Shown here piece after piece: positions 1 through 64,000 of a DNA stretch of 64,000 nucleotides; the first letter of the stretch is position 1; the number at the start of each line of letters is the position of its first letter. The notes below the pieces were generated by a model, which was given only the letters and a program-made list of their open reading frames with translations, was not told the DNA's origin and made no database searches. Location: assembly GCA_964248365.1 (NCBI GenBank), contig CAXTYC010000026.1, positions 1-64,000 of the forward strand, read 5' to 3'. Source of the stretch: an uncultured Chroococcidiopsis sp. Lineage in GTDB: Bacteria > Cyanobacteriota > Cyanobacteriia > Cyanobacteriales > Chroococcidiopsidaceae. The position numbers and the translations under genes are program-made.

Positions 1-55
1 GCTCTCAACGAGTGCAATTGTTGCGCTTACAGGTTGGTCATACATTCTGGATGCC

Positions 56-160
56 TTAAATAAACGTACTGAAAATAGTGCATAATTTTTCGGAAATAGT
101 ATTACACTCAGGACATTGCATCAAAATCATTCTCAATTCATATCTTAATTATGCAACGCC
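56..160 (-). mobile_element. IS1-family remnant (terminal sequence plus start of an InsA-like ORF)
   Basis: Minus strand starts GGCGTTGCATAATT at 160. ATG at 121 gives MQCPECN, resembling the zinc-finger start of cyanobacterial IS1 InsA. The ORF degenerates immediately. Confidence 0.4.
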
Positions 161-364
161 GTATTTTGAATAATTTGCGTCTAATTGTACAACCAAAGAT
201 ATTTTTATGCTTAATATCTCCTAGGCTCGAAGTCTTTCCCATTCCTAATTTAGTCAAAGGCTTTTTAGTTTTAATCGGAATTCTGAATCAGTTTAAGCCT
301 TATCTTCCTGACGGATCAAACGACACTTCGCTACTTTTTACTTTCGGAGAGTGACAAAAAAGGG

Positions 365-805
365 TAATACCAATTTAATAAGAAGGTGCATAAAATAAAG
401 CTTCGAGAATAAAATCGTAAGATGAGAGTGAACTGATTTGCGCAGGTGTGATTTGGTCTAGCACCTGCTGTAATCGTTCTCGCAACTGCTCGAGTGTGGG
501 AAAGACTTTTCCCTTGAGTTGCTGTTTGATGAATTGCCAGACGCGCTCGATAGGATTGAGTTCAGGGCTATGAGCAGGTTGAGCGATAGGAATCAAGTTT
601 TCTGGCCAATGCAATGCTGCCGTAATATGAGCACCAGACTGGTCGAGTTGGAGCACGGCACTCTCCTCACCGAGTTGTCTGGAGAGGGCATCGATGAACT
701 GCTGGAAGCCTGCGGTATTGAGTTGAGCATACTCCTGATAAAAGTGCCAACCGCTCAAGGGTTCAACCACCCCGTAGAGCCAAAAGTTATCCTTCTGCCA
801 CTGAG
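365..805 (-). mobile_element. IS630-family transposase 3' half (DDE_3) with its terminal end
   Basis: Motifs NFWLYGVVEPLSG, LQLDQSGAH and PAHSPELNPIERVW. An IS630-like end (TAATACCAATT at 365-375 on +) follows the stop. Confidence 0.85.
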
Positions 806-1046
806 GTACTATGGATACTTTTGCTTCAGCCAGAGCGATCGCATCAGTTAATAGATTTTGCCCGACCTCCTGGGAAAATACCTGCTTTTGTACCATCTTC
901 TCCACCCGTTTACTTAACTCATGGCAAGTCTCTTCCCAAGCCATCTGTGCCATGTATAGTTCTAGCTCTGGATGAACGATTAACTCTCGTCCCCGCTTGC
1001 GGATTAGCTCAGCTACCAGAATATTCGCATCAACGACTAAGCGCAT
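375..1046 (-). pseudogene. Chimeric ORF: N-terminal ~82 aa of a PIN-domain toxin fused in frame to the IS630 transposase C-terminus
   Basis: MRLVVDANILVAEL is a PIN N-terminal motif. The sequence switches to transposase at IVPQ/WQKDNFWLY. The ORF starts 1 nt after the antitoxin stop. Confidence 0.8.
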
Positions 1047-1047
1047 A

Positions 1048-1293
1048 CTATTCGGGTTGAGACAAGTCTAAAGCTTGGCTGAGTTTTTCTTCATCCCAAC
1101 CGCTCTGTTGCAATGCAGATTCCACTGTTTGCGAAAGTCGCATCAATGCTGCTATTTCTTCCCCTTCATCTGATTCTCTGACTGGAACATAAAATCCTAC
1201 TATCTTGCCGTGACGTTTCACCGCGATCGCTTCATGACTGGCTAGATAATGAGAAGCCTTGTCCCTAAACTCCCGTATGCCTACGCTTTTCAT
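1048..1293 (-). CDS. Phd/YefM-family antitoxin
   Basis: MKSVGIREFRDKASHYL...IAVKRHGKIVG is a Phd-like N-terminus, directly upstream of the PIN ORF. Confidence 0.8.
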   Translation of the reverse strand: MKSVGIREFRDKASHYLASHEAIAVKRHGKIVGFYVPVRESDEGEEIAALMRLSQTVESALQQSGWDEEKLSQALDLSQPE

Positions 1294-1309
1294 TTTGACT
1301 CCTAAAAAG

Positions 1310-1327
1310 TGGTCACTATATGGTCAC
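1310..1327 (-). promoter_or_regulatory. Candidate TA operator: two TGGTCAC direct repeats 11 bp apart
   Basis: TGGTCAC at 1310-1316 and 1321-1327, just upstream of the antitoxin start. Confidence 0.4.
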
Positions 1328-1359
1328 ATTTTATCATGATTCTGTAACCGCTGTGCCAT

Positions 1360-1948
1360 TCAGGTATAACGCTTAGTGTCTTTCACCTGCCCCACTGCTA
1401 GACCAATGGCTTTAGCTGGTCCCACCAGAATAGCTAACTGTTTGGCACGGGTCAGACCTGTGTACAACAAATTACGCGATAGCATCATGTAATGCTGCAT
1501 ATATAAAGGTAGAATCACCACTAGAAATTCGCTGCCCTGGCTTTTATGTATGGTTGTAGCAAATGCTAATGTAATTTCATTTAAATCTGCATAATCGTAA
1601 GCAACTCTTCGCTCTTGGTACTGCACCGTTACTTCCTGCTCCTCCAAGTCAATGGCAGCAATGGTTCCCAAGTCACCATTAAAAACTTCTCGGTCGTAAT
1701 CATTCACCTGCCCAATCACGCGATCACCTACTCGCAGTACAATAGAGCCAGACTTAATCTCAGCTTTGCTAGCAACTGGAGGATTAATCAAAGCCTGCAA
1801 AACGCCGTTGAGGTGGCGCGTCCCTACTTCTCCCCTGGTCATGGGACACAACACTTGTACGTCCCTTGCAGGGTCAAACCCTAACTGTGGGATTAGCTCG
1901 GCAATTAGTTGTTGAATTCCTTGGACACCGTGTTGTGGTTCGGGTGCA
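1360..1948 (-). pseudogene. recD2: C-terminal fragment of a RecD2-like helicase, 5'-truncated by an IS remnant
   Basis: Motifs DVQVLCPM, VFNGDLG, AFATTIHKSQGSEF and LLYTGLTRAK. The frame stays open to ~1948 (APEPQHGV), where it abuts transposase sequence. Confidence 0.85.
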
Positions 1949-1949
1949 T

Positions 1950-2684
1950 TTGTTCACGGCAATAAGTTCAAGCTCAATGACCCAACTTCATGGTGGCACC
2001 CCAACCAAATATTAGAGGTCAACGACTCAAAAATGGGGCGTATTGAGGTGCGCCTGTGGTGCAATCTTCACTTCCAACAGTCTGCCAAACACTCAATGCA
2101 TCTGCTAAGAGTTGAGCGATTGGATGGACTTGATAAACGAAAATTTAAACCCTGATGGTTGATTTGGGTGGGTCAGGATATACCTGAAGTATCTCAAATT
2201 TGGCATCAATATTTACGTCGCTTTGTCATCGATCATTGATATCGCTTTATTAAGCAACGTTTGCATTGGACTTTACCCCATTTCTCCACTCCAGAACAAT
2301 CTGAACGATGGAGTGATTTCATGCCTGTGCTTACTTGGCAGTTATGGTTGGCTCGCATATGTGGACCTGATTGTCCTCTCCCCTGGCAACAGACCTCTAA
2401 CCAAGCTCTGCCGCCTGGCCGAGTCGCTAATTCATTTGCTGCTATTTTAGCCAGGATTGGAACACCTGCTACTGACCCCAAACCCCGTAGAAAGTCTTCA
2501 GGTTGGACACAGGGGCAACCCCGCTTCCGTAGAATTCTTTATCCGACTGTCAAAAAAGGTACTGCTAAACCCAAAAAACAACTGTCAAAGTCGGCTTGAC
2601 CAGTTGATTTTTTTGTTTGGATCTGCTTAGCTCATCAACTCAGTGTTCCTGAGTGGTTTTGTCATGCGGTAGTCTAAACTCGAG
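1950..2684 (+). mobile_element. Decayed IS701-like (NF041680-type) transposase 3' part with terminal end
   Basis: Reads HGNKFKLNDP...YLRRFVIDH*YRFIKQRLHWTLP...PKPRRKSSGW with in-frame TGA at 2153 and 2237. Ends TAGTCTAAACTCGAG (2670-2684). Confidence 0.75.
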
Positions 2685-2740
2685 CTAAAAGAGGGTAATC
2701 GTGAAATTATAGAAAAAGAGGCGTGTGTGGTCAGGACCTG

Positions 2741-2816
2741 AAATAAAGCGGGGCTTCATCGATTAATCTACATTCCTCCTCGACTAATCGTTCCCAAAAT
2801 AAGCCCCGCTTTATTT
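2741..2816. repeat. 16-bp perfect inverted repeat (hairpin or MITE-like)
   Basis: AAATAAAGCGGGGCTT (2741-2756) pairs with AAGCCCCGCTTTATTT (2801-2816). Confidence 0.7.
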
Positions 2817-3048
2817 GTCTTTGCCAAATTCCTTATCCTCAAATGCGGTTAACGTTTGGACTGGTGATAAAGAGCTGATGGTGGGCAAAAAAGTTGCCGT
2901 ATTTGCAATTAATCTTGCTTGTTGATCAAGGGGCGGCAACTTTTTTGCGCCCGATTGCCCAATTTTCTTGTGTTTTCGCCCAAGGGTACGCACCAGTTAT
3001 CTCTCATCCTCTGCGTTACTGTGCGTTGAAAACTCTAACCCAATGCTA

Positions 3049-3510
3049 CTACTTTGCAGCGGCAACAGTAACGTTATAACTCAGCACAAATGGTTTGAAA
3101 CTCGCCCCAGCTTTGGGTTTTCCTATTAACTCCAGTTGATATCTACCTGTTTTAGGAAAGGTAATAATTGCACCCGCAATATCTTTATATCCTTGCGTTG
3201 ATATTGCTTTAAGTTCTGGTTTTAAAAGTGGTGGGGAATGTTTGGCGCTAGGTTCCGAGTAGACAGATAGTTGACAGTTGCATTGCCCAAATGGTATAGC
3301 TTGCCCACCTTTACGAGTTAAGGCAATCCAGGTTAATGCTGCTTTCCCAGCGAGTGGTGTGTCGTCGGGTTCAATATGTAAAGTACCGCCTACATCTCCA
3401 GAAACTTGAATTTTATGGGCAGATGCTGGGGCAATAGTTGTTACTGTTGCAGCTAGCAAGCACAGTAATAGCCATTTAGTCTTTTTAGCGGGACTTGTAA
3501 GGGGGAACAT
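3049..3510 (-). CDS. Secreted hypothetical protein, possibly metal-binding
   Basis: Signal peptide ending ASA-H; motif GGTLHIEPDD; overlaps the upstream gene. Confidence 0.7.
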   Translation of the reverse strand: MFPLTSPAKKTKWLLLCLLAATVTTIAPASAHKIQVSGDVGGTLHIEPDDTPLAGKAALTWIALTRKGGQAIPFGQCNCQLSVYSEPSAKHSPPLLKPELKAISTQGYKDIAGAIITFPKTGRYQLELIGKPKAGASFKPFVLSYNVTVAAAK

Positions 3511-4711
3511 AGTATTTTCCTAAAGACAAGATTGACCAAAACAAAGGCGATCGCACCAATAATACAGCTAGCACCGCTATTCCTAGTAGTACTGTCCATA
3601 ACTGGTTACTCGAATTTTCTTCCCCAGCACCCAGGTAATGAGAACCAAGCAACGCAGCATGAATCGCTGTTAAAATTACAGCTGGCACTCCCAGCAGATG
3701 AATTTGTCGCCAACGCTTGCCTAAGTAAGTTTGGATGCGATCGAAACTAGTCAAAGCAGCAGGCATCATTAATACTACTGCCAAGAAACCTGCTACCATA
3801 CCCCATTGATGCATCGGTAACATAAAAGCGATCGCGTCGTAGTTCCAATTAAGGGTATGATCCATCATATGGGCGGTGTGAGCCAAAGCCAACACAAACG
3901 CCCCCACTCCCAAGGCGCGGCGGTATTTTAGCGGTGACGACCACAAGCGGCTGATGGGACGAGCGATCAGTGCTAGCATTAAGCACAGTAACGCCCCATG
4001 CCCTGTATAGTCTACCATAGTGTCACCAGTTCGCAGCAGGGTGGTTATGCCTATCGTAATGGTTATCCAGCCGCCCAAGCGAAATAATTGACTACGGCGA
4101 TCGCTACTCACCAACGATGTAGACACACCCACCCCTAGCATAGTGGGCAGCGTTCCTAATCCAAAAGCTAGCATAGTTGCTGCTCCCCGCCAAAGATTAC
4201 CCGATTCGGCAGCTTTAATTTGGGCAGCATACAAAAACCCGCAGGGAATCAAACCCCAAACTAACCCTAATCCAGCTGGTGTCCACCAGCGACTTTGCAG
4301 TGATAGTTTTACCATGCCTGCACTCAGTCGCTTGTGTAAACCACCCCCAGTTAACGGGTGCACAATTGGCAGACGGGGGAGAAAGTCGGGTTTGAGCTGT
4401 CCTAACCCGAACCAAATCAGCATCACCCCTGTCAGAATAGCCATACTCCGGCGCAGTTCACTGCCTATCCCTGCCATTTGTCCGCTAGCAACTAACACAG
4501 AACCTAGCGCCCCAATCCCTGCCCCAACTAGGACATAACTAATTATTCGCCCTAGATTGAGCAGGGTATGAAAATATAGTTGCTGCTGCCATTTGGGAGT
4601 TTCCTGCTGATGGGAAAGCGAAAACGCTACTGTAAGCGGGCTACACATCCCAACACAGTGACCAAAACTCCCCAGAAAACCTAGAGTGACAATTAGCAAT
4701 AGGTCTAGCAT
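3485..4711 (-). CDS. DsbD_2/TauE-like (UreH-type) membrane protein fused to a ferric-reductase-like transmembrane domain
   Basis: N-terminal motifs GFLGSFGHCVGMC, GLIPCG and FGLGTLP. The C-terminal region has RRALG and His residues in TM helices. Confidence 0.8.
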   Translation of the reverse strand: MLDLLLIVTLGFLGSFGHCVGMCSPLTVAFSLSHQQETPKWQQQLYFHTLLNLGRIISYVLVGAGIGALGSVLVASGQMAGIGSELRRSMAILTGVMLIWFGLGQLKPDFLPRLPIVHPLTGGGLHKRLSAGMVKLSLQSRWWTPAGLGLVWGLIPCGFLYAAQIKAAESGNLWRGAATMLAFGLGTLPTMLGVGVSTSLVSSDRRSQLFRLGGWITITIGITTLLRTGDTMVDYTGHGALLCLMLALIARPISRLWSSPLKYRRALGVGAFVLALAHTAHMMDHTLNWNYDAIAFMLPMHQWGMVAGFLAVVLMMPAALTSFDRIQTYLGKRWRQIHLLGVPAVILTAIHAALLGSHYLGAGEENSSNQLWTVLLGIAVLAVLLVRSPLFWSILSLGKYYVPPYKSR

Positions 4712-4774
4712 CAGTTAATAATATTTAATAAGTAATAATTGATAAATTTCATCACTCAAATAGAATTGCTATAA

Positions 4775-5245
4775 TTAGTTACCAGGTGCAGGTAATTCGA
4801 CAATTTTAGTATCTTGAATCATTTTTCCATTATGAGCCAAAGTTTCATGACTGTTGGCATTTAAACTAACAGTAATCTCATTTTTACCAGGTTGAAGATT
4901 TTCAAGATAGTACCAACCATACAAGCGAGTGATTTTTTTGCCATTTACGTAAAGATGGGCGTGACCTTCTCCAGGTTTAGCTGCCTCGTTAATATGTTCT
5001 GGCGCAAATTTGAAATTAGAAACTTTCGCTTGCAAGTTGTATCCTTTCATCGAATCTTTATGCACAAATAAGTCAACTGAGGGAATGGGTTGACCTGCTG
5101 GAATTTCCATTGTTTTGTGATGATGAAAGATTTCACTACCCTCCTGGCGCTCATCAGCTACTATCTTTTGAGAGCTAGCAATTCCCATACTACCAGCAGC
5201 GATGCAAAGTAGAGTTGTGGATACTAATAATAGTTTTTTGAACAT
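4775..5245 (-). CDS. His-rich periplasmic hypothetical protein
   Basis: Signal peptide; FHHHK, GEGHAHLYVNG and LNANSH motifs. Confidence 0.75.
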   Translation of the reverse strand: MFKKLLLVSTTLLCIAAGSMGIASSQKIVADERQEGSEIFHHHKTMEIPAGQPIPSVDLFVHKDSMKGYNLQAKVSNFKFAPEHINEAAKPGEGHAHLYVNGKKITRLYGWYYLENLQPGKNEITVSLNANSHETLAHNGKMIQDTKIVELPAPGN

Positions 5246-5398
5246 TCTGATTAATAGCAGCTTTTTTATATTGCATCTGACAATTTAAGTCAAGTTGCTG
5301 TCTGTGTCAAAAGACAAGCTGTCATAGTTAGCGCCTTATCTTTTATGTCGGGCTATGTTTGAAAATATGGTGGGGATACACAGGTAATTACAAAAAAC

Positions 5399-6415
5399 AT
5401 GAAAAAATTGCTTGGGCTAGCATTGTTGGTGTTAATATTACTTGGCACACTCAACAGCAAGTTTTTTGGACAGCCTCGATCGCCCAAGGTGGGGCAGGAA
5501 ATCTCATCTGTACAAGAGTCAAAAGCCAGATCTGAGGTAACAAAAACTAAGCCATTTGTCAATATTTCAAAGGTATCAACTCAAAAGTTGTTGGCACACG
5601 TTCGGGCTTTGAATTATAGACGTTATACAGAAAATGAACGCGATCGCACCCGCACTTACCTGATAAAATCTCTCAAACAATTAGGCTGGAAACCAGAACG
5701 ACAAGCGTTTGAGGGTGGCGTAAATATCTTTGCCCAGCGACAAGGTACTGATCCAAAAGCTGGTTCAATTCTTGTAGCAGCACACTATGACACTGTACCA
5801 ACTTCGCCTGGTGCTGATGACAACGCTACTGGGGTGGCTGTAGTTTTGGAAGTTGCCCGTCTGTTGGGTTCGCACCCTACGACACGCACTTTACAGTTAG
5901 CCTTTTTTGATCGAGAAGAACTAGGGCTTTTGGGTAGTAGGGCTTTTGTGGCAAATGAGAAGCATTTAGAAAACCTACAAGCAGTCATCGTACTGGATAT
6001 GGTGGGTTTTGCTTGCCATACCGCAGGATGTCAGAAATATCCGCCCATGCCTATTGTACCACCTTCTGACAAAGGAGACTTTCTAGCAGTAGTAGGCGAC
6101 ATGGAACACGCACAATTACTTGATGCTTTTCAACCGTCTGGGCAAGAAAATTTACCACTCGTGTTAACTTTACCAGTTCCTCTTAAAGGTATGTTGATGC
6201 CTGATGTGCTACGCAGCGATCATGCACCGTTTTGGTATCAAGGAAAAGCGGCAGTGCTGTTAACTGATACGGCAAATCTGCGTACACCGCATTATCATCA
6301 ACCGAGTGATAAAGTAGCAACTCTAGACAAGTCTTTTTTTACCGGATCTGCTCAGATTGTAGTTAATGCTGCTACTAAGTTGTTAAATTCGCCTTTGCCA
6401 AAAGCATCGCTTTGA
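5399..6415 (+). CDS. M28-family peptidase
   Basis: Motifs AHYDT, GADDNATG, FDREELG, LDMVG, RSDH and YHQPSD. Confidence 0.9.
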   Translation: MKKLLGLALLVLILLGTLNSKFFGQPRSPKVGQEISSVQESKARSEVTKTKPFVNISKVSTQKLLAHVRALNYRRYTENERDRTRTYLIKSLKQLGWKPERQAFEGGVNIFAQRQGTDPKAGSILVAAHYDTVPTSPGADDNATGVAVVLEVARLLGSHPTTRTLQLAFFDREELGLLGSRAFVANEKHLENLQAVIVLDMVGFACHTAGCQKYPPMPIVPPSDKGDFLAVVGDMEHAQLLDAFQPSGQENLPLVLTLPVPLKGMLMPDVLRSDHAPFWYQGKAAVLLTDTANLRTPHYHQPSDKVATLDKSFFTGSAQIVVNAATKLLNSPLPKASL

Positions 6416-6650
6416 TCAGTTACCAGTTAAGAGAAGAGGGGAATTAAATATTCCGCTATTCCACTGTTCGACTTCATACTTCATACAACGGAAGCAGACG
6501 GAATATATTGCGTCTCTACATACTTCATACTTTCCCCTAATTGCCCTTAACCTCTAATGACAGTATTGCCATTGGCGATTGCAACGGGGCGATCGCAGGA
6601 GAAACTAAGCCTTGGTTTCCTGATGAGTTTCTATTTTTCGTAACTGATTT

Positions 6651-7190
6651 TCAAAGGAAATTTAATAACTGCTTTGCTCTTTTCAATCGGTATTAATAAA
6701 CAGGCGAGGAACGAATATCCTACTCTAATTGAGCAACGATCTCATCTAAAATCAAGATGTTAGCATCGGCTCGTTTGCAGATTTCCTGCACCTTAGCTGC
6801 TCTTTCTTTAACCTTCTCAATATCAGGAGGTTGCGGTTTGTCAGTCATAATATGTTCCAATCTTGTTTGATTTCTTGTGTACTTGCTGGTAAGGCTTCTG
6901 CTGTAGCCTCTGCCTCTTGGATTGAACGCGCTAGTAAATCCAGCATAGCAGTAGTAGCTCAAGGTTTGAGCTTCTGCAATCTGTCGCAATAGTCTGTAAA
7001 ACCTTGTGTAATAGATATCTGCTCGTTCTTTAATATTCTGGAGTTGCTCTAAGTCAATCATCGTTGCCTCTGTTTCGCCATACTGTTCTAAAATCAAGAA
7101 GTCTAATGCCGCTGGTTGATTAATGATTGCCAGCAGTCGTCGCTGCAAGTTTAAAACAGTGGTTATTGTTTCTTCTGGTAATTAAGCCAT
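6651..7190 (-). pseudogene. Decayed pair of small helical hypothetical genes
   Basis: Starts ATG-GCT-TAA (stop at codon 3), then LPEETITT. A frameshift near 6960 is followed in another frame by ATTAMLDLLARS...QDWNIL*. The overlapping second gene MTDKPQ has internal stops. Confidence 0.6.
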
Positions 7191-7209
7191 TTAAGCAAGT
7201 GTCTAACGT

Positions 7210-8652
7210 CTATTGCACTAACTCTTGGCACAGTAGTCTAAAGCGATCGCCTCTTTGCTCGAAGTTCTGGTATTGATCGAAACTGGCACAAGCTGGAGAC
7301 AGCAAGACAATCCGCGCTTGATACTGTTTAGCTAACTCGGCGGCTTTGGGTACGGCTCGTTCCATTGTTTCTACAATCTCATAATTAGAATAATTAGCCT
7401 GCTTTAATCGTTGGGCAAAAGTTGGTGCTGCATCGCCAATGAGTAAAACAGCTGCGGCTTTGGCTTGAATTGTTTGTATCCAACTGCTGTCATCTCCGGC
7501 TTTGGCTTCACCCCCAGCAATCAAAATTGTTGAACTATCAACCGAGGCTAACCCAACCAAGGCAGCATCGTAGTTAGTGGCTTTGCTGTCGTTGATAAAA
7601 TCAATTCCTTGCCATGTGCAGATGTGTTCTAGACGATGGGGAACACCAGGGAAATTCGTAATAGCTAGGGCGATCGCCTCTTTTTCAATTCCTGCTAACC
7701 TAGCCGCCGCTACAGCCATCAGCAGATTTTGCTGATTGTGTTCTCCCGCCATTCGCAAAGCCGAAACCTTGACAATCTGCTCGTTCTGTGCATATACCCA
7801 GTCATCTTGAATGTAAACTCCTTTATCTGGGTTGCCGAGCAAATGAGCTTTCCCTTTCACACTCGTCCAACAAGCCTTCCTCCATTCATCTACACCTTTT
7901 TGGTGCAAAAAAGCGTCATCGCCATTGATGATTTGTTGTTCTGACTGGTTGATGAGATGGGCTTTAATTTGGTAGTAACGCTCTAAAGTACCGTGACGAC
8001 TGAGGTGATCGGGTGTAAATGTTGTCCAAACTCCGATGCGTGGGGCAATGGAACCAGAAGACTCAATTTGATAGCTACTAATTTCAGCGATTACCCAATC
8101 AAGGGAATTTTGGATTTTAGATTTTGGATTTTGGATTGTTAACTGTTGACTGGTGAGTGCAATCTCTTTGCCTCTAGCCTCTAGCCTCTCGCCTCTCACC
8201 TCCAAAGCTAATTCACAAGCAGCGTAGCCAATGTTCCCACAGGCGGGGGCGTGAAGTCCAGCGGTTTGAAAAATTGCAGCAGTTAAGGCTGTAGTGGTGG
8301 TTTTTCCGTTTGTGCCTGTAATTCCTACCCAAGGAACAGCGTTGAGATGTCGCCAAGCTAGTTCCATTTCACCAATTGTCTCTATACCCAATTGTCTGGC
8401 ACGGATTAATACAGGTGCATCCCAAGGTACGCCTGGACTAACAACAATCAATTGGGGTAAATTTGAGCTATCGAAATTAGGGGTGTTACCCAAATTAACG
8501 GTAATTCCGTCCTGTTGTAGTTCTTGTTGTTGTTGGTGTAAGGATGGCTCGTCAGAGCGATCGCTCACTATCACTTCCCAGCCATCCTGTTTTAGCAGTC
8601 TTGCCGCCGCAACACCTGATTTTCCTAATCCGATTACATATGAATTGGGCAT
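7210..8652 (-). CDS. murD: UDP-N-acetylmuramoyl-L-alanine--D-glutamate ligase
   Basis: Motifs [29 protein letters not shown] and [11 protein letters not shown]. Confidence 0.97.
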
Positions 8653-8754
8653 AGATCAATTGGCACAAGTCTCTAATTAAGCATCCTATATAGTACTGGG
8701 TTGCTCTTACTTTGCCAATTTAAGATTATTTTTTTCAACGCAAAAGGAAGCAGT

Positions 8755-8816
8755 CAGAGCGGGTTTAATCGAAATATCTAGGGCAAAACAGACAATTTTG
8801 AAAAACCCGCCCCTAG
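8755..8816. repeat. ~62-bp palindromic REP-like element (GGGCGGGTTT...AAACCCGCCC family)
   Basis: GCGGGTTT...AAACCCGCCCCTAG; related copies at 26144, 31629, 42347 and 62479. Confidence 0.7.
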
Positions 8817-8829
8817 CGAAAAATCTGTT

Positions 8830-10983
8830 CTAACTCTTGACTATTGCGCCAAAATCTGCTACCACACGGGCATGATTACGCAATAATCCCAGCAAATTTA
8901 AGCGATTGCGTCTAATTTCTGGATTGGAATCCATCACTAGAACACTCTCGGAACCATCAAAGAAATTACTTACAGTCGGAGCAATCTGAATCAAAGCTTC
9001 AACTAGTTGCTGATAATTGCGGGATTCTCTAGCGGCTTGAGAAGAGGGAACCAGTTGCACTAAAGCATCGTAGAAAGCTTGTTCTGATGGTTTTTGGAAG
9101 AGTTCTGGACGTACTAAATTTTCAGGGTTCAATTGAGTAGTGTCGAGATCCCCTTGGGTGGCGAGACGAGTTGAACGGTTGACGGTTTCATAGATTTTAT
9201 CTAGAGTACCGTTGTTGCGGATTGTTTGTAGGAACAAAGCGCGATCGCGTACATCTAATAAATCCTCCAAAGCCCGTAACCGATATTCTCGATCATTTTC
9301 TCCCAATACGGCATTCACCAAGTCATAATCGATCATTCGTTCTTCTTGCAGCAATGTCCGAATTCTTTGAATAAAGAATTCCTGTAATTGTTGCAGTAGA
9401 GACGTTGTATGCAAGGTTTTTACATTGGTTGCAACAAAATCGGTGGCAATTTGTTCGAGCAGCGGATGTAAATTGATAGATAGATTACTTGTCCAAGCGA
9501 TCGCAATCACTGCATTAGCAGCACGACGCAGGGCAAAGGGATCACTAGATCCTGTAGGTAGCATCCCCAACCCGAAGATACTCACTATTGTGTCGAGTCT
9601 GTCAGCTATTCCGACAACTTGACCTGGTAAGGTATGGGGGAGGCGATCGCCAGCACCACGCGGTAAATAATGTTCCTCAATCGCCGTCGCCACTGCTGGG
9701 GATTCTCCACTAGCTAAGGCGTATTTGTGTCCCATCACTCCTTGCAATTCAGGAAATTCATACACCATTTGGGTTACAAGGTCAGCTTTACATAACAAAG
9801 CGGCTCTTTCAATCTGCGATCGCTCATCTTGTCCTAATTGCAATTGCTCGGTTATTCTCTGAGCAATCTTAACTATCCGCTCTACTTTTTTTGCAACTGA
9901 ACCTAAATCTTCCTGAAATGTTACTTCGTCTAATTGGGGTAAATAGCTTTCCAAAGGCTTGGCTAAGTCAGTTTTGTAGAAAAACTGTCCATCGGCTAAA
10001 CGAGCGCGGATTACTCGTTCATTTCCAGCTGCAATGATATCTGATTTAGCAGGATCGCCATTGGAAATGGTGATGAAGTTGGGTAGCAGCCGATCTTTAG
10101 CTTCTGCCTGAAATATTGGAAAATAGCGCTGGTGACTCACCATCACAGTGGTAATTACTTCTGATGGCAAGCTTAAAAACTCAGGGTCAAATTTTCCCAC
10201 GACGGTATTCGGAAATTCTACCAGGTTTGTAACTTCTTCGAGCAGGTCTGGATATATGTCTACATGACCGTCGAGTTGTTGCGCGCTCGTTTGCACTTGC
10301 TCTTGAATTTTGGCTTTACGCGCAGATCCATCAACTTCTACAAAGGCTCTTTGCAAACAAGTGACATAATCAGTTGCTTGGGGAATAGTAACTCGTTGTG
10401 GATGTAATACCCGATGTCCAAAAGATAGACGATCGCTTATTATTGTCTCGGAACCATTCACAATCTCTATTGGTAAGACAGCATCATCTAACAAAGCCAC
10501 CAGCCACACTATCGGACGGGAAAACCTCAAATCTCCATCTCCCCACCGCATCAACCGCTTACCTTCTAAGCCTAAAATCCATTGGGGTATTAGTTCGCTG
10601 AGGACATCAGCAACAGGACGACCTGGGTACGAAACGCGGACAAAAACAAAATCCCCTTTCTCTGTGGGACGAATTTCCAATGCATCTAATTCTACACCTT
10701 GCTTTTTGGCGAAACCTTCTGCTGCTTTGGTTGGTTTACCATCTTTAAACGCCGCTTGTGCGGGTGGACCTTTAATTTCTTCATCTCTATCTGGTTGCCC
10801 AGTTGGTAGATCTTTAATCAGAAGGGCTAGACGGCGGGGAGTACCGTAAACTTCTAGGGCGCTACTTGTCAAGTTATTTTCGCTCAGACTTTGACCAATG
10901 CGCGATCGCCACTGTTGGATGGCGCTATCTACAAACGTTGCGGGTAATTCTTCTGTACCGACTTCCAATAAGAAACTAGACAT
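8830..10983 (-). CDS. glyS: Glycine--tRNA ligase beta subunit
   Basis: Motifs [36 protein letters not shown] and RRNRLNLL. Confidence 0.97.
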
Positions 10984-11421
10984 AGCACACTGTTTTTAAC
11001 CAAGAGGTTTTATTTTACTTCGATCCAATTTCAACAGTTTATCCTGCCTAGAATTCTGATGTGTGCAACGCCAAAATATTAAATCTTTTGCAATTATCTA
11101 CATCACCCACTAGTATGCCATCCCTCCGCATGGTGTAATACCCAGCTTCGCCCACCATCAATAATTTGGTGGGCATGAGTGGCATACTTTTGCAAGAGGT
11201 CTATTCTATTGCGATCGCACCTACATAATTTTGCTGATAGTTTCTTGTATTTATCTTTACCAAATATACCGATGGAAGGAGATGAATTTGCTGAAAAACT
11301 CATATTTTAAATAATGGGATTGGGTAAAGTTTATACCATTTAAGCTTGTTCATCCAGATTTGAAGTAGCGAGGAGCGATTTTTGGCATCGCCCCTCGCCT
11401 TTTAGGAATCAGAAAGAGGCG

Positions 11422-13728
11422 ATGAAAGAGACGCGGGACAGCATTGCTGACATTTGGGGTCAGCGAACACCTTATTTTGGTGATTGGTCAGTACGAGTAG
11501 ACTCGCTTTTGCACGAAGAACCCGATACTTGGGTGCAATCTGCGTGTGTCCTTTGTTCTAATGGCTGCGGGATGGATATTGGTGTCAAAGACGGGCGGAT
11601 TGTGGGTGTTCGTGGGAGGGCAGTAGACCGTGTAAACAAAGGGCGGCTAGGTCCCAAGGGATTAAACGGATGGGTAGCAAATCATAGTAGCGATCGCCTG
11701 ACTCATCCTTTAATTCGCCGCAACGGTCAACTTGAGTCAGCAACCTGGGACGAAGCAATGAACATGATTGTCCAGCGTTCCAAAGAAATTCGAGACAAAT
11801 ACACCAGTGGGGCGATTGGATTTTATACCAGTGGGCAACTCTTCCTAGAAGAGTATTACACACTGGGTATTATTGGTAAAGCAGGTTTGGGAACGCCGCA
11901 CATGGACGGTAACACCAGGCTATGTACAGCAACATCAGCAGCAGCACTGAAAGCATCATTTGGTACAGACGGGCAACCTGGTTCTTATACTGACATTGAT
12001 ACCACCGATGCTATTTTGCACGTCGGACACAACACTGCTGTCGCACAAACCGTGCTTTGGATGCGGATTTTAGATCGGCGGCAAAGTTCAAATCCACCGC
12101 TTCTGATTGTAGTCGATCCACGCGAAACCTACACCGCTAAGGAAGCAGATGTGCATCTAGCACCCCTCGTTGGTACTAATCTGCCGCTGATGAACGGGCT
12201 GTTAAATTTAATCATAGAGGCTGGGCAGATCGACAAAGACTACATTGATGCCCATACCGTTGGCTTTCAAAACCTGAAACAAACCGTTAGCCAATGGACT
12301 CCACAGCGAGTGGAACAGGTGACAGGAGTACCAGCTGATAAGTTACGCGCGGCGGCTGAAATTCTTGGTTCTACCCCAACCTTGGTTTCAACCGCACTTC
12401 AGGGAGTGTATCAATCGATGCAGGCAACAGCTACGGCTGTGCAGATTAATAATTTACACCTAATTCGCGGTTTGATTGGAAAACCAGGATGCGGCATCTT
12501 GCAAATGAATGGTCAGCCTACAGCACAAAATACCCGCGAATGTGGTGCAGACGGAGATCTGCCAGGATTCCGTAACTGGGACAATCCAGAACACATAGCA
12601 CAGTTAGCACGAATTTGGAATGTAGATCCAGCAATTATCCCCCACTGGTCGCCACCTACCCACGCCATGCAGATTTGGCGCTATGCCGAGCAAGGCTCAA
12701 TTAAGATGCTTTGGATCAGTGCTACGAACCCAGCCGTATCACTGCCAGAGTTAGGGCGTATCCGGCAGATTCTAGAGAAAGACGATTTGTTCGTGGTTGT
12801 GCAGGATGCCTTTTTGACCGAAACTGCCTCTCTTGCTGATGTGGTTCTACCCGCCGCTATCTGGGGTGAAAAGACAGGATGTTATACTAATGCCGATCGC
12901 ACTGTCCACATTTCCCATAAAGCAATTGATCCGCCAGGTATTGCGCGATCAGATCTGGAAATCTTTCTCGACTACGCCTGCCGCATGGATTTCAGAGACA
13001 AAGATGGCGCACCTTTAATTAAATGGCACGATGCCGAAGGAGCGTTTGAAGCTTGGAAAGAATGCTCAAAAGGTCGCCCTTGCGATTATAGTGGCATGAG
13101 CTACGCCAAACTCAGTCAAGGTTCTGGGATTCAGTGGCCTTGTAACGAACAGTTTCCCGATGGTACACCGCACCTATACACCGATGGTGTATTCAATACG
13201 AGTGCTGACTACTGCGAAACCTACGGTAACGACTTGGTAACGGGTGCACAGGTAACACCAGAAGAATACCACGCCCATGACCCTAAAGGCAAAGCATTCC
13301 TAAAAGCTGCCCATTACCAACCCCCGCACGAGCAGCCAGATGAAGAATACCCGCTTTGGCTGACAACCGGGCGAGTCTTGTATCACTTCCATACTAGAAC
13401 TAAGACGGGGCGATCGCCTCGACTGCAAGCAGCTGCACCAGATGCCTTCGTACAAATCTCTAGCGAAGACGCAGCCAAATACAACATTATTGACGGTGAC
13501 ATGATTGAAATTACATCTCGTCGAGGTCGAGTAGTAGAACGGGCGCGAATTGGTGGTATTGAACCAGGACTTGTATTCATTCCCTTCCATTATGGCTACT
13601 GGGATAATCCAGATCGCCTCCGTGCTGCCAATGAACTCACAATCACCGAATGGGACTCGGTTAGTAAGCAGCCACACTACAAATATGCCGCCGTGCGAAT
13701 TCGTAAAATCGATCAGACTTGGGGCTAG
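11422..13728 (+). CDS. Molybdopterin oxidoreductase (assimilatory nitrate reductase-like)
   Basis: Motifs CVLCSNGC, DGNTRLCT, EKTGCYTNADR and LTTGR...HFHTRTKT. Confidence 0.88.
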   Translation: MKETRDSIADIWGQRTPYFGDWSVRVDSLLHEEPDTWVQSACVLCSNGCGMDIGVKDGRIVGVRGRAVDRVNKGRLGPKGLNGWVANHSSDRLTHPLIRRNGQLESATWDEAMNMIVQRSKEIRDKYTSGAIGFYTSGQLFLEEYYTLGIIGKAGLGTPHMDGNTRLCTATSAAALKASFGTDGQPGSYTDIDTTDAILHVGHNTAVAQTVLWMRILDRRQSSNPPLLIVVDPRETYTAKEADVHLAPLVGTNLPLMNGLLNLIIEAGQIDKDYIDAHTVGFQNLKQTVSQWTPQRVEQVTGVPADKLRAAAEILGSTPTLVSTALQGVYQSMQATATAVQINNLHLIRGLIGKPGCGILQMNGQPTAQNTRECGADGDLPGFRNWDNPEHIAQLARIWNVDPAIIPHWSPPTHAMQIWRYAEQGSIKMLWISATNPAVSLPELGRIRQILEKDDLFVVVQDAFLTETASLADVVLPAAIWGEKTGCYTNADRTVHISHKAIDPPGIARSDLEIFLDYACRMDFRDKDGAPLIKWHDAEGAFEAWKECSKGRPCDYSGMSYAKLSQGSGIQWPCNEQFPDGTPHLYTDGVFNTSADYCETYGNDLVTGAQVTPEEYHAHDPKGKAFLKAAHYQPPHEQPDEEYPLWLTTGRVLYHFHTRTKTGRSPRLQAAAPDAFVQISSEDAAKYNIIDGDMIEITSRRGRVVERARIGGIEPGLVFIPFHYGYWDNPDRLRAANELTITEWDSVSKQPHYKYAAVRIRKIDQTWG

Positions 13729-13813
13729 GGACTAGAGGCTAGAGGCTAGGGAACTACCTCGAAATCTCCTTGATAGAAAGCTTCATACTTTGAATCGGAG
13801 ACTAATATAATAT

Positions 13814-14271
13814 ATGCACCTTAGTAATTACCTGGGACTAGTCCATAACAGTGAACAGCAACTAGCCGATGCGTTTGCAACCATAGCAGACCATCATGGC
13901 GATGAACCTGACATCACCACATTGGTAAGCTTTTGTCAACATGGTCACAGCAACACGTCCAGGCACTCAAACCATTAATTGACCGCTATCAGGAACAAAA
14001 GAGTGAAGAACCAGCGCGACTGAGCCAGACATTGTTTTCAGAACCGCGCACAGGTAGCCTTGCCTTATTACGCGACCTTCATGATCTGTGGCTGCTAGCA
14101 AACGAAGTTTATCTGTGCTGGATAGTCCTTTCTCAAGCCGCCAAAGCACTACGCGACAAAGAACTAGAAACAGCTTGCGAACAATTTGACCGACAAACTA
14201 AACAACAGATTGCTTGGCTACTTACCAGAATCAAACAAGCCGCACCACAAACACTAGTAGTTAGTCAGTAG
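13814..14271 (+). pseudogene. Small helical partner protein of the oxidoreductase, frameshifted near 13915
   Basis: ATG at 13814 gives MHLSNYLGLVHNSEQQLADAF...HGDEPDI. The sequence continues in another frame as HIGKLLSTWSQQH...LLRDLHDL. Confidence 0.75.
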
Positions 14272-14379
14272 TCAGGAGTTGTGAAGTCAGAAGTCAGAAG
14301 TCGGAATTCTGAATTAATGATTCTCCCCTCTGCTCCCCTGATTCCCCCTCTCCCACTCTCCCCTTTGCCCCCCGCTCTC

Positions 14380-15897
14380 TTATCGCGGACGACCCAGAGT
14401 AGTGATATATAGAACCGCCTCATCAGCAGGAATACCTAGCACTTCATTAACCTGGTCATCAAAGAAGCCACCAATGCCACTCACACCCAAATTAAGACGA
14501 ATCGCGCCTAAATTTAATCTTTGCCCTAAATGACCAGCATCCATATGCAGGTAACGATAAACGCGATCGCCATATTGTGCCACAGCTGATTTCAGATCCG
14601 CTGTATGAAATAGCACCGCCCCTGCATCCCGTCCTAGTTCTTGTCCCAAGCACAGATAGTGTAACTCGCGCCGGAAATTTTTAAACCGAATTTGCCGCAG
14701 TTCTTGGGCTTTTGGCGCGTAGTAGTAGCAGCCTGACTCTAGCCCCATCACTCCAGATACAGCAATAAACGTCTCAATTAAATTCAAGTCAAAATAATCT
14801 GGCTTGCCATCTAAACCTTGATCGATGTAGTGGTGGGGTTGATAGGTAAAATCTAACAAAGCTAACACTTCATCTAAATTTAGATCTCCACCGCTATAAG
14901 CCCTCGTTGAACGACGATTGATAATTGTAGTTTCCAGCCCTTCTAGGTTTGCGCCCCAGTCAATGGGATAGGTAATAGTGGGAACCTTAAGACAGAAGGG
15001 AAAGTTATATTTATCTTCAGAAGGTGAGAGGAAAGATTTTTCTGTTATTACCTCTTGAATTTGGCTTGCTCGGTGGCAGTATCTTAGTAGTTCCCCATCT
15101 GGAATTTGGGGATAGTCACAAGAGGTAGCAGAGGGCAAAGCAGTTTGACTTGATGGTAGGTTTTGTTGTACGTCAAGTAAATCTGCCAAAGGAATTATAG
15201 CGATCGCCCCTTCCTGTTCGATATCAAGGTAAAGTAGCTCATTAACTGCTTCATCGACAAAACCCCCAATTAGATGAGGTCGGTAATTAGTCAAAGATCC
15301 AGCCAACTCGATATTACCCAGCAGGTGTCCTGTATCCAAGAAAATCCGCCGATATGCGCGGTCTTGGTAACGCCAAGCCGAACGATAAAATACAGCAGTT
15401 GCTACAAGTGCCAGTCGAGTACTTTCTAAAGCCTGATGCCAGAAACAAGCCTTTTGCAAAGCTTGCCAAACTTCACTTGACCAAAAATGAACTAAGGAAT
15501 GGCTTTGAGGCTGATAGTTATAAAGTCCAGCCGGCAAAATTGATGTGCCACGAGAAATCAAATATACTTCGGCAGGATATAAACCCCCTGCTGATGGTGC
15601 AGCGCGTAGATAGATGGGATGTCCCATCATTGTTGGCACTTTGGCTGTCAAACCATAGCTGCAAAACAGTAGCCAGGATAACCTCTGCCATCCGATGCCT
15701 TCTGGATCATTCGTAAATACTTTTGGTTCTTCTTGAAGATAGGGCTTGAGGTCGAAGGTTGTGCCAATTTTGTATTCTTTAAATGGCACTGGCTGTTTAG
15801 ACCAGTCTAATCCTTGACTTTTAGAGGCGATCGTCTCAGGATCGTATTTAGTTCGCTCGTGGTAGTGTTGAGCAATTGATTGGTGCTGTTCTAGCAT
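14380..15897 (-). CDS. SagB/ThcOx-family tandem nitroreductase
   Basis: Motifs LRAAPSAGGLYP, LDTGH, RRSTRAY, MDAGHLGQ and GIGGFFDD. Confidence 0.9.
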   Translation of the reverse strand: MLEQHQSIAQHYHERTKYDPETIASKSQGLDWSKQPVPFKEYKIGTTFDLKPYLQEEPKVFTNDPEGIGWQRLSWLLFCSYGLTAKVPTMMGHPIYLRAAPSAGGLYPAEVYLISRGTSILPAGLYNYQPQSHSLVHFWSSEVWQALQKACFWHQALESTRLALVATAVFYRSAWRYQDRAYRRIFLDTGHLLGNIELAGSLTNYRPHLIGGFVDEAVNELLYLDIEQEGAIAIIPLADLLDVQQNLPSSQTALPSATSCDYPQIPDGELLRYCHRASQIQEVITEKSFLSPSEDKYNFPFCLKVPTITYPIDWGANLEGLETTIINRRSTRAYSGGDLNLDEVLALLDFTYQPHHYIDQGLDGKPDYFDLNLIETFIAVSGVMGLESGCYYYAPKAQELRQIRFKNFRRELHYLCLGQELGRDAGAVLFHTADLKSAVAQYGDRVYRYLHMDAGHLGQRLNLGAIRLNLGVSGIGGFFDDQVNEVLGIPADEAVLYITTLGRPR

Positions 15898-15986
15898 AGC
15901 AGTCTTTTGAAAACTTCCCTTTCTTCGATCTTTGCACTCCTGAGCGTATCTTGTCGTATTAGGTGTAAAAAATACACAATCAAGGT

Positions 15987-16011
15987 AATTCGTAATTCGT
16001 AATTCGTAATT
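15987..16011. repeat. STRR-type heptamer repeat (AATTCGT)n
   Basis: Tandem AATTCGT copies; similar tracts near 41388 and 51856. Confidence 0.8.
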
Positions 16012-16035
16012 AAAAAACCAATTACCAACTACCTA

Positions 16036-16878
16036 TTACCTATTACCTATTATCATTCCCGTTATTTTTGCAACCATTTCTGAAGCTTTCTTAATTAAAG
16101 ACGTGTTAATTTCAATTTGATAATTTTCATCTGGAAAAACTTGCGTCACAACTGTTTCTAAATCAGCATTACCTTTTCTCGCCCCCAAACCATTTATTGC
16201 ACATTCAATTTGTCTCGCCCCACACTCTAAAGCAGCAATTGAATTCTCTACTGCCCAGCCTAAATCATCATGACAGTGAACTGAAATAATAGCTTTGTCT
16301 ATATTTGGTACTTGATTGATAACAGTTTGAATTAGCAGGGAAAATTCTTCAGGTGATGCTACCCCTAAGCTATCAGGAATACTAATCGTAGTAGCACCAC
16401 TGTTTATCGCAACTTCAATTGCTTTACATAAAAAATCCCGTTGGCTTCTGGTAGCATCAAAAGCACACCATTGTACATCCTCACAGTAGTTTCTTGCCAG
16501 ACAAACACTGTGTTGTATTGTTTCTAATACTTGCTTTTTTCTTTCGTATTCTTGTTTTATATTTATGGTAGTATAAATATTAATCCTTCCTTTCTCAGCA
16601 GGTTTAATTGCTTTACTGACACTGATTATTTCATCTTCATTTGAGCTTGCCAGCCCACAAATAATAGATTTTTTAATAATTGTAGATATTTTCCATACTT
16701 CATCAAAATCTTTTTCAAATTTACCAGGATAGCCAACTTCAATCACATCTACACCGATTTCTTCTAGCAATTTTGCAATGCTAATTTTCTCCTCAATATT
16801 CATTTTCACACCTGGCGTGAGTTCTCCATCACGCATAGTGGTGTCGAAAATTTTCACTTTGTTATTAGCTTGTGACAT
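16036..16878 (-). CDS. 2-isopropylmalate-synthase-like protein, catalytic HMGL-like domain only
   Basis: Motifs IFDTTMRDGE, GVDVIEVG, SVHCHDDLG and NGLGARKGNA; likely start MSQANN. Confidence 0.85.
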   Translation of the reverse strand: MSQANNKVKIFDTTMRDGELTPGVKMNIEEKISIAKLLEEIGVDVIEVGYPGKFEKDFDEVWKISTIIKKSIICGLASSNEDEIISVSKAIKPAEKGRINIYTTINIKQEYERKKQVLETIQHSVCLARNYCEDVQWCAFDATRSQRDFLCKAIEVAINSGATTISIPDSLGVASPEEFSLLIQTVINQVPNIDKAIISVHCHDDLGWAVENSIAALECGARQIECAINGLGARKGNADLETVVTQVFPDENYQIEINTSLIKKASEMVAKITGMIIGNR

Positions 16879-17109
16879 ATTCAAGAGTGCTATATGTGTA
16901 GACAGAAAATAGCTTTCCATGCGAGCGCACAATATAATCATGATTTTCCTTTAGATGCTAAATCATCCTTGGTTTTTCTTAGCGTCTTTGCGTCTACTGG
17001 AGCGAAGAGGCTCCGCTCCGCGTCTATGCGTGACACTACCATCGTGATTTTATGCACGGTATTTATCAAGCGATCGCCACCTGACTCTTCTAGGCGCACG
17101 TTGCTTAAT

Positions 17110-18879
17110 CTAACCTGCCCCCAACGCCCCAGAGTAAATCAAACCCCGCTGCATATCCAAAGTCAAAATTGCCCCGTCTCGAATCACTTCTGTTGCCTTT
17201 TTTACTCCCACAATTACAGGCACTCCCAATCGCAAGCCAATTACGGCTGCATGGCAAGTTAGACTCTCTTCTTCGGTAATAATCCCAGCTGCCTTACGAA
17301 TCGCTTCGACAAAATCAGCACTGGTACGAGGTGCTACCAAAATATCACCTGGATTAAACTTACTCACATCCATGCCACTGTAAGCCACTCTTGCCCGACC
17401 ACTGACTGAACCTTGACCGATGCCAATTCCTTGACCGAGTAATGCCGTTACTACCTCTACCTTGATCAAGTCAGTCGAGCCTGAGATTCCCTGAAGTGTT
17501 CCTGCGGTCATTACCACTAGATCCCCTTCATACAATAGCTGTTTCTCTAGAGCCACATTGAGGGCAGATTGGAATGTTTTACCCGCCGAAGGTAGATCCA
17601 GCACTAGCAACGGTTTCACACCCCACACCAGCTGTAACTGCCGTGCTACATCTACATGAGGTGTCACCGCCAAGATAGGATTTTGCGGTCGGAACTTTGA
17701 AACATTGCGCGCTGTAGCGCCAGTCTTTGTCAGCGTCATAATTGCCGCTGCACCCAGTTGCGAGGCAATTTGCCCTACTGCTTGGCTAATCGCATTGGGA
17801 ATAGAACGACGGGTATCGCTGCTTCTGTTTGGCGTTGCTGCGAGTTGTTGTTCTTGCTCGATCCGAGTGGCAATTCGTGCCATTGTTGCTACGGCTTCTA
17901 CTGGGTATTTACCCACAGCGGTTTCATTTGAGAGCATTACCGCATCAGTTCCGTCTAAAATCGCATTTGCTACATCCGAGACTTCAGCGCGAGTTGGACG
18001 AGGACTATGAACCATGCTGTCTAACATCTGAGTAGCCGTAATGATGGGGATACCCAAGCGATTTGCTACGGTAATCAAGCGCTTTTGCAAGATGGGAACG
18101 TCTTCTGCTGGTAGTTCTACACCTAAATCACCTCTGGCAATCATCACGCCATCACACAAGGGTAGAATTGCCTCCATTTGGTTGATCGCTTCGTGTTTTT
18201 CAATTTTGGCAATTACTGGCACTTGCTTGCCTGCATTGGAAATTAGTTCTTTAATTTCCAGCACATCCTGGGGGTTACGCACAAACGAGAGTGCTACCCA
18301 GTCTACACCCTGACCAAGACCAAATATCAAATCTTGACGGTCTTTTTCAGTCATTGCCTTAACTGATAGGTAAACACCTGGAAAGTTTACGCCTTTGTTG
18401 TTAGAAAGCGTACCGCCCACAACTACGCGACAATGCAATTCCTTTGCAGCACGGTCAATCTTCTCCACCCGCATTTCTACTCGCCCGTCATCGAGGAGAA
18501 TGGTTGCTCCGGCTGGTACTTCCTCTGCTAGGTAATCGTAAGTTACGCAGCTAATTTCTTGAGTTCCAACGATTGGATTACTCGTTAAAATAAAGCGATC
18601 GCCTTTATTGACGTAGATCGAATCGTTTTCAAACTTCCCTAGTCGAATTTTTGGTCCTTGCAAGTCTTGGAGAATACCCACAGGCTGATCTAGTTCAAAG
18701 GCAGTTTGCCGAATTAAGCGAATACTGCGCTGATGATCTGCATAACTACCGTGAGAGAAATTCAGTCGCAGGGTAGTTGCACCAGCTTCAATCAATGCCC
18801 TTAGCACCTCTGGGCTACTAGTAGCAGGACCAATAGTGGCAACAATTTTTGTTCGACGTGAGGACTTTTGTAATTGCAT
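17110..18879 (-). CDS. pyk: Pyruvate kinase with C-terminal PEP-utilising domain
   Basis: Motifs TKIVATIGPA, RLNFSHG, MIARGDLG and TCHAAVIG. Confidence 0.97.
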   Translation of the reverse strand: MQLQKSSRRTKIVATIGPATSSPEVLRALIEAGATTLRLNFSHGSYADHQRSIRLIRQTAFELDQPVGILQDLQGPKIRLGKFENDSIYVNKGDRFILTSNPIVGTQEISCVTYDYLAEEVPAGATILLDDGRVEMRVEKIDRAAKELHCRVVVGGTLSNNKGVNFPGVYLSVKAMTEKDRQDLIFGLGQGVDWVALSFVRNPQDVLEIKELISNAGKQVPVIAKIEKHEAINQMEAILPLCDGVMIARGDLGVELPAEDVPILQKRLITVANRLGIPIITATQMLDSMVHSPRPTRAEVSDVANAILDGTDAVMLSNETAVGKYPVEAVATMARIATRIEQEQQLAATPNRSSDTRRSIPNAISQAVGQIASQLGAAAIMTLTKTGATARNVSKFRPQNPILAVTPHVDVARQLQLVWGVKPLLVLDLPSAGKTFQSALNVALEKQLLYEGDLVVMTAGTLQGISGSTDLIKVEVVTALLGQGIGIGQGSVSGRARVAYSGMDVSKFNPGDILVAPRTSADFVEAIRKAAGIITEEESLTCHAAVIGLRLGVPVIVGVKKATEVIRDGAILTLDMQRGLIYSGALGAG

Positions 18880-19031
18880 GAATGCAGTTGAAGTGGGAGG
18901 TATCTGGAATAATAGCGCTATTGTTCCAGATTTCGATATAAGAGTATAAATGAATTGCGATACATAAAACTTTAGTATTCTAGTGAAAGTATCACAATAA
19001 TCCGCATTAATTTACAACAAAAGGAGTAAAG

Positions 19032-19919
19032 ATGGTCACGTCGGAGGCAACCAAGCCGCTGACAGTTCCCAAGGAGTTCCTTGCACCCCCTGGAGAATTT
19101 AATCCCACGTTGCTGATATTTTTGGCATCAGCTACCATGCTCGTGCTGTCAAACTGCGGCTACTGGCTCTGGGAATGGTCCCACTGGTGCTGTTTTTGCA
19201 CTAACGTAATTGCCATACACATGGCAGGCACGGTAATTCATGATGCTTGTCATCAGTCCGCCCATCGTAACCGCGTTATAAATGCGATTTTAGGGCATGG
19301 CAGTGCCATGATGTTAGCTTTTTCCTTTCCCGTCTTTACGCGGGTGCATTTGCAGCATCACGCCCATGTAAATGACCCCGAAAACGATCCAGATCACTAT
19401 GTTTCCACAGGTGGTCCATTGTGGTTAATTGCCGTTCGCTTTTTATACCACGAGATTTTTTTCTTTAAACGGCAGTTGTGGCGCAAAAACGAATTATGGG
19501 AGTGGTTTTTGAACCGCTTGGTGATTGTTGCTATTTTCTACGTTTCAATTCAATACCACTTTTTGGGCTACATTCTCAATTTTTGGTTTATTCCTACTGC
19601 CGTAGTCGGAGTTACTCTGGGACTATTTTTTGATTATTTACCCCATCGTCCCTTTCAAGAGCGCGATCGCTGGAAAAATGCCAGAGTATATCCTAATTCA
19701 ATTCTTAACTTTCTGATCATGGGGCAGAATTATCACCTAATTCATCATCTATGGCCTTCTATTCCCTGGTATAATTACCAAAATGCCTACTATGCAACTA
19801 AACCCCTGTTAGATGAAAAAGGGTGTCATCAATCTTTAGGGCTGCTGCCCAGAAAAGACTTTTTAAGTTTTGTTTACGACATTTTTTTAGGCATCCGATT
19901 TCATAAACATGGGGGCTAG
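19032..19919 (+). CDS. crtR: Beta-carotene hydroxylase
   Basis: His boxes HDACH, HLQHH and HLIHH; FFDYLPHRPF. Confidence 0.93.
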   Translation: MVTSEATKPLTVPKEFLAPPGEFNPTLLIFLASATMLVLSNCGYWLWEWSHWCCFCTNVIAIHMAGTVIHDACHQSAHRNRVINAILGHGSAMMLAFSFPVFTRVHLQHHAHVNDPENDPDHYVSTGGPLWLIAVRFLYHEIFFFKRQLWRKNELWEWFLNRLVIVAIFYVSIQYHFLGYILNFWFIPTAVVGVTLGLFFDYLPHRPFQERDRWKNARVYPNSILNFLIMGQNYHLIHHLWPSIPWYNYQNAYYATKPLLDEKGCHQSLGLLPRKDFLSFVYDIFLGIRFHKHGG

Positions 19920-20029
19920 GGGCTAGAAGAGGATAGGGGGACAAGGAGATGGGGGACAAAAAGAGGTTTATGCCGTGTTCTTTCCCCTTGTCCCCTTTTC
20001 CCTTTTACCTTTCCCCAGCCCCTATTCCT

Positions 20030-20452
20030 TCACCGATGATTTGACGGAACAACCGTTGGTGGTAATACACTATTGCACTGGGGTAAACTCCAATCTGGTC
20101 GCAAACTTTCAGCTTGCCTGAGATAGGTATGGTAAATCTGAGTGTGGGATGTTGGGAGGTTGACGTGGATTAATAACCGGATGCAGTGTTCTAGGCTTCC
20201 CTCAACGTGCATTTGGTGTACATCTAGCATTGCTACATTGTCCCAGTCCGGTCGCTTGCGCGCGATCGCGGCGGGGAAAATAGCATCTAAATCACGGGTG
20301 ACTGTGAAAGTAGCGCTAATAATTTTGTTTGGATCGAGCTGATTTCGCGCTTCTAATTCATCAAGCAGTTCCATTACTGCTTCTCGAATTGCCTCAATTG
20401 TATTTTCTGCAACAGTTGTTGCTCCGCGAATTGCTCGAACTTGCCACTCCAC
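20030..20452 (-). CDS. aroH: Chorismate mutase (AroH class)
   Basis: Motifs VRAIRGATT, FPAAIAR and LRPDW. Confidence 0.95.
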   Translation of the reverse strand: MEWQVRAIRGATTVAENTIEAIREAVMELLDELEARNQLDPNKIISATFTVTRDLDAIFPAAIARKRPDWDNVAMLDVHQMHVEGSLEHCIRLLIHVNLPTSHTQIYHTYLRQAESLRPDWSLPQCNSVLPPTVVPSNHR

Positions 20453-20630
20453 GTCAATTCCTCCATGTTCTTAAATAGTTTTTATTTGTTAGATTTTAGT
20501 TTGCCCAGCAAAAAACATTATTTAATTATTACCAATTAATAACCATCGTTGTTAGTCGTTAGTTTTGATCTGTTATAGCCAAAGATTAACATTTAACAGC
20601 CAATCACTAACAACTAAACAACTTACTTAC

Positions 20631-21449
20631 TTAAGAGCGATATAGCCATAAAGGTAAACCACTAGTAGATACTTCAAATTCAAGTCTTTCGAATTTGTCA
20701 GCTAAGCCAGATGCTACTTGACTATTGCCAAACAAGCGAGCCAAAAATGGTTTACGCTCTTCTAGGGTGTAGCACTTAGTTTTATCTGGGTCAAGCCCCG
20801 CCAATTCGGCAGCCCAGCGACGAGCATCTTCCTCGGTTCCCAATCGGTCTACAACACCTAGTTCTATAGCTTGCTGTCCGGTGAAAATGCGACCATCAGC
20901 AAAACTTTTAACTGCGTCTAGGGCTAAATTGCGATTCTGAGCAACTGTTTGAACAAACTGCTGATAACTTGTGTCAATTAATTCTTGCAGGATGTGCTGT
21001 TCTGGCTGGGTTAATTCGCGGTCAAAAGCCAAAATGTCTTTATAAGGACCAGACTTAACTACTTTGAACGAAACACCGATTTTCTCCAATAGACGTTCTA
21101 GATTATTACCTCTGAGAATCACGCCAATACTACCTGTAATCGTACCTGGGTTTGCCATAATGTGTTTGGCTCCCATGCCGATGTATACACCCCCAGAAGC
21201 AGAGATGTTGCCAAAGCTGGCGACAATTTTAACTTTTTCTTGTAGTCGCTTTAAGGCACTGTAGATTTCTTGAGAATCCCCAACTGTACCACCAGGGCTA
21301 TCTATCCGCAGCAATAGGGCAGGAAACCGTTTTTCCTCTACAGTTTTGAGAGCGTCTAGCACTCTTTTGCGGGTGGCGCTGGCGATCGCCCCATTAATTT
21401 CTATCCGAGCAATTTGTTTGCGAAAACGAGGCTTAAAAGGCCAAACCAT
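20631..21449 (-). CDS. sppA: Signal peptide peptidase SppA (36K type)
   Basis: Motifs RIDSPGG, SASGGVY, TGSIGV, KSGPYKD and ADGRIFTG. Confidence 0.93.
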   Translation of the reverse strand: MVWPFKPRFRKQIARIEINGAIASATRKRVLDALKTVEEKRFPALLLRIDSPGGTVGDSQEIYSALKRLQEKVKIVASFGNISASGGVYIGMGAKHIMANPGTITGSIGVILRGNNLERLLEKIGVSFKVVKSGPYKDILAFDRELTQPEQHILQELIDTSYQQFVQTVAQNRNLALDAVKSFADGRIFTGQQAIELGVVDRLGTEEDARRWAAELAGLDPDKTKCYTLEERKPFLARLFGNSQVASGLADKFERLEFEVSTSGLPLWLYRS

Positions 21450-21612
21450 GTGTAGTACTTGTTTGCTGTCGTGAAGGAATAAATTTATACTAAGCCCAAA
21501 GCTCAAGCATACTAATCACCTGCTGTCAACTAGGATCTACCACGTCGGCAAAAGCAACAGCAGGCTCTATAAATCTAGTTTGCCTTATAAATGTGTGTCT
21601 AGGTCGGGGCTG

Positions 21613-21657
21613 GAGGCTAGAGGCTAGAGGCTAGAGGCTAGAGGCTAGAGGCTAGAG
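21613..21657. repeat. STRR-type heptamer repeat (GAGGCTA)n
   Basis: About six tandem copies. Confidence 0.9.
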
Positions 21658-21716
21658 GATTTTGGGGACCTTGGATTAGATTTTCTCCTGTTGCCCCTTG
21701 CGCCCCTTGCGCCCCT

Positions 21717-22367
21717 CTACCCCCCAGTTCCCCCAGTTCCCCCAGTTCCCCTAGCTCCTAGCCCCTCATCCGACCCCCGTATCCGTGCTTTACCAGTAGC
21801 ATCTAGCTGCATATTGCACTGACTGGAATTTTGACTAAAGTCGCAAGTATAAGAAGCCAAAAGTTCTTTTTGTTCGTTGAAGACTCTGAGGTTGTAACCG
21901 TAATCTCGTGCTACTGTGCCAAAGTGATTAACGAATTCGTAGCGCCCAATGTAGTCAAGCGAACTCCAATTTTGTCGATTTACAAATAGGTCGATGCGTC
22001 CAGCTGTTTCGCCTTGCGCCGGATAAGCTAACCAGTTATTGAGTACATCACCCCCAAACTGTTCTTTCGCCCACCAGAGACTGGGAATTGTCAATCCTTC
22101 TTGAGATATAGTGTTGGATGTAATTACACGACCATCACGAATTGCCTCGGAGCCAGGGTTACCAGGTTCCAAGGGAGCCTGGGAAGGCTGTAGGATCGTT
22201 GGGGTTTGTGAGTGTGATGGTGGGGTTGGCAAAAGCGCGTAAGCGTTGCTTAACGAAGTTATCGCGCCTATGCTGACACCTAATAGCATCTGCGATGATT
22301 TCAGCCATGAATTCATCTTCTTTGGCACACTATACATTGCTAATTTGTCATTAATCGTTGTTACCAC
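21717..22367 (-). CDS. Conserved cyanobacterial hypothetical protein; start uncertain
   Basis: Motifs PSLWW and FGTVARDYGYNLRVF. The GTG-repeat tail comes from a tandem 9-mer. Confidence 0.7.
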   Translation of the reverse strand: MVTTINDKLAMYSVPKKMNSWLKSSQMLLGVSIGAITSLSNAYALLPTPPSHSQTPTILQPSQAPLEPGNPGSEAIRDGRVITSNTISQEGLTIPSLWWAKEQFGGDVLNNWLAYPAQGETAGRIDLFVNRQNWSSLDYIGRYEFVNHFGTVARDYGYNLRVFNEQKELLASYTCDFSQNSSQCNMQLDATGKARIRGSDEGLGARGTGGTGGTGG

Positions 22368-22577
22368 AACTTTGACAAATTAGCAAGGTAGCCGCCGACT
22401 ATACTGAACTCATACAGCAGCCCGTTTGATGTGTGTAATCTTCGATTGTGGCTGTACGAGTGTTACTTGTCAAGCGCCTACGTCAGGATCAATAGCGTCT
22501 ATGTCCTTTGCTGAATAACAAATGACTTTTGACTAATGACTAGCATACGCAGTATTTCATTTTTCCAAATGCGATGG

Positions 22578-23267
22578 CTACGCCCTTGATTTACTGGCTT
22601 TGATCACATTGCGGGTTCTACCCCAAATCGTGAGAAAAATAGTACCAGAAATCAAAGACCCCAAAACTAACCTAACAGCATTTTTAATCAGAGCAAAGCT
22701 ATTATTTGCTTGAGCGTCTGCTTCTGATTTTGTTGCTTGCTCAGCTTGGGCAATTTGTGCCAACACTTGTTTTTTTACTGCCTCTGGATTCCTAATTTGT
22801 AATGGTGCATTTTGAGGATTGAGACTACGCAAAACCTGAGTAATTTGTTCAGGCGTATTAGCTTTGTTTAGCTGGGTTTTCAATTGCTGAATTTGAGTTG
22901 TCCTTTGCTGAATCTGAGATGACCTTTGAGAAAATTGCAAGTCATTTTGCTGCTGAATCCGCCAAGCAGAACTGATAGCTAAAGGTATAAGTAAGAAAAA
23001 CAAAACGGCAGCTACAACACTTGCCCAAGATAAAAATTTAAAAAACCGAAAGTTTTGTTCTCCAACTAATACCAACACTAATCCTATCAATGGCACAGGT
23101 ACACGGTCAACTAGTTGATTTGCTAGCTGAAATTCCCAGCCTGGATCTGTAAAGCGAAAAGGAATAAAAAGCCCCAAAAGATCTAATAAAGACAAAGCTA
23201 ATAAGCTATAGCCTGCTAAACGAAAAAGAGGAGCGAACCACTCTTGACTGCTATCTGATTGTTTCAC
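22578..23267 (-). CDS. hpsJ: HpsJ-family protein (cyanoexosortase A-associated)
   Basis: Motif PGWEFQLANQLVDRVPVPLIG; TM helices plus coiled coil; gene context. Confidence 0.8.
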   Translation of the reverse strand: MKQSDSSQEWFAPLFRLAGYSLLALSLLDLLGLFIPFRFTDPGWEFQLANQLVDRVPVPLIGLVLVLVGEQNFRFFKFLSWASVVAAVLFFLLIPLAISSAWRIQQQNDLQFSQRSSQIQQRTTQIQQLKTQLNKANTPEQITQVLRSLNPQNAPLQIRNPEAVKKQVLAQIAQAEQATKSEADAQANNSFALIKNAVRLVLGSLISGTIFLTIWGRTRNVIKASKSRA

Positions 23268-23358
23268 TTAAAAACACCATTAAATTAATAACTCGTAACT
23301 GATAACTGGTAACTGGTAATTGTCTCCCTCTTATTTATACTCTGTCCATATATAAGGA

Positions 23359-24045
23359 TCAAATTTGAGGAAAGCGGGAATGCCACCATTTGTACCAAGA
23401 AAACCATGCCTGTTCTAAAGTCGCATAGGCAGATTCTGGATCAGACTGATTTAAGGGTATAGACAAGTGCGTCCACAGGCAACGATTGTCACGCAGCTCT
23501 TGCCGTCCGAATATCCAAAGCAGTACACGTTGGAATTGCATATCATAGTGAACGCGGTTGTAGTCAAATTGTGCTGAAGTAAATGTACTACCCCCTTGTG
23601 GGTTGATACAAGCATTTAAATACGCCTGCTTTCGATGTGTAAAAACACCGTAGAAACCAATTTGTTTATTTTGGCGTATATTCGGCATTGGTTGAGACGG
23701 CGGAAACACAATATCGGTATACTTTTCTATCAACTCCTTCATCTCCCCTTGTGTATTGACTTCATAGCGCATTTTGATTTCTAGGGGAATATCATTTTGC
23801 TTATAGCTATATTGCATTCCAGGTAGAACTAACTTCCCGTATGGAAGTTCATCGATAGTTCGATTGGGCAGAGATTTACTTGCCACAAACTGCCATTGCG
23901 GTAGGGGAACTGAGGAAGGAAAAACAAAACGAGTAACTGTTCGTCTGCCAATTCCAGGGTCAATAATTGTCTTGCCAAAAACGAATACCGCACTAGCAAA
24001 TGTGAATACTAGCACAGGTATTCGCAGCTTTTTCTCAAGATTCAT
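23359..24045 (-). CDS. Cyanoexosortase A system-associated protein
   Basis: Motifs ACINPQGGSTFT and DNRCLWTHLS; overlaps the exosortase gene. Confidence 0.85.
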   Translation of the reverse strand: MNLEKKLRIPVLVFTFASAVFVFGKTIIDPGIGRRTVTRFVFPSSVPLPQWQFVASKSLPNRTIDELPYGKLVLPGMQYSYKQNDIPLEIKMRYEVNTQGEMKELIEKYTDIVFPPSQPMPNIRQNKQIGFYGVFTHRKQAYLNACINPQGGSTFTSAQFDYNRVHYDMQFQRVLLWIFGRQELRDNRCLWTHLSIPLNQSDPESAYATLEQAWFSWYKWWHSRFPQI

Positions 24046-24920
24046 GATCCAGAAAGCTCCTTGGGCTGTTTGTTGTCAATATCTGTTTTCTGGCTGACAA
24101 AATAGCAGAACGCACCAAACAGCAGGGTAGAAATCAGAAAAAATATCTGAGAGCCAGTTCCTGTATGCCAGTATTTAAAAGTCCCAGGCTCAGAGTACGC
24201 GACTAGAGTAGCCATGATAGCGACGCGCACACTATTGACAATAAAAGCAATCAAAACCGCAGCGAGGGGAACTAAGATTTTAGCGACTAATTTAGTGGGG
24301 AACATCACCAAAAAAATTACTGATAATTTTAATAGTGGGAATATACTTTCCCAGCCAGAACAGCCAGCAGCCACCTCTACGCTTCCGTTGGGAGGAAGGA
24401 AGATAAAAACTCCTTGGCGATGGACTTCATACCCTAAATAAGTTAGGATTGCCGTAGCAGTCTTAGCAGTGTAAATTGATAGTATACTAATTCGATCTAC
24501 TAGTAAGTGTAATGGGGCATGGACAGCTAAGATAACTAGAAGTTCCTGCCAATATTGAGTCAATCCCTTAACTCCAGAAGCTAACAATGCTAGACCTAAT
24601 CCAGCAATGAATGGACACAGGAAAAAAACTGAGTCAAAACTTGTCATCACTACGCTTCTGACAAGTACAAAAGCAATAAGTAATAAGCCGAAAAAGCTAG
24701 ATAAAACGTCGCTTTTGAAGCTGAAAGTGTGGCGTTTTTCCCATAAAAGAGATAACACAGCGCCCCAACCAAGAACACTCAAACTTGCCCCAGTCAAGTT
24801 TGGATCGCTTCTCCAAATCAGGTTCAAGTGAATAGCAATTAAACTGCCAGCGATCGCTAGTAACCAAAATTGTGTATTTTTTAGCGGTCTAAATTCCCCT
24901 AGGGAAGTAGCTTTGCTCAT
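24042..24920 (-). CDS. crtA: Cyanoexosortase A
   Basis: Exosortase triad motifs VAAGCSG, NSVRV and YWHTG. Confidence 0.88.
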   Translation of the reverse strand: MSKATSLGEFRPLKNTQFWLLAIAGSLIAIHLNLIWRSDPNLTGASLSVLGWGAVLSLLWEKRHTFSFKSDVLSSFFGLLLIAFVLVRSVVMTSFDSVFFLCPFIAGLGLALLASGVKGLTQYWQELLVILAVHAPLHLLVDRISILSIYTAKTATAILTYLGYEVHRQGVFIFLPPNGSVEVAAGCSGWESIFPLLKLSVIFLVMFPTKLVAKILVPLAAVLIAFIVNSVRVAIMATLVAYSEPGTFKYWHTGTGSQIFFLISTLLFGAFCYFVSQKTDIDNKQPKELSGS

Positions 24921-24998
24921 AAAGTTATGAATATGAAGGATAAATTATGAATTATCAAAATTATAAGGTATAAATTTAACATTAGCATTCATAATTTA

Positions 24999-26129
24999 TC
25001 ATCCCCACAGCCTGCGTCTAGGAGATCCATTCAGGCGATCATGAGTGTCAAACAGCAGTTTAGGAATATCTAGTTCTTCAGGACAGCGAGGTAAGCAGTC
25101 ACCGCATTGCGTACACTTATTTGCTTTCATTCCATCGAACCAGTGACCAGCGTTTTCAAACATTCGATAACGATACTCGCCATACTCTTTCATATCGTAA
25201 GCAACAGCTAGATTGCGTAGTCGCAAAACTTCGGGAATATTGATTTTCTCTGGACAAGGTAAGCAAGCATAGCAAGAGCTACAGCGATCGCTGTGCAAAG
25301 TATCTGCTGCCACCGTCTCTAAATGCTGCAAAACTTCCACTTCCTTTGGTGTCAGTGGTTCATCCCGATCAGCTACACTTAAAGGTTCTATCAGTTCAGA
25401 AGGATTGGCTGCTCCCACACTCAGGGTAGTAATCCTCGGATCGCTCAGTAAAAAGCGGTAATTTAACTCTAAAGGTGAAAAAGGATAGCATAAGTCTTTA
25501 AGAATGTCTGGCGGCGTGTAAAGCCGTCCTCCCTTATCAGCGGGTGAAATGATAAAAACACCCATATCCTTGGCGTGTGCTAGCTCAATTGCTGCTGCAT
25601 TACGCTGAAAAAAGTAGTAATAATGCAGGTTGACAAATTCAAATAAATCTGTATTAATTGCTGCTGTGATAATCTCTAGGGGAGCATGAGTAGAAAAGCC
25701 AACGTGTCGCACTCGACCATCAGCAACAGCTTCCCCAACGGCTTGCATACAGCCCTGATCCCGCTGCACCAAGTCCAAATGTTCCCAGGTATTAATACCA
25801 TGAATCGCTAGGCAATCGAGGTAATCTACTTCTAATCGCTCTAGCGACTCATCAATATGGCGACGCATTAAATCGGCATCTGGCTGGGGAGAGATTTTAG
25901 TAGTAATGTAGAGTTGCGATCGCGGCACAAGCAACTCGCTTTTAAGCGCCGCACCCAGGTACAACTCACTTTTGCCATAACCTCTGGCAGTTTCTATGTG
26001 ATTAATACCCAGAAATACAGCTTGTTGTATAGTCTGTCTAGCGTTTTCCTCCGAAGCCAGATAGCGCATCGTTCCCAAGGAAAACACTGACAACCACAAG
26101 TTCGTTTTGCCAAACTGTCGGTAGCGCAT
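24999..26129 (-). CDS. Aldo/keto reductase with C-terminal 4Fe-4S domain
   Basis: MRYRQFGKT start; HIETARGYG; CSSCYACLPC and CTQCGDCLPRC. Confidence 0.92.
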   Translation of the reverse strand: MRYRQFGKTNLWLSVFSLGTMRYLASEENARQTIQQAVFLGINHIETARGYGKSELYLGAALKSELLVPRSQLYITTKISPQPDADLMRRHIDESLERLEVDYLDCLAIHGINTWEHLDLVQRDQGCMQAVGEAVADGRVRHVGFSTHAPLEIITAAINTDLFEFVNLHYYYFFQRNAAAIELAHAKDMGVFIISPADKGGRLYTPPDILKDLCYPFSPLELNYRFLLSDPRITTLSVGAANPSELIEPLSVADRDEPLTPKEVEVLQHLETVAADTLHSDRCSSCYACLPCPEKINIPEVLRLRNLAVAYDMKEYGEYRYRMFENAGHWFDGMKANKCTQCGDCLPRCPEELDIPKLLFDTHDRLNGSPRRRLWG

Positions 26130-26143
26130 ATGTCTAGTGAATA

Positions 26144-26210
26144 GTAGGAGGGGCGGATTTAAAAGAGTTATCTGTTTGCTCACAAGTATGCCTAATAAAC
26201 CCGCCCGTAC
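26144..26210. repeat. Palindromic REP-like element
   Basis: GGGCGGATTT...AAACCCGCCCGTAC. Confidence 0.7.
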
Positions 26211-26326
26211 CCAAGTAGTGAGTAGGGAAAATGGTAAAGGTTAAAGATTTAAACTTCATCCTTTACACTTCATCCTTTTTGCCTTTTCCCTCGCCACTTT
26301 TCCACTCGCCCCTCGCCACTTTGAAA

Positions 26327-26830
26327 TTAGGCTTCCCCCGCACTATAGCCGCCACCCTTGATTAAATCTTCAGGTCGGATATCAGCAAGAAATTCCCGAA
26401 AGGCTCGCTGTTCGGCTTCATCAGCTTCTCGATCAACGGGAATGGAAGCATCGGCTAGTACTTCTTCCATCACCCAAATCGGGGTGTTGGTGCGTAGGGC
26501 GATCGCGATCGCGTCGCTAGGACGAGCATCAATTTCTTTTTTCACCTCACCTTGACGGACACTCAAAATAGCAAAAAACGTTCCATCCTGAATCGAATGA
26601 ATAATCACCTTTTCTAGGGACATATCCCAGATTTGGAGAATATTCACCATCAAGTCATGGGTGAGAGGTCGGGGCGGTTTCTGATTTTCTAGCGCCCCAA
26701 TGATCGCCTTTGCCTGGTCTTGATTTATATAGATTGGCAGCGCTCTTCGCTCTTGACCATCTTTCAACAACACAATTGGACTGCGATTTACCGCATCTAA
26801 AGCAATGCCAGCGACTCTCATTTCAATCAT
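26327..26830 (-). CDS. Bifunctional nuclease family protein (DUF151)
   Basis: Motifs PPRPLTHDL and IDARPSDAIAIALR. Confidence 0.92.
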   Translation of the reverse strand: MIEMRVAGIALDAVNRSPIVLLKDGQERRALPIYINQDQAKAIIGALENQKPPRPLTHDLMVNILQIWDMSLEKVIIHSIQDGTFFAILSVRQGEVKKEIDARPSDAIAIALRTNTPIWVMEEVLADASIPVDREADEAEQRAFREFLADIRPEDLIKGGGYSAGEA

Positions 26831-27185
26831 TTGCGTAGCCTCTAAAATTTTCTAGGCAAAGGTAAGTAAGTAGACAGGGAAGGTTGTTACTGTATAGATA
26901 GGGATAAGAATAAAAATACTTTATAGCTTTATTGAATATAGCTTTAATAGAATTAATTGCGTCCAAACACAGCAGCAATCACAAAGCTAACTCAAACGAC
27001 TATAGCTAAGGATAGATTTCCAACCAACTCCTTATCTAAAAGTATGCCCTGATTTTATGATGATTCTATTCAACTAGCTCTCACAACTTTTGCCAGATCC
27101 AAGTGATAAATTGAAGTAAATACAAGCTTTAAAGTATAAATCAGCCTCAATCAGTTAAATTCACTCAATTATTTGAAAAAAAGCC

Positions 27186-27845
27186 GTGTTTACAGGATTA
27201 GTACAAGCATTAGGAAAAATTCGCTCACTAGGAAGCTACGATTATGAAATTTCTTGTGAGAGTGAGCAAAAGGATGTAATTTTAAAAGATTTGGCGATCG
27301 GTGATAGCGTCGCTGTGGATGGCGTATGCCTAAGTGTAATGAAGATATTACCCCAAGGATTTATTGCCGCCGCTTCGCCCGAAACTCTTAGCCGTACTAC
27401 CCTAGGACAACGGCAAATCGATGAGGGCTATGTCAACTTAGAAACTTCGCTGCGAGTTGGTAGTAAACTAGGGGGACATTTTGTTATGGGTCATGTAGAC
27501 GGTACAGGTAGTCTACAAGCTCTAGAGCAAACAGCGACTTCTTGGGAAATGAGCTTTACTACAACAGATGCGATCGCCCGTTACATCGTCCCCAAAGGAA
27601 GCATCGCCGTCAATGGAGTCAGCCTAACCATAGCAGACTATGATCCAGCACAAAACTGGTTCAAAGTAGCCGTAATTCCCCTCACTTATGCCGATACCAA
27701 CCTGCGCTATCTCAGTCTAGGTAGCTTAGTAAACCTAGAAGCCGACATATTGGGCAAATACGTAGAAAAGCTACACCATTTCAACCCCAACCACAAAGCA
27801 GCAGATATCACCCCAGCCTTTTTAATAGAACACGGGTACTTGTAA
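27186..27845 (+). CDS. ribE: Riboflavin synthase alpha chain
   Basis: Motifs MFTGLV, GGHFVMGHVD and KGSIAVNGVSLT. Confidence 0.95.
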   Translation: MFTGLVQALGKIRSLGSYDYEISCESEQKDVILKDLAIGDSVAVDGVCLSVMKILPQGFIAAASPETLSRTTLGQRQIDEGYVNLETSLRVGSKLGGHFVMGHVDGTGSLQALEQTATSWEMSFTTTDAIARYIVPKGSIAVNGVSLTIADYDPAQNWFKVAVIPLTYADTNLRYLSLGSLVNLEADILGKYVEKLHHFNPNHKAADITPAFLIEHGYL

Positions 27846-27850
27846 AATGA

Positions 27851-27890
27851 AAGGGGAAAGGGAAAAGGGAAAAGGGAAAAGGGAAAAGGG
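27851..27890. repeat. Heptamer repeat (GGGAAAA)n
   Basis: Tandem copies after ribE; a similar tract lies near 29785. Confidence 0.8.
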
Positions 27891-28048
27891 TAATTTCCCC
27901 CCAGATCCTCCAGCTTCCCCATCTTCCCATCTCCCACTTTCCCCCTCTTATAAAAAGTAGCTTGCCTCAAGAGCCTTCAACCCCCTGAGCAAGCTACCTC
28001 TCTAATCTCTTTCCTCTGCGTCCTCTGCGTCCTTTGCGGTTCGTTTCT

Positions 28049-29449
28049 CTAAAGCTGCTTTACCTCAGAAACCAACTTAGCCACCGCATCCTTAGCACTA
28101 CCAAAAAGCATCGTAGTTTTATCCTTGTAGAACAACTCATTGTCTACACCAGCAAAACCCGTACTCATACCCCGCTTAATCACGATAGTCTGCTTAGCTC
28201 GATCTACTTCCAGAATTGGCATACCATAAATCGGGCTAGCAGAATCGTGACGAGCCGCCGGATTGACTACATCGTTTGCCCCAATCACCAAAGCGACATC
28301 AGTTTGGTCAAAGTGATCGTTAATATCATCCATATCATACAACTGGGTATAAGGCACATTAGCCTCTGCCAGCAACACATTCATGTGTCCAGGCATTCTA
28401 CCAGCAACTGGGTGAATAGCGTACTTAACATCTACTCCCAGCTTTTCGAGTTGATCTGCCAACTCGCGCACCGAATGCTGTGCCTGAGCTACTGCCATAC
28501 CGTAGCCTGGAACAACCACGACAGAACGAGCATAGCCCAACATCATCGCGGCTTCTTCTGGATCTACACTACGGACAGTTTTATCAGTTTGAGCTGATCC
28601 ACCAGCGCCACCAGCTGCCCCAACTTTCCCAAAAGCTCCAAACAGCACACTGAATAGAGAGCGGTTCATCGCCTTACACATAATCTCAGTCAAGATTAAT
28701 CCCGACGCTCCCACCAATGCACCAGCGATGATCAACATATTGTTCATCACCACAAAACCAGCGGCACTCGCGGCTATACCGGATAACGAGTTCAACAGCG
28801 AAATTACTACAGGCATATCGCCGCCGCCGATGGGGATGACAAACAGCACACCCAGGAGTAAGGAAACAGCAACCAGTGCCAAGAATATTGGCAGAAGGGG
28901 TGTACCCACAAAATAGACACCACCCACCACAAAGCCAATCAGGAGCAAAACGTTAATCGGTTGCTGTAAAGGAAATGTAATCGGAGAGCCACTGATTAAA
29001 CCTTGCAGTTTGGCAAAGGCTACCATACTGCCAGTAAAGGTGACACCGCCAATAAACACGTCTAGCAACATGGAGATATTGGCATCGAGGGGAATGGCGT
29101 GTGTGGTTCCCATTAGCCGCCAAAACTCCGCCACAGCTACCAAAGCCGAAGCAGCACCACCCAATCCGTTCAACAAGCCCACCATTTGGGGCATTTCAGT
29201 CATTTGCACTTTATAGGCAACGATCGCTCCCACAAAAGAACCAATCGCCAACCCCAGCAGAATCATCTGGTAATTCAACACCTGCTGATCTAGCAGCGTT
29301 GCCACCACAGCTAGCAACATTCCCACAGCGGCAAGTAAATTGCCGTTACGTGCCGTCGCGGGTGATCCCAGCTTTTTCAACCCCACAATAAACAAAGATG
29401 CAGCAACTAAGTACGTCAGCTGAATCCCAGTCGGCAAAAACTCACTCAC
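28049..29449 (-). CDS. pntB: NAD(P) transhydrogenase beta subunit
   Basis: Motifs PGYGMAVAQAQ, HPVAGRMPGHMNV and GANDVVNP. Confidence 0.97.
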   Translation of the reverse strand: MSEFLPTGIQLTYLVAASLFIVGLKKLGSPATARNGNLLAAVGMLLAVVATLLDQQVLNYQMILLGLAIGSFVGAIVAYKVQMTEMPQMVGLLNGLGGAASALVAVAEFWRLMGTTHAIPLDANISMLLDVFIGGVTFTGSMVAFAKLQGLISGSPITFPLQQPINVLLLIGFVVGGVYFVGTPLLPIFLALVAVSLLLGVLFVIPIGGGDMPVVISLLNSLSGIAASAAGFVVMNNMLIIAGALVGASGLILTEIMCKAMNRSLFSVLFGAFGKVGAAGGAGGSAQTDKTVRSVDPEEAAMMLGYARSVVVVPGYGMAVAQAQHSVRELADQLEKLGVDVKYAIHPVAGRMPGHMNVLLAEANVPYTQLYDMDDINDHFDQTDVALVIGANDVVNPAARHDSASPIYGMPILEVDRAKQTIVIKRGMSTGFAGVDNELFYKDKTTMLFGSAKDAVAKLVSEVKQL

Positions 29450-29739
29450 GCTTTCACCTCTTTTTTCTTGAACATTTGCAACATCCGATCTGTAACTAGG
29501 AAACCACCAACTACGTTAACGGTTGCCAGCACTATAGCAATCAATCCCAAAATCACTGACAAATTCCAGTCTTTGGGACCTGCAACCACCAAAGCCCCAA
29601 TTACGGCAATGCCAGAAATGGCATTTGCCCCAGACATCAACGGAGTATGTAATGTCGGTGGTACTTTGTTAATTACCTCAAATCCGGTAAAAGATGCGAG
29701 GACGAATACGAAAAAAGCAGCAATCAATGTTTCTGTCAT
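29446..29739 (-). CDS. pntA: NAD(P) transhydrogenase alpha subunit part 2
   Basis: Motifs LHTPLMSGANAISG and GGFLVTDRML. Confidence 0.95.
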   Translation of the reverse strand: MTETLIAAFFVFVLASFTGFEVINKVPPTLHTPLMSGANAISGIAVIGALVVAGPKDWNLSVILGLIAIVLATVNVVGGFLVTDRMLQMFKKKEVKA

Positions 29740-29930
29740 AGTTAAAAACTCCTTTTGGTAATTGGTAGTTGGTAGTTGGTGAAAGGGGAAAAGGGAAAAG
29801 GGAAAAGGTGAAAGGGTAATTCCTGGTTCCTGGTTCATAATTTTTCTTTTCCCCTCTGCACCTGAAGCTCCCCTGCTTCCCTACTCCCTACTCCAAAACG
29901 AACTACTCCCTTTCCCATTACCGATATTTG

Positions 29931-31097
29931 TTACCCTGCGGTTGCACCGCTGAAAGTTGCTAAAGCCTCCTTCACCCGTGAGTTGCGAATTTCCCCAGCA
30001 TGGGTAATACAAGCAGCATCGATGATGTCGTCCTCGAAGTTCAGATTTAGGTTTTTGTCCTTAATCATGAGTTGGACTAGGGTAGAAAGGTTTTTGGCGT
30101 ACAACTGGCTAGCGTGTACTGGTACTGATGAGGGTAGATTAATTGAACCAATAATGGTGACACCGTTACGTTGAACGTCTTTCCCAGGTTCAGTTAGGGC
30201 GCAGTTTCCTCCCTGTTCAGCGGCAATATCGACAATTACAGCACCAGGTTTCATCTGCGCTACCATTTCCTCTGTGACTAACAGCGGGGCTTTCTTGCCT
30301 GGAACTTGAGCCGTCGTGATTACTACATCTGCTTGCTTAATGTGTTCGGTTACAACTTCCTGGGTACGCTGCTTGCTAGATTCGGAAATTTCCTTGGCAT
30401 ATCCTCCGGCTGCGACTGTTTCTTCGTTCAGCTCGACTTCGATGAATTTGGCTCCCAAACTTTGTACTTCTTCCTTGACAGCAGGGCGGATATCAAATGC
30501 TTCTACGATCGCACCTAGTCGGCGGGCGGTGGCGATCGCTTGCAGCCCTGCTACACCAGCACCCATAATAAATACTTTAGCTGGGGCGATCGTGCCTGCT
30601 GCTGTTGTTAACATTGGGAAGTACTTGGGCAATGCAGCTGCTGCTATTAATACAGCTTTGTAGCCTGCAATCGATGCCTGGGATGACAAGGCATCCATGC
30701 TCTGCGCCCTGGTAGTACGGGGGATCATTTCTATACTAAAAGCCGTGATTCGGCGTTCTGCCAGCCGTTGCGCTACGGATGGTTCACCCAAGGGATTGAG
30801 AAACCCAATCAATACAGCTCCTTCGTGCAGCATATCAATTTCCGATCGCCCATCCTCTCGCTCTTGCGGTAATCCAACTTTGAGCAGGATATCTGCTTCA
30901 TGCCATAAGGTAGCAGGATCGTCAATTATTTTTGCTCCTGCTGCTTCATACGCAGCATCAGAGAAAAACGACCGTTCACCAGCTCCCGCCTCTACCCATA
31001 CTTCTAGCCCTTGTTTAACCAATCGGGCAACTATGTCTGGTACTAAAGCGACACGACGTTCACCAACTTCAATTTCTTTGGCAACCGCTATTTTCAT
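29931..31097 (-). CDS. pntA: NAD(P) transhydrogenase alpha subunit part 1
   Basis: Motifs ERRVA, RAQSMDALSS, GAGVAGLQ and GGYAKE. Confidence 0.96.
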   Translation of the reverse strand: MKIAVAKEIEVGERRVALVPDIVARLVKQGLEVWVEAGAGERSFFSDAAYEAAGAKIIDDPATLWHEADILLKVGLPQEREDGRSEIDMLHEGAVLIGFLNPLGEPSVAQRLAERRITAFSIEMIPRTTRAQSMDALSSQASIAGYKAVLIAAAALPKYFPMLTTAAGTIAPAKVFIMGAGVAGLQAIATARRLGAIVEAFDIRPAVKEEVQSLGAKFIEVELNEETVAAGGYAKEISESSKQRTQEVVTEHIKQADVVITTAQVPGKKAPLLVTEEMVAQMKPGAVIVDIAAEQGGNCALTEPGKDVQRNGVTIIGSINLPSSVPVHASQLYAKNLSTLVQLMIKDKNLNLNFEDDIIDAACITHAGEIRNSRVKEALATFSGATAG

Positions 31098-32132
31098 CTA
31101 ATCTCCTTCTGGGAAACAATTGATTTCTTGATTGATGATGGTTAGATATCCTTGTTCTGTTAGGCATCCTCAGTGATTAGCTGATTATCCTTCGCCCACT
31201 CAAACTTAATTGGGTGATTTTCTACTTAATTGTAACGATGCAAAAATTTTTGGAGCTTCTAGAAAGCAGCCAATTTTTGCATCTTATTTTGCTTCCCAAA
31301 GTCTGAATCTGTGTCTTCAACTTTTCTTCTAAGTTGCCAGAGTGCAACTACTATCAGCTTTTGCTGGCACTACTGACCTCACCTTTTTATCATGCATTAG
31401 TAATCATTACATTAAATCTCTTAACGAGTCTAATTTCTGTGTAATTTTTATCTAAATCTTTAAAAAGCTAATGTTTAAAGCATTAATTTAACTATGTCTT
31501 GATGAATATAGCTTAAGCTCGCAGGCGATCGCGCTTGTCAAACACCTCAATTTTTATAACGAAATCTATAAGTTTATCTAAGATTAGACATGATAATTAA
31601 TACTGATATTTAATAGGAGACCTATATAGTAGGGGCGGGTTTAACAAATATACCTGTAGGAATATAAAAATTTCAGTACAACCCTTATTACCCATGTCAA
31701 GAACAATAAAGGACAAGGAGGAAGTGGGGGAGCAGGGGGAGAGTGGGAGAGTGGGAGAGGGGGAGAATTGTTAATTTATACTTTTTGCTTTCATCCTTTT
31801 CTCTTTCGCCTTTCCCCTTTCACCTTTCCCGCAATACCTCTTTTCCCAACTACCAATTATCAGTTACCAGTTCCCAATTCCCTATGGCACTTTTTGCCGT
31901 TGTTTACCGTCCGCTTTGGTAAAGTCATTTTTAGTAAAGTTTAGCTACGAACAGTTAGATTCACCCCAATTCCCAATTAAAACAAGTGCCTGAAGATAGA
32001 GGCGAAGGAAGGAGAGAAAAATTTTTCTTCTATGTCATCCATCCAAATGCACGAAAAGGGCAAATTCACAATTGCGAATTACTAATTGCGAATTGACAAT
32101 TGTTTTGGTTATTGTTCTTCAAAGGAGCTTGT

Positions 32133-32645
32133 ATGCGACGCTTATTTGCCACTTTAGCTGTTTCTAGCTTGTTGCTGACTGGGTTCCCGATTATCAGCAA
32201 TGCCCAGAGTTTACCTGGATTAACCATATTTAGCGGCGTTAAGCGTGAAAACGAACTGCCCTTTAAGTTAGATTTTGGCGGTCAAGTCAATGGTTGGGAT
32301 CGCTACCGTTTGAGAATTCCAGCCAAAAAACTGAATTTGGCAGTTGCTCAGTTTTCCATTACCTACCCAGATTATTACAGAGGCAAATTTGATAAGGATA
32401 AGATTGAGGTGCGCATTAAAGGTAAAAAAGTGCCGCTGCAACAGGTAGTTTGGGATAAAGATAATCATAAGGTGGACATTTATCCCCAAGAGCCAATTCC
32501 CGCAGGCAGCCGCGTTGAGTTGGTATTCTCAAATGTGAAAAATCCCAACTCTGGGGGAACTTTTTATTTCAACTGCAATATTCAGACTCCTGGAGATGTG
32601 CCACTGCTGCGTTACGTTGGCACATGGATTGTGAGTATTAGTTAG
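32133..32645 (+). CDS. DUF2808 domain secreted protein
   Basis: Signal peptide; DRYRL and NVKNP...FYFN motifs; lies upstream of rpmH. Confidence 0.85.
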   Translation: MRRLFATLAVSSLLLTGFPIISNAQSLPGLTIFSGVKRENELPFKLDFGGQVNGWDRYRLRIPAKKLNLAVAQFSITYPDYYRGKFDKDKIEVRIKGKKVPLQQVVWDKDNHKVDIYPQEPIPAGSRVELVFSNVKNPNSGGTFYFNCNIQTPGDVPLLRYVGTWIVSIS

Positions 32646-32880
32646 GGCTAGGGGCGCTCGTGCGCTCGTGCGCTATGAGCGAGTTGCCCCACGTATACAA
32701 ATATTATCTCCCCCTGCTCCACGCCAGTTTGCCCCTGCGGGGGTTCCCCCCGCACCTTTCTGGCTCCCCTGCTTCCTTTTGCTCCCCCTGCTTTCTTCTA
32801 GCCTAAGCGTCCCTGATTTGGTGATAAAATAGCAGATTGTGACTTTTTTAGCTGAACAACTAACTGACGAGTACACAATT

Positions 32881-33015
32881 ATGAAGCGCACGCTGGAAGG
32901 AACCAACCGTAAAAGAAAAAGAACATCAGGGTTTCGCGCTCGGATGCGTAACCCAGATGGTCAAAACGTAATTAAGGCTCGCAGAAGAAAAGGGCGTTAT
33001 CGTCTTACTGTTTAG
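32881..33015 (+). CDS. rpmH: 50S ribosomal protein L34 (absent from ORF track)
   Basis: Manual translation: [44 protein letters not shown]. Confidence 0.97.
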
Positions 33016-33052
33016 CAGCCTTATTACATCAATGTTGCGATCGAGATCGCGT

Positions 33053-33469
33053 GTGGCTTTATCAAAAGCAAATCGGCTCTCTAGTAGACATGATTTCCAA
33101 GCAGTATTCCGGGCAGGAATTCGTCGTAATGGTTCTCACTTGACACTGAGAGCTTTACGCGCGATCGCACAACCAACCTGCCCAGATGTGCTGGAAACAA
33201 CACAATTAGCATCAAACACACAGCTTCAGCCAACCAGAATTGGAATCTCTATTAGCACGAAAGTCAGCAAAAAGGCAACCGTTCGCAACCGCATCAAGCG
33301 GCAGCTACAAACTGCTTTTCGCCTCCTTTTGCCCCGAATATCATCTGGATGGCTTATAGTGATCGTGGTTCAACCGTCGGCAGGACAACAAGAGTGCGTA
33401 ACCGAACAATTTCTGCAAGAATTAGAGCAGTTGTTGGTAGCAGCCGAGGTACTCAATGGGAATTCGTGA
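33053..33469 (+). CDS. rnpA: Ribonuclease P protein component
   Basis: RNR motif KKATVRNRIKR; follows rpmH; GTG start inferred. Confidence 0.93.
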   Translation: MALSKANRLSSRHDFQAVFRAGIRRNGSHLTLRALRAIAQPTCPDVLETTQLASNTQLQPTRIGISISTKVSKKATVRNRIKRQLQTAFRLLLPRISSGWLIVIVVQPSAGQQECVTEQFLQELEQLLVAAEVLNGNS

Positions 33470-33845
33470 AGAAGTCTATTATGAAGGCGGTCCTCATGTT
33501 GGGGATTTGATTATTAATTTGCTCGTGGGGCTAACACTGATTGGCTTACCTTTGACAGTAGGGGCGATCGTACGGGCATTGTGGCTACGCTACCGCATTA
33601 CCAATCGTCGGATATCTGTAACCGGAGGTTGGATGGGACGCGATCGCACCGATATCATTTACGCAGAAGTTGTCAAAATCGTCAAAGTGCCACGCGGCAT
33701 TGGCTTGTGGGGTGATATGGTACTAACCCTTAGAGATGGTAGTCGCTTAGAAATGCGAGCAGTGCCTAAGTTCCGCGAAATTTACGACTACATCAATGAG
33801 AAAGTGCTTGCCAAAAATCCCAAAGTAAATGCAGGTGTTAAGTAG
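33456..33845 (+). CDS. PH domain-containing protein (bPH_2)
   Basis: Motifs YYEGGPH and YRITNRRI; sits between rnpA and yidC. Confidence 0.85.
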   Translation: MGIREEVYYEGGPHVGDLIINLLVGLTLIGLPLTVGAIVRALWLRYRITNRRISVTGGWMGRDRTDIIYAEVVKIVKVPRGIGLWGDMVLTLRDGSRLEMRAVPKFREIYDYINEKVLAKNPKVNAGVK

Positions 33846-34061
33846 CGATTAGCGATTAGCTTTTAGCCATTAGCAACACTCATTGACGCGCCTGGTTACA
33901 AAGACACTTCTTAGCTAGAAACTGTTGACCAGCCCCGCGCTCGCCAGCTCGCCAGCGCGCCAGCGCGCCAGCTCGCCAGCTAACGGCTAACAGCTAACAG
34001 CTAACAGTATCGGATAGATTAGATTAAGAAAGTTTAAATATTTCAGGTTGACTTCACACTA

Positions 34062-35219
34062 ATGGACTTTGGTATTGGGTTTCTTTCCAACAACGTCATG
34101 CTGCCGATCCTGGATTTTTTCTACGGGATCGTGCCAAGTTATGGACTGGCGATCGTAGCATTGACTCTGGTGATCCGCTTCGCACTGTATCCTCTAAGTG
34201 CTGGCTCGATTCGTAATATGCGTCGCACACGGGTAACTCAGCCGTTGATGCAAAAACGAGTCAAAGAAATTCAAGAGCGCTATAAAGACAACCCTGCTAA
34301 GATGCAGGAAGAAATGAGCGCTGTTTACAAAGATTTTGGCAACCCTCTAGCAGGGTGTATGCCCGTTCTGCTACAAATGCCCGTCCTATTTGCTTTGTTT
34401 GCTACCCTGCGTGGTTCACCGTTTTCAGATGTAAATTACACTGTCAATCTACAAATTCTTCCACAAGAGCAAATCGAGCGAGTTCAGCCGCAAGCATTTA
34501 CCACTGCTCCCCAAAACATATACATTGCCGATGGGGTTCATGCTCGCGTCAGCGCCATTTTACCTGGGGGTAATCGGTTAGCAGTAGGTGATAAAACTAA
34601 AATCGAATTTCAAACCCCAGAAGGAAAACCCTTCTCGACGCTAACAGCAGAACATCCTGAAACAAACCTTGCCACTAAATGGAAGGTGACTAAGGGTGAA
34701 GAGCGGCTCAAACTAGATGAAAACGGCAATATAGAAGCTATCCAACCAGGAGATGCAACAGTTCAGGCAATAATTCCCGGACTAGCATCTGATAAAGGCT
34801 TTCTATTTATTGATGCTTTAGGTCGGGTAGGAGCGTTTGATGAGGATGGCACAATCCATTGGGACATTGTAGCAATGGTGATTGGCTTTGGTTTGAGCCT
34901 TTACCTGAGCCAAGTAATTTCCGGTCAAGGTTCGGTAGCTAGCAACCCCCAACAAGATACGGTGAACAAAATCACCCCGATTATTTTCTCTGGGATGTTT
35001 TTGTTCTTCCCCCTACCAGCTGGGGTGCTGATGTATATGCTAATTGGTAACATCTTTCAAACACTCCAAAGCTACGTTGTCTCTCGTGAACCACTGCCAG
35101 AAAATCTGCAAAAGATTTTAGAGGCAGAGGAAAAAAAGACCAGCGATAGTAAAGGACGCGAGACACTACCCTTTGAACCAGGACGTAATAAGAAAAAAGC
35201 TTCCGAGGGTAAAACATGA
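34062..35219 (+). CDS. yidC: Membrane protein insertase YidC
   Basis: Motifs [14 protein letters not shown] and LPAGVLMY. Confidence 0.96.
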
Positions 35220-35731
35220 GTGATAGTCGAATGCAGCGCGGGATTGAGTGGCTGGAAAGACTATTGCCACTGATGGGAGTATCGACTGACGTTCAAGCTC
35301 AGATGGGGGCAGCTGGCGATCCTAGCGATCGCTCAGAACCTGAGAGCTACTGGTTGACAATTAATGAAAATAACCTGCAACCAGAGCAAATTCAGATTTT
35401 GATTGGTGCTGACGGGAGCGTCTTAGATGCAATTCAGTATCTAGCTAATGCTACCTTGAACGTGAACCAACCCCCAGATCAGCAAGCGGCTTACACAATT
35501 GAGCTAGATGGATATCGCATCCGTCGGCAAGCTGAAATCGAAGCGATCGCAACAGCTACCATTGAGAAAGTACGCGCCACTGGTCAAGAAGTGGAAATCA
35601 AATCTCTCTCTTCAGCAGAGCGACGGCAAATCCACACATTCTTGAAAGATTATCCAGATTTGGAAACCTTCAGTCGGGGTAAAGAGCCACATCGTCATCT
35701 AGTCATCCGCCAAATGACGGCACAAAGCTAA
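35216..35731 (+). CDS. jag: Jag/KhpB RNA-binding protein (KH + R3H)
   Basis: Motifs [21 protein letters not shown] and SRGKEPHR. Confidence 0.9.
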
Positions 35732-35817
35732 AATCTAAATAGTTACACTGGAAATGTAGCATTAGCAGCAACGCGATCGCTACGCCAAATCGTTCCTTGA
35801 CATGGACTCCCACTCCT

Positions 35818-36324
35818 ATGGAGGCAATTTACATTCCCCAACTGCTCAAAGCGCGGGAGCAGACAGAGGTAATTCAAGTTGACGAGTTTCTGCCTGATCT
35901 GGAAACACTAACCCCAGTTCGTGGACGCATTCGCGTTCAACATCACGGGAATTACCTAGAAGTTTCTGCCCAGGCAGAAACGATTATTACTCTAAACTGC
36001 CACCGCTGCTTGCAACAGTACAACCATCGCTTGAGTGTAGACACGTTGGAAATCATCTGGTTAGACCCAGCAGCAGACCAACCATATGAAGGACCATTAG
36101 AGCGAGAATTGGCTGTAGAAGACTTAGTAGAAGCCCTACCGCCCCAAGGCTATTTTGATCCAGGCGAGTGGCTTTACCAGCAATTATGCTTGGAAATTCC
36201 CCAGCGGCAGCTGTGTGATGCTTTGTGTGCAGGTATCCAAAGCGCAACATCAGATTCAAATCAATCAGTCGATCACCGCTGGGCATCTCTACTAGAAGCT
36301 TTGAAAAAACAACTCCCTAATTAG
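35818..36324 (+). CDS. YceD/DUF177 family protein
   Basis: Motifs CHRCL, LCDALCAG and DHRWASL. Confidence 0.9.
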   Translation: MEAIYIPQLLKAREQTEVIQVDEFLPDLETLTPVRGRIRVQHHGNYLEVSAQAETIITLNCHRCLQQYNHRLSVDTLEIIWLDPAADQPYEGPLERELAVEDLVEALPPQGYFDPGEWLYQQLCLEIPQRQLCDALCAGIQSATSDSNQSVDHRWASLLEALKKQLPN

Positions 36325-36532
36325 TGGCTAGTGGCTGGTGGCTAGTGGCTAGGGGGAAGAAAGCACAGATAATCTAGTTAAGGAAAAAGTAATGAAAAGA
36401 CACAATTACGAGAACTAATTACAACATCACCTAAACTAAGCATAAGAGAGCTTCTACTCCCTAATTCCTATTCCCTAGCCCCCTAGTCTCTCTCTTTCTC
36501 TAGCCACTAGCCACTAGCCACCAGCCACTGAT

Positions 36533-38047
36533 ATGAGCTTCCGTGAAGAGTTTGCATTATTGCTACGCGCCCGCTATCCCCTAATTTATATTCCCACCAA
36601 TGAGGAGGAGCGAGCAGAAGCAGCAATTCGGCAAGAAGCTCAACTTCAAGGCAATCGCACTGTATATACCTGGGATTTTGTTGATGGCTACCAAGGAAAC
36701 CCAAATGATGCTGGATTTGGTCGCCGCAATCCATTACAAGCTTTGGAATTTGTAGAAAAAGTTGCAGCATCTGCCCCAACAGTTTTTATTTTGCGGGACT
36801 TCCACCGCTTCTTAGAGGATGTTTCTGTTTCTCGTAAACTTCGTAATCTAGCACGGTTACTTAAGTCCCAGCCGAAAAATATAGTTTTACTGTCGCCTCG
36901 AATTGTCACTACGGAAGACTTGGGTGAAGTTTTAACAATTTTAGAGTTTCCTTTACCAGCAGCGGCTGAGATTAAAGCCGAAATAGAACGCTTGAACGCA
37001 GCTACAGGACAATCACTAGCTCAAAAAGTATTAGATGAACTAGTGCGTTCCTGTCAAGGGCTTTCGATTGAGAGGATTCGGCGGGTGTTAGCTAGGGCGA
37101 TCGCAAGTCATGGTGAATTACAACCAGAAGACGTAGAACTGGTTTTAGAAGAAAAGCGCCAAACAATTCGCCAAACCCAAATTCTCGATTTTTACCCTGC
37201 AACAGAAAAAATATCAGATATTGGCGGTTTGGATAACCTCAAAGACTGGTTGCTACGCCGAGGTGGGGCATTTAGTGAACGCGCCAGGGCATATGGTTTA
37301 CCCCATCCGCGTGGGCTGCTGTTGGTGGGAATTCAGGGAACAGGTAAATCTCTGAGTGCAAAGGCGATCGCTCATCACTGGCATTTACCTCTACTACGCT
37401 TAGATGTCGGGCGGTTATTTGGCGGTTTGGTGGGTGAATCTGAATCTCGTACCAGGCAAATGATTCAGGTTGCTGAAGCCCTAGCCCCGTGTATCCTGTG
37501 GATTGATGAGATCGATAAAGCTTTTGCTGGACTTGGCGGTAAAGGCGATGCTGGTACTACTAGCCGCGTCTTTGGTACTTTCATTACCTGGTTAGGCGAA
37601 AAAACCTCGCCTGTATTTGTAGTTGCTACGGCTAATGATATTCAAGCTCTGCCACCAGAAATGCTGCGTAAAGGCAGATTTGACGAAATCTTTTTTGTCG
37701 GGTTGCCCAGCCAGGAAGAACGAAAAGCGATTTTTACAGTCCATTTATCTCGGCTGCGCCCTCATAATTTGAAAAATTACGATATTGAGCGCTTGGCTTA
37801 CGAAACTCCTGATTTTTCTGGGGCAGAAATTGAGCAGACTATCATCGAAGCTATGCATATTGGCTTTAGCCAAAACCGAGACTTTACTACAGATGACGTT
37901 TTAGAAGCTGCTAGCCAAATTATTCCCTTGGCAAGAACTGCCCAAGAACAAATTCAGTTTCTCCAAGACTGGGCTGCTGCTGGTAAAGCGCGTATGGCAT
38001 CGAAACAGGGTGGTTTGAGTAGCCGTATTCAACGCCAATTCCAATGA
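36533..38047 (+). CDS. ycf46: Ycf46-type AAA ATPase
   Basis: Motifs [15 protein letters not shown] and LRKGRFDE. Confidence 0.9.
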
Positions 38048-38162
38048 ATTATTTGCGAGTAAGCTGGGGTGAAAAGTGCAAATATCTGCTAAGCTTGGAC
38101 GATGATTCTGGCGATCTACATTATTCAATCTTGAAATCTTTAATCCAAAATCTAAAATCGAT

Positions 38163-38630
38163 ATGACTTTGGCTGGTGTAGCAAAGTTTGTCATTGGGGT
38201 GAGCTTAGCGATCGCGCTTATGATTGGCGGTAGCGTCTTGGTTGGTTTGTACTTTATGTACAAAGTCACGTCACACCCCCCTAAACCTGTATTTTCTAAT
38301 GAAAAAGTAAATGAGAAAGTGGCGGCGAAAGCAAAAAATCCGCCACAGGTGACAACTAAACCATTACCAAGTGCAACTCCAAAACCAAGTGAAACCCTTC
38401 CTGCCCAGCCTTTAGCACCAGGAACCTACAAAGCTCGTGTCAATTGGTCACAAGGCTTGAGCCTACGAGCAGAACCGAGTGCAGATGCCCAGCGTATTGG
38501 GGGACTTGACAACAATCAACAAGTTGTGGTATTGGAGGAAAGTGCTGATAAAAATTGGCAGAAAGTTCGTTTAGCAGATGGCGAACAAGAAGGTTGGATT
38601 AAAGCAGGTAATCTAGAGCGACAGCAATAA
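38163..38630 (+). CDS. Membrane-anchored SH3b domain protein
   Basis: TM helix, Pro-rich linker, then GLSLRAEPS...EGWIK. Confidence 0.85.
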   Translation: MTLAGVAKFVIGVSLAIALMIGGSVLVGLYFMYKVTSHPPKPVFSNEKVNEKVAAKAKNPPQVTTKPLPSATPKPSETLPAQPLAPGTYKARVNWSQGLSLRAEPSADAQRIGGLDNNQQVVVLEESADKNWQKVRLADGEQEGWIKAGNLERQQ

Positions 38631-38792
38631 TTTATTAGCTTTTAGCTATTAGCGATTAGCTTTTAGCGAGGTAGCAACTGATAGACTAATGAATATCAAA
38701 GACCACCATCTGCAAGGGAACTATGGATCAGCGCTTTGCTATCAGCATGCCAGCTAACCGCTAATAGCTAACCGCGCGCCAGCTAATTGTCT

Positions 38793-39248
38793 TTATAGTG
38801 GTAATAATGCTCGTTGGCAAGTAGGACAAACGGCATGAATTGTCAGCTGACAATCGAGCAAATGATAGCCTTCTTTTTCTGCTGTTTTTGTCCCAATTTT
38901 TAAAATTGAATCGTTTTTAAATTCAATTGTTTTATTACAACGCACACAAATTAAATGATGATGGTGATGGGGGTAGGGTTGATTAATTTCGTAATGTTTA
39001 TGTCCTTCTCCTAATTCTAGTTCCCGCAGAATTCCCATCCGCGCCATTAACTTCAAAGTTCTGTAAATAGTAGACAGGCTGATTCCTGCTCCCTGGGTTT
39101 CTAGCTGATGATAGAGTTCTTCAGCACTAAGATGCTTTCCGGTGGGAAGTTCTTGAAAAACCTGTAAGATAATTTCTCTTTGGGGAGTTAAACGCCAACC
39201 TCGATCATTGAGTTCCGCCTTAAGTGAGCTAGCAGAATAGACAGTCAT
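38793..39248 (-). CDS. fur: Ferric uptake regulator (FurA type)
   Basis: Motifs RLTPQR, HLSAEE, STIYRTL, HHHHHLICVRC and CPTC. Confidence 0.95.
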   Translation of the reverse strand: MTVYSASSLKAELNDRGWRLTPQREIILQVFQELPTGKHLSAEELYHQLETQGAGISLSTIYRTLKLMARMGILRELELGEGHKHYEINQPYPHHHHHLICVRCNKTIEFKNDSILKIGTKTAEKEGYHLLDCQLTIHAVCPTCQRALLPL

Positions 39249-39274
39249 AACTACCTTGTCAAGCAAGCTGCATT

Positions 39275-39342
39275 ATTGATAAGTATAATCAATTATTGCT
39301 GTGATTGTCAACAAGCTAGGTTTATTGAGAATATTTTCCAAC
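39275..39342. promoter_or_regulatory. Two Fur-box-like 19-bp imperfect palindromes upstream of fur
   Basis: ATTGATAAGTATAATCAAT (39275-39293) and ATTGAGAATATTTTCCAAC (39324-39342). Confidence 0.5.
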
Positions 39343-39625
39343 AGTAAGCAGCAAGACCTGCTAGTAAGAGCAGATTATTTGACTAGAGAAAAAGTAAGGA
39401 TGTAGCTTGCGGAAGCGTTGGGGTAGGCGGAAGGCAAAAAGGATGAAGGATGAAGGATGGAAGGGGAAAGGGGAACTTGGGGTCACTCGCGTAGTGGGGA
39501 TTAGGGGCAAGGGGAAAGAATTAAATATTCACTCCTCCACAACGTGGGTCGATCTTCGTGGGTCTCCTACACACTTCATACTTCACACTTCAGACTACAT
39601 CCTTCATACTTCACACTTAATTTGA

Positions 39626-40876
39626 CTAACTTAAAGACTCTAAGTAGTCCCGTACTCGGTTGCGACGCTTCGGTTGGCGTAACTTTTGCAGCGCTTTGGA
39701 TTCAATTTGCCGCACCCGTTCCCGCGAAAGATCCAAAGCCCGCCCAATTTCTGCTAGAGAATAGGAGTGTCCATCTCCCAAACCAAATCGCATTAGAATT
39801 ACATCACGCTCCCTGTCAGTTAAATCTGCCAACAGGTGCTGCAAATCTTTATGCAGAGCTTCGCGCATTAAAACTTCTTCAGGGGAAATACTGTCATTTT
39901 CGAGTAATTCTCCTAACTCAGTGTCTTTTTCCTTACCTACTTTTGTTTCTAAGGAGACAGAGCGAGGGACTCTTAAGAGGACTTCCCGAACTTGGGGAGG
40001 AGTCATTTCTAGCTCAAGGGCAATATCTTCAATCGTGGGTGTGCGACCTTTTTCTTGAGCTAGTTTGCGCTGAGCTTTCTTGATTTTGTTAAGTTTTTCC
40101 GTAATATGGACAGGTAGGCGGATTGTGCGGCTTTGGGTAGCGATCGCCCTGGTAATGCCTTGACGAATCCACCAGTAGGCGTAGGTGCTGAAACGATAAC
40201 CCTTGGTCGGATCAAACTTTTCTACTGCCCGTTCCAAGCCCAAAGTTCCCTCTTGGACTAGATCCAAAAGTTCCAAACCGCGATTTTGATACTTTTTCGC
40301 AACTGACACAACTAGACGAAGATTTGCCTTGATCATGTGTTCTTTTGCCCGAATGCCTTCGCTCTGAGCTTGCTCAAGCTCCTCCACAGTCAATCCGGCA
40401 ATTTCAGCCCAGCGTCTTTTTCCCTTTGATAAAGCAGGTCTAAGTTCCGACACAGTTATACCAGCAGTAGCCGCCCACCGTTCTAAAGAAGGGCGGTGTC
40501 CGAGTGCCGAGGTTAGACGCTCTTGGGCTTCGATTAAGCTGATATAAGTCGTGATTACTTGGTCATCCTTCAAAGACTTGTCCAAACACAGCGATCGCAT
40601 CCGCAAATAACGCTGGACTTTTTGGGCTTCGGAAACCTCTTCATCCCGCTCTAATAGGTGAACTCGACCAATTTCTTGCAGATACAGACGGACTAAATCT
40701 GTAGTGCGACGAGTAACACCAGGCTGTAGGCTGGCATTCTCGTTAGAGTCAATCTCCAGAGCAAGCAGGTCATCCATTGATAACTCAGCCTCATCGGCTG
40801 CGTAATCTGACTCAAAGCGCTGGGGCGACAATTGATTTTCGTAGGCTGTATCCGCGTAAAAAGAAAGTGCTTGCAT
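39626..40876 (-). CDS. sigC: Group 2 RNA polymerase sigma factor SigC
   Basis: Motifs TTDLVRLYLQEIG, ANLRLVVSVAKKY and STYAYWWIRQ; SigC-type N-terminus. Confidence 0.88.
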   Translation of the reverse strand: MQALSFYADTAYENQLSPQRFESDYAADEAELSMDDLLALEIDSNENASLQPGVTRRTTDLVRLYLQEIGRVHLLERDEEVSEAQKVQRYLRMRSLCLDKSLKDDQVITTYISLIEAQERLTSALGHRPSLERWAATAGITVSELRPALSKGKRRWAEIAGLTVEELEQAQSEGIRAKEHMIKANLRLVVSVAKKYQNRGLELLDLVQEGTLGLERAVEKFDPTKGYRFSTYAYWWIRQGITRAIATQSRTIRLPVHITEKLNKIKKAQRKLAQEKGRTPTIEDIALELEMTPPQVREVLLRVPRSVSLETKVGKEKDTELGELLENDSISPEEVLMREALHKDLQHLLADLTDRERDVILMRFGLGDGHSYSLAEIGRALDLSRERVRQIESKALQKLRQPKRRNRVRDYLESLS

Positions 40877-41403
40877 AACGGTTCGTCTCAATTGCTCCAG
40901 GTGACAAAGACTTCACTGGCGTTGCTTCTTGTTGCTTGTTGTTATTATTCCCAGTCATTCCAGCCAACTAACAGCTCGCTGCTTAATCCTCTGCTAATTT
41001 TGGTACTGGTGTACGTGTTTTCCCTGATTCTTGCACCCTTTTGTAGTTTTTCCAACACGTATTTAATAGAATTTACTTAGATATAGAGCTTGATTTCTCG
41101 CTCTAACAGGGTTGTTAGTTAACCAAACTCTTTTAATTTCAATAGTTTTTGTAGATTAAGCGCATTTGATAGAAATGTTTATTGTTACAGCTAAGTTAAT
41201 CTACATTGCTGCTTAAATCATTTCCGGAGAAGATTGAGTTAGGAGCTAGGGGCTAGGGGCAAGAGGCAAGTTGCTAGGGGGCAAGAGGCTAGGGGGCAAG
41301 GGAGCAAGGGAGCTTTCTGGGGCTTTCTGGGAAGTTCTTTCAATCCAAAATCCTCTAGCTATAGCGCCTAAGCGCCTCTAGCCTTGCGAATTACGAATTA
41401 CCT

Positions 41404-42384
41404 TTACTGGTTGTATTCGGGCTTGGGGTCGCGGAGCATTAGAGCCTCAAGTGCCTGTCCGGGGGTAATTTCGCGTTGCAGTAAGCGATAAACTTCAACT
41501 GTTATTGGTATATAAATTTCTTGCTGCTTGGCGCGTTGGATTAAAACTTGAGTAGTGTTAACTCCCTCGGCGGTTCCTTCTAACTGAGCGAGAATTTCTG
41601 GTAAGGTTTTGCCTTGAGCTAGCTGATAACCAACTTGATAATTACGACTCAAAGGACTGTTGCAGGTTGCTAGCAAATCACCTAAGCCAGATAAACCATA
41701 AAATGTTTCTGTCAAGGCTCCCCAACTGTTACCGATCCGAATTATTTCTGTCAAACCACGAGTTAACAAAGCGGCTTTAGCATTGGTTCCAAGTTGTAAA
41801 CCATCACAAACACCAGCTGCGATCGCCATTACATTCTTCAACGTCCCGCCTAACTCTACTCCCAAGGGGTCAGAATTGGTATAAACCCGAAATGTGTTGG
41901 AAGAGAAGACGGCTTGCACCGCCACAGCTGCCGTATGATCGTTGCTACCAACAACTGTTGCTGCTGGGTTCCCCTGTTGAATTTCTTTAGATAAATTAGG
42001 ACCACACAGCACAACAAGGGGATGGGTAGGAAATGCGGCTTGCCAAATCTGAGATGGTGTTAAAGTAGTGGCGGGATCTAAGCCTTTGGTAGCTGTGACG
42101 AAAATTGTATTTGGTGAGACAGGTAAAGACTGAATTTTTGTTACTACTTCTGTTACACCTTTCATCGAAACGGCAGATAAAACTATGTCAGCGCCTTGTA
42201 TCATCGTCGCCAAATTACCATAGCGACGCGACCACAAACGCACGTCATGACCCCGCGCCGCCGCAAGCGTTGCTAAAGTGCTACCCCAAGCACCAGCACC
42301 CAAAATTGTTATACCTCGTTTTGAGTTTGTAGAAACGGGGTTTGAGGTAGGGGCGGGTTTTTTAAAGATTTTCTGTTTTGCCAT
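41404..42384 (-). CDS. gpsA: NAD(P)H-dependent glycerol-3-phosphate dehydrogenase
   Basis: Motifs GAGAWG, LKNVMAIAAG, GLSGLGDL and SRNY. Confidence 0.95.
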   Translation of the reverse strand: MAKQKIFKKPAPTSNPVSTNSKRGITILGAGAWGSTLATLAAARGHDVRLWSRRYGNLATMIQGADIVLSAVSMKGVTEVVTKIQSLPVSPNTIFVTATKGLDPATTLTPSQIWQAAFPTHPLVVLCGPNLSKEIQQGNPAATVVGSNDHTAAVAVQAVFSSNTFRVYTNSDPLGVELGGTLKNVMAIAAGVCDGLQLGTNAKAALLTRGLTEIIRIGNSWGALTETFYGLSGLGDLLATCNSPLSRNYQVGYQLAQGKTLPEILAQLEGTAEGVNTTQVLIQRAKQQEIYIPITVEVYRLLQREITPGQALEALMLRDPKPEYNQ

Positions 42385-42411
42385 AAATATGTCTTTTCAA
42401 CCCGCCCCTAC
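42347..42411. repeat. Palindromic REP-like element overlapping the gpsA start
   Basis: GTAGGGGCGGGTT...AACCCGCCCCTAC, a perfect 13-bp inverted repeat. Confidence 0.85.
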
Positions 42412-43299
42412 TCATAATTGATCGCCCTTGGTGCGGGGGTAAGTTTGCATTAATTCCCGCACTTGTTCAGCATGATAGGAACTGCGAGTTAGGGGTGAGG
42501 ATACTACCTGGAGAAAGCCTAAAGATTCGCCCTCCTGCTTCCAAGCATCAAATTGCGTTGGTGGAATAAAGCTATCTACTTTTAAGTGTTTTTGACTCGG
42601 TTGGAGGTATTGTCCTAGAGTGAGAATATCGCAATCCACAGCGCGCAGATCTTGCATCGCTTGCCGAATTTCGCTGTCGGTTTCTCCCAGTCCTACCATC
42701 AAGCCTGATTTAGTGTAAACCTGGGGAGCGAAAATGCGCGATCGCTTCAACAACTCCAATGTCCGCTCATAGTTGCCTTGGGGACGCACTCGTCGATACA
42801 GACGAGGAACTGTTTCTGTATTATGGTTGAGTACATCTGGCTGTGCCTGTAGAATCAACTCTAAAGCATTCCAGTTACCGCACAAGTCGGGAATTAGTAC
42901 CTCAATGGTTGTGTTGGGTGAAATAGTGCGAATAGCTTGAATACAACGGACAAACTGCAAAGCACCCCCATCTGGTAAGTCATCGCGGTTGACAGAGGTG
43001 ATGACTACATGATTAAGTCTCATCCGTCGTATTGCTTGTGCCAGTCTTTCAGGTTCGGTTGGATCTAGGGGTTTAGGCTTTTTCTCAAAGTCAATGTCGC
43101 AGTAGGGACAGGCACGAGTACAAGCTGGTCCCATAATTAAAAATGTAGCTGTACCCGCGTTGAAGCACTCGCCAATATTTGGACAAGAAGCTTCTTCACA
43201 AACGGTATTGAGGGCTAAATCCCGTAAAATTTCTTTAACGTTGCCGACACGCTCCCACTGAGGCGCTTTCACCCTTAACCAGTCTGGCTTAACAGTCAC
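42412..43299 (-). CDS. lipA: Lipoyl synthase
   Basis: Motifs [20 protein letters not shown] and RSSYHA. Confidence 0.97.
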
Positions 43300-43420
43300 A
43301 ATTGCTCTAATTACTCAAGTTGATTCAGTGTTATCTTAACAGGCTATGTAATTGCTAGGGGACGATTTTGTAATTTGTGTCCTAACATGATATCTTGGAT
43401 CTGATTGCTCAATGCGGTAA

Positions 43421-43494
43421 CGGGATGTAGCGCAGCTTGGTAGCGCACTTCGTTCGGGACGAAGGGGCCGCTGGTTCGAATCCAGTCATCCCGA
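43421..43494 (+). tRNA. trnP: tRNA-Pro (anticodon CGG)
   Basis: CGGGATG acceptor stem pairs with CATCCCG; anticodon arm CTTCG-TTCGGGA-CGAAG; T-loop GGTTCGAATCC. Confidence 0.97.
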
Positions 43495-43505
43495 TTGGTC
43501 TAAAA

Positions 43506-43575
43506 TGTCGATTATCAAATTATTTGTCTGCGATGACATATTGTTGTCCACAATTCAATTGTCAATTATCAGCGT
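43506..43575 (+). repeat. Transposon left end with three TnsB-site-like repeats
   Basis: TGTCGAT-TATCAAATTATTTGTC, TGACATATTGTTGTC and CCACAATTCAATTGTC, spaced ~16-21 bp apart. Confidence 0.72.
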
Positions 43576-43664
43576 TTATTGTTCATTGATAATTGATAAT
43601 TGTTCATTGATCGTTGATATGATAACTCCACCTTATTTATTTTGTAATTACTAAATCGGGGCAA

Positions 43665-43695
43665 TCCCGAAACATTGTGCGCCTTTCAACCCACC
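43665..43695 (-). CRISPR. Isolated truncated type V-K repeat plus degenerate tRNA-targeting (homing) spacer
   Basis: Minus strand GGTGGGTTGAAAG (43695-43683) is followed by GCGCACAATGTTTCGGGA. The tRNA at 43443-43459 reads GCGCACTTCGTTCGGGA, preceded by GTA. Confidence 0.75.
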
Positions 43696-44361
43696 TTTTT
43701 CTTCAAAAGCTTTTGCTTTTGGGGGCGGAGTGTTTATTACTCTCGATCTGGAAGGGTTGAGGAGCGCAGTGATAGAATATTACCTTGGGGTAGAGTTGAG
43801 CGACGAGGAGCAGCGCTTGCTGTAAAGCAGCTTCATGCGAAGGAATCACAGGCGTGCACTTCTTCGTGCGGTATCCCGACGCTTTATGTTGCAGTGGAAT
43901 GGAGGATCGCTTTCGCTTGAACTTGTAGAGTTTGATCTGGACAGGGCGATCGCATCTCTAGAACAAGGTCAGCCTGTGATTCTGTGTATGGCTAGATCGG
44001 ATTCATCAACGGATAGCAAGCAGATTTGTTGGGGTAGAGCGATCGCGCCACTACATTACGTTTCCCGCCTTGCTAAGACAAAATCCTTCTTTCTTTGCAT
44101 CTTTAAATCTAGGAGCAGATGAGTGATTTGTATTTCTAATACTGCGGTAGCAGTTTCTCTAGCTTACCGACAGGAGAGCTATAACACAATCACGAGTTTT
44201 TTTGGAGATAAGGAATATGTTCAAGCGCAAGTTGAAGCATAAAAACGCACAACAGGGAATAAAACCTTTAATGTCTTCATTAGACCTACAATTGCATTGA
44301 TTGAAAAGCCTGGTTGTTTTTTATAGTACAAATATACTAATTAGCTGTTAACTTAATTAGT

Positions 44362-45750
44362 GTGATTGCAGTGATTGACCTAAAGTATCATCCCTATGTT
44401 TATCTTTTTCCTTGCTTAAACAAACAGGAGTTTGAAGACCTCAAAAAAGACATAGTAGCTAATGGACAGGGAATCCCTATAACAGTCCTGGCAAGGACAA
44501 ACCTTATTCTAGATGGCAGGCACAGATACGAGATTTGCCGCGAGTTAGGTATCCAACCAAGAATTGAATATATTGCGCTAACCGCGTCGCAGATATTGTG
44601 GAAGGTGATTTCCCTCAATGTTAGAAGGCGACATTTAAGTGAGAGTCAAAGAGCAGCAATTGCAGCAAAAATCGCAAATATGCAACAAAGCGGAGACGGT
44701 AGCAATCAATATGCTGTTAAAAAATGTAAAGCAATGCAAATCTACACTTTTGCTAATTCAAAGGAAGTGCCTTTAAAAGAAGCCGCTGAAGCACTCAATG
44801 TAAGTAGGCGGACGGTAGCAAGTACGAGAACGACAATAAACTGTTTTCCTGAAGTTATAGAATATGTTATCAATGGCGATATTACTATTTTTGATGCCTA
44901 TAAGGTAAAAGACGAGTCACCTGAAATCAAACAGGAAGTTATCGCTCGGTTTTGCCGAGACAAAGGGGCAGGGCGCAGAACAAAAAGATTAGCTCAGTAT
45001 CGCAAAGAAATTAAACAGGAAATTGCCAAAAAATCCTTAGAGAAAGTGGTGAACAGCGTTTTAGGGATTGAGGTTGATGAAACCCCTCGTGTATCTTTTG
45101 GTGATGTTTGGCAATTAGGGCAGCACACGCTCACTTGCTGTGACTCCTCAAATTGGAATGCACCGCAAGCTAAGCTAGCTTTCGCAGACCCACCATACAA
45201 CGCAGGTATAGCTGATTGGGACACAGGGTTTGAGTGGAATCATGATTGGCTGATTGATAAAGCCGATACAGTGGTCGTTACACCAGGAGATGAATCTTTT
45301 GCTCATTTCTTGAGAAAAACCTCGATGCCCTACAAGTGCATGATTGCCCACTGGATTAAAAATGGTATGAGCAAAAGCCCAATGGGTTATGGCAATCACA
45401 TCATTGCTGCTGTATTTTGTAAAGAATCTACTCCTTATAAAGTAACAGGGAAGCGCAATCAAAACTACTCTGAAAGTATTATCAAAGCGATAGAAGCTGA
45501 TGACACCGACCATGCAGGTAGAAAACCACTGGATTTTATTGTGACCTGGATTGACAGATTAACCAATCCAGGGGAAGTGGTAATAAATCCATTTTTGGGG
45601 AGTGGAACCACTTTAATAGCTGCTGAACAGATTGGCAGGATTTGTCATGGTGCTGAAATCAATCCTGAATACTGTGGTTTTATTTTAGCGAGATGGATTA
45701 GTTTAGGAAAAGAAAATCCCAAAAAAATTAGAAGCCTAGTTGACGCTTAA
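44362..45750 (+). CDS. ParB-N/HTH domain fused to an N4/N6 DNA methyltransferase (beta-type motif order)
   Basis: ParB motifs ILDGRHRY and NVRRRHLSESQRA; HTH EAAEALNVSRRTV; MTase motifs ADPPY, HAGRKP, NPFLGSGTTL and GAEINPEYC. Confidence 0.9.
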   Translation: MIAVIDLKYHPYVYLFPCLNKQEFEDLKKDIVANGQGIPITVLARTNLILDGRHRYEICRELGIQPRIEYIALTASQILWKVISLNVRRRHLSESQRAAIAAKIANMQQSGDGSNQYAVKKCKAMQIYTFANSKEVPLKEAAEALNVSRRTVASTRTTINCFPEVIEYVINGDITIFDAYKVKDESPEIKQEVIARFCRDKGAGRRTKRLAQYRKEIKQEIAKKSLEKVVNSVLGIEVDETPRVSFGDVWQLGQHTLTCCDSSNWNAPQAKLAFADPPYNAGIADWDTGFEWNHDWLIDKADTVVVTPGDESFAHFLRKTSMPYKCMIAHWIKNGMSKSPMGYGNHIIAAVFCKESTPYKVTGKRNQNYSESIIKAIEADDTDHAGRKPLDFIVTWIDRLTNPGEVVINPFLGSGTTLIAAEQIGRICHGAEINPEYCGFILARWISLGKENPKKIRSLVDA

Positions 45751-45829
45751 AAAATTACGGTGCATCCTGGCATAAAACTATTATAAATCTGCGGCTCAAC
45801 TAATAGTTCTCAGCCTATCGCAGGAATGA

Positions 45830-46645
45830 GACTTAAAAGTTGAGAGCAAATCCTTTTGTCTACTTGAGGTTGAAATTCATGAAACAGTAAGATATGCTTG
45901 TGATTCAAATCATTGGGTCATGTATGATGGCAGCTTTACTTCACTAAATTGGGATTTATGTAAGTTTGCTGCATCTATGCCTGATGATTTGGATGGTTCA
46001 CTAGATGACCCAGATTTTTTAGAATGGGAATTAGTAAAAGATTGTTATCGCCGCTGTTTACTAAGTGTTGACTCTGATTGGTTCACAATTTTCGGTCAGC
46101 CTGATGTCAAAGGTGTTAATCGTCTAATTTCACTAAGTAAAAAGGGTAACAGCAAATACTATTCTCGAAAGCTGAAAGCACTAAGCGGTATTACAGACAA
46201 TGCTTTCCGTCCATCTGACAAGCTTATCTTGGGCTTGATTTTGCAGCCTGATGAATATACATCTCCTGTTTCTTACGAGCAACTTTTTGAAGACTCTCAT
46301 GGTTCAAAGGTTCCTGGCTATGGTAAGCCACACACAGGCAAGAATCACAACTTAGAAAAGCAGCACGATTCGGTAGAAGTAACTTTCAAGAATATGCGAA
46401 TCGTCAACTTTCGCCCTTGGGCTTGGTCGCCTGTAATGACGATTCATTATAACAAAACTGCTTGCAAGCTAGAAGAGGTTTTTGGAGTTGTCAAAGCTCA
46501 GACAAAAACCAGAAGTGTGATGAGCCAATGCCCTTATATCTTGCAGATTTGCTATCAAAACAAGCTTCAGCCGTTATTAAACTCTACGGCGAAATTAATG
46601 TTGGGCGTTATCCCAAACTCTTTAGAGCATTTCGTACTTCTGTAA
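45830..46645 (+). CDS. NurA-like nuclease, probably N-terminally truncated (first ATG at 45920; frame open from 45830)
   Basis: Motifs in NurA order: LLE...WVMYDGS, ISLSKK, SDKLILGLILQPDEYTSP and CPYIL. Lies 10 nt upstream of a HerA gene. Confidence 0.6.
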   Translation, partial: DLKVESKSFCLLEVEIHETVRYACDSNHWVMYDGSFTSLNWDLCKFAASMPDDLDGSLDDPDFLEWELVKDCYRRCLLSVDSDWFTIFGQPDVKGVNRLISLSKKGNSKYYSRKLKALSGITDNAFRPSDKLILGLILQPDEYTSPVSYEQLFEDSHGSKVPGYGKPHTGKNHNLEKQHDSVEVTFKNMRIVNFRPWAWSPVMTIHYNKTACKLEEVFGVVKAQTKTRSVMSQCPYILQICYQNKLQPLLNSTAKLMLGVIPNSLEHFVLL

Positions 46646-46655
46646 GGAAATAATC

Positions 46656-48287
46656 ATGATAACCGACCTAAAACAAGATTTTGTTGCCACAGTCAATTCT
46701 TATAAAAAGGGTAAGTTACACGTTACCATCCTTAACCGTGCTAAAAACCGCAGCATATCTGGCAAACTCTGCGAACTACTGATTAACTCCGACATAGGAA
46801 AACAGCGGGTTCTCTGCCGTATTAATCGTGTGGATATGACAAACGTTATCCACGAAAGTCTAGAGTTTCAGCAATTGCTTGCCGAGGATGGACATCTACC
46901 GTATTATTCGGGCGACTGCGATATTCTTAGTGCTGAAGTTGAGACAATAGCTTGCATAAGAGCTTCTGACTTAGTTTTTTCCGCAATAGCTTGTCCTCCC
47001 AAATCTGGTACACAGTTACGAGTTTTACATGATTGTGAAGTAGCTGATTACCAAGTCGAAAAAACTCATCAAGCAGTGATTGGACACTTACCTGATGAGT
47101 CAGCAATGCCAATGTCAGTAATTAACCGCCACTTTAGCGAATGGGATAATGGTGGTTACGGTGAGGCAAAACACACTTGTATTTTTGGTCAAAATGGTTC
47201 AGGAAAAACTGTTTTAGCCCTAGCGTTAATTGCTACTCAGCTTGCAGCTAATCCACAAAAAGGGTGCTTGATTCCAGATACTGCTGGAGATATTGCCAAA
47301 GGTGGCTCACATTCTAAGGGCGATTTTAAGTTCAACTTTATTGAGTTACTGGAAAGTGCAGGACGACATCCTGAATATATCGGTATTCAGGAAATCAGGT
47401 TAACTAGCAAAACCTCATTCAAGCAGCTACTTAACCCTGTCCTTAGAAAGGCTTTAAATATGCATGGGGAAAAGTCAGAGCAGCTTGCTGACAGGGTAAC
47501 AGAAGAGTTATTTGACCGACAAGTAGACCTGGCAGTTGCACAACCTAACCACATTCTTAACGCCGTCATTGACCGTATTGCCTCAATTTATACTGGTGCC
47601 AAGCGCAGGGAAAAAGAAACTGAGGCTGAAGAAATCAGGGATAATGCAGCTCAGAATCGCTCATTTGTCCGAGCTTACACTAGTGGTGTGATGAAGTACT
47701 TTGAGGGAAAATACAGCATTGACGAGATTGTTCAAGGCTTCCTAGATAACGGGCGCATAATCCTGCTTAATATGGCAACCATGTCTGAGTCAGAACAGCG
47801 ATATGTAATGTACGAAGTCTTTAGTAAAGTCAAACGTAAGGCAGAAGAAGATTTCAAACGTTATGGAACCACGCGCAATGGTTTAGTCGTCTTGGATGAG
47901 GGTCCACGATGGGCACCTCAAAGTGGTGATGATGAAGTTACCCAAGTAATTCGTGACGCTTTTAACACCACTCGTAAGCTTGGCGTGGGTTGGATGATAA
48001 TCTCCCAACGTATCACCGCGATTAGTAAGGATATTATTGCCCAGTGCCATACAAAATTTGTCGGTCGCGGTATGGGTATCGGTGCAGACCGCGATTACAT
48101 GAAAGAATTTTTCCGTGAGGATGGACTAGTCATGTACGACCAGTTAAGCCTAAGAGGCGGCTTCTACTGGCTTGTAACTGGGCATCAAGTCAACTACGGA
48201 CAGGGTTCTCAATATGTCGCATTTGAAACCTTTAGTGGTGATTCGACGCAAGCGATTAAAAACGCTAATCCCCATATTTGGGAATAG
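46656..48287 (+). CDS. HerA/FtsK-superfamily ATPase (DUF87-type)
   Basis: Walker A HTCIFGQNGSGKT, Walker B VVLDEG, and RKLGVGWMIISQR (Arg finger and Gln sensor); N-terminal beta-rich domain. Confidence 0.88.
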   Translation: MITDLKQDFVATVNSYKKGKLHVTILNRAKNRSISGKLCELLINSDIGKQRVLCRINRVDMTNVIHESLEFQQLLAEDGHLPYYSGDCDILSAEVETIACIRASDLVFSAIACPPKSGTQLRVLHDCEVADYQVEKTHQAVIGHLPDESAMPMSVINRHFSEWDNGGYGEAKHTCIFGQNGSGKTVLALALIATQLAANPQKGCLIPDTAGDIAKGGSHSKGDFKFNFIELLESAGRHPEYIGIQEIRLTSKTSFKQLLNPVLRKALNMHGEKSEQLADRVTEELFDRQVDLAVAQPNHILNAVIDRIASIYTGAKRREKETEAEEIRDNAAQNRSFVRAYTSGVMKYFEGKYSIDEIVQGFLDNGRIILLNMATMSESEQRYVMYEVFSKVKRKAEEDFKRYGTTRNGLVVLDEGPRWAPQSGDDEVTQVIRDAFNTTRKLGVGWMIISQRITAISKDIIAQCHTKFVGRGMGIGADRDYMKEFFREDGLVMYDQLSLRGGFYWLVTGHQVNYGQGSQYVAFETFSGDSTQAIKNANPHIWE

Positions 48288-48304
48288 ATGATTTCTAACC
48301 CAAC

Positions 48305-48340
48305 ACAAGCCCTTAAAACTTGTAAGGGCTTGTTTTTCTT
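48305..48340 (+). terminator. Intrinsic terminator after the HerA gene
   Basis: ACAAGCCCTTA / TAAGGGCTTGT stem followed by a T-rich run. Confidence 0.8.
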
Positions 48341-49208
48341 CTTCTAGTACTTGTAGCGCTTAAACCACTTTCTGCCACTTTATCATGTCCGCGAAGGGCA
48401 TAAAGCAACGCTAACATATTCCATCTACCCCTAAAGCTGGGATTTTAAACCTTGCTCCGCAGTTTAGGCATTTTGACAGCAGGCTTAACTGGTGGCGATC
48501 TTGCTACCATTACCTTAAACTACCACGATGCTCCGGTGATAAGATGCTTGGGCAAAACACAAGCTTCACACAAGCCAATAGGCTCTAGCTTTATGCCCAT
48601 ACCATCCGGCGGTAACATCTGGGCTAACCTATCTGCCCCTACTCCAACCACAACCGCTTTGCCCTAACTGCTGCCGAATAGGAGGACTAGCAGACGTTCT
48701 ACACTTGCTCAAAGTTAAAACTTGCCTCTTTTTCAGCACAAGGGGTTACGAAAAAGTTACGAAAAAGAGTCAGCCGTACCAAAGATCTATCGTTCCAACC
48801 CAAATACCTTGTGCATTTTGGTGCGCGACGTTTCGGGTAAGAGTACTCTTACAGATGCGCTCGCTTGGCTTTTTTGAGAATATTTGCAATAAGCCAGTAT
48901 CCCAAGCCAAGCGGGTTCGGCGGCAAGAGTATTCTTCCCGCCGACACCGCGCACCAAAATGCCTAGTCTGACCAATTTTGAGCAGGTTTCATGCAGGGGC
49001 GCGATCGCGTACGTTTGACTGGATGTGTATCCAGGCAAAGTATCGAGTGTCAAATTATTTGACCACTTGACATCTAAAACCTTGATCGAAAAGCTTGTCT
49101 CTTGATGAGGGCAAGGAATCCGATGTACCGACGGAAAACCCTGGAAATAAGCGATCGCACATCTTGAAAACTCAATTTTGTGCTAGTGTAGTAGAGATGA
49201 GAATAAAA

Positions 49209-49317
49209 TTCGGTTGCAGCTTTTGTTTTTAGAATTGATAGGTTTTCCCCTTTTGGTCTTGACAGGCTTCTCTCCGAAATCTCAATCTCTACAACCCTCT
49301 GATTTTGGAGAAAATCT
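49209..49317 (+). promoter_or_regulatory. Structured 5' leader of a cyanobacterial rbp gene
   Basis: Boxes TTCGG, TTTGTTTTTAG and TCTCCGAA. TCTCCGAAATC (49271-49281) can pair with GATTTTGGAGA (49301-49311), which covers the RBS. Confidence 0.6.
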
Positions 49318-49617
49318 ATGTCAATTTATGTAGGTAATCTATCCTACGAGGTCACACAAGAAGACCTCAACGCTGTTTTTGCAGAATATGGTTCTGTAAA
49401 AAGAGTTCAACTACCCACTGACCGCGAAACAGGTCGGATGCGTGGTTTTGGTTTTGTCGAAATGGGTACAGATGCTGAAGAAGAGGCTGCCATTGAAGCC
49501 CTTGATGGTGCTGAATGGATGGGTCGTAGTCTGAAAGTTAATAAGGCGAAGCCTCGTGAAGACAGGGGTTCGTCATATGGTGGTAATCGAAGAAACAACT
49601 TCTCTAGCCGCTACTAA
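49318..49617 (+). CDS. rbp: RRM RNA-binding protein
   Basis: RNP2 IYVGNL and RNP1 RGFGFVEM. Confidence 0.95.
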   Translation: MSIYVGNLSYEVTQEDLNAVFAEYGSVKRVQLPTDRETGRMRGFGFVEMGTDAEEEAAIEALDGAEWMGRSLKVNKAKPREDRGSSYGGNRRNNFSSRY

Positions 49618-49654
49618 GCTTTAAGGCTAAACGCTTTTAGCTTGTATATACAAA

Positions 49655-49757
49655 ACTGACACTTGAGGGTTTGCGATCGATGCCTTGCTCTCAAGTGTCA
49701 GTAACCAAATCTAATCTAATCTAAAGAGGCTTAGGCAGCAATGCTGGAGCCTTTTTG
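49655..49757 (+). terminator. Two hairpins downstream of rbp
   Basis: 13-bp stem ACTGACACTTGAG / CTCAAGTGTCAGT, then AGGCT...AGCCT followed by TTTT. Confidence 0.65.
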
Positions 49758-49804
49758 TATTGGAGCGTCGCTCCTTGACTGGGACAATAATGAGAACGAG
49801 TCGC

Positions 49805-49996
49805 CTAGTGGTGGTACGCGCCAAACATGAGGGCAACAATTATCGGGATAATGATAGGGAGAGCAACTACAAGCCCCCATTTGCTAAACCGAATTTCTTC
49901 ACCCTCAGATTTTAGAAATGCAATCCAGCCAACAGCTCCCATCAATATCCAGATACACCCGAAGGCAATAAAAATAACAAATATTGAATTATCCAT
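49805..49996 (-). CDS. Small two-TM hypothetical protein
   Basis: 63 aa with two hydrophobic segments. Confidence 0.6.
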   Translation of the reverse strand: MDNSIFVIFIAFGCIWILMGAVGWIAFLKSEGEEIRFSKWGLVVALPIIIPIIVALMFGAYHH

Positions 49997-50292
49997 TTTC
50001 TTTCTTAATCTATACTCATTTTCAAAGCCAGCACTAGGTTAGCGCAAAAATTTCAGCGCAATAAACTCCTTGGATTAGTCAAGCTGTCGTGCATTTAATT
50101 TTCACACTTAGTTCCTGCTGGAGGCAAACCCCACAAGAAATTGATTATTTTAGAGGATGCTTATCTGGATAGCCTTTTAGCTTAATAACCAACCCTAGGG
50201 TTAAGTCAGGATTTCTAGAACACCAAAGTAGCAGGTAAACTCAGATGTTGCAGCTTTAAAAATTTTTCCCCTAAGATACGGAGATTTAAGCC

Positions 50293-50934
50293 TTGGGTAT
50301 AGAATTGCGTAGTTATGTATTTCTAGACAGCTTGCAGCCGCAACACGCGGCTTACATGGGAACGGTGGCGCTAGGGTTTTTGCCATTGCCTGGTGATGCT
50401 TCCTTGTGGATTGAAATCTCGCCTGGTATCGAAATTAACCGGATTATGGATATCGCCCTGAAAGCTACCTCTGTACGTCCTGGGGTGCAAGTTGTCGAAC
50501 GACTTTATGGGCTTCTAGAAGTTCATTCTAGCAAACAGGGCGAGACGCGGACAGCGGGGAAGGCGATTCTGGAGGCATTGGGAGTCCGTGAAAGGGAGTG
50601 TCTCAAACCGCACGTCATTTCTAGCCAAATTATTCGCAACATCGATCCCCACCAAACACAATTAATCAATCGCACCCGCAAAGGACAGATGATTTTAGCA
50701 GGGCAAACACTATATGTGTTAGAAGTTCAGCCAGCCGCCTACGCTGCTTTAGCAGCGAACCAGGCAGAGAAAGCCGCCTTGATTAACATTCTAGAGATTC
50801 AGGCTGTAGGCAGTTTCGGACGACTCTACCTGGGCGGACAAGAACAGGATATTCTGGCGGGTTCTAGTGCAGCGTTGGCGGCGATTGAAAATGTGGTTGG
50901 GCGTGAAAATCCTGCTAGTGGGCGCAAGGAGTAG
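50293..50934 (+). CDS. ccmP: Carboxysome shell protein CcmP (tandem BMC domains)
   Basis: Motifs [30 protein letters not shown] and [10 protein letters not shown]. Confidence 0.9.
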
Positions 50935-51077
50935 CCAATGTATGTTCGTTAGAAAGCGCAATAGCCCTATTCATATCTTGCACCAGTATCTAATAGAGGC
51001 TGAGCCTCTATACAACGCCGTACCCAGTCTCAGACTGGGTACAAGGGTAGGGGAGGATTAACTAAAGGAGATGTTGG

Positions 51078-51854
51078 ATGGCAAATATGGAGCATCTTGC
51101 GCTACTTGATCTGGGTGCAGTAAAATGGCTTGAGTGGAGAAACAAAAATATACAGATAAAACCAGACTTTAGCGAAGCTAACCTAAAAGGAGCTAACCTA
51201 AAAGGAGCTAACCTCAGTGGGGCTAATCTCTACAAAGCCAGTCTGATCGATGCTAATCTCCAACAAGTCGAACTGATCGATGCTAATCTGATTGAAACTC
51301 AACTGATTGGGGCAGACCTAAGTAATGCTAACCTGATTGGGGCAAACCTTAGAGGATCTGACCTGAGACGAGCCGATCTTAGTAATGCTAACTTGATTGC
51401 AACTGAATTTATCGGGGCTAATCTTAGCGAGTGCGATCTGAGTGGAGCAAACCTTAGAAGGAGTAGCCTAGGTTATGCTAACTTGATGGCAGCTAACCTG
51501 AGCAATGCTAATCTGAGCAATGCTAACCTCTACGAAGCTGAACTGATCGGAGCTTACCTTTACAGGGCTGATCTCCACAATGCCAATCTTAGCTCGTCTC
51601 ACCTCGGTGGAGCTTATGTTTTCGGGGCTAACCTGAGTGAGGCTAATCTTTACCAAGCTGACTTTAGGTGGGCTAATCTGAGCAAAGCTAACTTCACAGG
51701 CGCTATTCTGAGCAAAGTTAACTTTAGAGGCGCTAATTTGAGCAAAGCTAACTTTGCAGGCGCTAATTTGAGCAAAGCTAACCTCGACGGGGCTAATCTG
51801 GGCAAAGCTGACTTCCAAGGGGCAATTATGCCTGATGGCACAATCCACGATTAG
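51078..51854 (+). CDS. Pentapeptide repeat protein
   Basis: Many A(N/D)Lxx repeats; ends GAIMPDG. Confidence 0.95.
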   Translation: MANMEHLALLDLGAVKWLEWRNKNIQIKPDFSEANLKGANLKGANLSGANLYKASLIDANLQQVELIDANLIETQLIGADLSNANLIGANLRGSDLRRADLSNANLIATEFIGANLSECDLSGANLRRSSLGYANLMAANLSNANLSNANLYEAELIGAYLYRADLHNANLSSSHLGGAYVFGANLSEANLYQADFRWANLSKANFTGAILSKVNFRGANLSKANFAGANLSKANLDGANLGKADFQGAIMPDGTIHD

Positions 51855-52072
51855 GAATTCGTAATTCCTAATTCGTAATTCGTAATTATCTTGATCTCCC
51901 CCTGCTCCTTTGCAGGCAAGATGCCTGCGCTACCCACAGCGAACCCTGCGGTCTCAACGGGTAAAATTAAAAGCATAGCAGCTTACTCCTGTGCTTTGAT
52001 GTTTAGAGACTTCGCTCTTCAAAACCCAGCACAAGAGTAATTTGCAAATTCCTCAAGAGGAAATTGAAGCTA

Positions 52073-52342
52073 TTAATTACCAGCAGGCTGCTGATCCATC
52101 ATTTCAGCCCTCGCTTGATCTGCCGTTTTATTAAGATACACTGCTCGTTCATCTACTGTCCTAATCCATTCGACCGGAAACCAGTGGTGTTGCCCATCAT
52201 CAGCGCTATGCTTGGTCAACTTGATGTACTTACCGCCTTCCACCTTGTCCACATTGCCAATATGCTCTTCTGATCCACCTGCCAAACCGCCAGGTCCGTC
52301 TGCGTAGACGGGCATATGTTCTTTAATGTTTGATATATCCAT
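52073..52342 (-). CDS. DUF2171 family protein
   Basis: Motifs IKEHMPV, HIGNVDKVEG, IKLTK and DGQHHWFP. Confidence 0.85.
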   Translation of the reverse strand: MDISNIKEHMPVYADGPGGLAGGSEEHIGNVDKVEGGKYIKLTKHSADDGQHHWFPVEWIRTVDERAVYLNKTADQARAEMMDQQPAGN

Positions 52343-52500
52343 CTTCAGCCTCTTCTTAATATATCTGGACTAACACGCAAGTCATACCCTGGAACTGGGT
52401 GACTTATGCTTTAGTGAAATAGATCCAGAGTATACTGCTTACAGGTGCAACTCCTCGTTCTACAGACAGATTAATAGAACTGAAATTTTGTCTGGTAATG

Positions 52501-52583
52501 GGTAACTGGTAGTTGGTAACTGGTAGTTGGTAGTTGGTAACTGATAACTGATAACTGATAACTGATAACTGGTAACTGGTAAC
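52501..52583. repeat. STRR-type heptamer tract (CTGGTAA/TTGGTAG/CTGATAA)n
   Basis: About 11 degenerate tandem copies; similar tracts near 23298 and 56912. Confidence 0.9.
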
Positions 52584-52741
52584 TTCAGGTTGCAGTTGCT
52601 GCCGTTGTGCCAGTTGAAAGACCGGAATTTGAGTTTATCTATTTGTATAAATTATTAGGCACACTAAAGCAGGATAAATTAACTGTCTCTAGTTTTAGTG
52701 ATGTTAAGTAGGTGTGTGGTGAGAGTGAGGAGAAAAAAGCG

Positions 52742-52888
52742 ATGTTTCAGAAACTATTACTAGCAGCGACGATAACTTTGAGTGTCTATCTATTTTCGGG
52801 AGTCCGTTTAAGTGCAAATAACCAAAGTGCAACTAAAGCTTATCTGACAGAAATCCCAACTTTTTCTTATCCAAAGCGTGGAGTGTGA
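52742..52888 (+). CDS. Small 48-aa signal-peptide-like protein (absent from ORF track)
   Basis: GAGGAG RBS, then MFQKLLLAATITLSVYLFSGVRLSANNQSATKAYLTEIPTFSYPKRGV*. Confidence 0.55.
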   Translation: MFQKLLLAATITLSVYLFSGVRLSANNQSATKAYLTEIPTFSYPKRGV

Positions 52889-53226
52889 GGGTCAAATGCG
52901 GTTGGCGAGGATTTCGCCACTGTACATATTAAACCACATAGGGTAACAATGCTAGATCCTGCAATTGTTAGCCATCTGGGGGTTACATTCCTCCATAACC
53001 TTTGATTTATCATGATTTCTTGACAAATTGAAGTAAGCAGCTATCTCTGGGTAGCTCTGGAAACTTAGTATTTTACTATGTAAATATAGCTCTATCTATT
53101 ATCACAAGCAATTTTTTCCCTCAGTCTCCTTTGCTCAGAGGAACAGAGGGCATTTTGTCATATCCTAAATAGAAAGACAATATAAAATTTAAAGTATTTT
53201 TATTTACATATACTCAATTCGACTAG

Positions 53227-53427
53227 CGTAGTATTATCTTACTTGTAAGCAGTTACACACTGCTAATTTTTGGCTGGTGGATTCTTGTAGCACCAGCTTT
53301 ATTAGTTTTGCTGGTAAATGGTGTTGGACTGACTGCATTCTATCAATACGATCAATCTTTGAGAAATCGAATTGCTGAACGTCAATTGATCAAGGTTTAC
53401 AAGGATGGCGATCGCAGTTTGCTCTAA
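53227..53427 (+). pseudogene. Fragment resembling the TM/linker region of a CHASE2 sensor kinase
   Basis: SYTLLIFGWWILVAPALLVLLVNGVGLTAFYQYDQSLRNRIAERQLI, with no start codon and no kinase domain. Confidence 0.55.
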
Positions 53428-53624
53428 TTCTTGAGTATTTGTACGGGAACCAGTGCCAGCCCAAGCAGACAACACGTACGCTCATAGGCGTACCATCTAA
53501 CATTAGACCTCAAGACTCGTCCCAATTGCTACGAGGTCTAGTAAATATTGCTACTGCCATTCCGAGTTGCTGAGCAAGTGTTCGGGAGGCAAGGCTTATT
53601 TACTGCTTGGGGGGTAGGGCGTTG

Positions 53625-56468
53625 CTAGTCGATATTTTGTGTCGCCCCGCTAATCGCATCCAACAAGAACAAACCCATATCTTTATGCAGTGCTTCATTA
53701 TGCTGCGGACACCTGGTTGAATGTAGACACCTTGGACAACCCGCTTCACAATCACATTCGGCTGCTAGGGCAATTGATGCCGCCGCAAATTTAGGTAAGT
53801 CATAGAAAATAGCTTCTGCTGCTCCATTACCACCTTCACAAGTGTCAAAAAAGTAGCCAATTGTTTTAGTCTGTTTTTGCGTTGTAACTATTGCGTCCAC
53901 ATCCAAACTAGAGGATAAAACTACCAAAGGTACAGCTTTTACTATCTGGTGCTGAATGCTGTGCAGTGCTATAAAATCAGCGCTGCTAGTCCACAATGAA
54001 AGATGAAGTTCTGGAATTTCACCACTTGTTGAGTTTATAAGTTCTTTCTTGTATTGGTTAGCTTGTACTTGCAGGGCTTTTTGTAGGGGTTCATTTATTT
54101 CCACTAGGAGGCAGGGTGCTTGGTATTTTGTCACGTAAGGCGGATCAAAAGCCACTTCTGACTGAAGCAAAGTCACTTCAGCGGTGGACAGAGGATGCTT
54201 GCACTTTTGACAAGTTTTTCCTTCAAGCGGTTTTTTATAGTTAGCGCAACGCTGGCTTTTACAAGTCATTCCATAGGCGCGTTTCATCAAACGATAACCT
54301 GTAACTGAATTAGTAATTTCTCCCCAAACCAGAGTTAATCTAACCCGTGCATCTTTGATGTTGGTAGGGACAATCTTGGATTGTGCCAATGTAGAAAGTG
54401 GTTGAATATCTAGTTCCGATTCGGCAGAGGTAAATAAATCTATATCTTTACCTAAAAACGTTAGTATTGCTTCTTGTTTCTCTTCGTTTAGGCTCTCGCT
54501 GCGGTAGGCGATTAACTCTCCGTTTTCATCTTGCACTGTATATATTGCCCCAGGAAATACCTCCCGATGGGCAAGCATAAGAGACATAGTTTCTAAGATT
54601 TCGCCCGTATGCTTGTCAATTAAGGAAATTGAAGTTTGAGTGCTGCTTCTAATATTAATCTCTCTGTGAGGATAACCCCTGCTCCAAAGTTTTCCGTTGC
54701 TCGTTATAAAAATTTTGTTTTGTTGTAAAAGAGAATCTGCAATTGCTAGGGCTGCTTTTCCAAAACGGGTATTGAGTTGATTTAAAGGCAGGCTACTTTC
54801 AACGCAACCGCATTCTAAATGTTTGCCTAGAATTGTTGGATAGTCAGGGTTAAAAGCAGCACGTTCAACTTCGCCGGACAGTAACTGTTCGGGATGCCGA
54901 GCGTAGAATACATCAATCGGGTTTTGTGCCAAGGGTAGATAAATCACAAGTCCGTGCTGTTTGCGTCCAGCTCTTCCCACTCGTTGCCAAAATGACATTA
55001 AGCTACCTGGAAATCCACGAAGCAAACAGCACTCTAGAGCAGGTAAATCAATTCCAGCTTCCAACGAAGAAGTAGAAATAATTACCTTGATTTGTCCGTC
55101 TAGCAGTTTTTGAATAATCTCGCGGCGGCGATCGCTCCTCAAGGAACTGTAAAACACCGCCACCTTGCTTGTTAAATAACCATTTCCTTGGCGTTGTGCT
55201 TCCCTTTGAATTAACCCCAGTAAACCTTTGACAGCAGCACGGGAATTACAAAAGACAATACCACTAAGGTTATGCTGCAACCAGGCTCCTACAATCTTAG
55301 CAGCTTCGACATTAGCTGCATTATTTGGAGCAAGGCATAATAAGGTACGCCCTGAACTAGGAGCGCCACTGCGCTCAATTAGGTGTAGTTTTTCAGGTTC
55401 GTTAGTTCTGCCACTAAACCTAAGCGCCATTTCTTGGGGATTGCCAATTGTGGCACTAGAGCAGATAAATTGCAGAGCGAGGGAATTACCGCCAACAGTA
55501 TCAACAGCTAGGCGCAGCCTCCGCATCAAATTAGCCACATGAGCGCCAAAAGCGCCAACATAAGTGTGTGATTCATCAATTACTACCCAGCGCAACTGTT
55601 TTAAAAACTGTCTCATTCCTTCTTGTGATTCTCGCTGCCGCACATTGTAAAGATAGTAATGCAACAAGTCGGGACTGACTGCTAATATGTTTGGAGGATT
55701 GGGAATAAACAAGCGTATTCGTTCTTCTTTGGGTGTATCACCCGTCATTAATGCGATTTTGAGGCAGTTGTTTGGCATCGCCTCCTTCAGCGATTGCAAC
55801 TTTCCCATTTGATCGAGGGCTAATGCTTTAAGTGGGAAAATATATAATGCCGTTGTTTGCGGTTGCTCGATACACGATTCTAGAATAGCGAGGTTGTAGC
55901 ACAGCGTCTTTCCACTTGCTGTCGGCGTGGTAATACTCAAGTCAAAACCAGCACGTAACTTTGTCAGTGCTTCTAGTTGGTGAGAAAAAATGCTGACGAT
56001 CCCGTTATTGTGCAACCCCAAACGCAAAGCCGGTGGTAAATCGTTGGGTATGGGGTAAACCATTCCTTGATTAGCATCTTTAATATCCACCGTCGTGATG
56101 GTTGCTATTAGTTCTTGAACTACAGACTGAAACGCCAAATGCGGGATTTGCCCAATGCGTTCGGAAATTGTTGCGGTTGCTGCACCCGTTTCTTCGAGCA
56201 ACGGTGTTGTGGAAGAAATTCTGTTGGCATTACTCGGTTTAATCGATCCACGCGCGATCGCTCTTTCCCAATCTCCAAATTGAGTTGGGTTGACTTCTTC
56301 AACAAACTTAGCAATTAACCGTCTGCCCAATATCCCCATTACTTCACCAACTCCATACTCTGGCGAGTAAATATGCTTACCCACACTCAACCATTCGGGA
56401 GGAGGGGGAACAGTAGAGTTGGCGGCACGGATAATTGCGGCGTAATCAGTTGGTTTGTTGTCAGTCAC
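53625..56468 (-). CDS. DEAD/DEAH-box SF2 helicase with C-terminal DUF1998 (Hrq1/MrfA-like)
   Basis: Motifs TPTASGKT, PLKALA, DESH, SAT, LEAGID and QRVGRAGR; C-terminal GGNG...CDCEAGCPRC. Confidence 0.92.
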   Translation of the reverse strand: MTDNKPTDYAAIIRAANSTVPPPPEWLSVGKHIYSPEYGVGEVMGILGRRLIAKFVEEVNPTQFGDWERAIARGSIKPSNANRISSTTPLLEETGAATATISERIGQIPHLAFQSVVQELIATITTVDIKDANQGMVYPIPNDLPPALRLGLHNNGIVSIFSHQLEALTKLRAGFDLSITTPTASGKTLCYNLAILESCIEQPQTTALYIFPLKALALDQMGKLQSLKEAMPNNCLKIALMTGDTPKEERIRLFIPNPPNILAVSPDLLHYYLYNVRQRESQEGMRQFLKQLRWVVIDESHTYVGAFGAHVANLMRRLRLAVDTVGGNSLALQFICSSATIGNPQEMALRFSGRTNEPEKLHLIERSGAPSSGRTLLCLAPNNAANVEAAKIVGAWLQHNLSGIVFCNSRAAVKGLLGLIQREAQRQGNGYLTSKVAVFYSSLRSDRRREIIQKLLDGQIKVIISTSSLEAGIDLPALECCLLRGFPGSLMSFWQRVGRAGRKQHGLVIYLPLAQNPIDVFYARHPEQLLSGEVERAAFNPDYPTILGKHLECGCVESSLPLNQLNTRFGKAALAIADSLLQQNKIFITSNGKLWSRGYPHREINIRSSTQTSISLIDKHTGEILETMSLMLAHREVFPGAIYTVQDENGELIAYRSESLNEEKQEAILTFLGKDIDLFTSAESELDIQPLSTLAQSKIVPTNIKDARVRLTLVWGEITNSVTGYRLMKRAYGMTCKSQRCANYKKPLEGKTCQKCKHPLSTAEVTLLQSEVAFDPPYVTKYQAPCLLVEINEPLQKALQVQANQYKKELINSTSGEIPELHLSLWTSSADFIALHSIQHQIVKAVPLVVLSSSLDVDAIVTTQKQTKTIGYFFDTCEGGNGAAEAIFYDLPKFAAASIALAAECDCEAGCPRCLHSTRCPQHNEALHKDMGLFLLDAISGATQNID

Positions 56469-56755
56469 AAATCTGCGTTTCTGCTATTATTGAGCCATTT
56501 GTTAATTGTAAATATAAACAAGCAGCGGCTGTGGTGGCGATAAGCCCACGTTGCTTGTAACTAGCCAAAATTAGCCGTTGTACTACTGGCTCTATTAGTT
56601 CCGCTTGCAGCAGGAAGCAATGCCTGTCTTCTGCTGCAAGTCCTAAGAACGTGAATAATGCCAGCTGGGTATCTATATTCAGATCCTGGGGCAATACCTA
56701 AATTCAGTGCGATCGCATCGCCGAAACTGGAACAAAAAAAGGGCAAAACATTCAT
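56461..56755 (-). pseudogene. Small ORF coupled to the helicase, possibly frameshifted near 56695
   Basis: An ATG ORF (MNVLPFFC...LNLG) and a TTG ORF (LPQDLNID...ICD*) are offset by one base. The stop of the second overlaps the helicase start. Confidence 0.45.
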
Positions 56756-56968
56756 TTACAAACATTCTCTCAGAGGTCATTTGTGCGTACGATCGCGTTA
56801 CCCTTGGGCGAAACCACAAGAAAAAGAGGCAATCGGGCGCAAAAACTGGGAATCAGTTATCAGTGAAAAGTAGAACAGTGAAAAGTAGAACAGACAAGCA
56901 GTTACCCAAATTGATAACTGATAACTGATAACTGACAATAGTCTCACAAATGCGATCGCAACTATCCT

Positions 56969-58775
56969 TTATTGGCAATGGTAAAGCTCATACTTAAAAC
57001 CATTTGTCTTAAATCTGCGTTGGGAATCTACAACACAGTTTTGGGTATCTTTCTCTAATTTGGCTACGGCGCGGGTAAAATTCACTATCCATAAATCAAA
57101 TGGTCGTGGTAGCCCAGCCAGGGTTTTTGTAAGTGCAATTGTAGAGTTATTAGATAATGGTTCTTGATCAGCTAAGAGAAATCAAGGGTAATTTTTTGCA
57201 GCATTTACTACCCAATTATAAGGATAAAAAAGACGTTTAAACTCATAACCCAACGCCATCATTTCTCTTGTTTGTGCATGAGTTTTGTGAGCAGTAGCAA
57301 TTAGGACTGTATTGTGAGAAGTATTTTGAATAATCGGAACTAAAAGATCTGCTCGTTCAATCTTTTGATAGCCAAAATTGTAAACTACAGTCAAAGCACC
57401 AAGAAAACCCAACAACCAACTTAGTATTACTACTTTTTTACCCTTTGCTTGGAGAAAATGTAACAGAGATTGTTGGCAAGTAGACCATCCTAAATCCATC
57501 CTAGCTGCCAAATTAGTAGCATCCCAACAGATAGCAAATGCGGCTGCGATTACAACTATAAAAGCTGGAAAATAACTGAAGTGATAACGAGCAGCGATGG
57601 ATAAATCAGCACCGAGAGTATAAGTGATACCAAGAAAAAGCGCGATCGCTACCAAAACATATCCACCTAATACAAGAGTTTCTAGGCGAGGTAGCGATCG
57701 CACAAGCCCAATTCGCCAGCCAGAAATTAAGCTTGCTAGTGTCCAGAACAGAAAAATCAGCACCAAAGCACCACAAGCGATCTCAATCGGTGAACTTACT
57801 TCCTCGACGGGCAATAACCACAGCATAGTAATAATCCAAGCCAAGAATCTAGCGATCGTTTCCAGGCTGTTCTGGAAACGATTTCCATTAAAAATCCACT
57901 GCGTCATCTGATTATCTGGAATACTCCGCCAAGCAGGTAGCCAAACCAAGCCCCCCACCAAAGTACCCGCAGCCACTGCATAGAGTCGCCATAAATATGG
58001 GTGAGGGGAAGCTGGGGGAGCTGGGGAAGCAAAAAGAAAATTTGTCTGTTTGCGCCTTTGCGTCTTTGCGTGACCAAAATCCAATTAAAACCAAAGCTTC
58101 GGCACACAGAGTAAGGGCGAAGAAGTAGTGAACAGCAATTCCCAAAGTGTTAACCACCACCCAAGTTAATCCTACCCATATCGGCAGGCTCGTTCGACGA
58201 TGGATAGTCCGCGTGGCTATTATCAAGCAAGACAAGGAAGCGATAATTAACAAAATCGCCAAAGTGTAATGACGGGGTTCTTGAGCTTGATAGATGCCAT
58301 AGGGCGACACCGCCATCGTTGCTGCTGCGATTTGAGCAACTAATCGAGAGCGAAAAGCTAGCCAGCCTAAGCCAAAGATAGCTGGAATTGATACTACCCC
58401 CAAAATAGCACTAAGCGATCGCGCGGCACACAATGAAGCTAATCCATATTCTGTCGGAAATAGCCCCATCCACAGGTGATTCAGCATAAAGTAGACTGGG
58501 GGATGGGTACTCTCAGTCATTAAATTGTGAAAAACTGCACCGAGATCTTTCTGCAAACGAGGTTGCAGCGGCATCAAGAGCGTATCTAGGGCGATCGCCT
58601 GATCGAGTGGTACGCTACTAAAACTATTTCCCAAGCTAAAAACCAGAGTGGCAAATTCATCTGACCAAGGTGATTTTGCCGTTAAATTGGTAAAACGCAA
58701 GGTAGCACCGATCGCTATCCACACCCCTAGCAGTGCAAAATGAAACCAGCCTGTATGGACGATCGCCTTTAACAA
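56969..58775 (-). pseudogene. GT39/PMT-like membrane glycosyltransferase with a frameshift and a premature stop
   Basis: Motifs WSDEF, ESTHPPVYF and QEPRHY. The frame changes in the repeat tract at 58004-58075. After the in-frame TGA at 57184-57182 it continues FLLAD...LPRPFDLWIVNF...YELYHCQ*. Confidence 0.85.
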
Positions 58776-58835
58776 CCCATAGACCTCTCGAAACTATTGA
58801 AAATTAAAAATTAAAAATCAAAAAATGTAAATTCT

Positions 58836-59204
58836 CTAAGCATTGTTTTCTGCTGTGTAGCTATGAGGAAAAGTCTCTCCTACTTGCTCATAGTAGCGGC
58901 AACCCTCACACGGACCAGAGGGATTAACTGCACATCTGAGATAGCCGGAACGGGCATTAAATCGGCAGCTAATATCGCCTATTAGATAACCAACTGAGTC
59001 TAGGTAATAGCGATCGCGCAGCGTCTGGGTAGGAGATTGGCTTGGAATTGGTGTGTTATAACGCCTATGTGTCCTCACTCTATACCTGACGGTCATCGCT
59101 TGCCTTAACCTTGCTTGTGTCTGAGCTTCATTCCGGCGCATCATCCACAGGGAAAACAGAGGTGGCATCAGTCCAACGGCAAAAATCCAAAGGGTTTCCA
59201 ACAC
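58836..59204 (-). CDS. DUF6464 family protein
   Basis: Motif IGDISCRFNARSGYLRCAVNPSGPCEGCRYY. Confidence 0.85.
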   Translation of the reverse strand: MLETLWIFAVGLMPPLFSLWMMRRNEAQTQARLRQAMTVRYRVRTHRRYNTPIPSQSPTQTLRDRYYLDSVGYLIGDISCRFNARSGYLRCAVNPSGPCEGCRYYEQVGETFPHSYTAENNA

Positions 59205-59645
59205 TTAATTGTTACCTCTATGCAAACATTTAGATAAGTTACTCAATACCTACTACCAGGAAAGACGTAGCGGGGCTCGTCTCTACCATTTACCGCGTTC
59301 CCCTAACTACTGTCTTTCTTTAAATTTAAAACAGCTGCTCGATGTCGGAGTGTCTGTGCGAACAGTTGTGTCCGTCCGAATTAAATTAACTGTTCGGTGG
59401 CTAATACGGCACTAGCTTCGTTACGCTTGACATCAAGAACGATTAGTGGTAGATATTCGCTTATCTTTTTGGTTTGCTTTGGCTTGTTATGTAATTCGCT
59501 GTTGACAATTAATGCCGTTGGCGATCGCTTTCAACTTAAATATTGCTATTTCTAACTCGCCTGATTACTGATGTCAGTTCTTTCATACCCATTTGCGGCA
59601 AGCTACTAAAAGAGGGGCTAGCTCCAAGCCACCAGCCCCTTGAGA

Positions 59646-62438
59646 TTAAACTAGCTCCGAAGGCGCGGTCGGCGCTGGTTGAATTTGTGGTTGGAATTGG
59701 AACAGTGAGTATACCACATTGCGGCGAATGTTGGTCATCATGTCCAAAAATAGCTCGTATCCCTCGCTCTTGTACTCGATCAACGGGTCTTTTTGTCCAT
59801 AGCCGCGCAGTCCCACTGATTCGCGTAGGGCATCCATTTGTTGCAGGTGTTCGCGCCAGAGATAGTCAATTTGCTGCAAGATAAAGAATCGCTCGGCTTG
59901 TCGCGTCAGTCCAGGTTGGACTTGCTCGATCTCGGCTTCTTTCATGTCGTAGGCATTTCGCGCCTGCTCATGTAGGAAGGTTTTGATTTCGCTGACAGAA
60001 AGATCGTCTAGTTGCTGTGGCTCTAAATCAGCAAGCAAATAGATAAATTCCTGTACTTTGCTCACTAGCTTAGCCACGTCCCAATCTTCCGATGGTAAGT
60101 CTGGGTTGATGTAGTAATCTACGATCTCATCCATTGTTTTTTCAGCGTACTTGATCACCTGTTCTTTCAGGTCTTGACCTTCGAGTACGCGACGACGTTC
60201 AGCGTAGATAGCACGACGTTGGTTATTCATCACCTCGTCGTACTCAAACACCTGCTTACGAATATCGTAATAGTAGGTTTCAACCTTTTTCTGAGCGCCT
60301 TCCAAGCTGCGGGTGAGCATCCCAGATTCGATGGGCATATCTTCTTCGACTTTGAAGGCATTCATCAAGCCAGCTACGCGATCGCCACCGAATATCCGCA
60401 ACAAGTTATCTTGCAGACTGAGGAAAAATCTCGTAGAACCAGGGTCGCCTTGTCGTCCCGCCCGTCCCCGTAGCTGGTTGTCAATTCGGCGTGATTCGTG
60501 GCGTTCTGTACCAATTACGTGCAGACCACCTAGCGATACTACTTCATCGTGTTCTCGGCTAGTGAATTGTTCGTATTCGTGCTTAACTCGGTTGTATACT
60601 TCCCGCAGCTTTTGAATTACTGGGTCATCTGTAGGAGCTTTTTCAGCGGCGACAGCTATTTTGTCTTCTGCCTCTAGTTCTGGTAAGCTGCGCTCTCCAT
60701 ACTCCTGCACCGCCAAATCTACTGCTTGTTTGAGCAGTTGTTCTGTTTCGCGCGTTAGGCTGGTGGGGTAAATTTGGGGCGACGCTTTCCATGTCTTGAC
60801 TTTCCTACCTGGGACAAAGCCTTGACCGCTACCCGTTGAGGCTGGTATACCGGGAGTGCGTGGTAGGGCAAACATATCTTCTTCATCTGGCTGTACGATG
60901 CGGGGCATAAAGTACTCGCGCAGCTTCAGACGTGCCATGTACTCGGCATTACCACCCAAAATGATGTCTGTGCCTCGACCTGCCATGTTTGTGGCGATCG
61001 TCAATGTACCTTTTCTACCTGCTTGGGCAATGATTTCTGATTCCCGTTCTACGTTCTCTGGTCGGGCGTTGAGTAAGTTGTAGGGAATTCCTAGCTGGTT
61101 TAACAGCCCGCTGAGGTATTCGGATTTTTCAACGCTGGTAGTTCCCACTAGTACAGGTCGCCCCTGTTGATGCATTTCGGCGCATTCTTGGGCGATCGCT
61201 CTCCACTTTGCCTCTTCGGTTTTAAACACCATATCCGACCAGTCTTGGCGGCTTCTACGTCGGTTAGTGGGAATGATTGTTACTTCGAGTTTGTAAATCT
61301 TTTCAAACTCTGCTTCTTCGGTCTTAGCTGTCCCTGTCATGCCTGCTAACTTGTTATATAGCAAGAACAGGTTTTGATAGGTAATCGTTGCCAGAGTCTG
61401 AGTTTCCGGTTGAATCTCTACTCGTTCTTTTGCTTCAATTGCCTGGTGCAGTCCATCACTCCAACGTCGTCCAGGCAGTACCCGTCCGGTAAACTCATCC
61501 ACAATTACTATTTCACCATTGCGGACAATGTAGTTTACATCCTTGAGAAACAGTTCTTTGGCTTTAATTGCATTAAATACAAAGTGCGCCCAAGGATCAT
61601 TGGGGTCGAACAAGTCTGTTACTTCAAGTAAATTTTCTGATTCGGCAAACCCTTCATCTGTTAGCAGCACGTTACGAGCTTTTTCATCTACTTCGTAATG
61701 ATCTTCCTTGTTCAAGGCTGCTGCTATTTGGGCGGCTCGGAGGTATTTTTCTGTTGGTTTTTCAACTTGCCCAGATATAATCAGTGGTGTCCGCGCTTCG
61801 TCGATTAAAATTGAGTCTACCTCGTCAATGATGCAGTAGTTTAATGGACGTTGCACCACATCTGCCATCGAGGTTGCCATGTTATCGCGCAAGTAGTCGA
61901 AGCCGACTTCACTATTTGTGACATAGGTGATGTCGCAGTCATAGTTTTTCTTACGCTCATTGGGTCCCATGCCTTGCTGAATTAGCCCGACACTCAACCC
62001 CAAGAAACGATGCACCTGTCCCATCCACTCGGCATCTCGCCGCGCCAGGTAATCGTTAACGGTGACTACGTGTACTCCTTTACCAGTTAGGGCATTTAAG
62101 TAAGCTGGTAGGGTGGCAACTAAGGTTTTGCCTTCACCAGTTTTCATTTCGGCAATTTGCCCTTGGTGGAGAATAGTGCCACCTAAAAGTTGAACATCAA
62201 AGTGTCGCAGCCCCAACACCCGCCGTGCGGTTTCCCGTACAGTGGCAAATGCTTCTGGTAGTAAGTCATCCAGGGTTTCGCCTTTTTCTAGCCGAGATTT
62301 AAATTCGGCTGTTTTGCTGGCTAGTTGGTCATCGGAAAGTGCCTGAATATCTTCCTCTAACAGGTTGATTTCTGTAACGTAAGGCTGGTATTTTTTGAGC
62401 TTACGAGCGTTTGGATCGCCCAGCAAGGTTTTCAGCAT
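59646..62438 (-). CDS. secA: Preprotein translocase SecA
   Basis: Motifs [32 protein letters not shown] and [13 protein letters not shown]. Confidence 0.98.
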
Positions 62439-62737
62439 GGTTGGTTAAGAGAAAATTTAAGCAGTTATGAGTTTGTCTGTGCGGGTTTTTCAGCAATTGT
62501 CTGTCTGACTACAGATATTTCTGGTAAACCCGTTCGCATCCAAGTTTTGCGTTTTGATTTTGCCATCACCAAGAGTTTGGTGGAAAGTTTTAGCTAATTG
62601 CTAACTTTTTTTCAAAATTTATGATTTTGCAGTTAGTTTTTGCTGATAGTCTTGATTTTAGACTAGATATATCGTATCATTTCCCTCTCTATAGGAAAGA
62701 GGTGGGTAGGCGAAGTCTTTTGGTAGAGAATTCCCAA

Positions 62738-62880
62738 CTAGTGGAACCAGTGGAACCAGTGACTGGTGACTAGAGAAAACCAACCTTTATACTAAGAGTG
62801 TAAATTCTAGGATCGCGTCGCCACTAACCACTTTTCTAGCTAGTGGAACCACTGGTTCCACTAACCACTGGTTCCACTAG
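62738..62880. repeat. Inverted/tandem AGTGGAACC repeat cluster between secA and the cytochrome gene
   Basis: CTAGTGGAACCAGTGG at 62738 pairs with CCACTGGTTCCACTAG ending at 62880. Confidence 0.65.
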
Positions 62881-63444
62881 CTAAGGCGAGTTTTCCCATT
62901 CTGGGGTTAGGCGACGAAAGTTATATTCACTCGCGCTGGGATGACAACTAACACAGCTGCTAGCATTGACCGAGCGTGGTAGCTTGACTTTAGGATGCAA
63001 GGCTTTGAAATAGCGAGAGTCTTCTGTGCGAAATGGTATTTCTTCGTCTTTGTTGAGGGGACGGGAAAAAGCTCTAAGATAGTTCCACACTAGTAAGCGA
63101 GGTGGATCGATTAAAGGTTTAATCTGGACACCGTAATGCTGCGAGTCTTGAAGTACACGTTGCCATGTTTGAGTGGGTAAAACAGCAGGTGGTACAGCAA
63201 TATGGCAAGTAGCACAATTTTCTAAGTATAGTTGTTGCCCTAGTTGGTAGCGCGCTGGAACTGGATCAACTCCTGTGATGGTATCATTTGCCGATTTGGG
63301 GGTGGTTGGTTGGGCATTTGTTACCTGGGCTAAACCCCAGCCTATGACCAGACTCCACAGCAACAGTAGCAGAAATAATAACCCTTGCGATCGCAAGAGT
63401 CGTCGCTGAGATTTTTGCTTTAATTTATTTAACATCCTGAACAC
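62881..63444 (-). CDS. Diheme cytochrome c family protein
   Basis: CATCH and CVSCH heme motifs; LPTQTW; signal/TM segment. Confidence 0.88.
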   Translation of the reverse strand: MFRMLNKLKQKSQRRLLRSQGLLFLLLLLWSLVIGWGLAQVTNAQPTTPKSANDTITGVDPVPARYQLGQQLYLENCATCHIAVPPAVLPTQTWQRVLQDSQHYGVQIKPLIDPPRLLVWNYLRAFSRPLNKDEEIPFRTEDSRYFKALHPKVKLPRSVNASSCVSCHPSASEYNFRRLTPEWENSP

Positions 63445-63812
63445 TCGCCTTTCTTGCAGGCGAAAGCATCTGACACTTTGATATCATATGCGGACTTGCA
63501 TTACCTTCAAGTTCTTGAGCCAGGAAACAAGTCAGACTAGCTGTGTTCATCAGTTACAACGCCCATCAGGTCACATCCTTCCATTCTTGCTGCCTCTAGC
63601 AAACAAAAATGCTTTCTTGTCTAAAAACTTCACTAAAGGGCAAGTGACCAAGCAATTATCAATTATCAACGATCAATTATCAATTAAAAGACAACAAGAG
63701 ACAATGGCTAAAAGTTTGACTCCAATTGTGCTTGATTAGTTGATTGATAATTGTTAATTAATAATTGATAACTGGGGTTCCCAATTTGATCCTAAGAGCA
63801 ATTGGTGTAAAA

Positions 63813-64000
63813 TTAGACTTTAGAGCGATCTGTCAAAATTTCGTAGCCGCTGTCTGTCACCAAGACAGTATGCTCAAATTGAGCCGACAAAGAATTATCT
63901 ACCGTTACAGCTGTCCAGCGATCGGCTAGTATGCGAGTAAGTTTAGATCCAGCATTCAAGATCGGCTCGATAGCAAGTGTCATACCTGAGCGAAGTTTAA
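63813..64000 (-). CDS. map: Methionine aminopeptidase, 3' end (runs off the window)
   Basis: Manual translation: [13 protein letters not shown]...[31 protein letters not shown]. Confidence 0.95.

Follow-up and report, generated by a model that had tools for sequence, protein, structure and literature searches.

CRISPR-associated transposons (CASTs) of type V-K include ShCAST (Tn7747), AcCAST (Tn7746), the AnCAST of Anabaena PCC 7120 and the CvkR-regulated branch. Their parts have been described to follow each other as tRNA gene, left end, truncated repeat with a 17-nt anchor spacer, cvkR, cargo, tniQ and right end (PMC9938897). Degraded Tn7-CRISPR-Cas12K elements are known as well. Of 282 cas12k genes, 152 were found with proximal tnsBCQ, while the other 130 were without these genes, mostly keeping an end, an array and a tRNA site, and were read as inactivated or degraded; loss of tnsBCQ by degradation was described as common (Hsieh and Peters, 10.1101/2021.02.06.429022).

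The window analyzed here is a stretch of 64,000 nucleotides from an uncultured Chroococcidiopsis sp. (contig CAXTYC010000026.1). Behind a tRNA-Pro(CGG) gene it carries an element that is, as it stands, one more decayed V-K CAST. Compared to the type V-K CASTs mentioned above, cas12k, the tracrRNA, the array, tnsB and tnsC are deleted, cvkR and tniQ are pseudogenes, the right end has a single, flipped site and the flanking duplication is 7 bp instead of 5 bp. It goes further than the degraded elements reported by Hsieh and Peters in that cas12k has been lost too. Surveys anchored on cas12k would therefore not count the tRNA-Pro element, and more generally such remnants escape surveys that start from cas12k or tnsB. 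The target site and the left part of the element harbour the following features:

43421..43494, + strand: tRNA-Pro(CGG), the attachment site, a host gene outside the element (ARAGORN; Rfam)
43440..43459, + strand: GTA PAM (43440-43442) and 17-nt homing protospacer (43443-43459), the protospacer identical to the perfect homing spacer of G024
43499..43505, + strand: left copy of the 7-bp flanking duplication TCTAAAA, abutting the left end
43506..43563, + strand: left end with TGT terminus, one clean TnsB site (43513-43528) and two degenerate ones; at most 29/32 identical to other left ends
43555..43620, no strand: dispersed short-repeat element of the host genome (about 79 places), overlapping the third site
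43665..43695, - strand: truncated CRISPR repeat (43695-43683) and decayed homing spacer (43682-43665), by match to the protospacer and homology to G024
43721..43722, no strand: deletion junction, about 2.8 kb missing compared to G024 (array, tracrRNA, cas12k and the 5' part of cvkR), by alignment to G024
43722..44046, + strand: pseudogene of cvkR (MerR-type CAST repressor), 5' part gone, with frameshifts and stops; 77 % nucleotide identity to the cvkR region of G010, tblastn E 7e-15

The element has TGT/ACA termini with TnsB sites. TGT begins at 43506, 11 bp 3' of the tRNA gene, and ACA finishes at 49072. A preliminary description of this DNA had placed both boundaries correctly and had proposed a machinery-less V-K CAST derivative behind tRNA-Pro. 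This proposal was borne out by the homing unit, the PAM distance, the cvkR and tniQ remnants, the 90 % identity to an intact sister element in G024 and the empty-site alleles, but that description had overlooked the homing unit, the cvkR remnant and the 7-bp flanking duplication. It also counted three sites in the left end, of which only the first is clean; the second (43534-43548) lacks a base, and the third (43548-43563) has 4 mismatches and merges into the dispersed repeat. The end motif (TGT, 4 nt and a 16-nt site, with at most 1 mismatch in the site) has 5 matches in the 5.58-Mb genome, the one at 43506 included, and the other four (on C11, C19, C22 and C51) likewise show end anatomy. Of 401 genomes in the order, 153 contained a similar end pattern, versus 1 match for a reversed control. 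A DNA search found no second copy of the tRNA-Pro element in the genome, and Rfam detected no RNA families other than tRNA.

The order of the parts in the element equals the published V-K layout. The left end lies 63 bp from the PAM, the same distance as in the second CAST of this genome, and six other ends at tRNA-Pro were found at 59-65 bp; the published range is 46-82 bp (PMC9938897). The truncated repeat is intact, whereas the homing spacer has decayed to 14 matches to the 17-nt protospacer with one inserted base. By itself this spacer matches poorly: 4 edits separate it from the tRNA-Pro site, and 14 genomic places, its own position among them, lie within 3 edits. Its identity follows from homology to G024 and not from its own match, as 43618-43721 shares 90 % nucleotide identity with the homing unit of the intact G024 V-K CAST, whose spacer matches tRNA-Pro perfectly. 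The same comparison revealed the first loss. Positions 43618-43721 align to 19452-19350 of locus L080 and positions 43723-43800 to 16557-16481, showing that the homing unit is joined straight to the middle of cvkR. Run X1 contains pieces about 96-99 % alike; they cover the stretch from the tRNA end over the left end to the cvkR remnant, the methyltransferase, and the part from HerA to tniQ. The junction from tRNA through left end to cvkR is identical in place in X1, and loss of cas12k therefore predates the split from X1.

The right part of the element shows comparable damage:

48366..48633, - strand: tniQ pseudogene, codons ~76-164 of 169; tblastn E 1e-18, 68 % nucleotide identity to G024 over 48378-48686
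48742..49000, no strand: hairpin-rich repeated element of 259 bp at the former place of tnsC/tnsB; 95 % copy at C7:116888-117147
49041..49072, + strand: right-end stub, the last 32 bp of a V-K right end in inverted orientation, with one TnsB site (49048-49063), by end alignment
49073..49079, + strand: right copy of the 7-bp duplication, abutting the right end, after which target DNA resumes, as in the loose end of run X3

The tniQ remnant is the C-terminal half of the gene with stops and a frameshift and, like tniQ in V-K CASTs, faces away from the right end; like the cvkR pseudogene, it is in the canonical V-K position and orientation. Compared to G024 a second loss, of about 3 kb, has removed tnsB, tnsC and the greater part of the right end, and the 259-bp repeat sits there. 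Besides the C7 copy this repeat has diverged relatives at other places; an autonomous partner was not found, and any match at all occurred in 3 of 61 genomes. No tnsB, tnsC, cas12k, CRISPR array or full repeat was found within the element. The earlier statement that it lacks tnsB, tnsC, cas12k and an array is thus correct, while the same statement for tniQ missed the pseudogene.

The tRNA genes of cyanobacteria are targeted by several types of elements (PMC11406308), and the same cargo adjoins tyrosine recombinases in locus L061. Both observations would fit another tRNA-targeting Tn7-like element (TnsD-directed, I-B2/I-D-like) or an integrase island whose end-like motifs arose by chance. This is extremely improbable for the tRNA-Pro element, in which cvkR, the truncated repeat-spacer unit and the short V-K-type tniQ are V-K marks, and which contains no integrase and no duplicated tRNA 3' end. 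These V-K marks largely refute such an origin.

Comparison with relatives gave partial views of the site before insertion. In metagenome run X3, two contigs track the sequence on the 43421 side to 43505 and beyond it resemble 49080-49098, which gives an empty-site allele made up of a 30-letter consensus loose end of contigs (4 of the 17 listed runs were compared). In G010 and G021, TCTAAAAC follows directly after tRNA-Pro without any end, and only the first 8-11 target bases are common. Among the 14 relatives listed for the tRNA-Pro flank, another CAST end was present in 4 and TCTAAAAC without an end in 2; tRNA-Pro(CGG) is a busy landing site. Synteny to the right of the tRNA differs among the same-genus genomes searched, and a clean empty allele, with tRNA-Pro joined to the rbp gene, occurred in no assembled genome searched with both flanks. 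The empty site that the preliminary description had wished to see in relatives is represented by the X3 contig end and the G010 and G021 alleles, but not by a full allele in an assembled genome.

The right end had been read on the reverse strand. In that orientation the 32 bp match intact right ends in register at 19/32 at best and the TnsB site starts one base late, whereas on the + strand they reach 26-28/32 with the right ends of G290, G043, G010 and others, a match that takes in both the 4-nt spacer and the beginning of site 2 (comparison set: 51 V-K ends from related genomes). The better match on the + strand (28/32 versus 19/32) indicates that the terminal 32 bp are inverted, and the earlier reading was one base out of register. 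A right end with its terminal site deleted and the second site left was also considered, but reached 21-23/32 at best (offset 19) and was dropped in favour of the inverted reading. Because the 32 bp are nearly palindromic and flanked by a short inverted repeat, a micro-inversion would be the simplest account. What remains is a stub with one site. Three full-length right ends have TnsB sites near 8, 28, 124, 154 and 201-211, and structures show two sites of each end occupied by a TnsB tetramer (PMC9371665, PMC9876797).

Collapsed end scars of 31-52 bp were found at CAST sites in G026, G248 and G290, and tandem and nested V-K ends are frequent. The 32-bp stub could thus be the collapsed scar of a separate, opposite insertion at the same site, the cargo element having lost its own right end wholly. 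We regard this as unlikely. The stub itself is without a flanking duplication, V-K insertion is described as unidirectional (10.1101/2022.01.07.475005), and more events would be needed than for the inversion of 32 bp. A micro-inverted right end of the cargo element itself is the reading followed below.

Both CASTs of this genome are flanked by a 7-bp duplication, while the canonical V-K target-site duplication is 5 bp (PMC11406308). Among the matches listed elsewhere, 22 facing end pairs showed an abutting repeat of at least 4 bp in 6 cases (5, 5, 5, 4, 6 and 8 bp) and of 0-3 bp in the other 16, the pairs having been formed from the orientation of ends within one contig, with not every pair confirmed as a single element. 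A 5-bp core with matching outer bases would look like a 7-bp duplication, yet the register of the terminal TGT agrees with that of other ends. The flipped end is not the cause of the 7 bp, since the second CAST has normal ends and the same duplication length. Cyanobacteria are polyploid. The 7-bp duplication most likely reflects either recombination between two insertions 2 bp apart on different chromosome copies or a variable TnsB stagger, and recombination of insertions a few bases apart on chromosome copies would yield the observed spread in duplication length. A literature search without subscription papers found no paper on natural V-K duplications other than 5 bp, the supplements of PMC9938897 being covered in part. 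That such duplications can deviate from 5 bp is relevant to automated end-calling and to the resolution of insertions in polyploid hosts, and could matter to specialists. Together with the flipped right end they provide two small mechanistic leads from an otherwise ordinary element.

The preliminary description had suggested that the element might be mobilized in trans. Helper genes were found in this assembly, but only in broken form. The only tnsB, tnsC and cas12k belong to the second CAST, at tRNA-Arg, where C22 is joined to C19 via a split hsdM. Its tnsB lies in three frames, its tnsC has an internal deletion, its tniQ contains stops and of its cas12k only the last ~155 residues are left. 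Intact tnsB, tnsC, tniQ or cas12k were not found with PF06527, PF09299, NF038191, PF05621 and tblastn with the intact G005 proteins; in a 102-contig assembly this means not found rather than absent, and a gap or an unassembled plasmid could hold them. The other four PF05621 matches in the genome lie within frames of 828-907 aa.

A non-autonomous CAST that is still mobilized in trans, with TnsB using the palindromic first right-end site flipped, would agree with several observations. The flipped stub still shows TGT...ACA flush with the duplication, its site is near-palindromic, right ends broken near position 32 recur (in G194 and on C4 of the same genome), and sister elements with intact machinery are present within the genus and family (G005, G024). 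We nevertheless judge this highly improbable. The right end has one flipped TnsB site versus at least five, with a one-base register shift, the homing spacer has decayed, and every helper gene found in the assembly is broken. Furthermore, the element is present as a single copy at its own homing site, its cargo nuclease is broken too, and the normal ends of the second CAST show that no flipped end is needed for 7 bp. The suggestion of mobility in trans is thus not supported. Having lost the mobility genes and the larger part of one end, the element is very unlikely to move again; the end anatomy suggests a stranded island and not a donor. It may be speculated that in cyanobacteria V-K TnsB acts with less stringency than in E. 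coli assays, engaging the near-palindromic first right-end site backwards, cutting at position 32 and joining with a 4-8-bp stagger. Flipped one-site CASTs would then be true products that move NurA-HerA defence cargo between tRNA sites in trans, a possibility to which we attach very little weight. A literature search without subscription papers found no paper on trans-mobilized V-K remnants, and the supplements of bioRxiv papers may list such elements. A metagenome end scan of 38 loci gave no usable end pair.

The element is very probably a V-K CAST that homed to tRNA-Pro and then decayed in place. Guided by its truncated repeat-spacer unit, an autonomous V-K CAST much like the intact one in G024 would have homed to tRNA-Pro(CGG) and inserted with the left end leading, 63 bp from the GTA PAM, an event deduced from the observed anatomy, distance and orientation. 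One deletion then took the array, the tracrRNA, cas12k and the start of cvkR, and another tnsB, tnsC, half of tniQ and the right end except for its last 32 bp, now inverted. The cargo survived the loss of the machinery, and its nuclease was lost later in this genome. A cargo swap mediated by HIP1 sites was not adopted. No HIP1 site occurs between 44039 and 49001, in line with the earlier claim for ~44050 to ~49000, and gaps of such length make up 26 of the 5455 inter-HIP1 gaps in the genome. The HIP1 sites at 44039 and 49001 bracket the cargo, but tniQ falls inside the bracket as well.

Three cargo genes are present:

44362..45750, + strand: cargo 1, ParB-like + HTH + N6/N4 DNA methyltransferase, 462 aa, open; PF01555 E 9e-15
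45884..46650, + strand: cargo 2, pseudogene of a predicted NurA-fold nuclease, by homologue alignment and the fold of an intact Nostoc homologue
46656..48287, + strand: cargo 3, HerA-type ATPase, 543 aa, open, Walker A and B intact, by domain search and alignment

Motif I of the methyltransferase has Asn in place of the Asp that is kept in 3 of 3 homologues, and a weak ParB_N match was obtained only in the G261 homologue. The nuclease has lost its first ~127 codons and with them a nearly invariant Asp; near the C-terminus it has a frameshift. The X1, X2 and X3 contigs start matching at 45888 with 163-446 other letters upstream, and the deletion therefore looks private to this genome. Besides the copy studied here, 23 homologues were found, mostly of ~380 aa. 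This family has no meaningful Pfam, PADLOC or PDB sequence match and was named by fold search only: the model of the intact Nostoc homologue (pLDDT 82.8) matches NurA with a Foldseek E of 3e-10, Z 21.4 and an rmsd of 4.3 over 297 aligned residues, pointing to a NurA-fold nuclease. The predicted fold also resembles TdpB (8wet_G, Z 12.6). In the element the nuclease pseudogene adjoins the HerA gene, forming a putative HerA-NurA module. PADLOC gave only the domain matches MTase_II, HerA and mad8 on the cargo.

A profile of the nuclease matched 5 of 400 other genomes of the phylum, at six loci: two V-K remnants, one TnsD-type Tn7, one behind a tRNA and two without marks. At the five loci found with HerA, neither CAST genes nor a tRNA was seen. 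The methyltransferase-NurA-HerA cargo is a mobile cassette that also occurs outside CASTs. The tdtA operon of ICEth1 in Thermus thermophilus HB27 offers a parallel: on that mobile element a NurA-like nuclease, a HerA-type ATPase and a PF01555 methylase are transcribed together, in a module that functions in DNA donation and has a type IIG restriction enzyme (PMC5365140). In the cassette described here the methylase is ParB-fused and comes first. We lean towards the view that the cassette worked like a restriction-modification system; a role in DNA transfer, as in Thermus ICEth1, is the rival reading. Compared to TdpABC, in which the modification partner is reportedly a phosphorothioation enzyme, and to the HerA-NurA of archaea and Deinococcus, the modification partner here is a methyltransferase and no Mre11/Rad50 lies nearby. 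NurA-HerA cassettes with exchangeable partners (a methyltransferase or DruA) recur as cargo, in stripped CASTs and in one Tn7.

The genome that carries the window's CAST (assembly GCA_964248365.1) also harbours a second, broken type V-K CAST, which is distributed over two contigs that join within hsdM.

C22:3396-4975 and C19:1-3201, second type V-K CAST, broken, at tRNA-Arg(CCG)

This CAST has retained its left end, two repeats and the homing spacer (1 mismatch, GTG PAM, 63 bp), with a type I R-M system as cargo. Of cas12k a C-terminal fragment is present, and tnsB/tnsC/tniQ are split. It displays a 7-bp duplication, as does the window CAST. CAST ends without machinery were also found in this genome.

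C11:75040, orphan CAST end
C51:2253, orphan CAST end
C4:250792, orphan CAST end
C4:251611, orphan CAST end

The end on C51 is preceded by a partial tRNA-Val copy, and in both C4 stubs the CAST end stops near position 31.

At CAST sites in three other genomes (G026, G248 and G290) palindromic scars of 31 bp or 52 bp were found.

L077:11515-11545, L152:12069-12099 and L119:782-833, palindromic end-to-end scars (31 bp and 52 bp)

Many left ends (loci L077-L127, L166-L203) are preceded by TGT or a truncated end, which suggests that new insertions were repeatedly made a few bases into a previous CAST end.

Distant NurA-HerA pairs are a recurring cargo, found at L151 (G167), L152 (G248), L128 (G194), L150 (G229) and L148 (G038). 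They are partnered by DruA in two V-K remnants and also occur in a third remnant; in a TnsD-type Tn7 their partner is a methyltransferase, and one NurA-HerA and DruA set lies behind tRNA-Val without CAST marks. In a Nostoc MAG (L061:3727-7115) the cassette type of the window (ParB-methyltransferase, NurA-fold nuclease, HerA ATPase) is located downstream of two tyrosine recombinases and a DUF6262 gene, and apparently interrupts a RecQ-like gene.

Two further features of the window were noted.

48742-49000, hairpin-rich element, 259 bp
53625-56468, reverse strand, helicase-like ORF, 947 aa

A copy of the 259-bp element (95%) is present on C7, and diverged relatives occur on C52, C17 and C28 of the same genome and in G011. 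No autonomous partner was found in 61 genomes searched, 3 of which contained any match. The ORF is located in a second HIP1-poor, lower-GC stretch, HIP1 being absent between 49151 and 53408, and this stretch is possibly another acquired segment.

ARAGORN also predicted tRNAs with unusual anticodons elsewhere in the genome: adjoining tRNA-Leu(CAA) and tRNA-Ile(TAT) at C19:83933-84083, and a 92-nt tRNA-Asp(ATC) at C49:2985-3076.

Follow-up and report, generated by a model that had tools for sequence, protein, structure and literature searches.

The window, by which we mean the whole stretch of 64,000 nucleotides analysed, contains three co-oriented open reading frames at positions 44362-45750 (462 aa), 45920-46645 (241 aa), and 46656-48287 (543 aa). 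No other frame of at least 120 aa lies between the tRNA-Pro gene and the rbp gene at 49318. A sequence-only reading had described them as a ParB-methyltransferase, a NurA-like nuclease, and a HerA ATPase ending in one terminator. The co-oriented trio stands, but the terminator is a consensus match only: an 11-bp hairpin with a T-run at 48305-48343 on the forward strand, and a terminator scan found five sites of this kind versus 4.5 expected.

The first gene (44362-45750, forward strand) encodes a ParB-HTH-beta-class amino-methyltransferase with an intact frame, as judged from domain profiles, motifs, and alignment. Residues 18-184 match solved ParB/Spo0J/Noc chains in a profile search (best E 5e-7), the HTH is a match to Pfam HTH_23, and DPPY at 276-279 and FLGSG at 411-415 are in the beta order, with DPPY preceding the SAM-binding motif. 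All four motifs read from the letters (ParB, HTH, DPPY, FxGSG) are thus confirmed. The profile matches M.MboIIA (E 1.6e-19), and it matches N6-adenine and N4-cytosine enzymes alike. Private substitutions occupy 4 of 150 columns versus 0-7 in relatives, an excess that is not distinguishable. A private D409N lies beside the SAM-binding motif, where 25 of 25 other aligned rows have Asp. GenBank phages gave no match to the methylase at 1e-15, and plasmid matches span the ParB-HTH part only.

The third gene (46656-48287, forward strand) encodes a HerA-family ATPase with intact frame and motifs. It starts 2 nt past the ancestral nurA stop, the same gap as in the four intact loci measured. Walker A (G181, G183, K184), Walker B (D414, E415), R440, and Q451 are invariant in 14 aligned relatives, which bears out the HerA motifs noted earlier. 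The HerA/FtsK features present are Walker A, Walker B, the arginine finger, the conserved Gln, and an N-terminal beta-rich domain, and the Pfam DUF87 match is right at the cut-off. Private substitutions are found in 3 of 286 columns versus 0-12 in relatives, again with no distinguishable excess.

The middle gene and its intact relatives

The family of the middle gene is supported as NurA by a structural model. Its members are 379-386 aa long in 15 of 19 relatives, and four acidic residues are conserved: D69, D142, and D348 in 59 of 59 sequences and E125 in 57 of 59. Their catalytic roles are inferred from this invariance and from the D49A mutant of NurA in the available text of PMC12977600. 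The model of an intact relative (P0004, pLDDT 92) has the RNase H-like NurA fold that the earlier reading had anticipated; the top ten Foldseek rows are all NurA (E 7e-11), and Z is 21.2 (2ygk) and 16.7 to archaeal repair NurA and 11.9 to TdpB (8wet_G). The Pfam NurA profile matches none of six close relatives, while 18 of 34 distant relatives match at E<=0.01, ten of them above the cut-off. PADLOC, which had been proposed as a check, has no model for this nuclease; run on 59 family members, it gave a single weak match (PDC-M22A, E 0.004). Close relatives of the nuclease are found in none of 65 viral-contig stretches and in no plasmids.

The copy in the window is a nurA-family pseudogene at 45887-46653 on the forward strand. 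Residues 129-339 (the start is approximate) are in one frame, and residues 340-382 are in another after the loss of one base at 46521. Full-length relatives align by tblastn from about residue 129 onward (window 45887) and in the other frame from 46522. At 45886-45888 the spacer downstream of the methylase is fused directly to nurA codon 129 or thereabouts, as seen in alignments and in relatives' contigs. In runs X1 and X3, contigs from close relatives diverge from the window sequence at 45888-45890, a relative 97-99% identical retains extra sequence at the junction, and contigs of runs X3 and X18 have one extra base at 46521. The idea that the N-terminal third is displaced, to a different frame or a different part of the genome, was rejected: tblastn with full-length relatives recovered residues 1-128 in neither the window nor the genome.

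The 241-aa frame at 45920-46645 is a remnant of this pseudogene, although its frameshift is known from the assembly alone. In the P0004 model the RNase H core begins with strands E65-76, E80-91, and E99-108; the deletion takes these, and with them the invariant acidic residues D69 and E125. The single-base frameshift removes the C-terminal motif, and the frame ends in a 41-residue off-frame tail. NurA motifs had been read in this frame, and the family does fold as NurA, but the frame itself holds D142 alone of the four acidic residues. It has no Pfam, PADLOC, or NCBIfam match, Rfam found only the tRNA, and in the Atlas it falls in unnamed clusters, all under 0.9.

The window copy is very probably nuclease-dead, judging from these lesions. 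It is most improbable that the 241-aa product is a genuine short nuclease or that faulty assembly created the lesions. The same Met starts two database proteins (P0008, P0009), and a further gene in the window (57182-58775) likewise appears frameshifted; but the two proteins sit on contigs of 1.9 and 2.6 kb and retain the C-terminal motif, core strands and active-site residues are missing here, the near-identical relative has the extra junction sequence, and two separate lesions would be required.

Carrier, conservation, and distribution

The carrier is a dead remnant of a type V-K CAST, as sequence matches along its length support and as the earlier reading had proposed. The target site is the tRNA-Pro(CGG) gene (43421-43494, forward strand), with a GTA PAM at 43440-43442. 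The left end (43506-43555, forward strand) begins with TGT, 63 nt past the PAM, and aligns locally to the ends of cas12k-bearing loci (L052, L037/L054, L056, L021) with scores of 46-58, compared with shuffled maxima of 22-35. A truncated repeat is joined to a degenerate anchor spacer aimed at the tRNA-Pro protospacer (43665-43695, reverse strand), and the corresponding part of CAST locus L037/L054 matches this region at 90% across 104 nt. It is followed by a pseudogene of cvkR, the MerR-type CAST repressor (43723-44033, forward strand), which has lost its 5' part and is frameshifted; three-frame tblastn matches it to MerR-type frames beside cas12k in L051, L052, L054, L056, and L057 (best E 1e-17). 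Beyond the cassette lies a frameshifted tniQ pseudogene covering residues 78-171 (48363-48633, reverse strand; tblastn E 1.5e-22), matching the frame that follows two transposase frames in L054. A transposon-end-like sequence at 49041-49072 is probably a remnant of the right end. It scores 40 and 51 against the ends of L054 and L065 (shuffled maxima 24 and 33), and its orientation is ambiguous, with the outward reading better than the inward. Identical 7-mers flank 43506 and 49072.

This layout has the elements described for type V-K CASTs in the available text of PMC9938897, with which the left-end call agrees: a tRNA as target, a GTN PAM with the left end 63 nt off, truncated repeat and anchor spacer, cvkR, cargo, and tniQ. 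It differs in that cas12k, tracrRNA, array, tnsB, and tnsC are gone, so the element is non-autonomous and no CAST gene is intact. Elsewhere the genome has only fragments of cas12k, on contig C22, and on C19 a tniQ that scores below the cut-off. None of six genomes of the same genus showed an empty site with tRNA-Pro joined to rbp. The element also contains a MITE-like 259-nt hairpin repeat unrelated to the cassette (48742-49000; folding z -5.9), with a 95% copy on C7 and pieces on C52, C17, and C28. The region 48787-49053 was rejected as a tnsB remnant, as it lies within this repeat and has no tnsB match, and repeats at 43555-43619 were rejected as transposase sites, being a genome-wide short repeat.

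The order of the three genes is conserved. Seven close loci were compared (L001, L002, L017-L020, L047), of which about five are independent, since L001/L019 and L017/L020 resemble near copies. A gene for a ParB-HTH-methylase of family PF01555 lies immediately 5' of nurA in all seven, and herA lies immediately 3' in six, L020 ending within nurA. In Scytonema sp. UIC 10036 the cassette has consecutive locus tags (F7734_41155/41160/41165). The linkage of a NurA-HerA pair with the ParB-methylase, on which the earlier reading had staked its proposal, is therefore recurrent. All three genes are under purifying selection, with dN/dS of 0.07-0.20 among L001, L002, and L018; dS is saturated in most comparisons with the window.

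The cassette is rare, patchy, and mobile. It is missing from nearly all relatives searched, and the ATPase is found in none of 27 other genomes of the host's family. A CAST carries it in the window, and in L002 and L018 the carrier is a triple-recombinase element; the distant locus L015 is adjoined by Tn7-type genes, and loci L159-L161 are on viral contigs. Two of the eight close copies, the window included, are broken.

Related ATPases are accompanied by different putative modifiers. In a HerA tree of 20 rows, for which the program warned that long branches meet, an adjacent PF01555 methylase gene accompanies each of the 11 rows in the window's clade, whereas DruA/DUF4338 takes its place in 7 of the 9 rows in the sister clade. 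These are not independent counts, because the tree shows only two label changes. The methylases of the window's clade are of two unrelated types, the beta-order ParB type of the window and a SAM-motif-first type in L050, L159, and L160. DruA/DUF4338 has been classed as a GNAT domain (PMC10853773); its Atlas match is GNAT-phage-like but weak (0.83), and its predicted model has a pLDDT of 39.

Overall, we read the three genes as a rare and mobile cyanobacterial cassette, of which the window has a copy that was inactivated recently and stayed behind as cargo of a dead type V-K CAST. Taken together with the modification-gated defence role proposed below for intact copies, this reading has a probability of about 0.55.

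Proposed function and alternatives

TdpABC reportedly degrades unmodified phage DNA and spares modified DNA, TdpC inserting the sulfur. It is a phosphorothioate restriction-modification system of thermophiles (PDB 8wet, 8wfd), as cited in the available parts of PMC12914056 and PMC13223576. The methylase coupling in the HerA tree fits a system of this kind, and we lean towards intact copies of the cassette being a modification-gated defence nuclease, which probably marks the cell's DNA and destroys foreign DNA. The ParB-HTH-methylase would mark a short motif in host DNA at N6-adenine or N4-cytosine, its ParB-HTH part helping it to load and slide or regulating the operon. A HerA hexamer would pump double-stranded DNA into a NurA dimer, which would shred both strands. 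Neither protein has an evident sequence- or methyl-reading domain. Marked DNA would be loaded or processed poorly, so that unmarked phage or plasmid DNA would be destroyed, following the restriction-modification logic of TdpABC with a base methyl group replacing the backbone sulfur. The structural model lies nearer to archaeal repair NurA than to TdpB, which counts against a TdpABC-like role.

The window copy cannot act in the way first proposed for it, by marking self and degrading invading DNA, because its nurA has lost its first third and is frameshifted. Challenging this copy with phage would yield a false negative, and testing the 241-aa frame would be testing a pseudogene. In the window genome the nuclease may have been lost first, disarming the cassette and leaving methylase and motor to decay. 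This order is visible only in the window, because in L047, the other broken copy, both methylase and nurA are broken.

The leading alternative, though an unlikely one, is that foreign DNA is degraded from free ends in a RecBCD-like manner, with no reading of methylation, and that the methylase does no more than regulate the operon or protect the element against the host's restriction enzymes. Archaeal HerA-NurA acts on DNA ends and cuts both strands, leaving no overhangs, and defence by end destruction is discussed in the available text of PMC12977600. Related methylases are often alone in viral contigs: none of the 80 best loci has NurA or HerA in the flanking span of up to 6 kb. In ICETh1 of Thermus thermophilus HB27, loss of the methylase has only minor effects on transfer (available text of PMC5365140 and PMC7767461), so a methylase like that one need not be a protective marker. 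A passenger methylase would be unexpected, however, beside every ATPase of the clade, where it is swapped and not lost.

Somewhat less likely still is a DNA-donation module like that of ICETh1, in which the ATPase would push chromosomal DNA to competent neighbours and NurA would trim it. According to the available text of PMC5365140 and PMC7767461, the ICETh1 operon serves in donation and, next to a tRNA, has a single transcript that spans a nurA-like gene (377 aa), tdtA (568 aa), and the gene for a PF01555 methylase (410 aa); the cassette's products are similar in size (381, 544, and 460 aa). Donation also requires nurA, tdtA, and, by the same sources, a type IIG restriction enzyme, but no such frame is found beside L001, L002, L017-L019, L047, or the window, some of these contigs being short. 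The cassette, moreover, travels in elements with mobility genes of their own.

A mainly selfish role is improbable: here the nuclease-motor would kill cells that lose the element as the methyl mark dilutes, and defence would be secondary. Rarity, patchy spread on several mobile elements, and the broken copies, as if hosts escape a cost, would fit, but the marking mechanism required is that of modification-gated defence, making this a difference of emphasis. Accessory double-strand-break repair in desiccation- or UV-stressed cyanobacteria is highly improbable, for although the best fold matches are archaeal repair NurA and urban and surface metagenomes are among the sequencing runs compared, contig C34 of the host encodes a separate housekeeping NurA, the close loci have no mre11 or rad50, a methylase has no place in resection, and nearly all relatives searched do without the cassette.

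Modification-gated defence by intact copies would add a compact three-gene type of restriction-modification, if they restrict unmethylated DNA. It would also make it possible to test directly how self DNA is spared by a HerA-NurA motor that lacks a recognition domain, and what ParB domains do on methylases. Intact cassettes could be a barrier to transforming some cyanobacteria. More speculatively, HerA-NurA may serve generally as a restriction motor whose self-marking partners can be exchanged (the sulfur of TdpABC, two unrelated methylases, the GNAT-like DruA). This cyanobacterial branch would then spread its methylase along host DNA by a CTP-dependent ParB clamp, and a nuclease lacking any recognition domain would read self by mark or clamp. 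If so, the intact copies in Nostoc and Scytonema would represent a class of ATP-driven restriction-modification that has no name yet.

Comparison with known systems

The combination had been put forward as matching no named system. A full-text literature search indeed found no published ParB-methylase-NurA-HerA system; the word NurA is absent from the main texts of PMC10853773 and PMC12839542, whose supplements may list this neighbourhood. Sir2-HerA and DUF4297-HerA share a HerA motor and an effector encoded upstream, with weak profile matches, but the effector of the cassette is NurA and those systems have no methylase. The window ATPase scores 25.6 and 14.3 bits against their NCBIfam models, compared with cut-offs of 850 and 800. 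MADS is an eight-gene operon (mad1-8) in the source text available, versus three genes here, and only mad8 (E 7e-18) and, generically, mad2 are matched. The archaeal and Deinococcus HerA-NurA pairs (PDB 2ygk, 3tai, 9x1l, 7f6d) have the same nuclease fold, acidic active-site pattern, and nurA-herA adjacency, whereas identity is 9-13% and the cassette is rare, mobile, and methylase-linked.

Two systems come closer. ICETh1, likened here by gene content, has a nurA-like gene directly 5' of a HerA-type ATPase gene, a PF01555 methylase, and a mobile element at a tRNA. It differs in that its methylase gene is downstream and a type IIG restriction enzyme and integrase are added, and the available text on it mentions no ParB-HTH fusion. 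TdpABC shares the combination of a modifier gene with a HerA-type ATPase (the HerA profile matches TdpA at E 1.2e-9, over residues 361-477 only) and a NurA-fold nuclease. Its modifier is TdpC, whereas that of the cassette is a SAM-dependent amino-methylase with ParB-HTH in all seven close loci. The HerA and nuclease of the cassette are no nearer to TdpA and TdpB than to other HerA and NurA chains, three other anti-phage HerA chains matching at E 6e-15 to 4e-11. With the ICETh1 core and TdpABC as precedents, the three-gene combination is less new than first stated.

A conserved unit on a decaying carrier

The cassette consists of three co-oriented ORFs, which encode a ParB-HTH-methylase (44362-45750, 462 aa), a remnant of NurA (45920-46645, 241 aa) and a HerA-family ATPase (46656-48287, 543 aa). 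The sequence-only reading took them for the sole substantial ORFs of the element, and no further ORF of at least 120 aa is found from tRNA-Pro(CGG) (43421-43494), the left neighbour of the element, to the rbp gene at 49318. It also proposed a shared terminator; a hairpin and T-run do follow herA, but such sites are no more frequent in the scan than expected by chance (5 vs 4.5). The host is a cyanobacterium with an assembly of 5.58 Mb that is 99.97% complete, in which the window is contig C26. The G+C content of the cassette is 41.4%, compared with 43.4% for the genome.

Methylase, nurA and herA form a unit. Seven close loci were compared (L001 and L002 out of 80 stretches, L017-L020 out of 86, and L047), with L001/L019 and L017/L020 near copies by appearance. 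The ParB-methylase lies immediately upstream of nurA in all seven, and herA immediately downstream in six, while L020 stops within nurA; the nurA-herA pair does co-occur with this methylase, in this order in 6/7. Five of the seven cassettes are complete and intact, and in that of L047 the methylase is interrupted by a stop at codon 420 and nurA is broken at its start. In Scytonema sp. UIC 10036 the three genes have consecutive locus tags, and dN/dS is 0.07-0.20 for each gene (L001, L002 and L018 compared). The unit is rare: a search of 400 other genomes of the same class found no close copy, a phylum-level search gave one in 400 genomes, and within the family 27 other genomes lacked any match to the ATPase of the window. 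Its settings differ, being a CAST in the window, an element with two integrases and DUF6262 in L002 and L018, and plain chromosomal neighbours in L001 (Nostoc sp. PCC 9305). In L002 (3570-15237, Nostoc sp. P12578) an apparent recQ-type helicase gene is split into two halves, with the intact cassette and the two-integrase/DUF6262 element between them.

The carrier of the window cassette is a type V-K CAST that is decaying as a whole. Its left end begins 63 nt past a GTA PAM within the tRNA and aligns to the ends of cas12k-bearing loci. Next comes a truncated repeat whose anchor spacer is degenerate (43665-43695), and pseudogenes of cvkR (43723-44033) and tniQ (48363-48633) flank the cargo, which bears out the CAST context recognized from sequence. 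The element matches the layout given in PMC9938897, minus cas12k, tracrRNA, array, tnsB and tnsC, and the host genome has no intact cas12k. A 32-mer at 49041-49072 resembles a transposon end and may be the right end, although it aligns better when read outward, which is not the expected orientation, than inward. The same 7-mer occurs at 43499-43505, by the left end, and at 49073-49079, beside the 32-mer. Target duplications of Tn7-like elements are 5 bp, shorter than this 7-mer.

Several other features were seen in the window and the host. A MITE-like element of 259 nt (48742-49000; 59-nt inverted arms, folding z -5.9) sits where tnsC/tnsB had been; a 95% copy is present on host contig C7 (116888-117147), and pieces on C52, C17 and C28. 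A second decayed V-K CAST (L021, host contig C22:1-4900) has cas12k fragments, three repeats and a cargo of type I restriction-modification genes in pieces, and C19:1-2069 (L025) carries tnsB/tniQ remnants. In a genome of the same family (L055, G418:C1) a CAST remnant with tniQ and cvkR pieces adjoins the same block of rbp, microcompartment and pentapeptide genes on the opposite side. Beyond the element, the minus strand of the window encodes a 947-aa Hrq1/MrfA-like DEAD-box helicase with the MrfA Zn-binding domain (53625-56468), and two overlapping ORFs of 287 and 300 aa without a Pfam match (57182-58775) that look like a single membrane-protein gene broken in two by a frameshift.

The nuclease gene and its intact family

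The middle gene of the cassette is a pseudogene in the window. A search of 181 candidates gave 20 nuclease homologues, or 19 without the self-match. Fifteen of the 19 are 379-386 aa long; the other four, of 243-319 aa, are on contigs of at most 5.3 kb. Full-length relatives align to the window only from about residue 129 (45887), at 73% identity, and the reading frame changes at 46522, where their last 43 residues align at 93%. The first 128 residues have no match anywhere in the window or host genome. Because the methylase-nurA spacer of L017/L020 can be followed behind the methylase to 45886, and nurA from 45888, a deletion has removed the rest of the spacer, the nurA start and 128 codons. 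The host's own NurA is a full-length protein unrelated to the cassette (C34:6714-7679, 447-aa open frame, Pfam E 6.5e-42).

Contigs of relatives were compared at the lesions in 4 of 20 listed sequencing runs. Those of run X1, from a relative at 96-99% identity, span the tRNA end, methylase and herA. One of them (3 differences in 294 bases) departs from the window at 45888 and continues for 163 bases, an X3 contig departs at the same position, and contigs of X3 and X18 have one extra base at 46521. Since the contigs diverge at the junction or have the extra base, both lesions are confined to the lineage of the window. They are probably recent, with a dN/dS of 0.11 for the remnant against L017. 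Taken by itself, the frameshift at 46521 might be due to misassembly; the deletion suffices to inactivate the nuclease. The 241-aa ORF had been read as a working nuclease, which fails on the loss of 128 residues and the broken frame. The cassette is dead in this genome, and the broken nurA fits with the decay of the entire carrier.

The intact family is NurA. Searching 1.84 billion representatives with a profile yielded 73 matches, of which 34 were scanned; Pfam NurA was matched by 18 of these 34, and by none of six close relatives. All 59 aligned members have D69, D142, K213 and D348, and 57 have E125. For the full-length relative P0004 (pLDDT 92) the top Foldseek match is NurA (E 7e-11), as the fold proposed for the middle gene predicted, and the structural ranking is NurA (Z 21.2 and 16.7), TdpB (11.9) and Deinococcus NurA (11.8). 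The NurA-like assignment holds for the family; the 241-aa ORF of the window retains D142 and lacks D69, E125, an in-frame D348 and strands 1-3 of the core.

The methylase, the ATPase and its partners

The methylase has the ParB, HTH and DPPY features first noticed in it. Pfam detects an HTH as well as N6_N4_Mtase (E 9e-15), and a profile of 26 relatives matches M.MboIIA (E 1.6e-19), CcrM and also N4-cytosine enzymes (E 5e-11). Residues 18-184 match ParB/Spo0J/Noc chains (E 5e-7, same profile), and DPPY precedes the SAM motif, the beta order. Within the ParB part all 26 rows share D51, G52, R53, R55, N86 and R89, which we read as matching the CTP-binding boxes of ParB. Residue 409 is Asn in the window only and Asp in the other 25 rows. 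The methylase family is independent of the nurA-herA pair, which none of 80 viral loci carries. The ATPase retains the full set of HerA motifs, invariant in 14 aligned relatives. Its profile gives many low-level matches to HerA chains, namely anti-phage HerAs (E 6e-15 to 4e-11), archaeal HerA (4.5e-11) and TdpA (1.2e-9), and its score is far under every NCBIfam cut-off.

The HerA partner appears always to be a candidate DNA modifier, not always the same one. A HerA tree of 20 rows, omitting partial loci and the near copies L014, L019, L161 and L162, has only two changes of partner label, with long branches flagged by the tree tool. The clade of the window (11 rows, 100/99) has a PF01555 gene adjacent in every row, of the ParB type in six, upstream and of 357-359 aa in L015 and L050, downstream in the viral contigs L159 and L160, and convergent in L016. 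The methylases of L050, L159 and L160 have the SAM motif ahead of DPPY and almost no similarity to that of the window; those of L050 and L160 resemble one another (E 1e-20). In the other clade (9 rows) DruA/DUF4338 is found in seven, L012 is cut at a contig end and L167 has none. DUF4338 is classed as a GNAT domain in PMC10853773.

The sister cassette NurA-HerA-DruA(DUF4338) is found in L011, L048, L049, L013, L014 and L163-L165. Next to L011 and L048 lie the left end of a V-K element and remains of cvkR, and L163 and L165 come after type III restriction-modification genes. In one ORF of L065 (1384-3018) DruA is fused to the N-terminal half of HerA; the ORF lies beside a NurA fragment and a transposon end and is probably a deletion product.

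Predicted function and known systems

The established part of the case consists of the domains, gene order, selection, mobility and swapped modifiers. The most likely reading of the intact unit is a modification-gated nuclease, to which we give a probability of roughly 0.55. The methylase would mark host DNA, HerA would supply double-stranded DNA to NurA, and DNA without the mark would be destroyed; the unit would then act in defence, and the ParB part might have a clamp role. According to PMC12977600, archaeal HerA-NurA depends on ATP to cut both strands and cannot dispense with the first Asp. Discrimination is the weak step of the model because no reader domain is visible in the cassette proteins. 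Degradation from DNA ends that is blind to methylation is unlikely, though the foremost alternative, with a PF01555 gene beside HerA in all 11 rows of the clade. DNA donation in the manner of the Thermus thermophilus element ICETh1 comes after it and is doubtful. According to PMC5365140 and PMC7767461, nurA and tdtA are required for donation there and the effect of the methylase is minor. The prophage-like viral contigs L159, L160 and L161 have a methylase of another, SAM-motif-first type downstream of nurA-herA, as in the ICETh1 gene order. An addiction module is improbable and a repair module very improbable. That the window copy still functions is hardly credible, since the deletion alone is enough to inactivate the enzyme.

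The cassette can be compared with known systems. The sequence-only reading did not recognize the combination as a named system, and a full-text literature search, covering the main texts of PMC10853773 and PMC12839542, found no published description of the ParB-methylase form with NurA and HerA. The top PADLOC match of the ATPase is mad8 (E 7e-18), but the remaining MADS genes are not present. TdpABC, as cited in PMC12914056 and PMC13223576, combines a one-gene modifier with TdpAB, and the ICETh1 transcript (PMC5365140 and PMC7767461) carries a type IIG enzyme, a nurA-like gene, tdtA and a PF01555 methylase together. The cassette falls outside both because it has neither tdpC nor a type IIG gene. 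Overall it is a real, conserved and unnamed cassette with a predicted function, and it belongs with these systems to the kind that joins a modifier to HerA and NurA.
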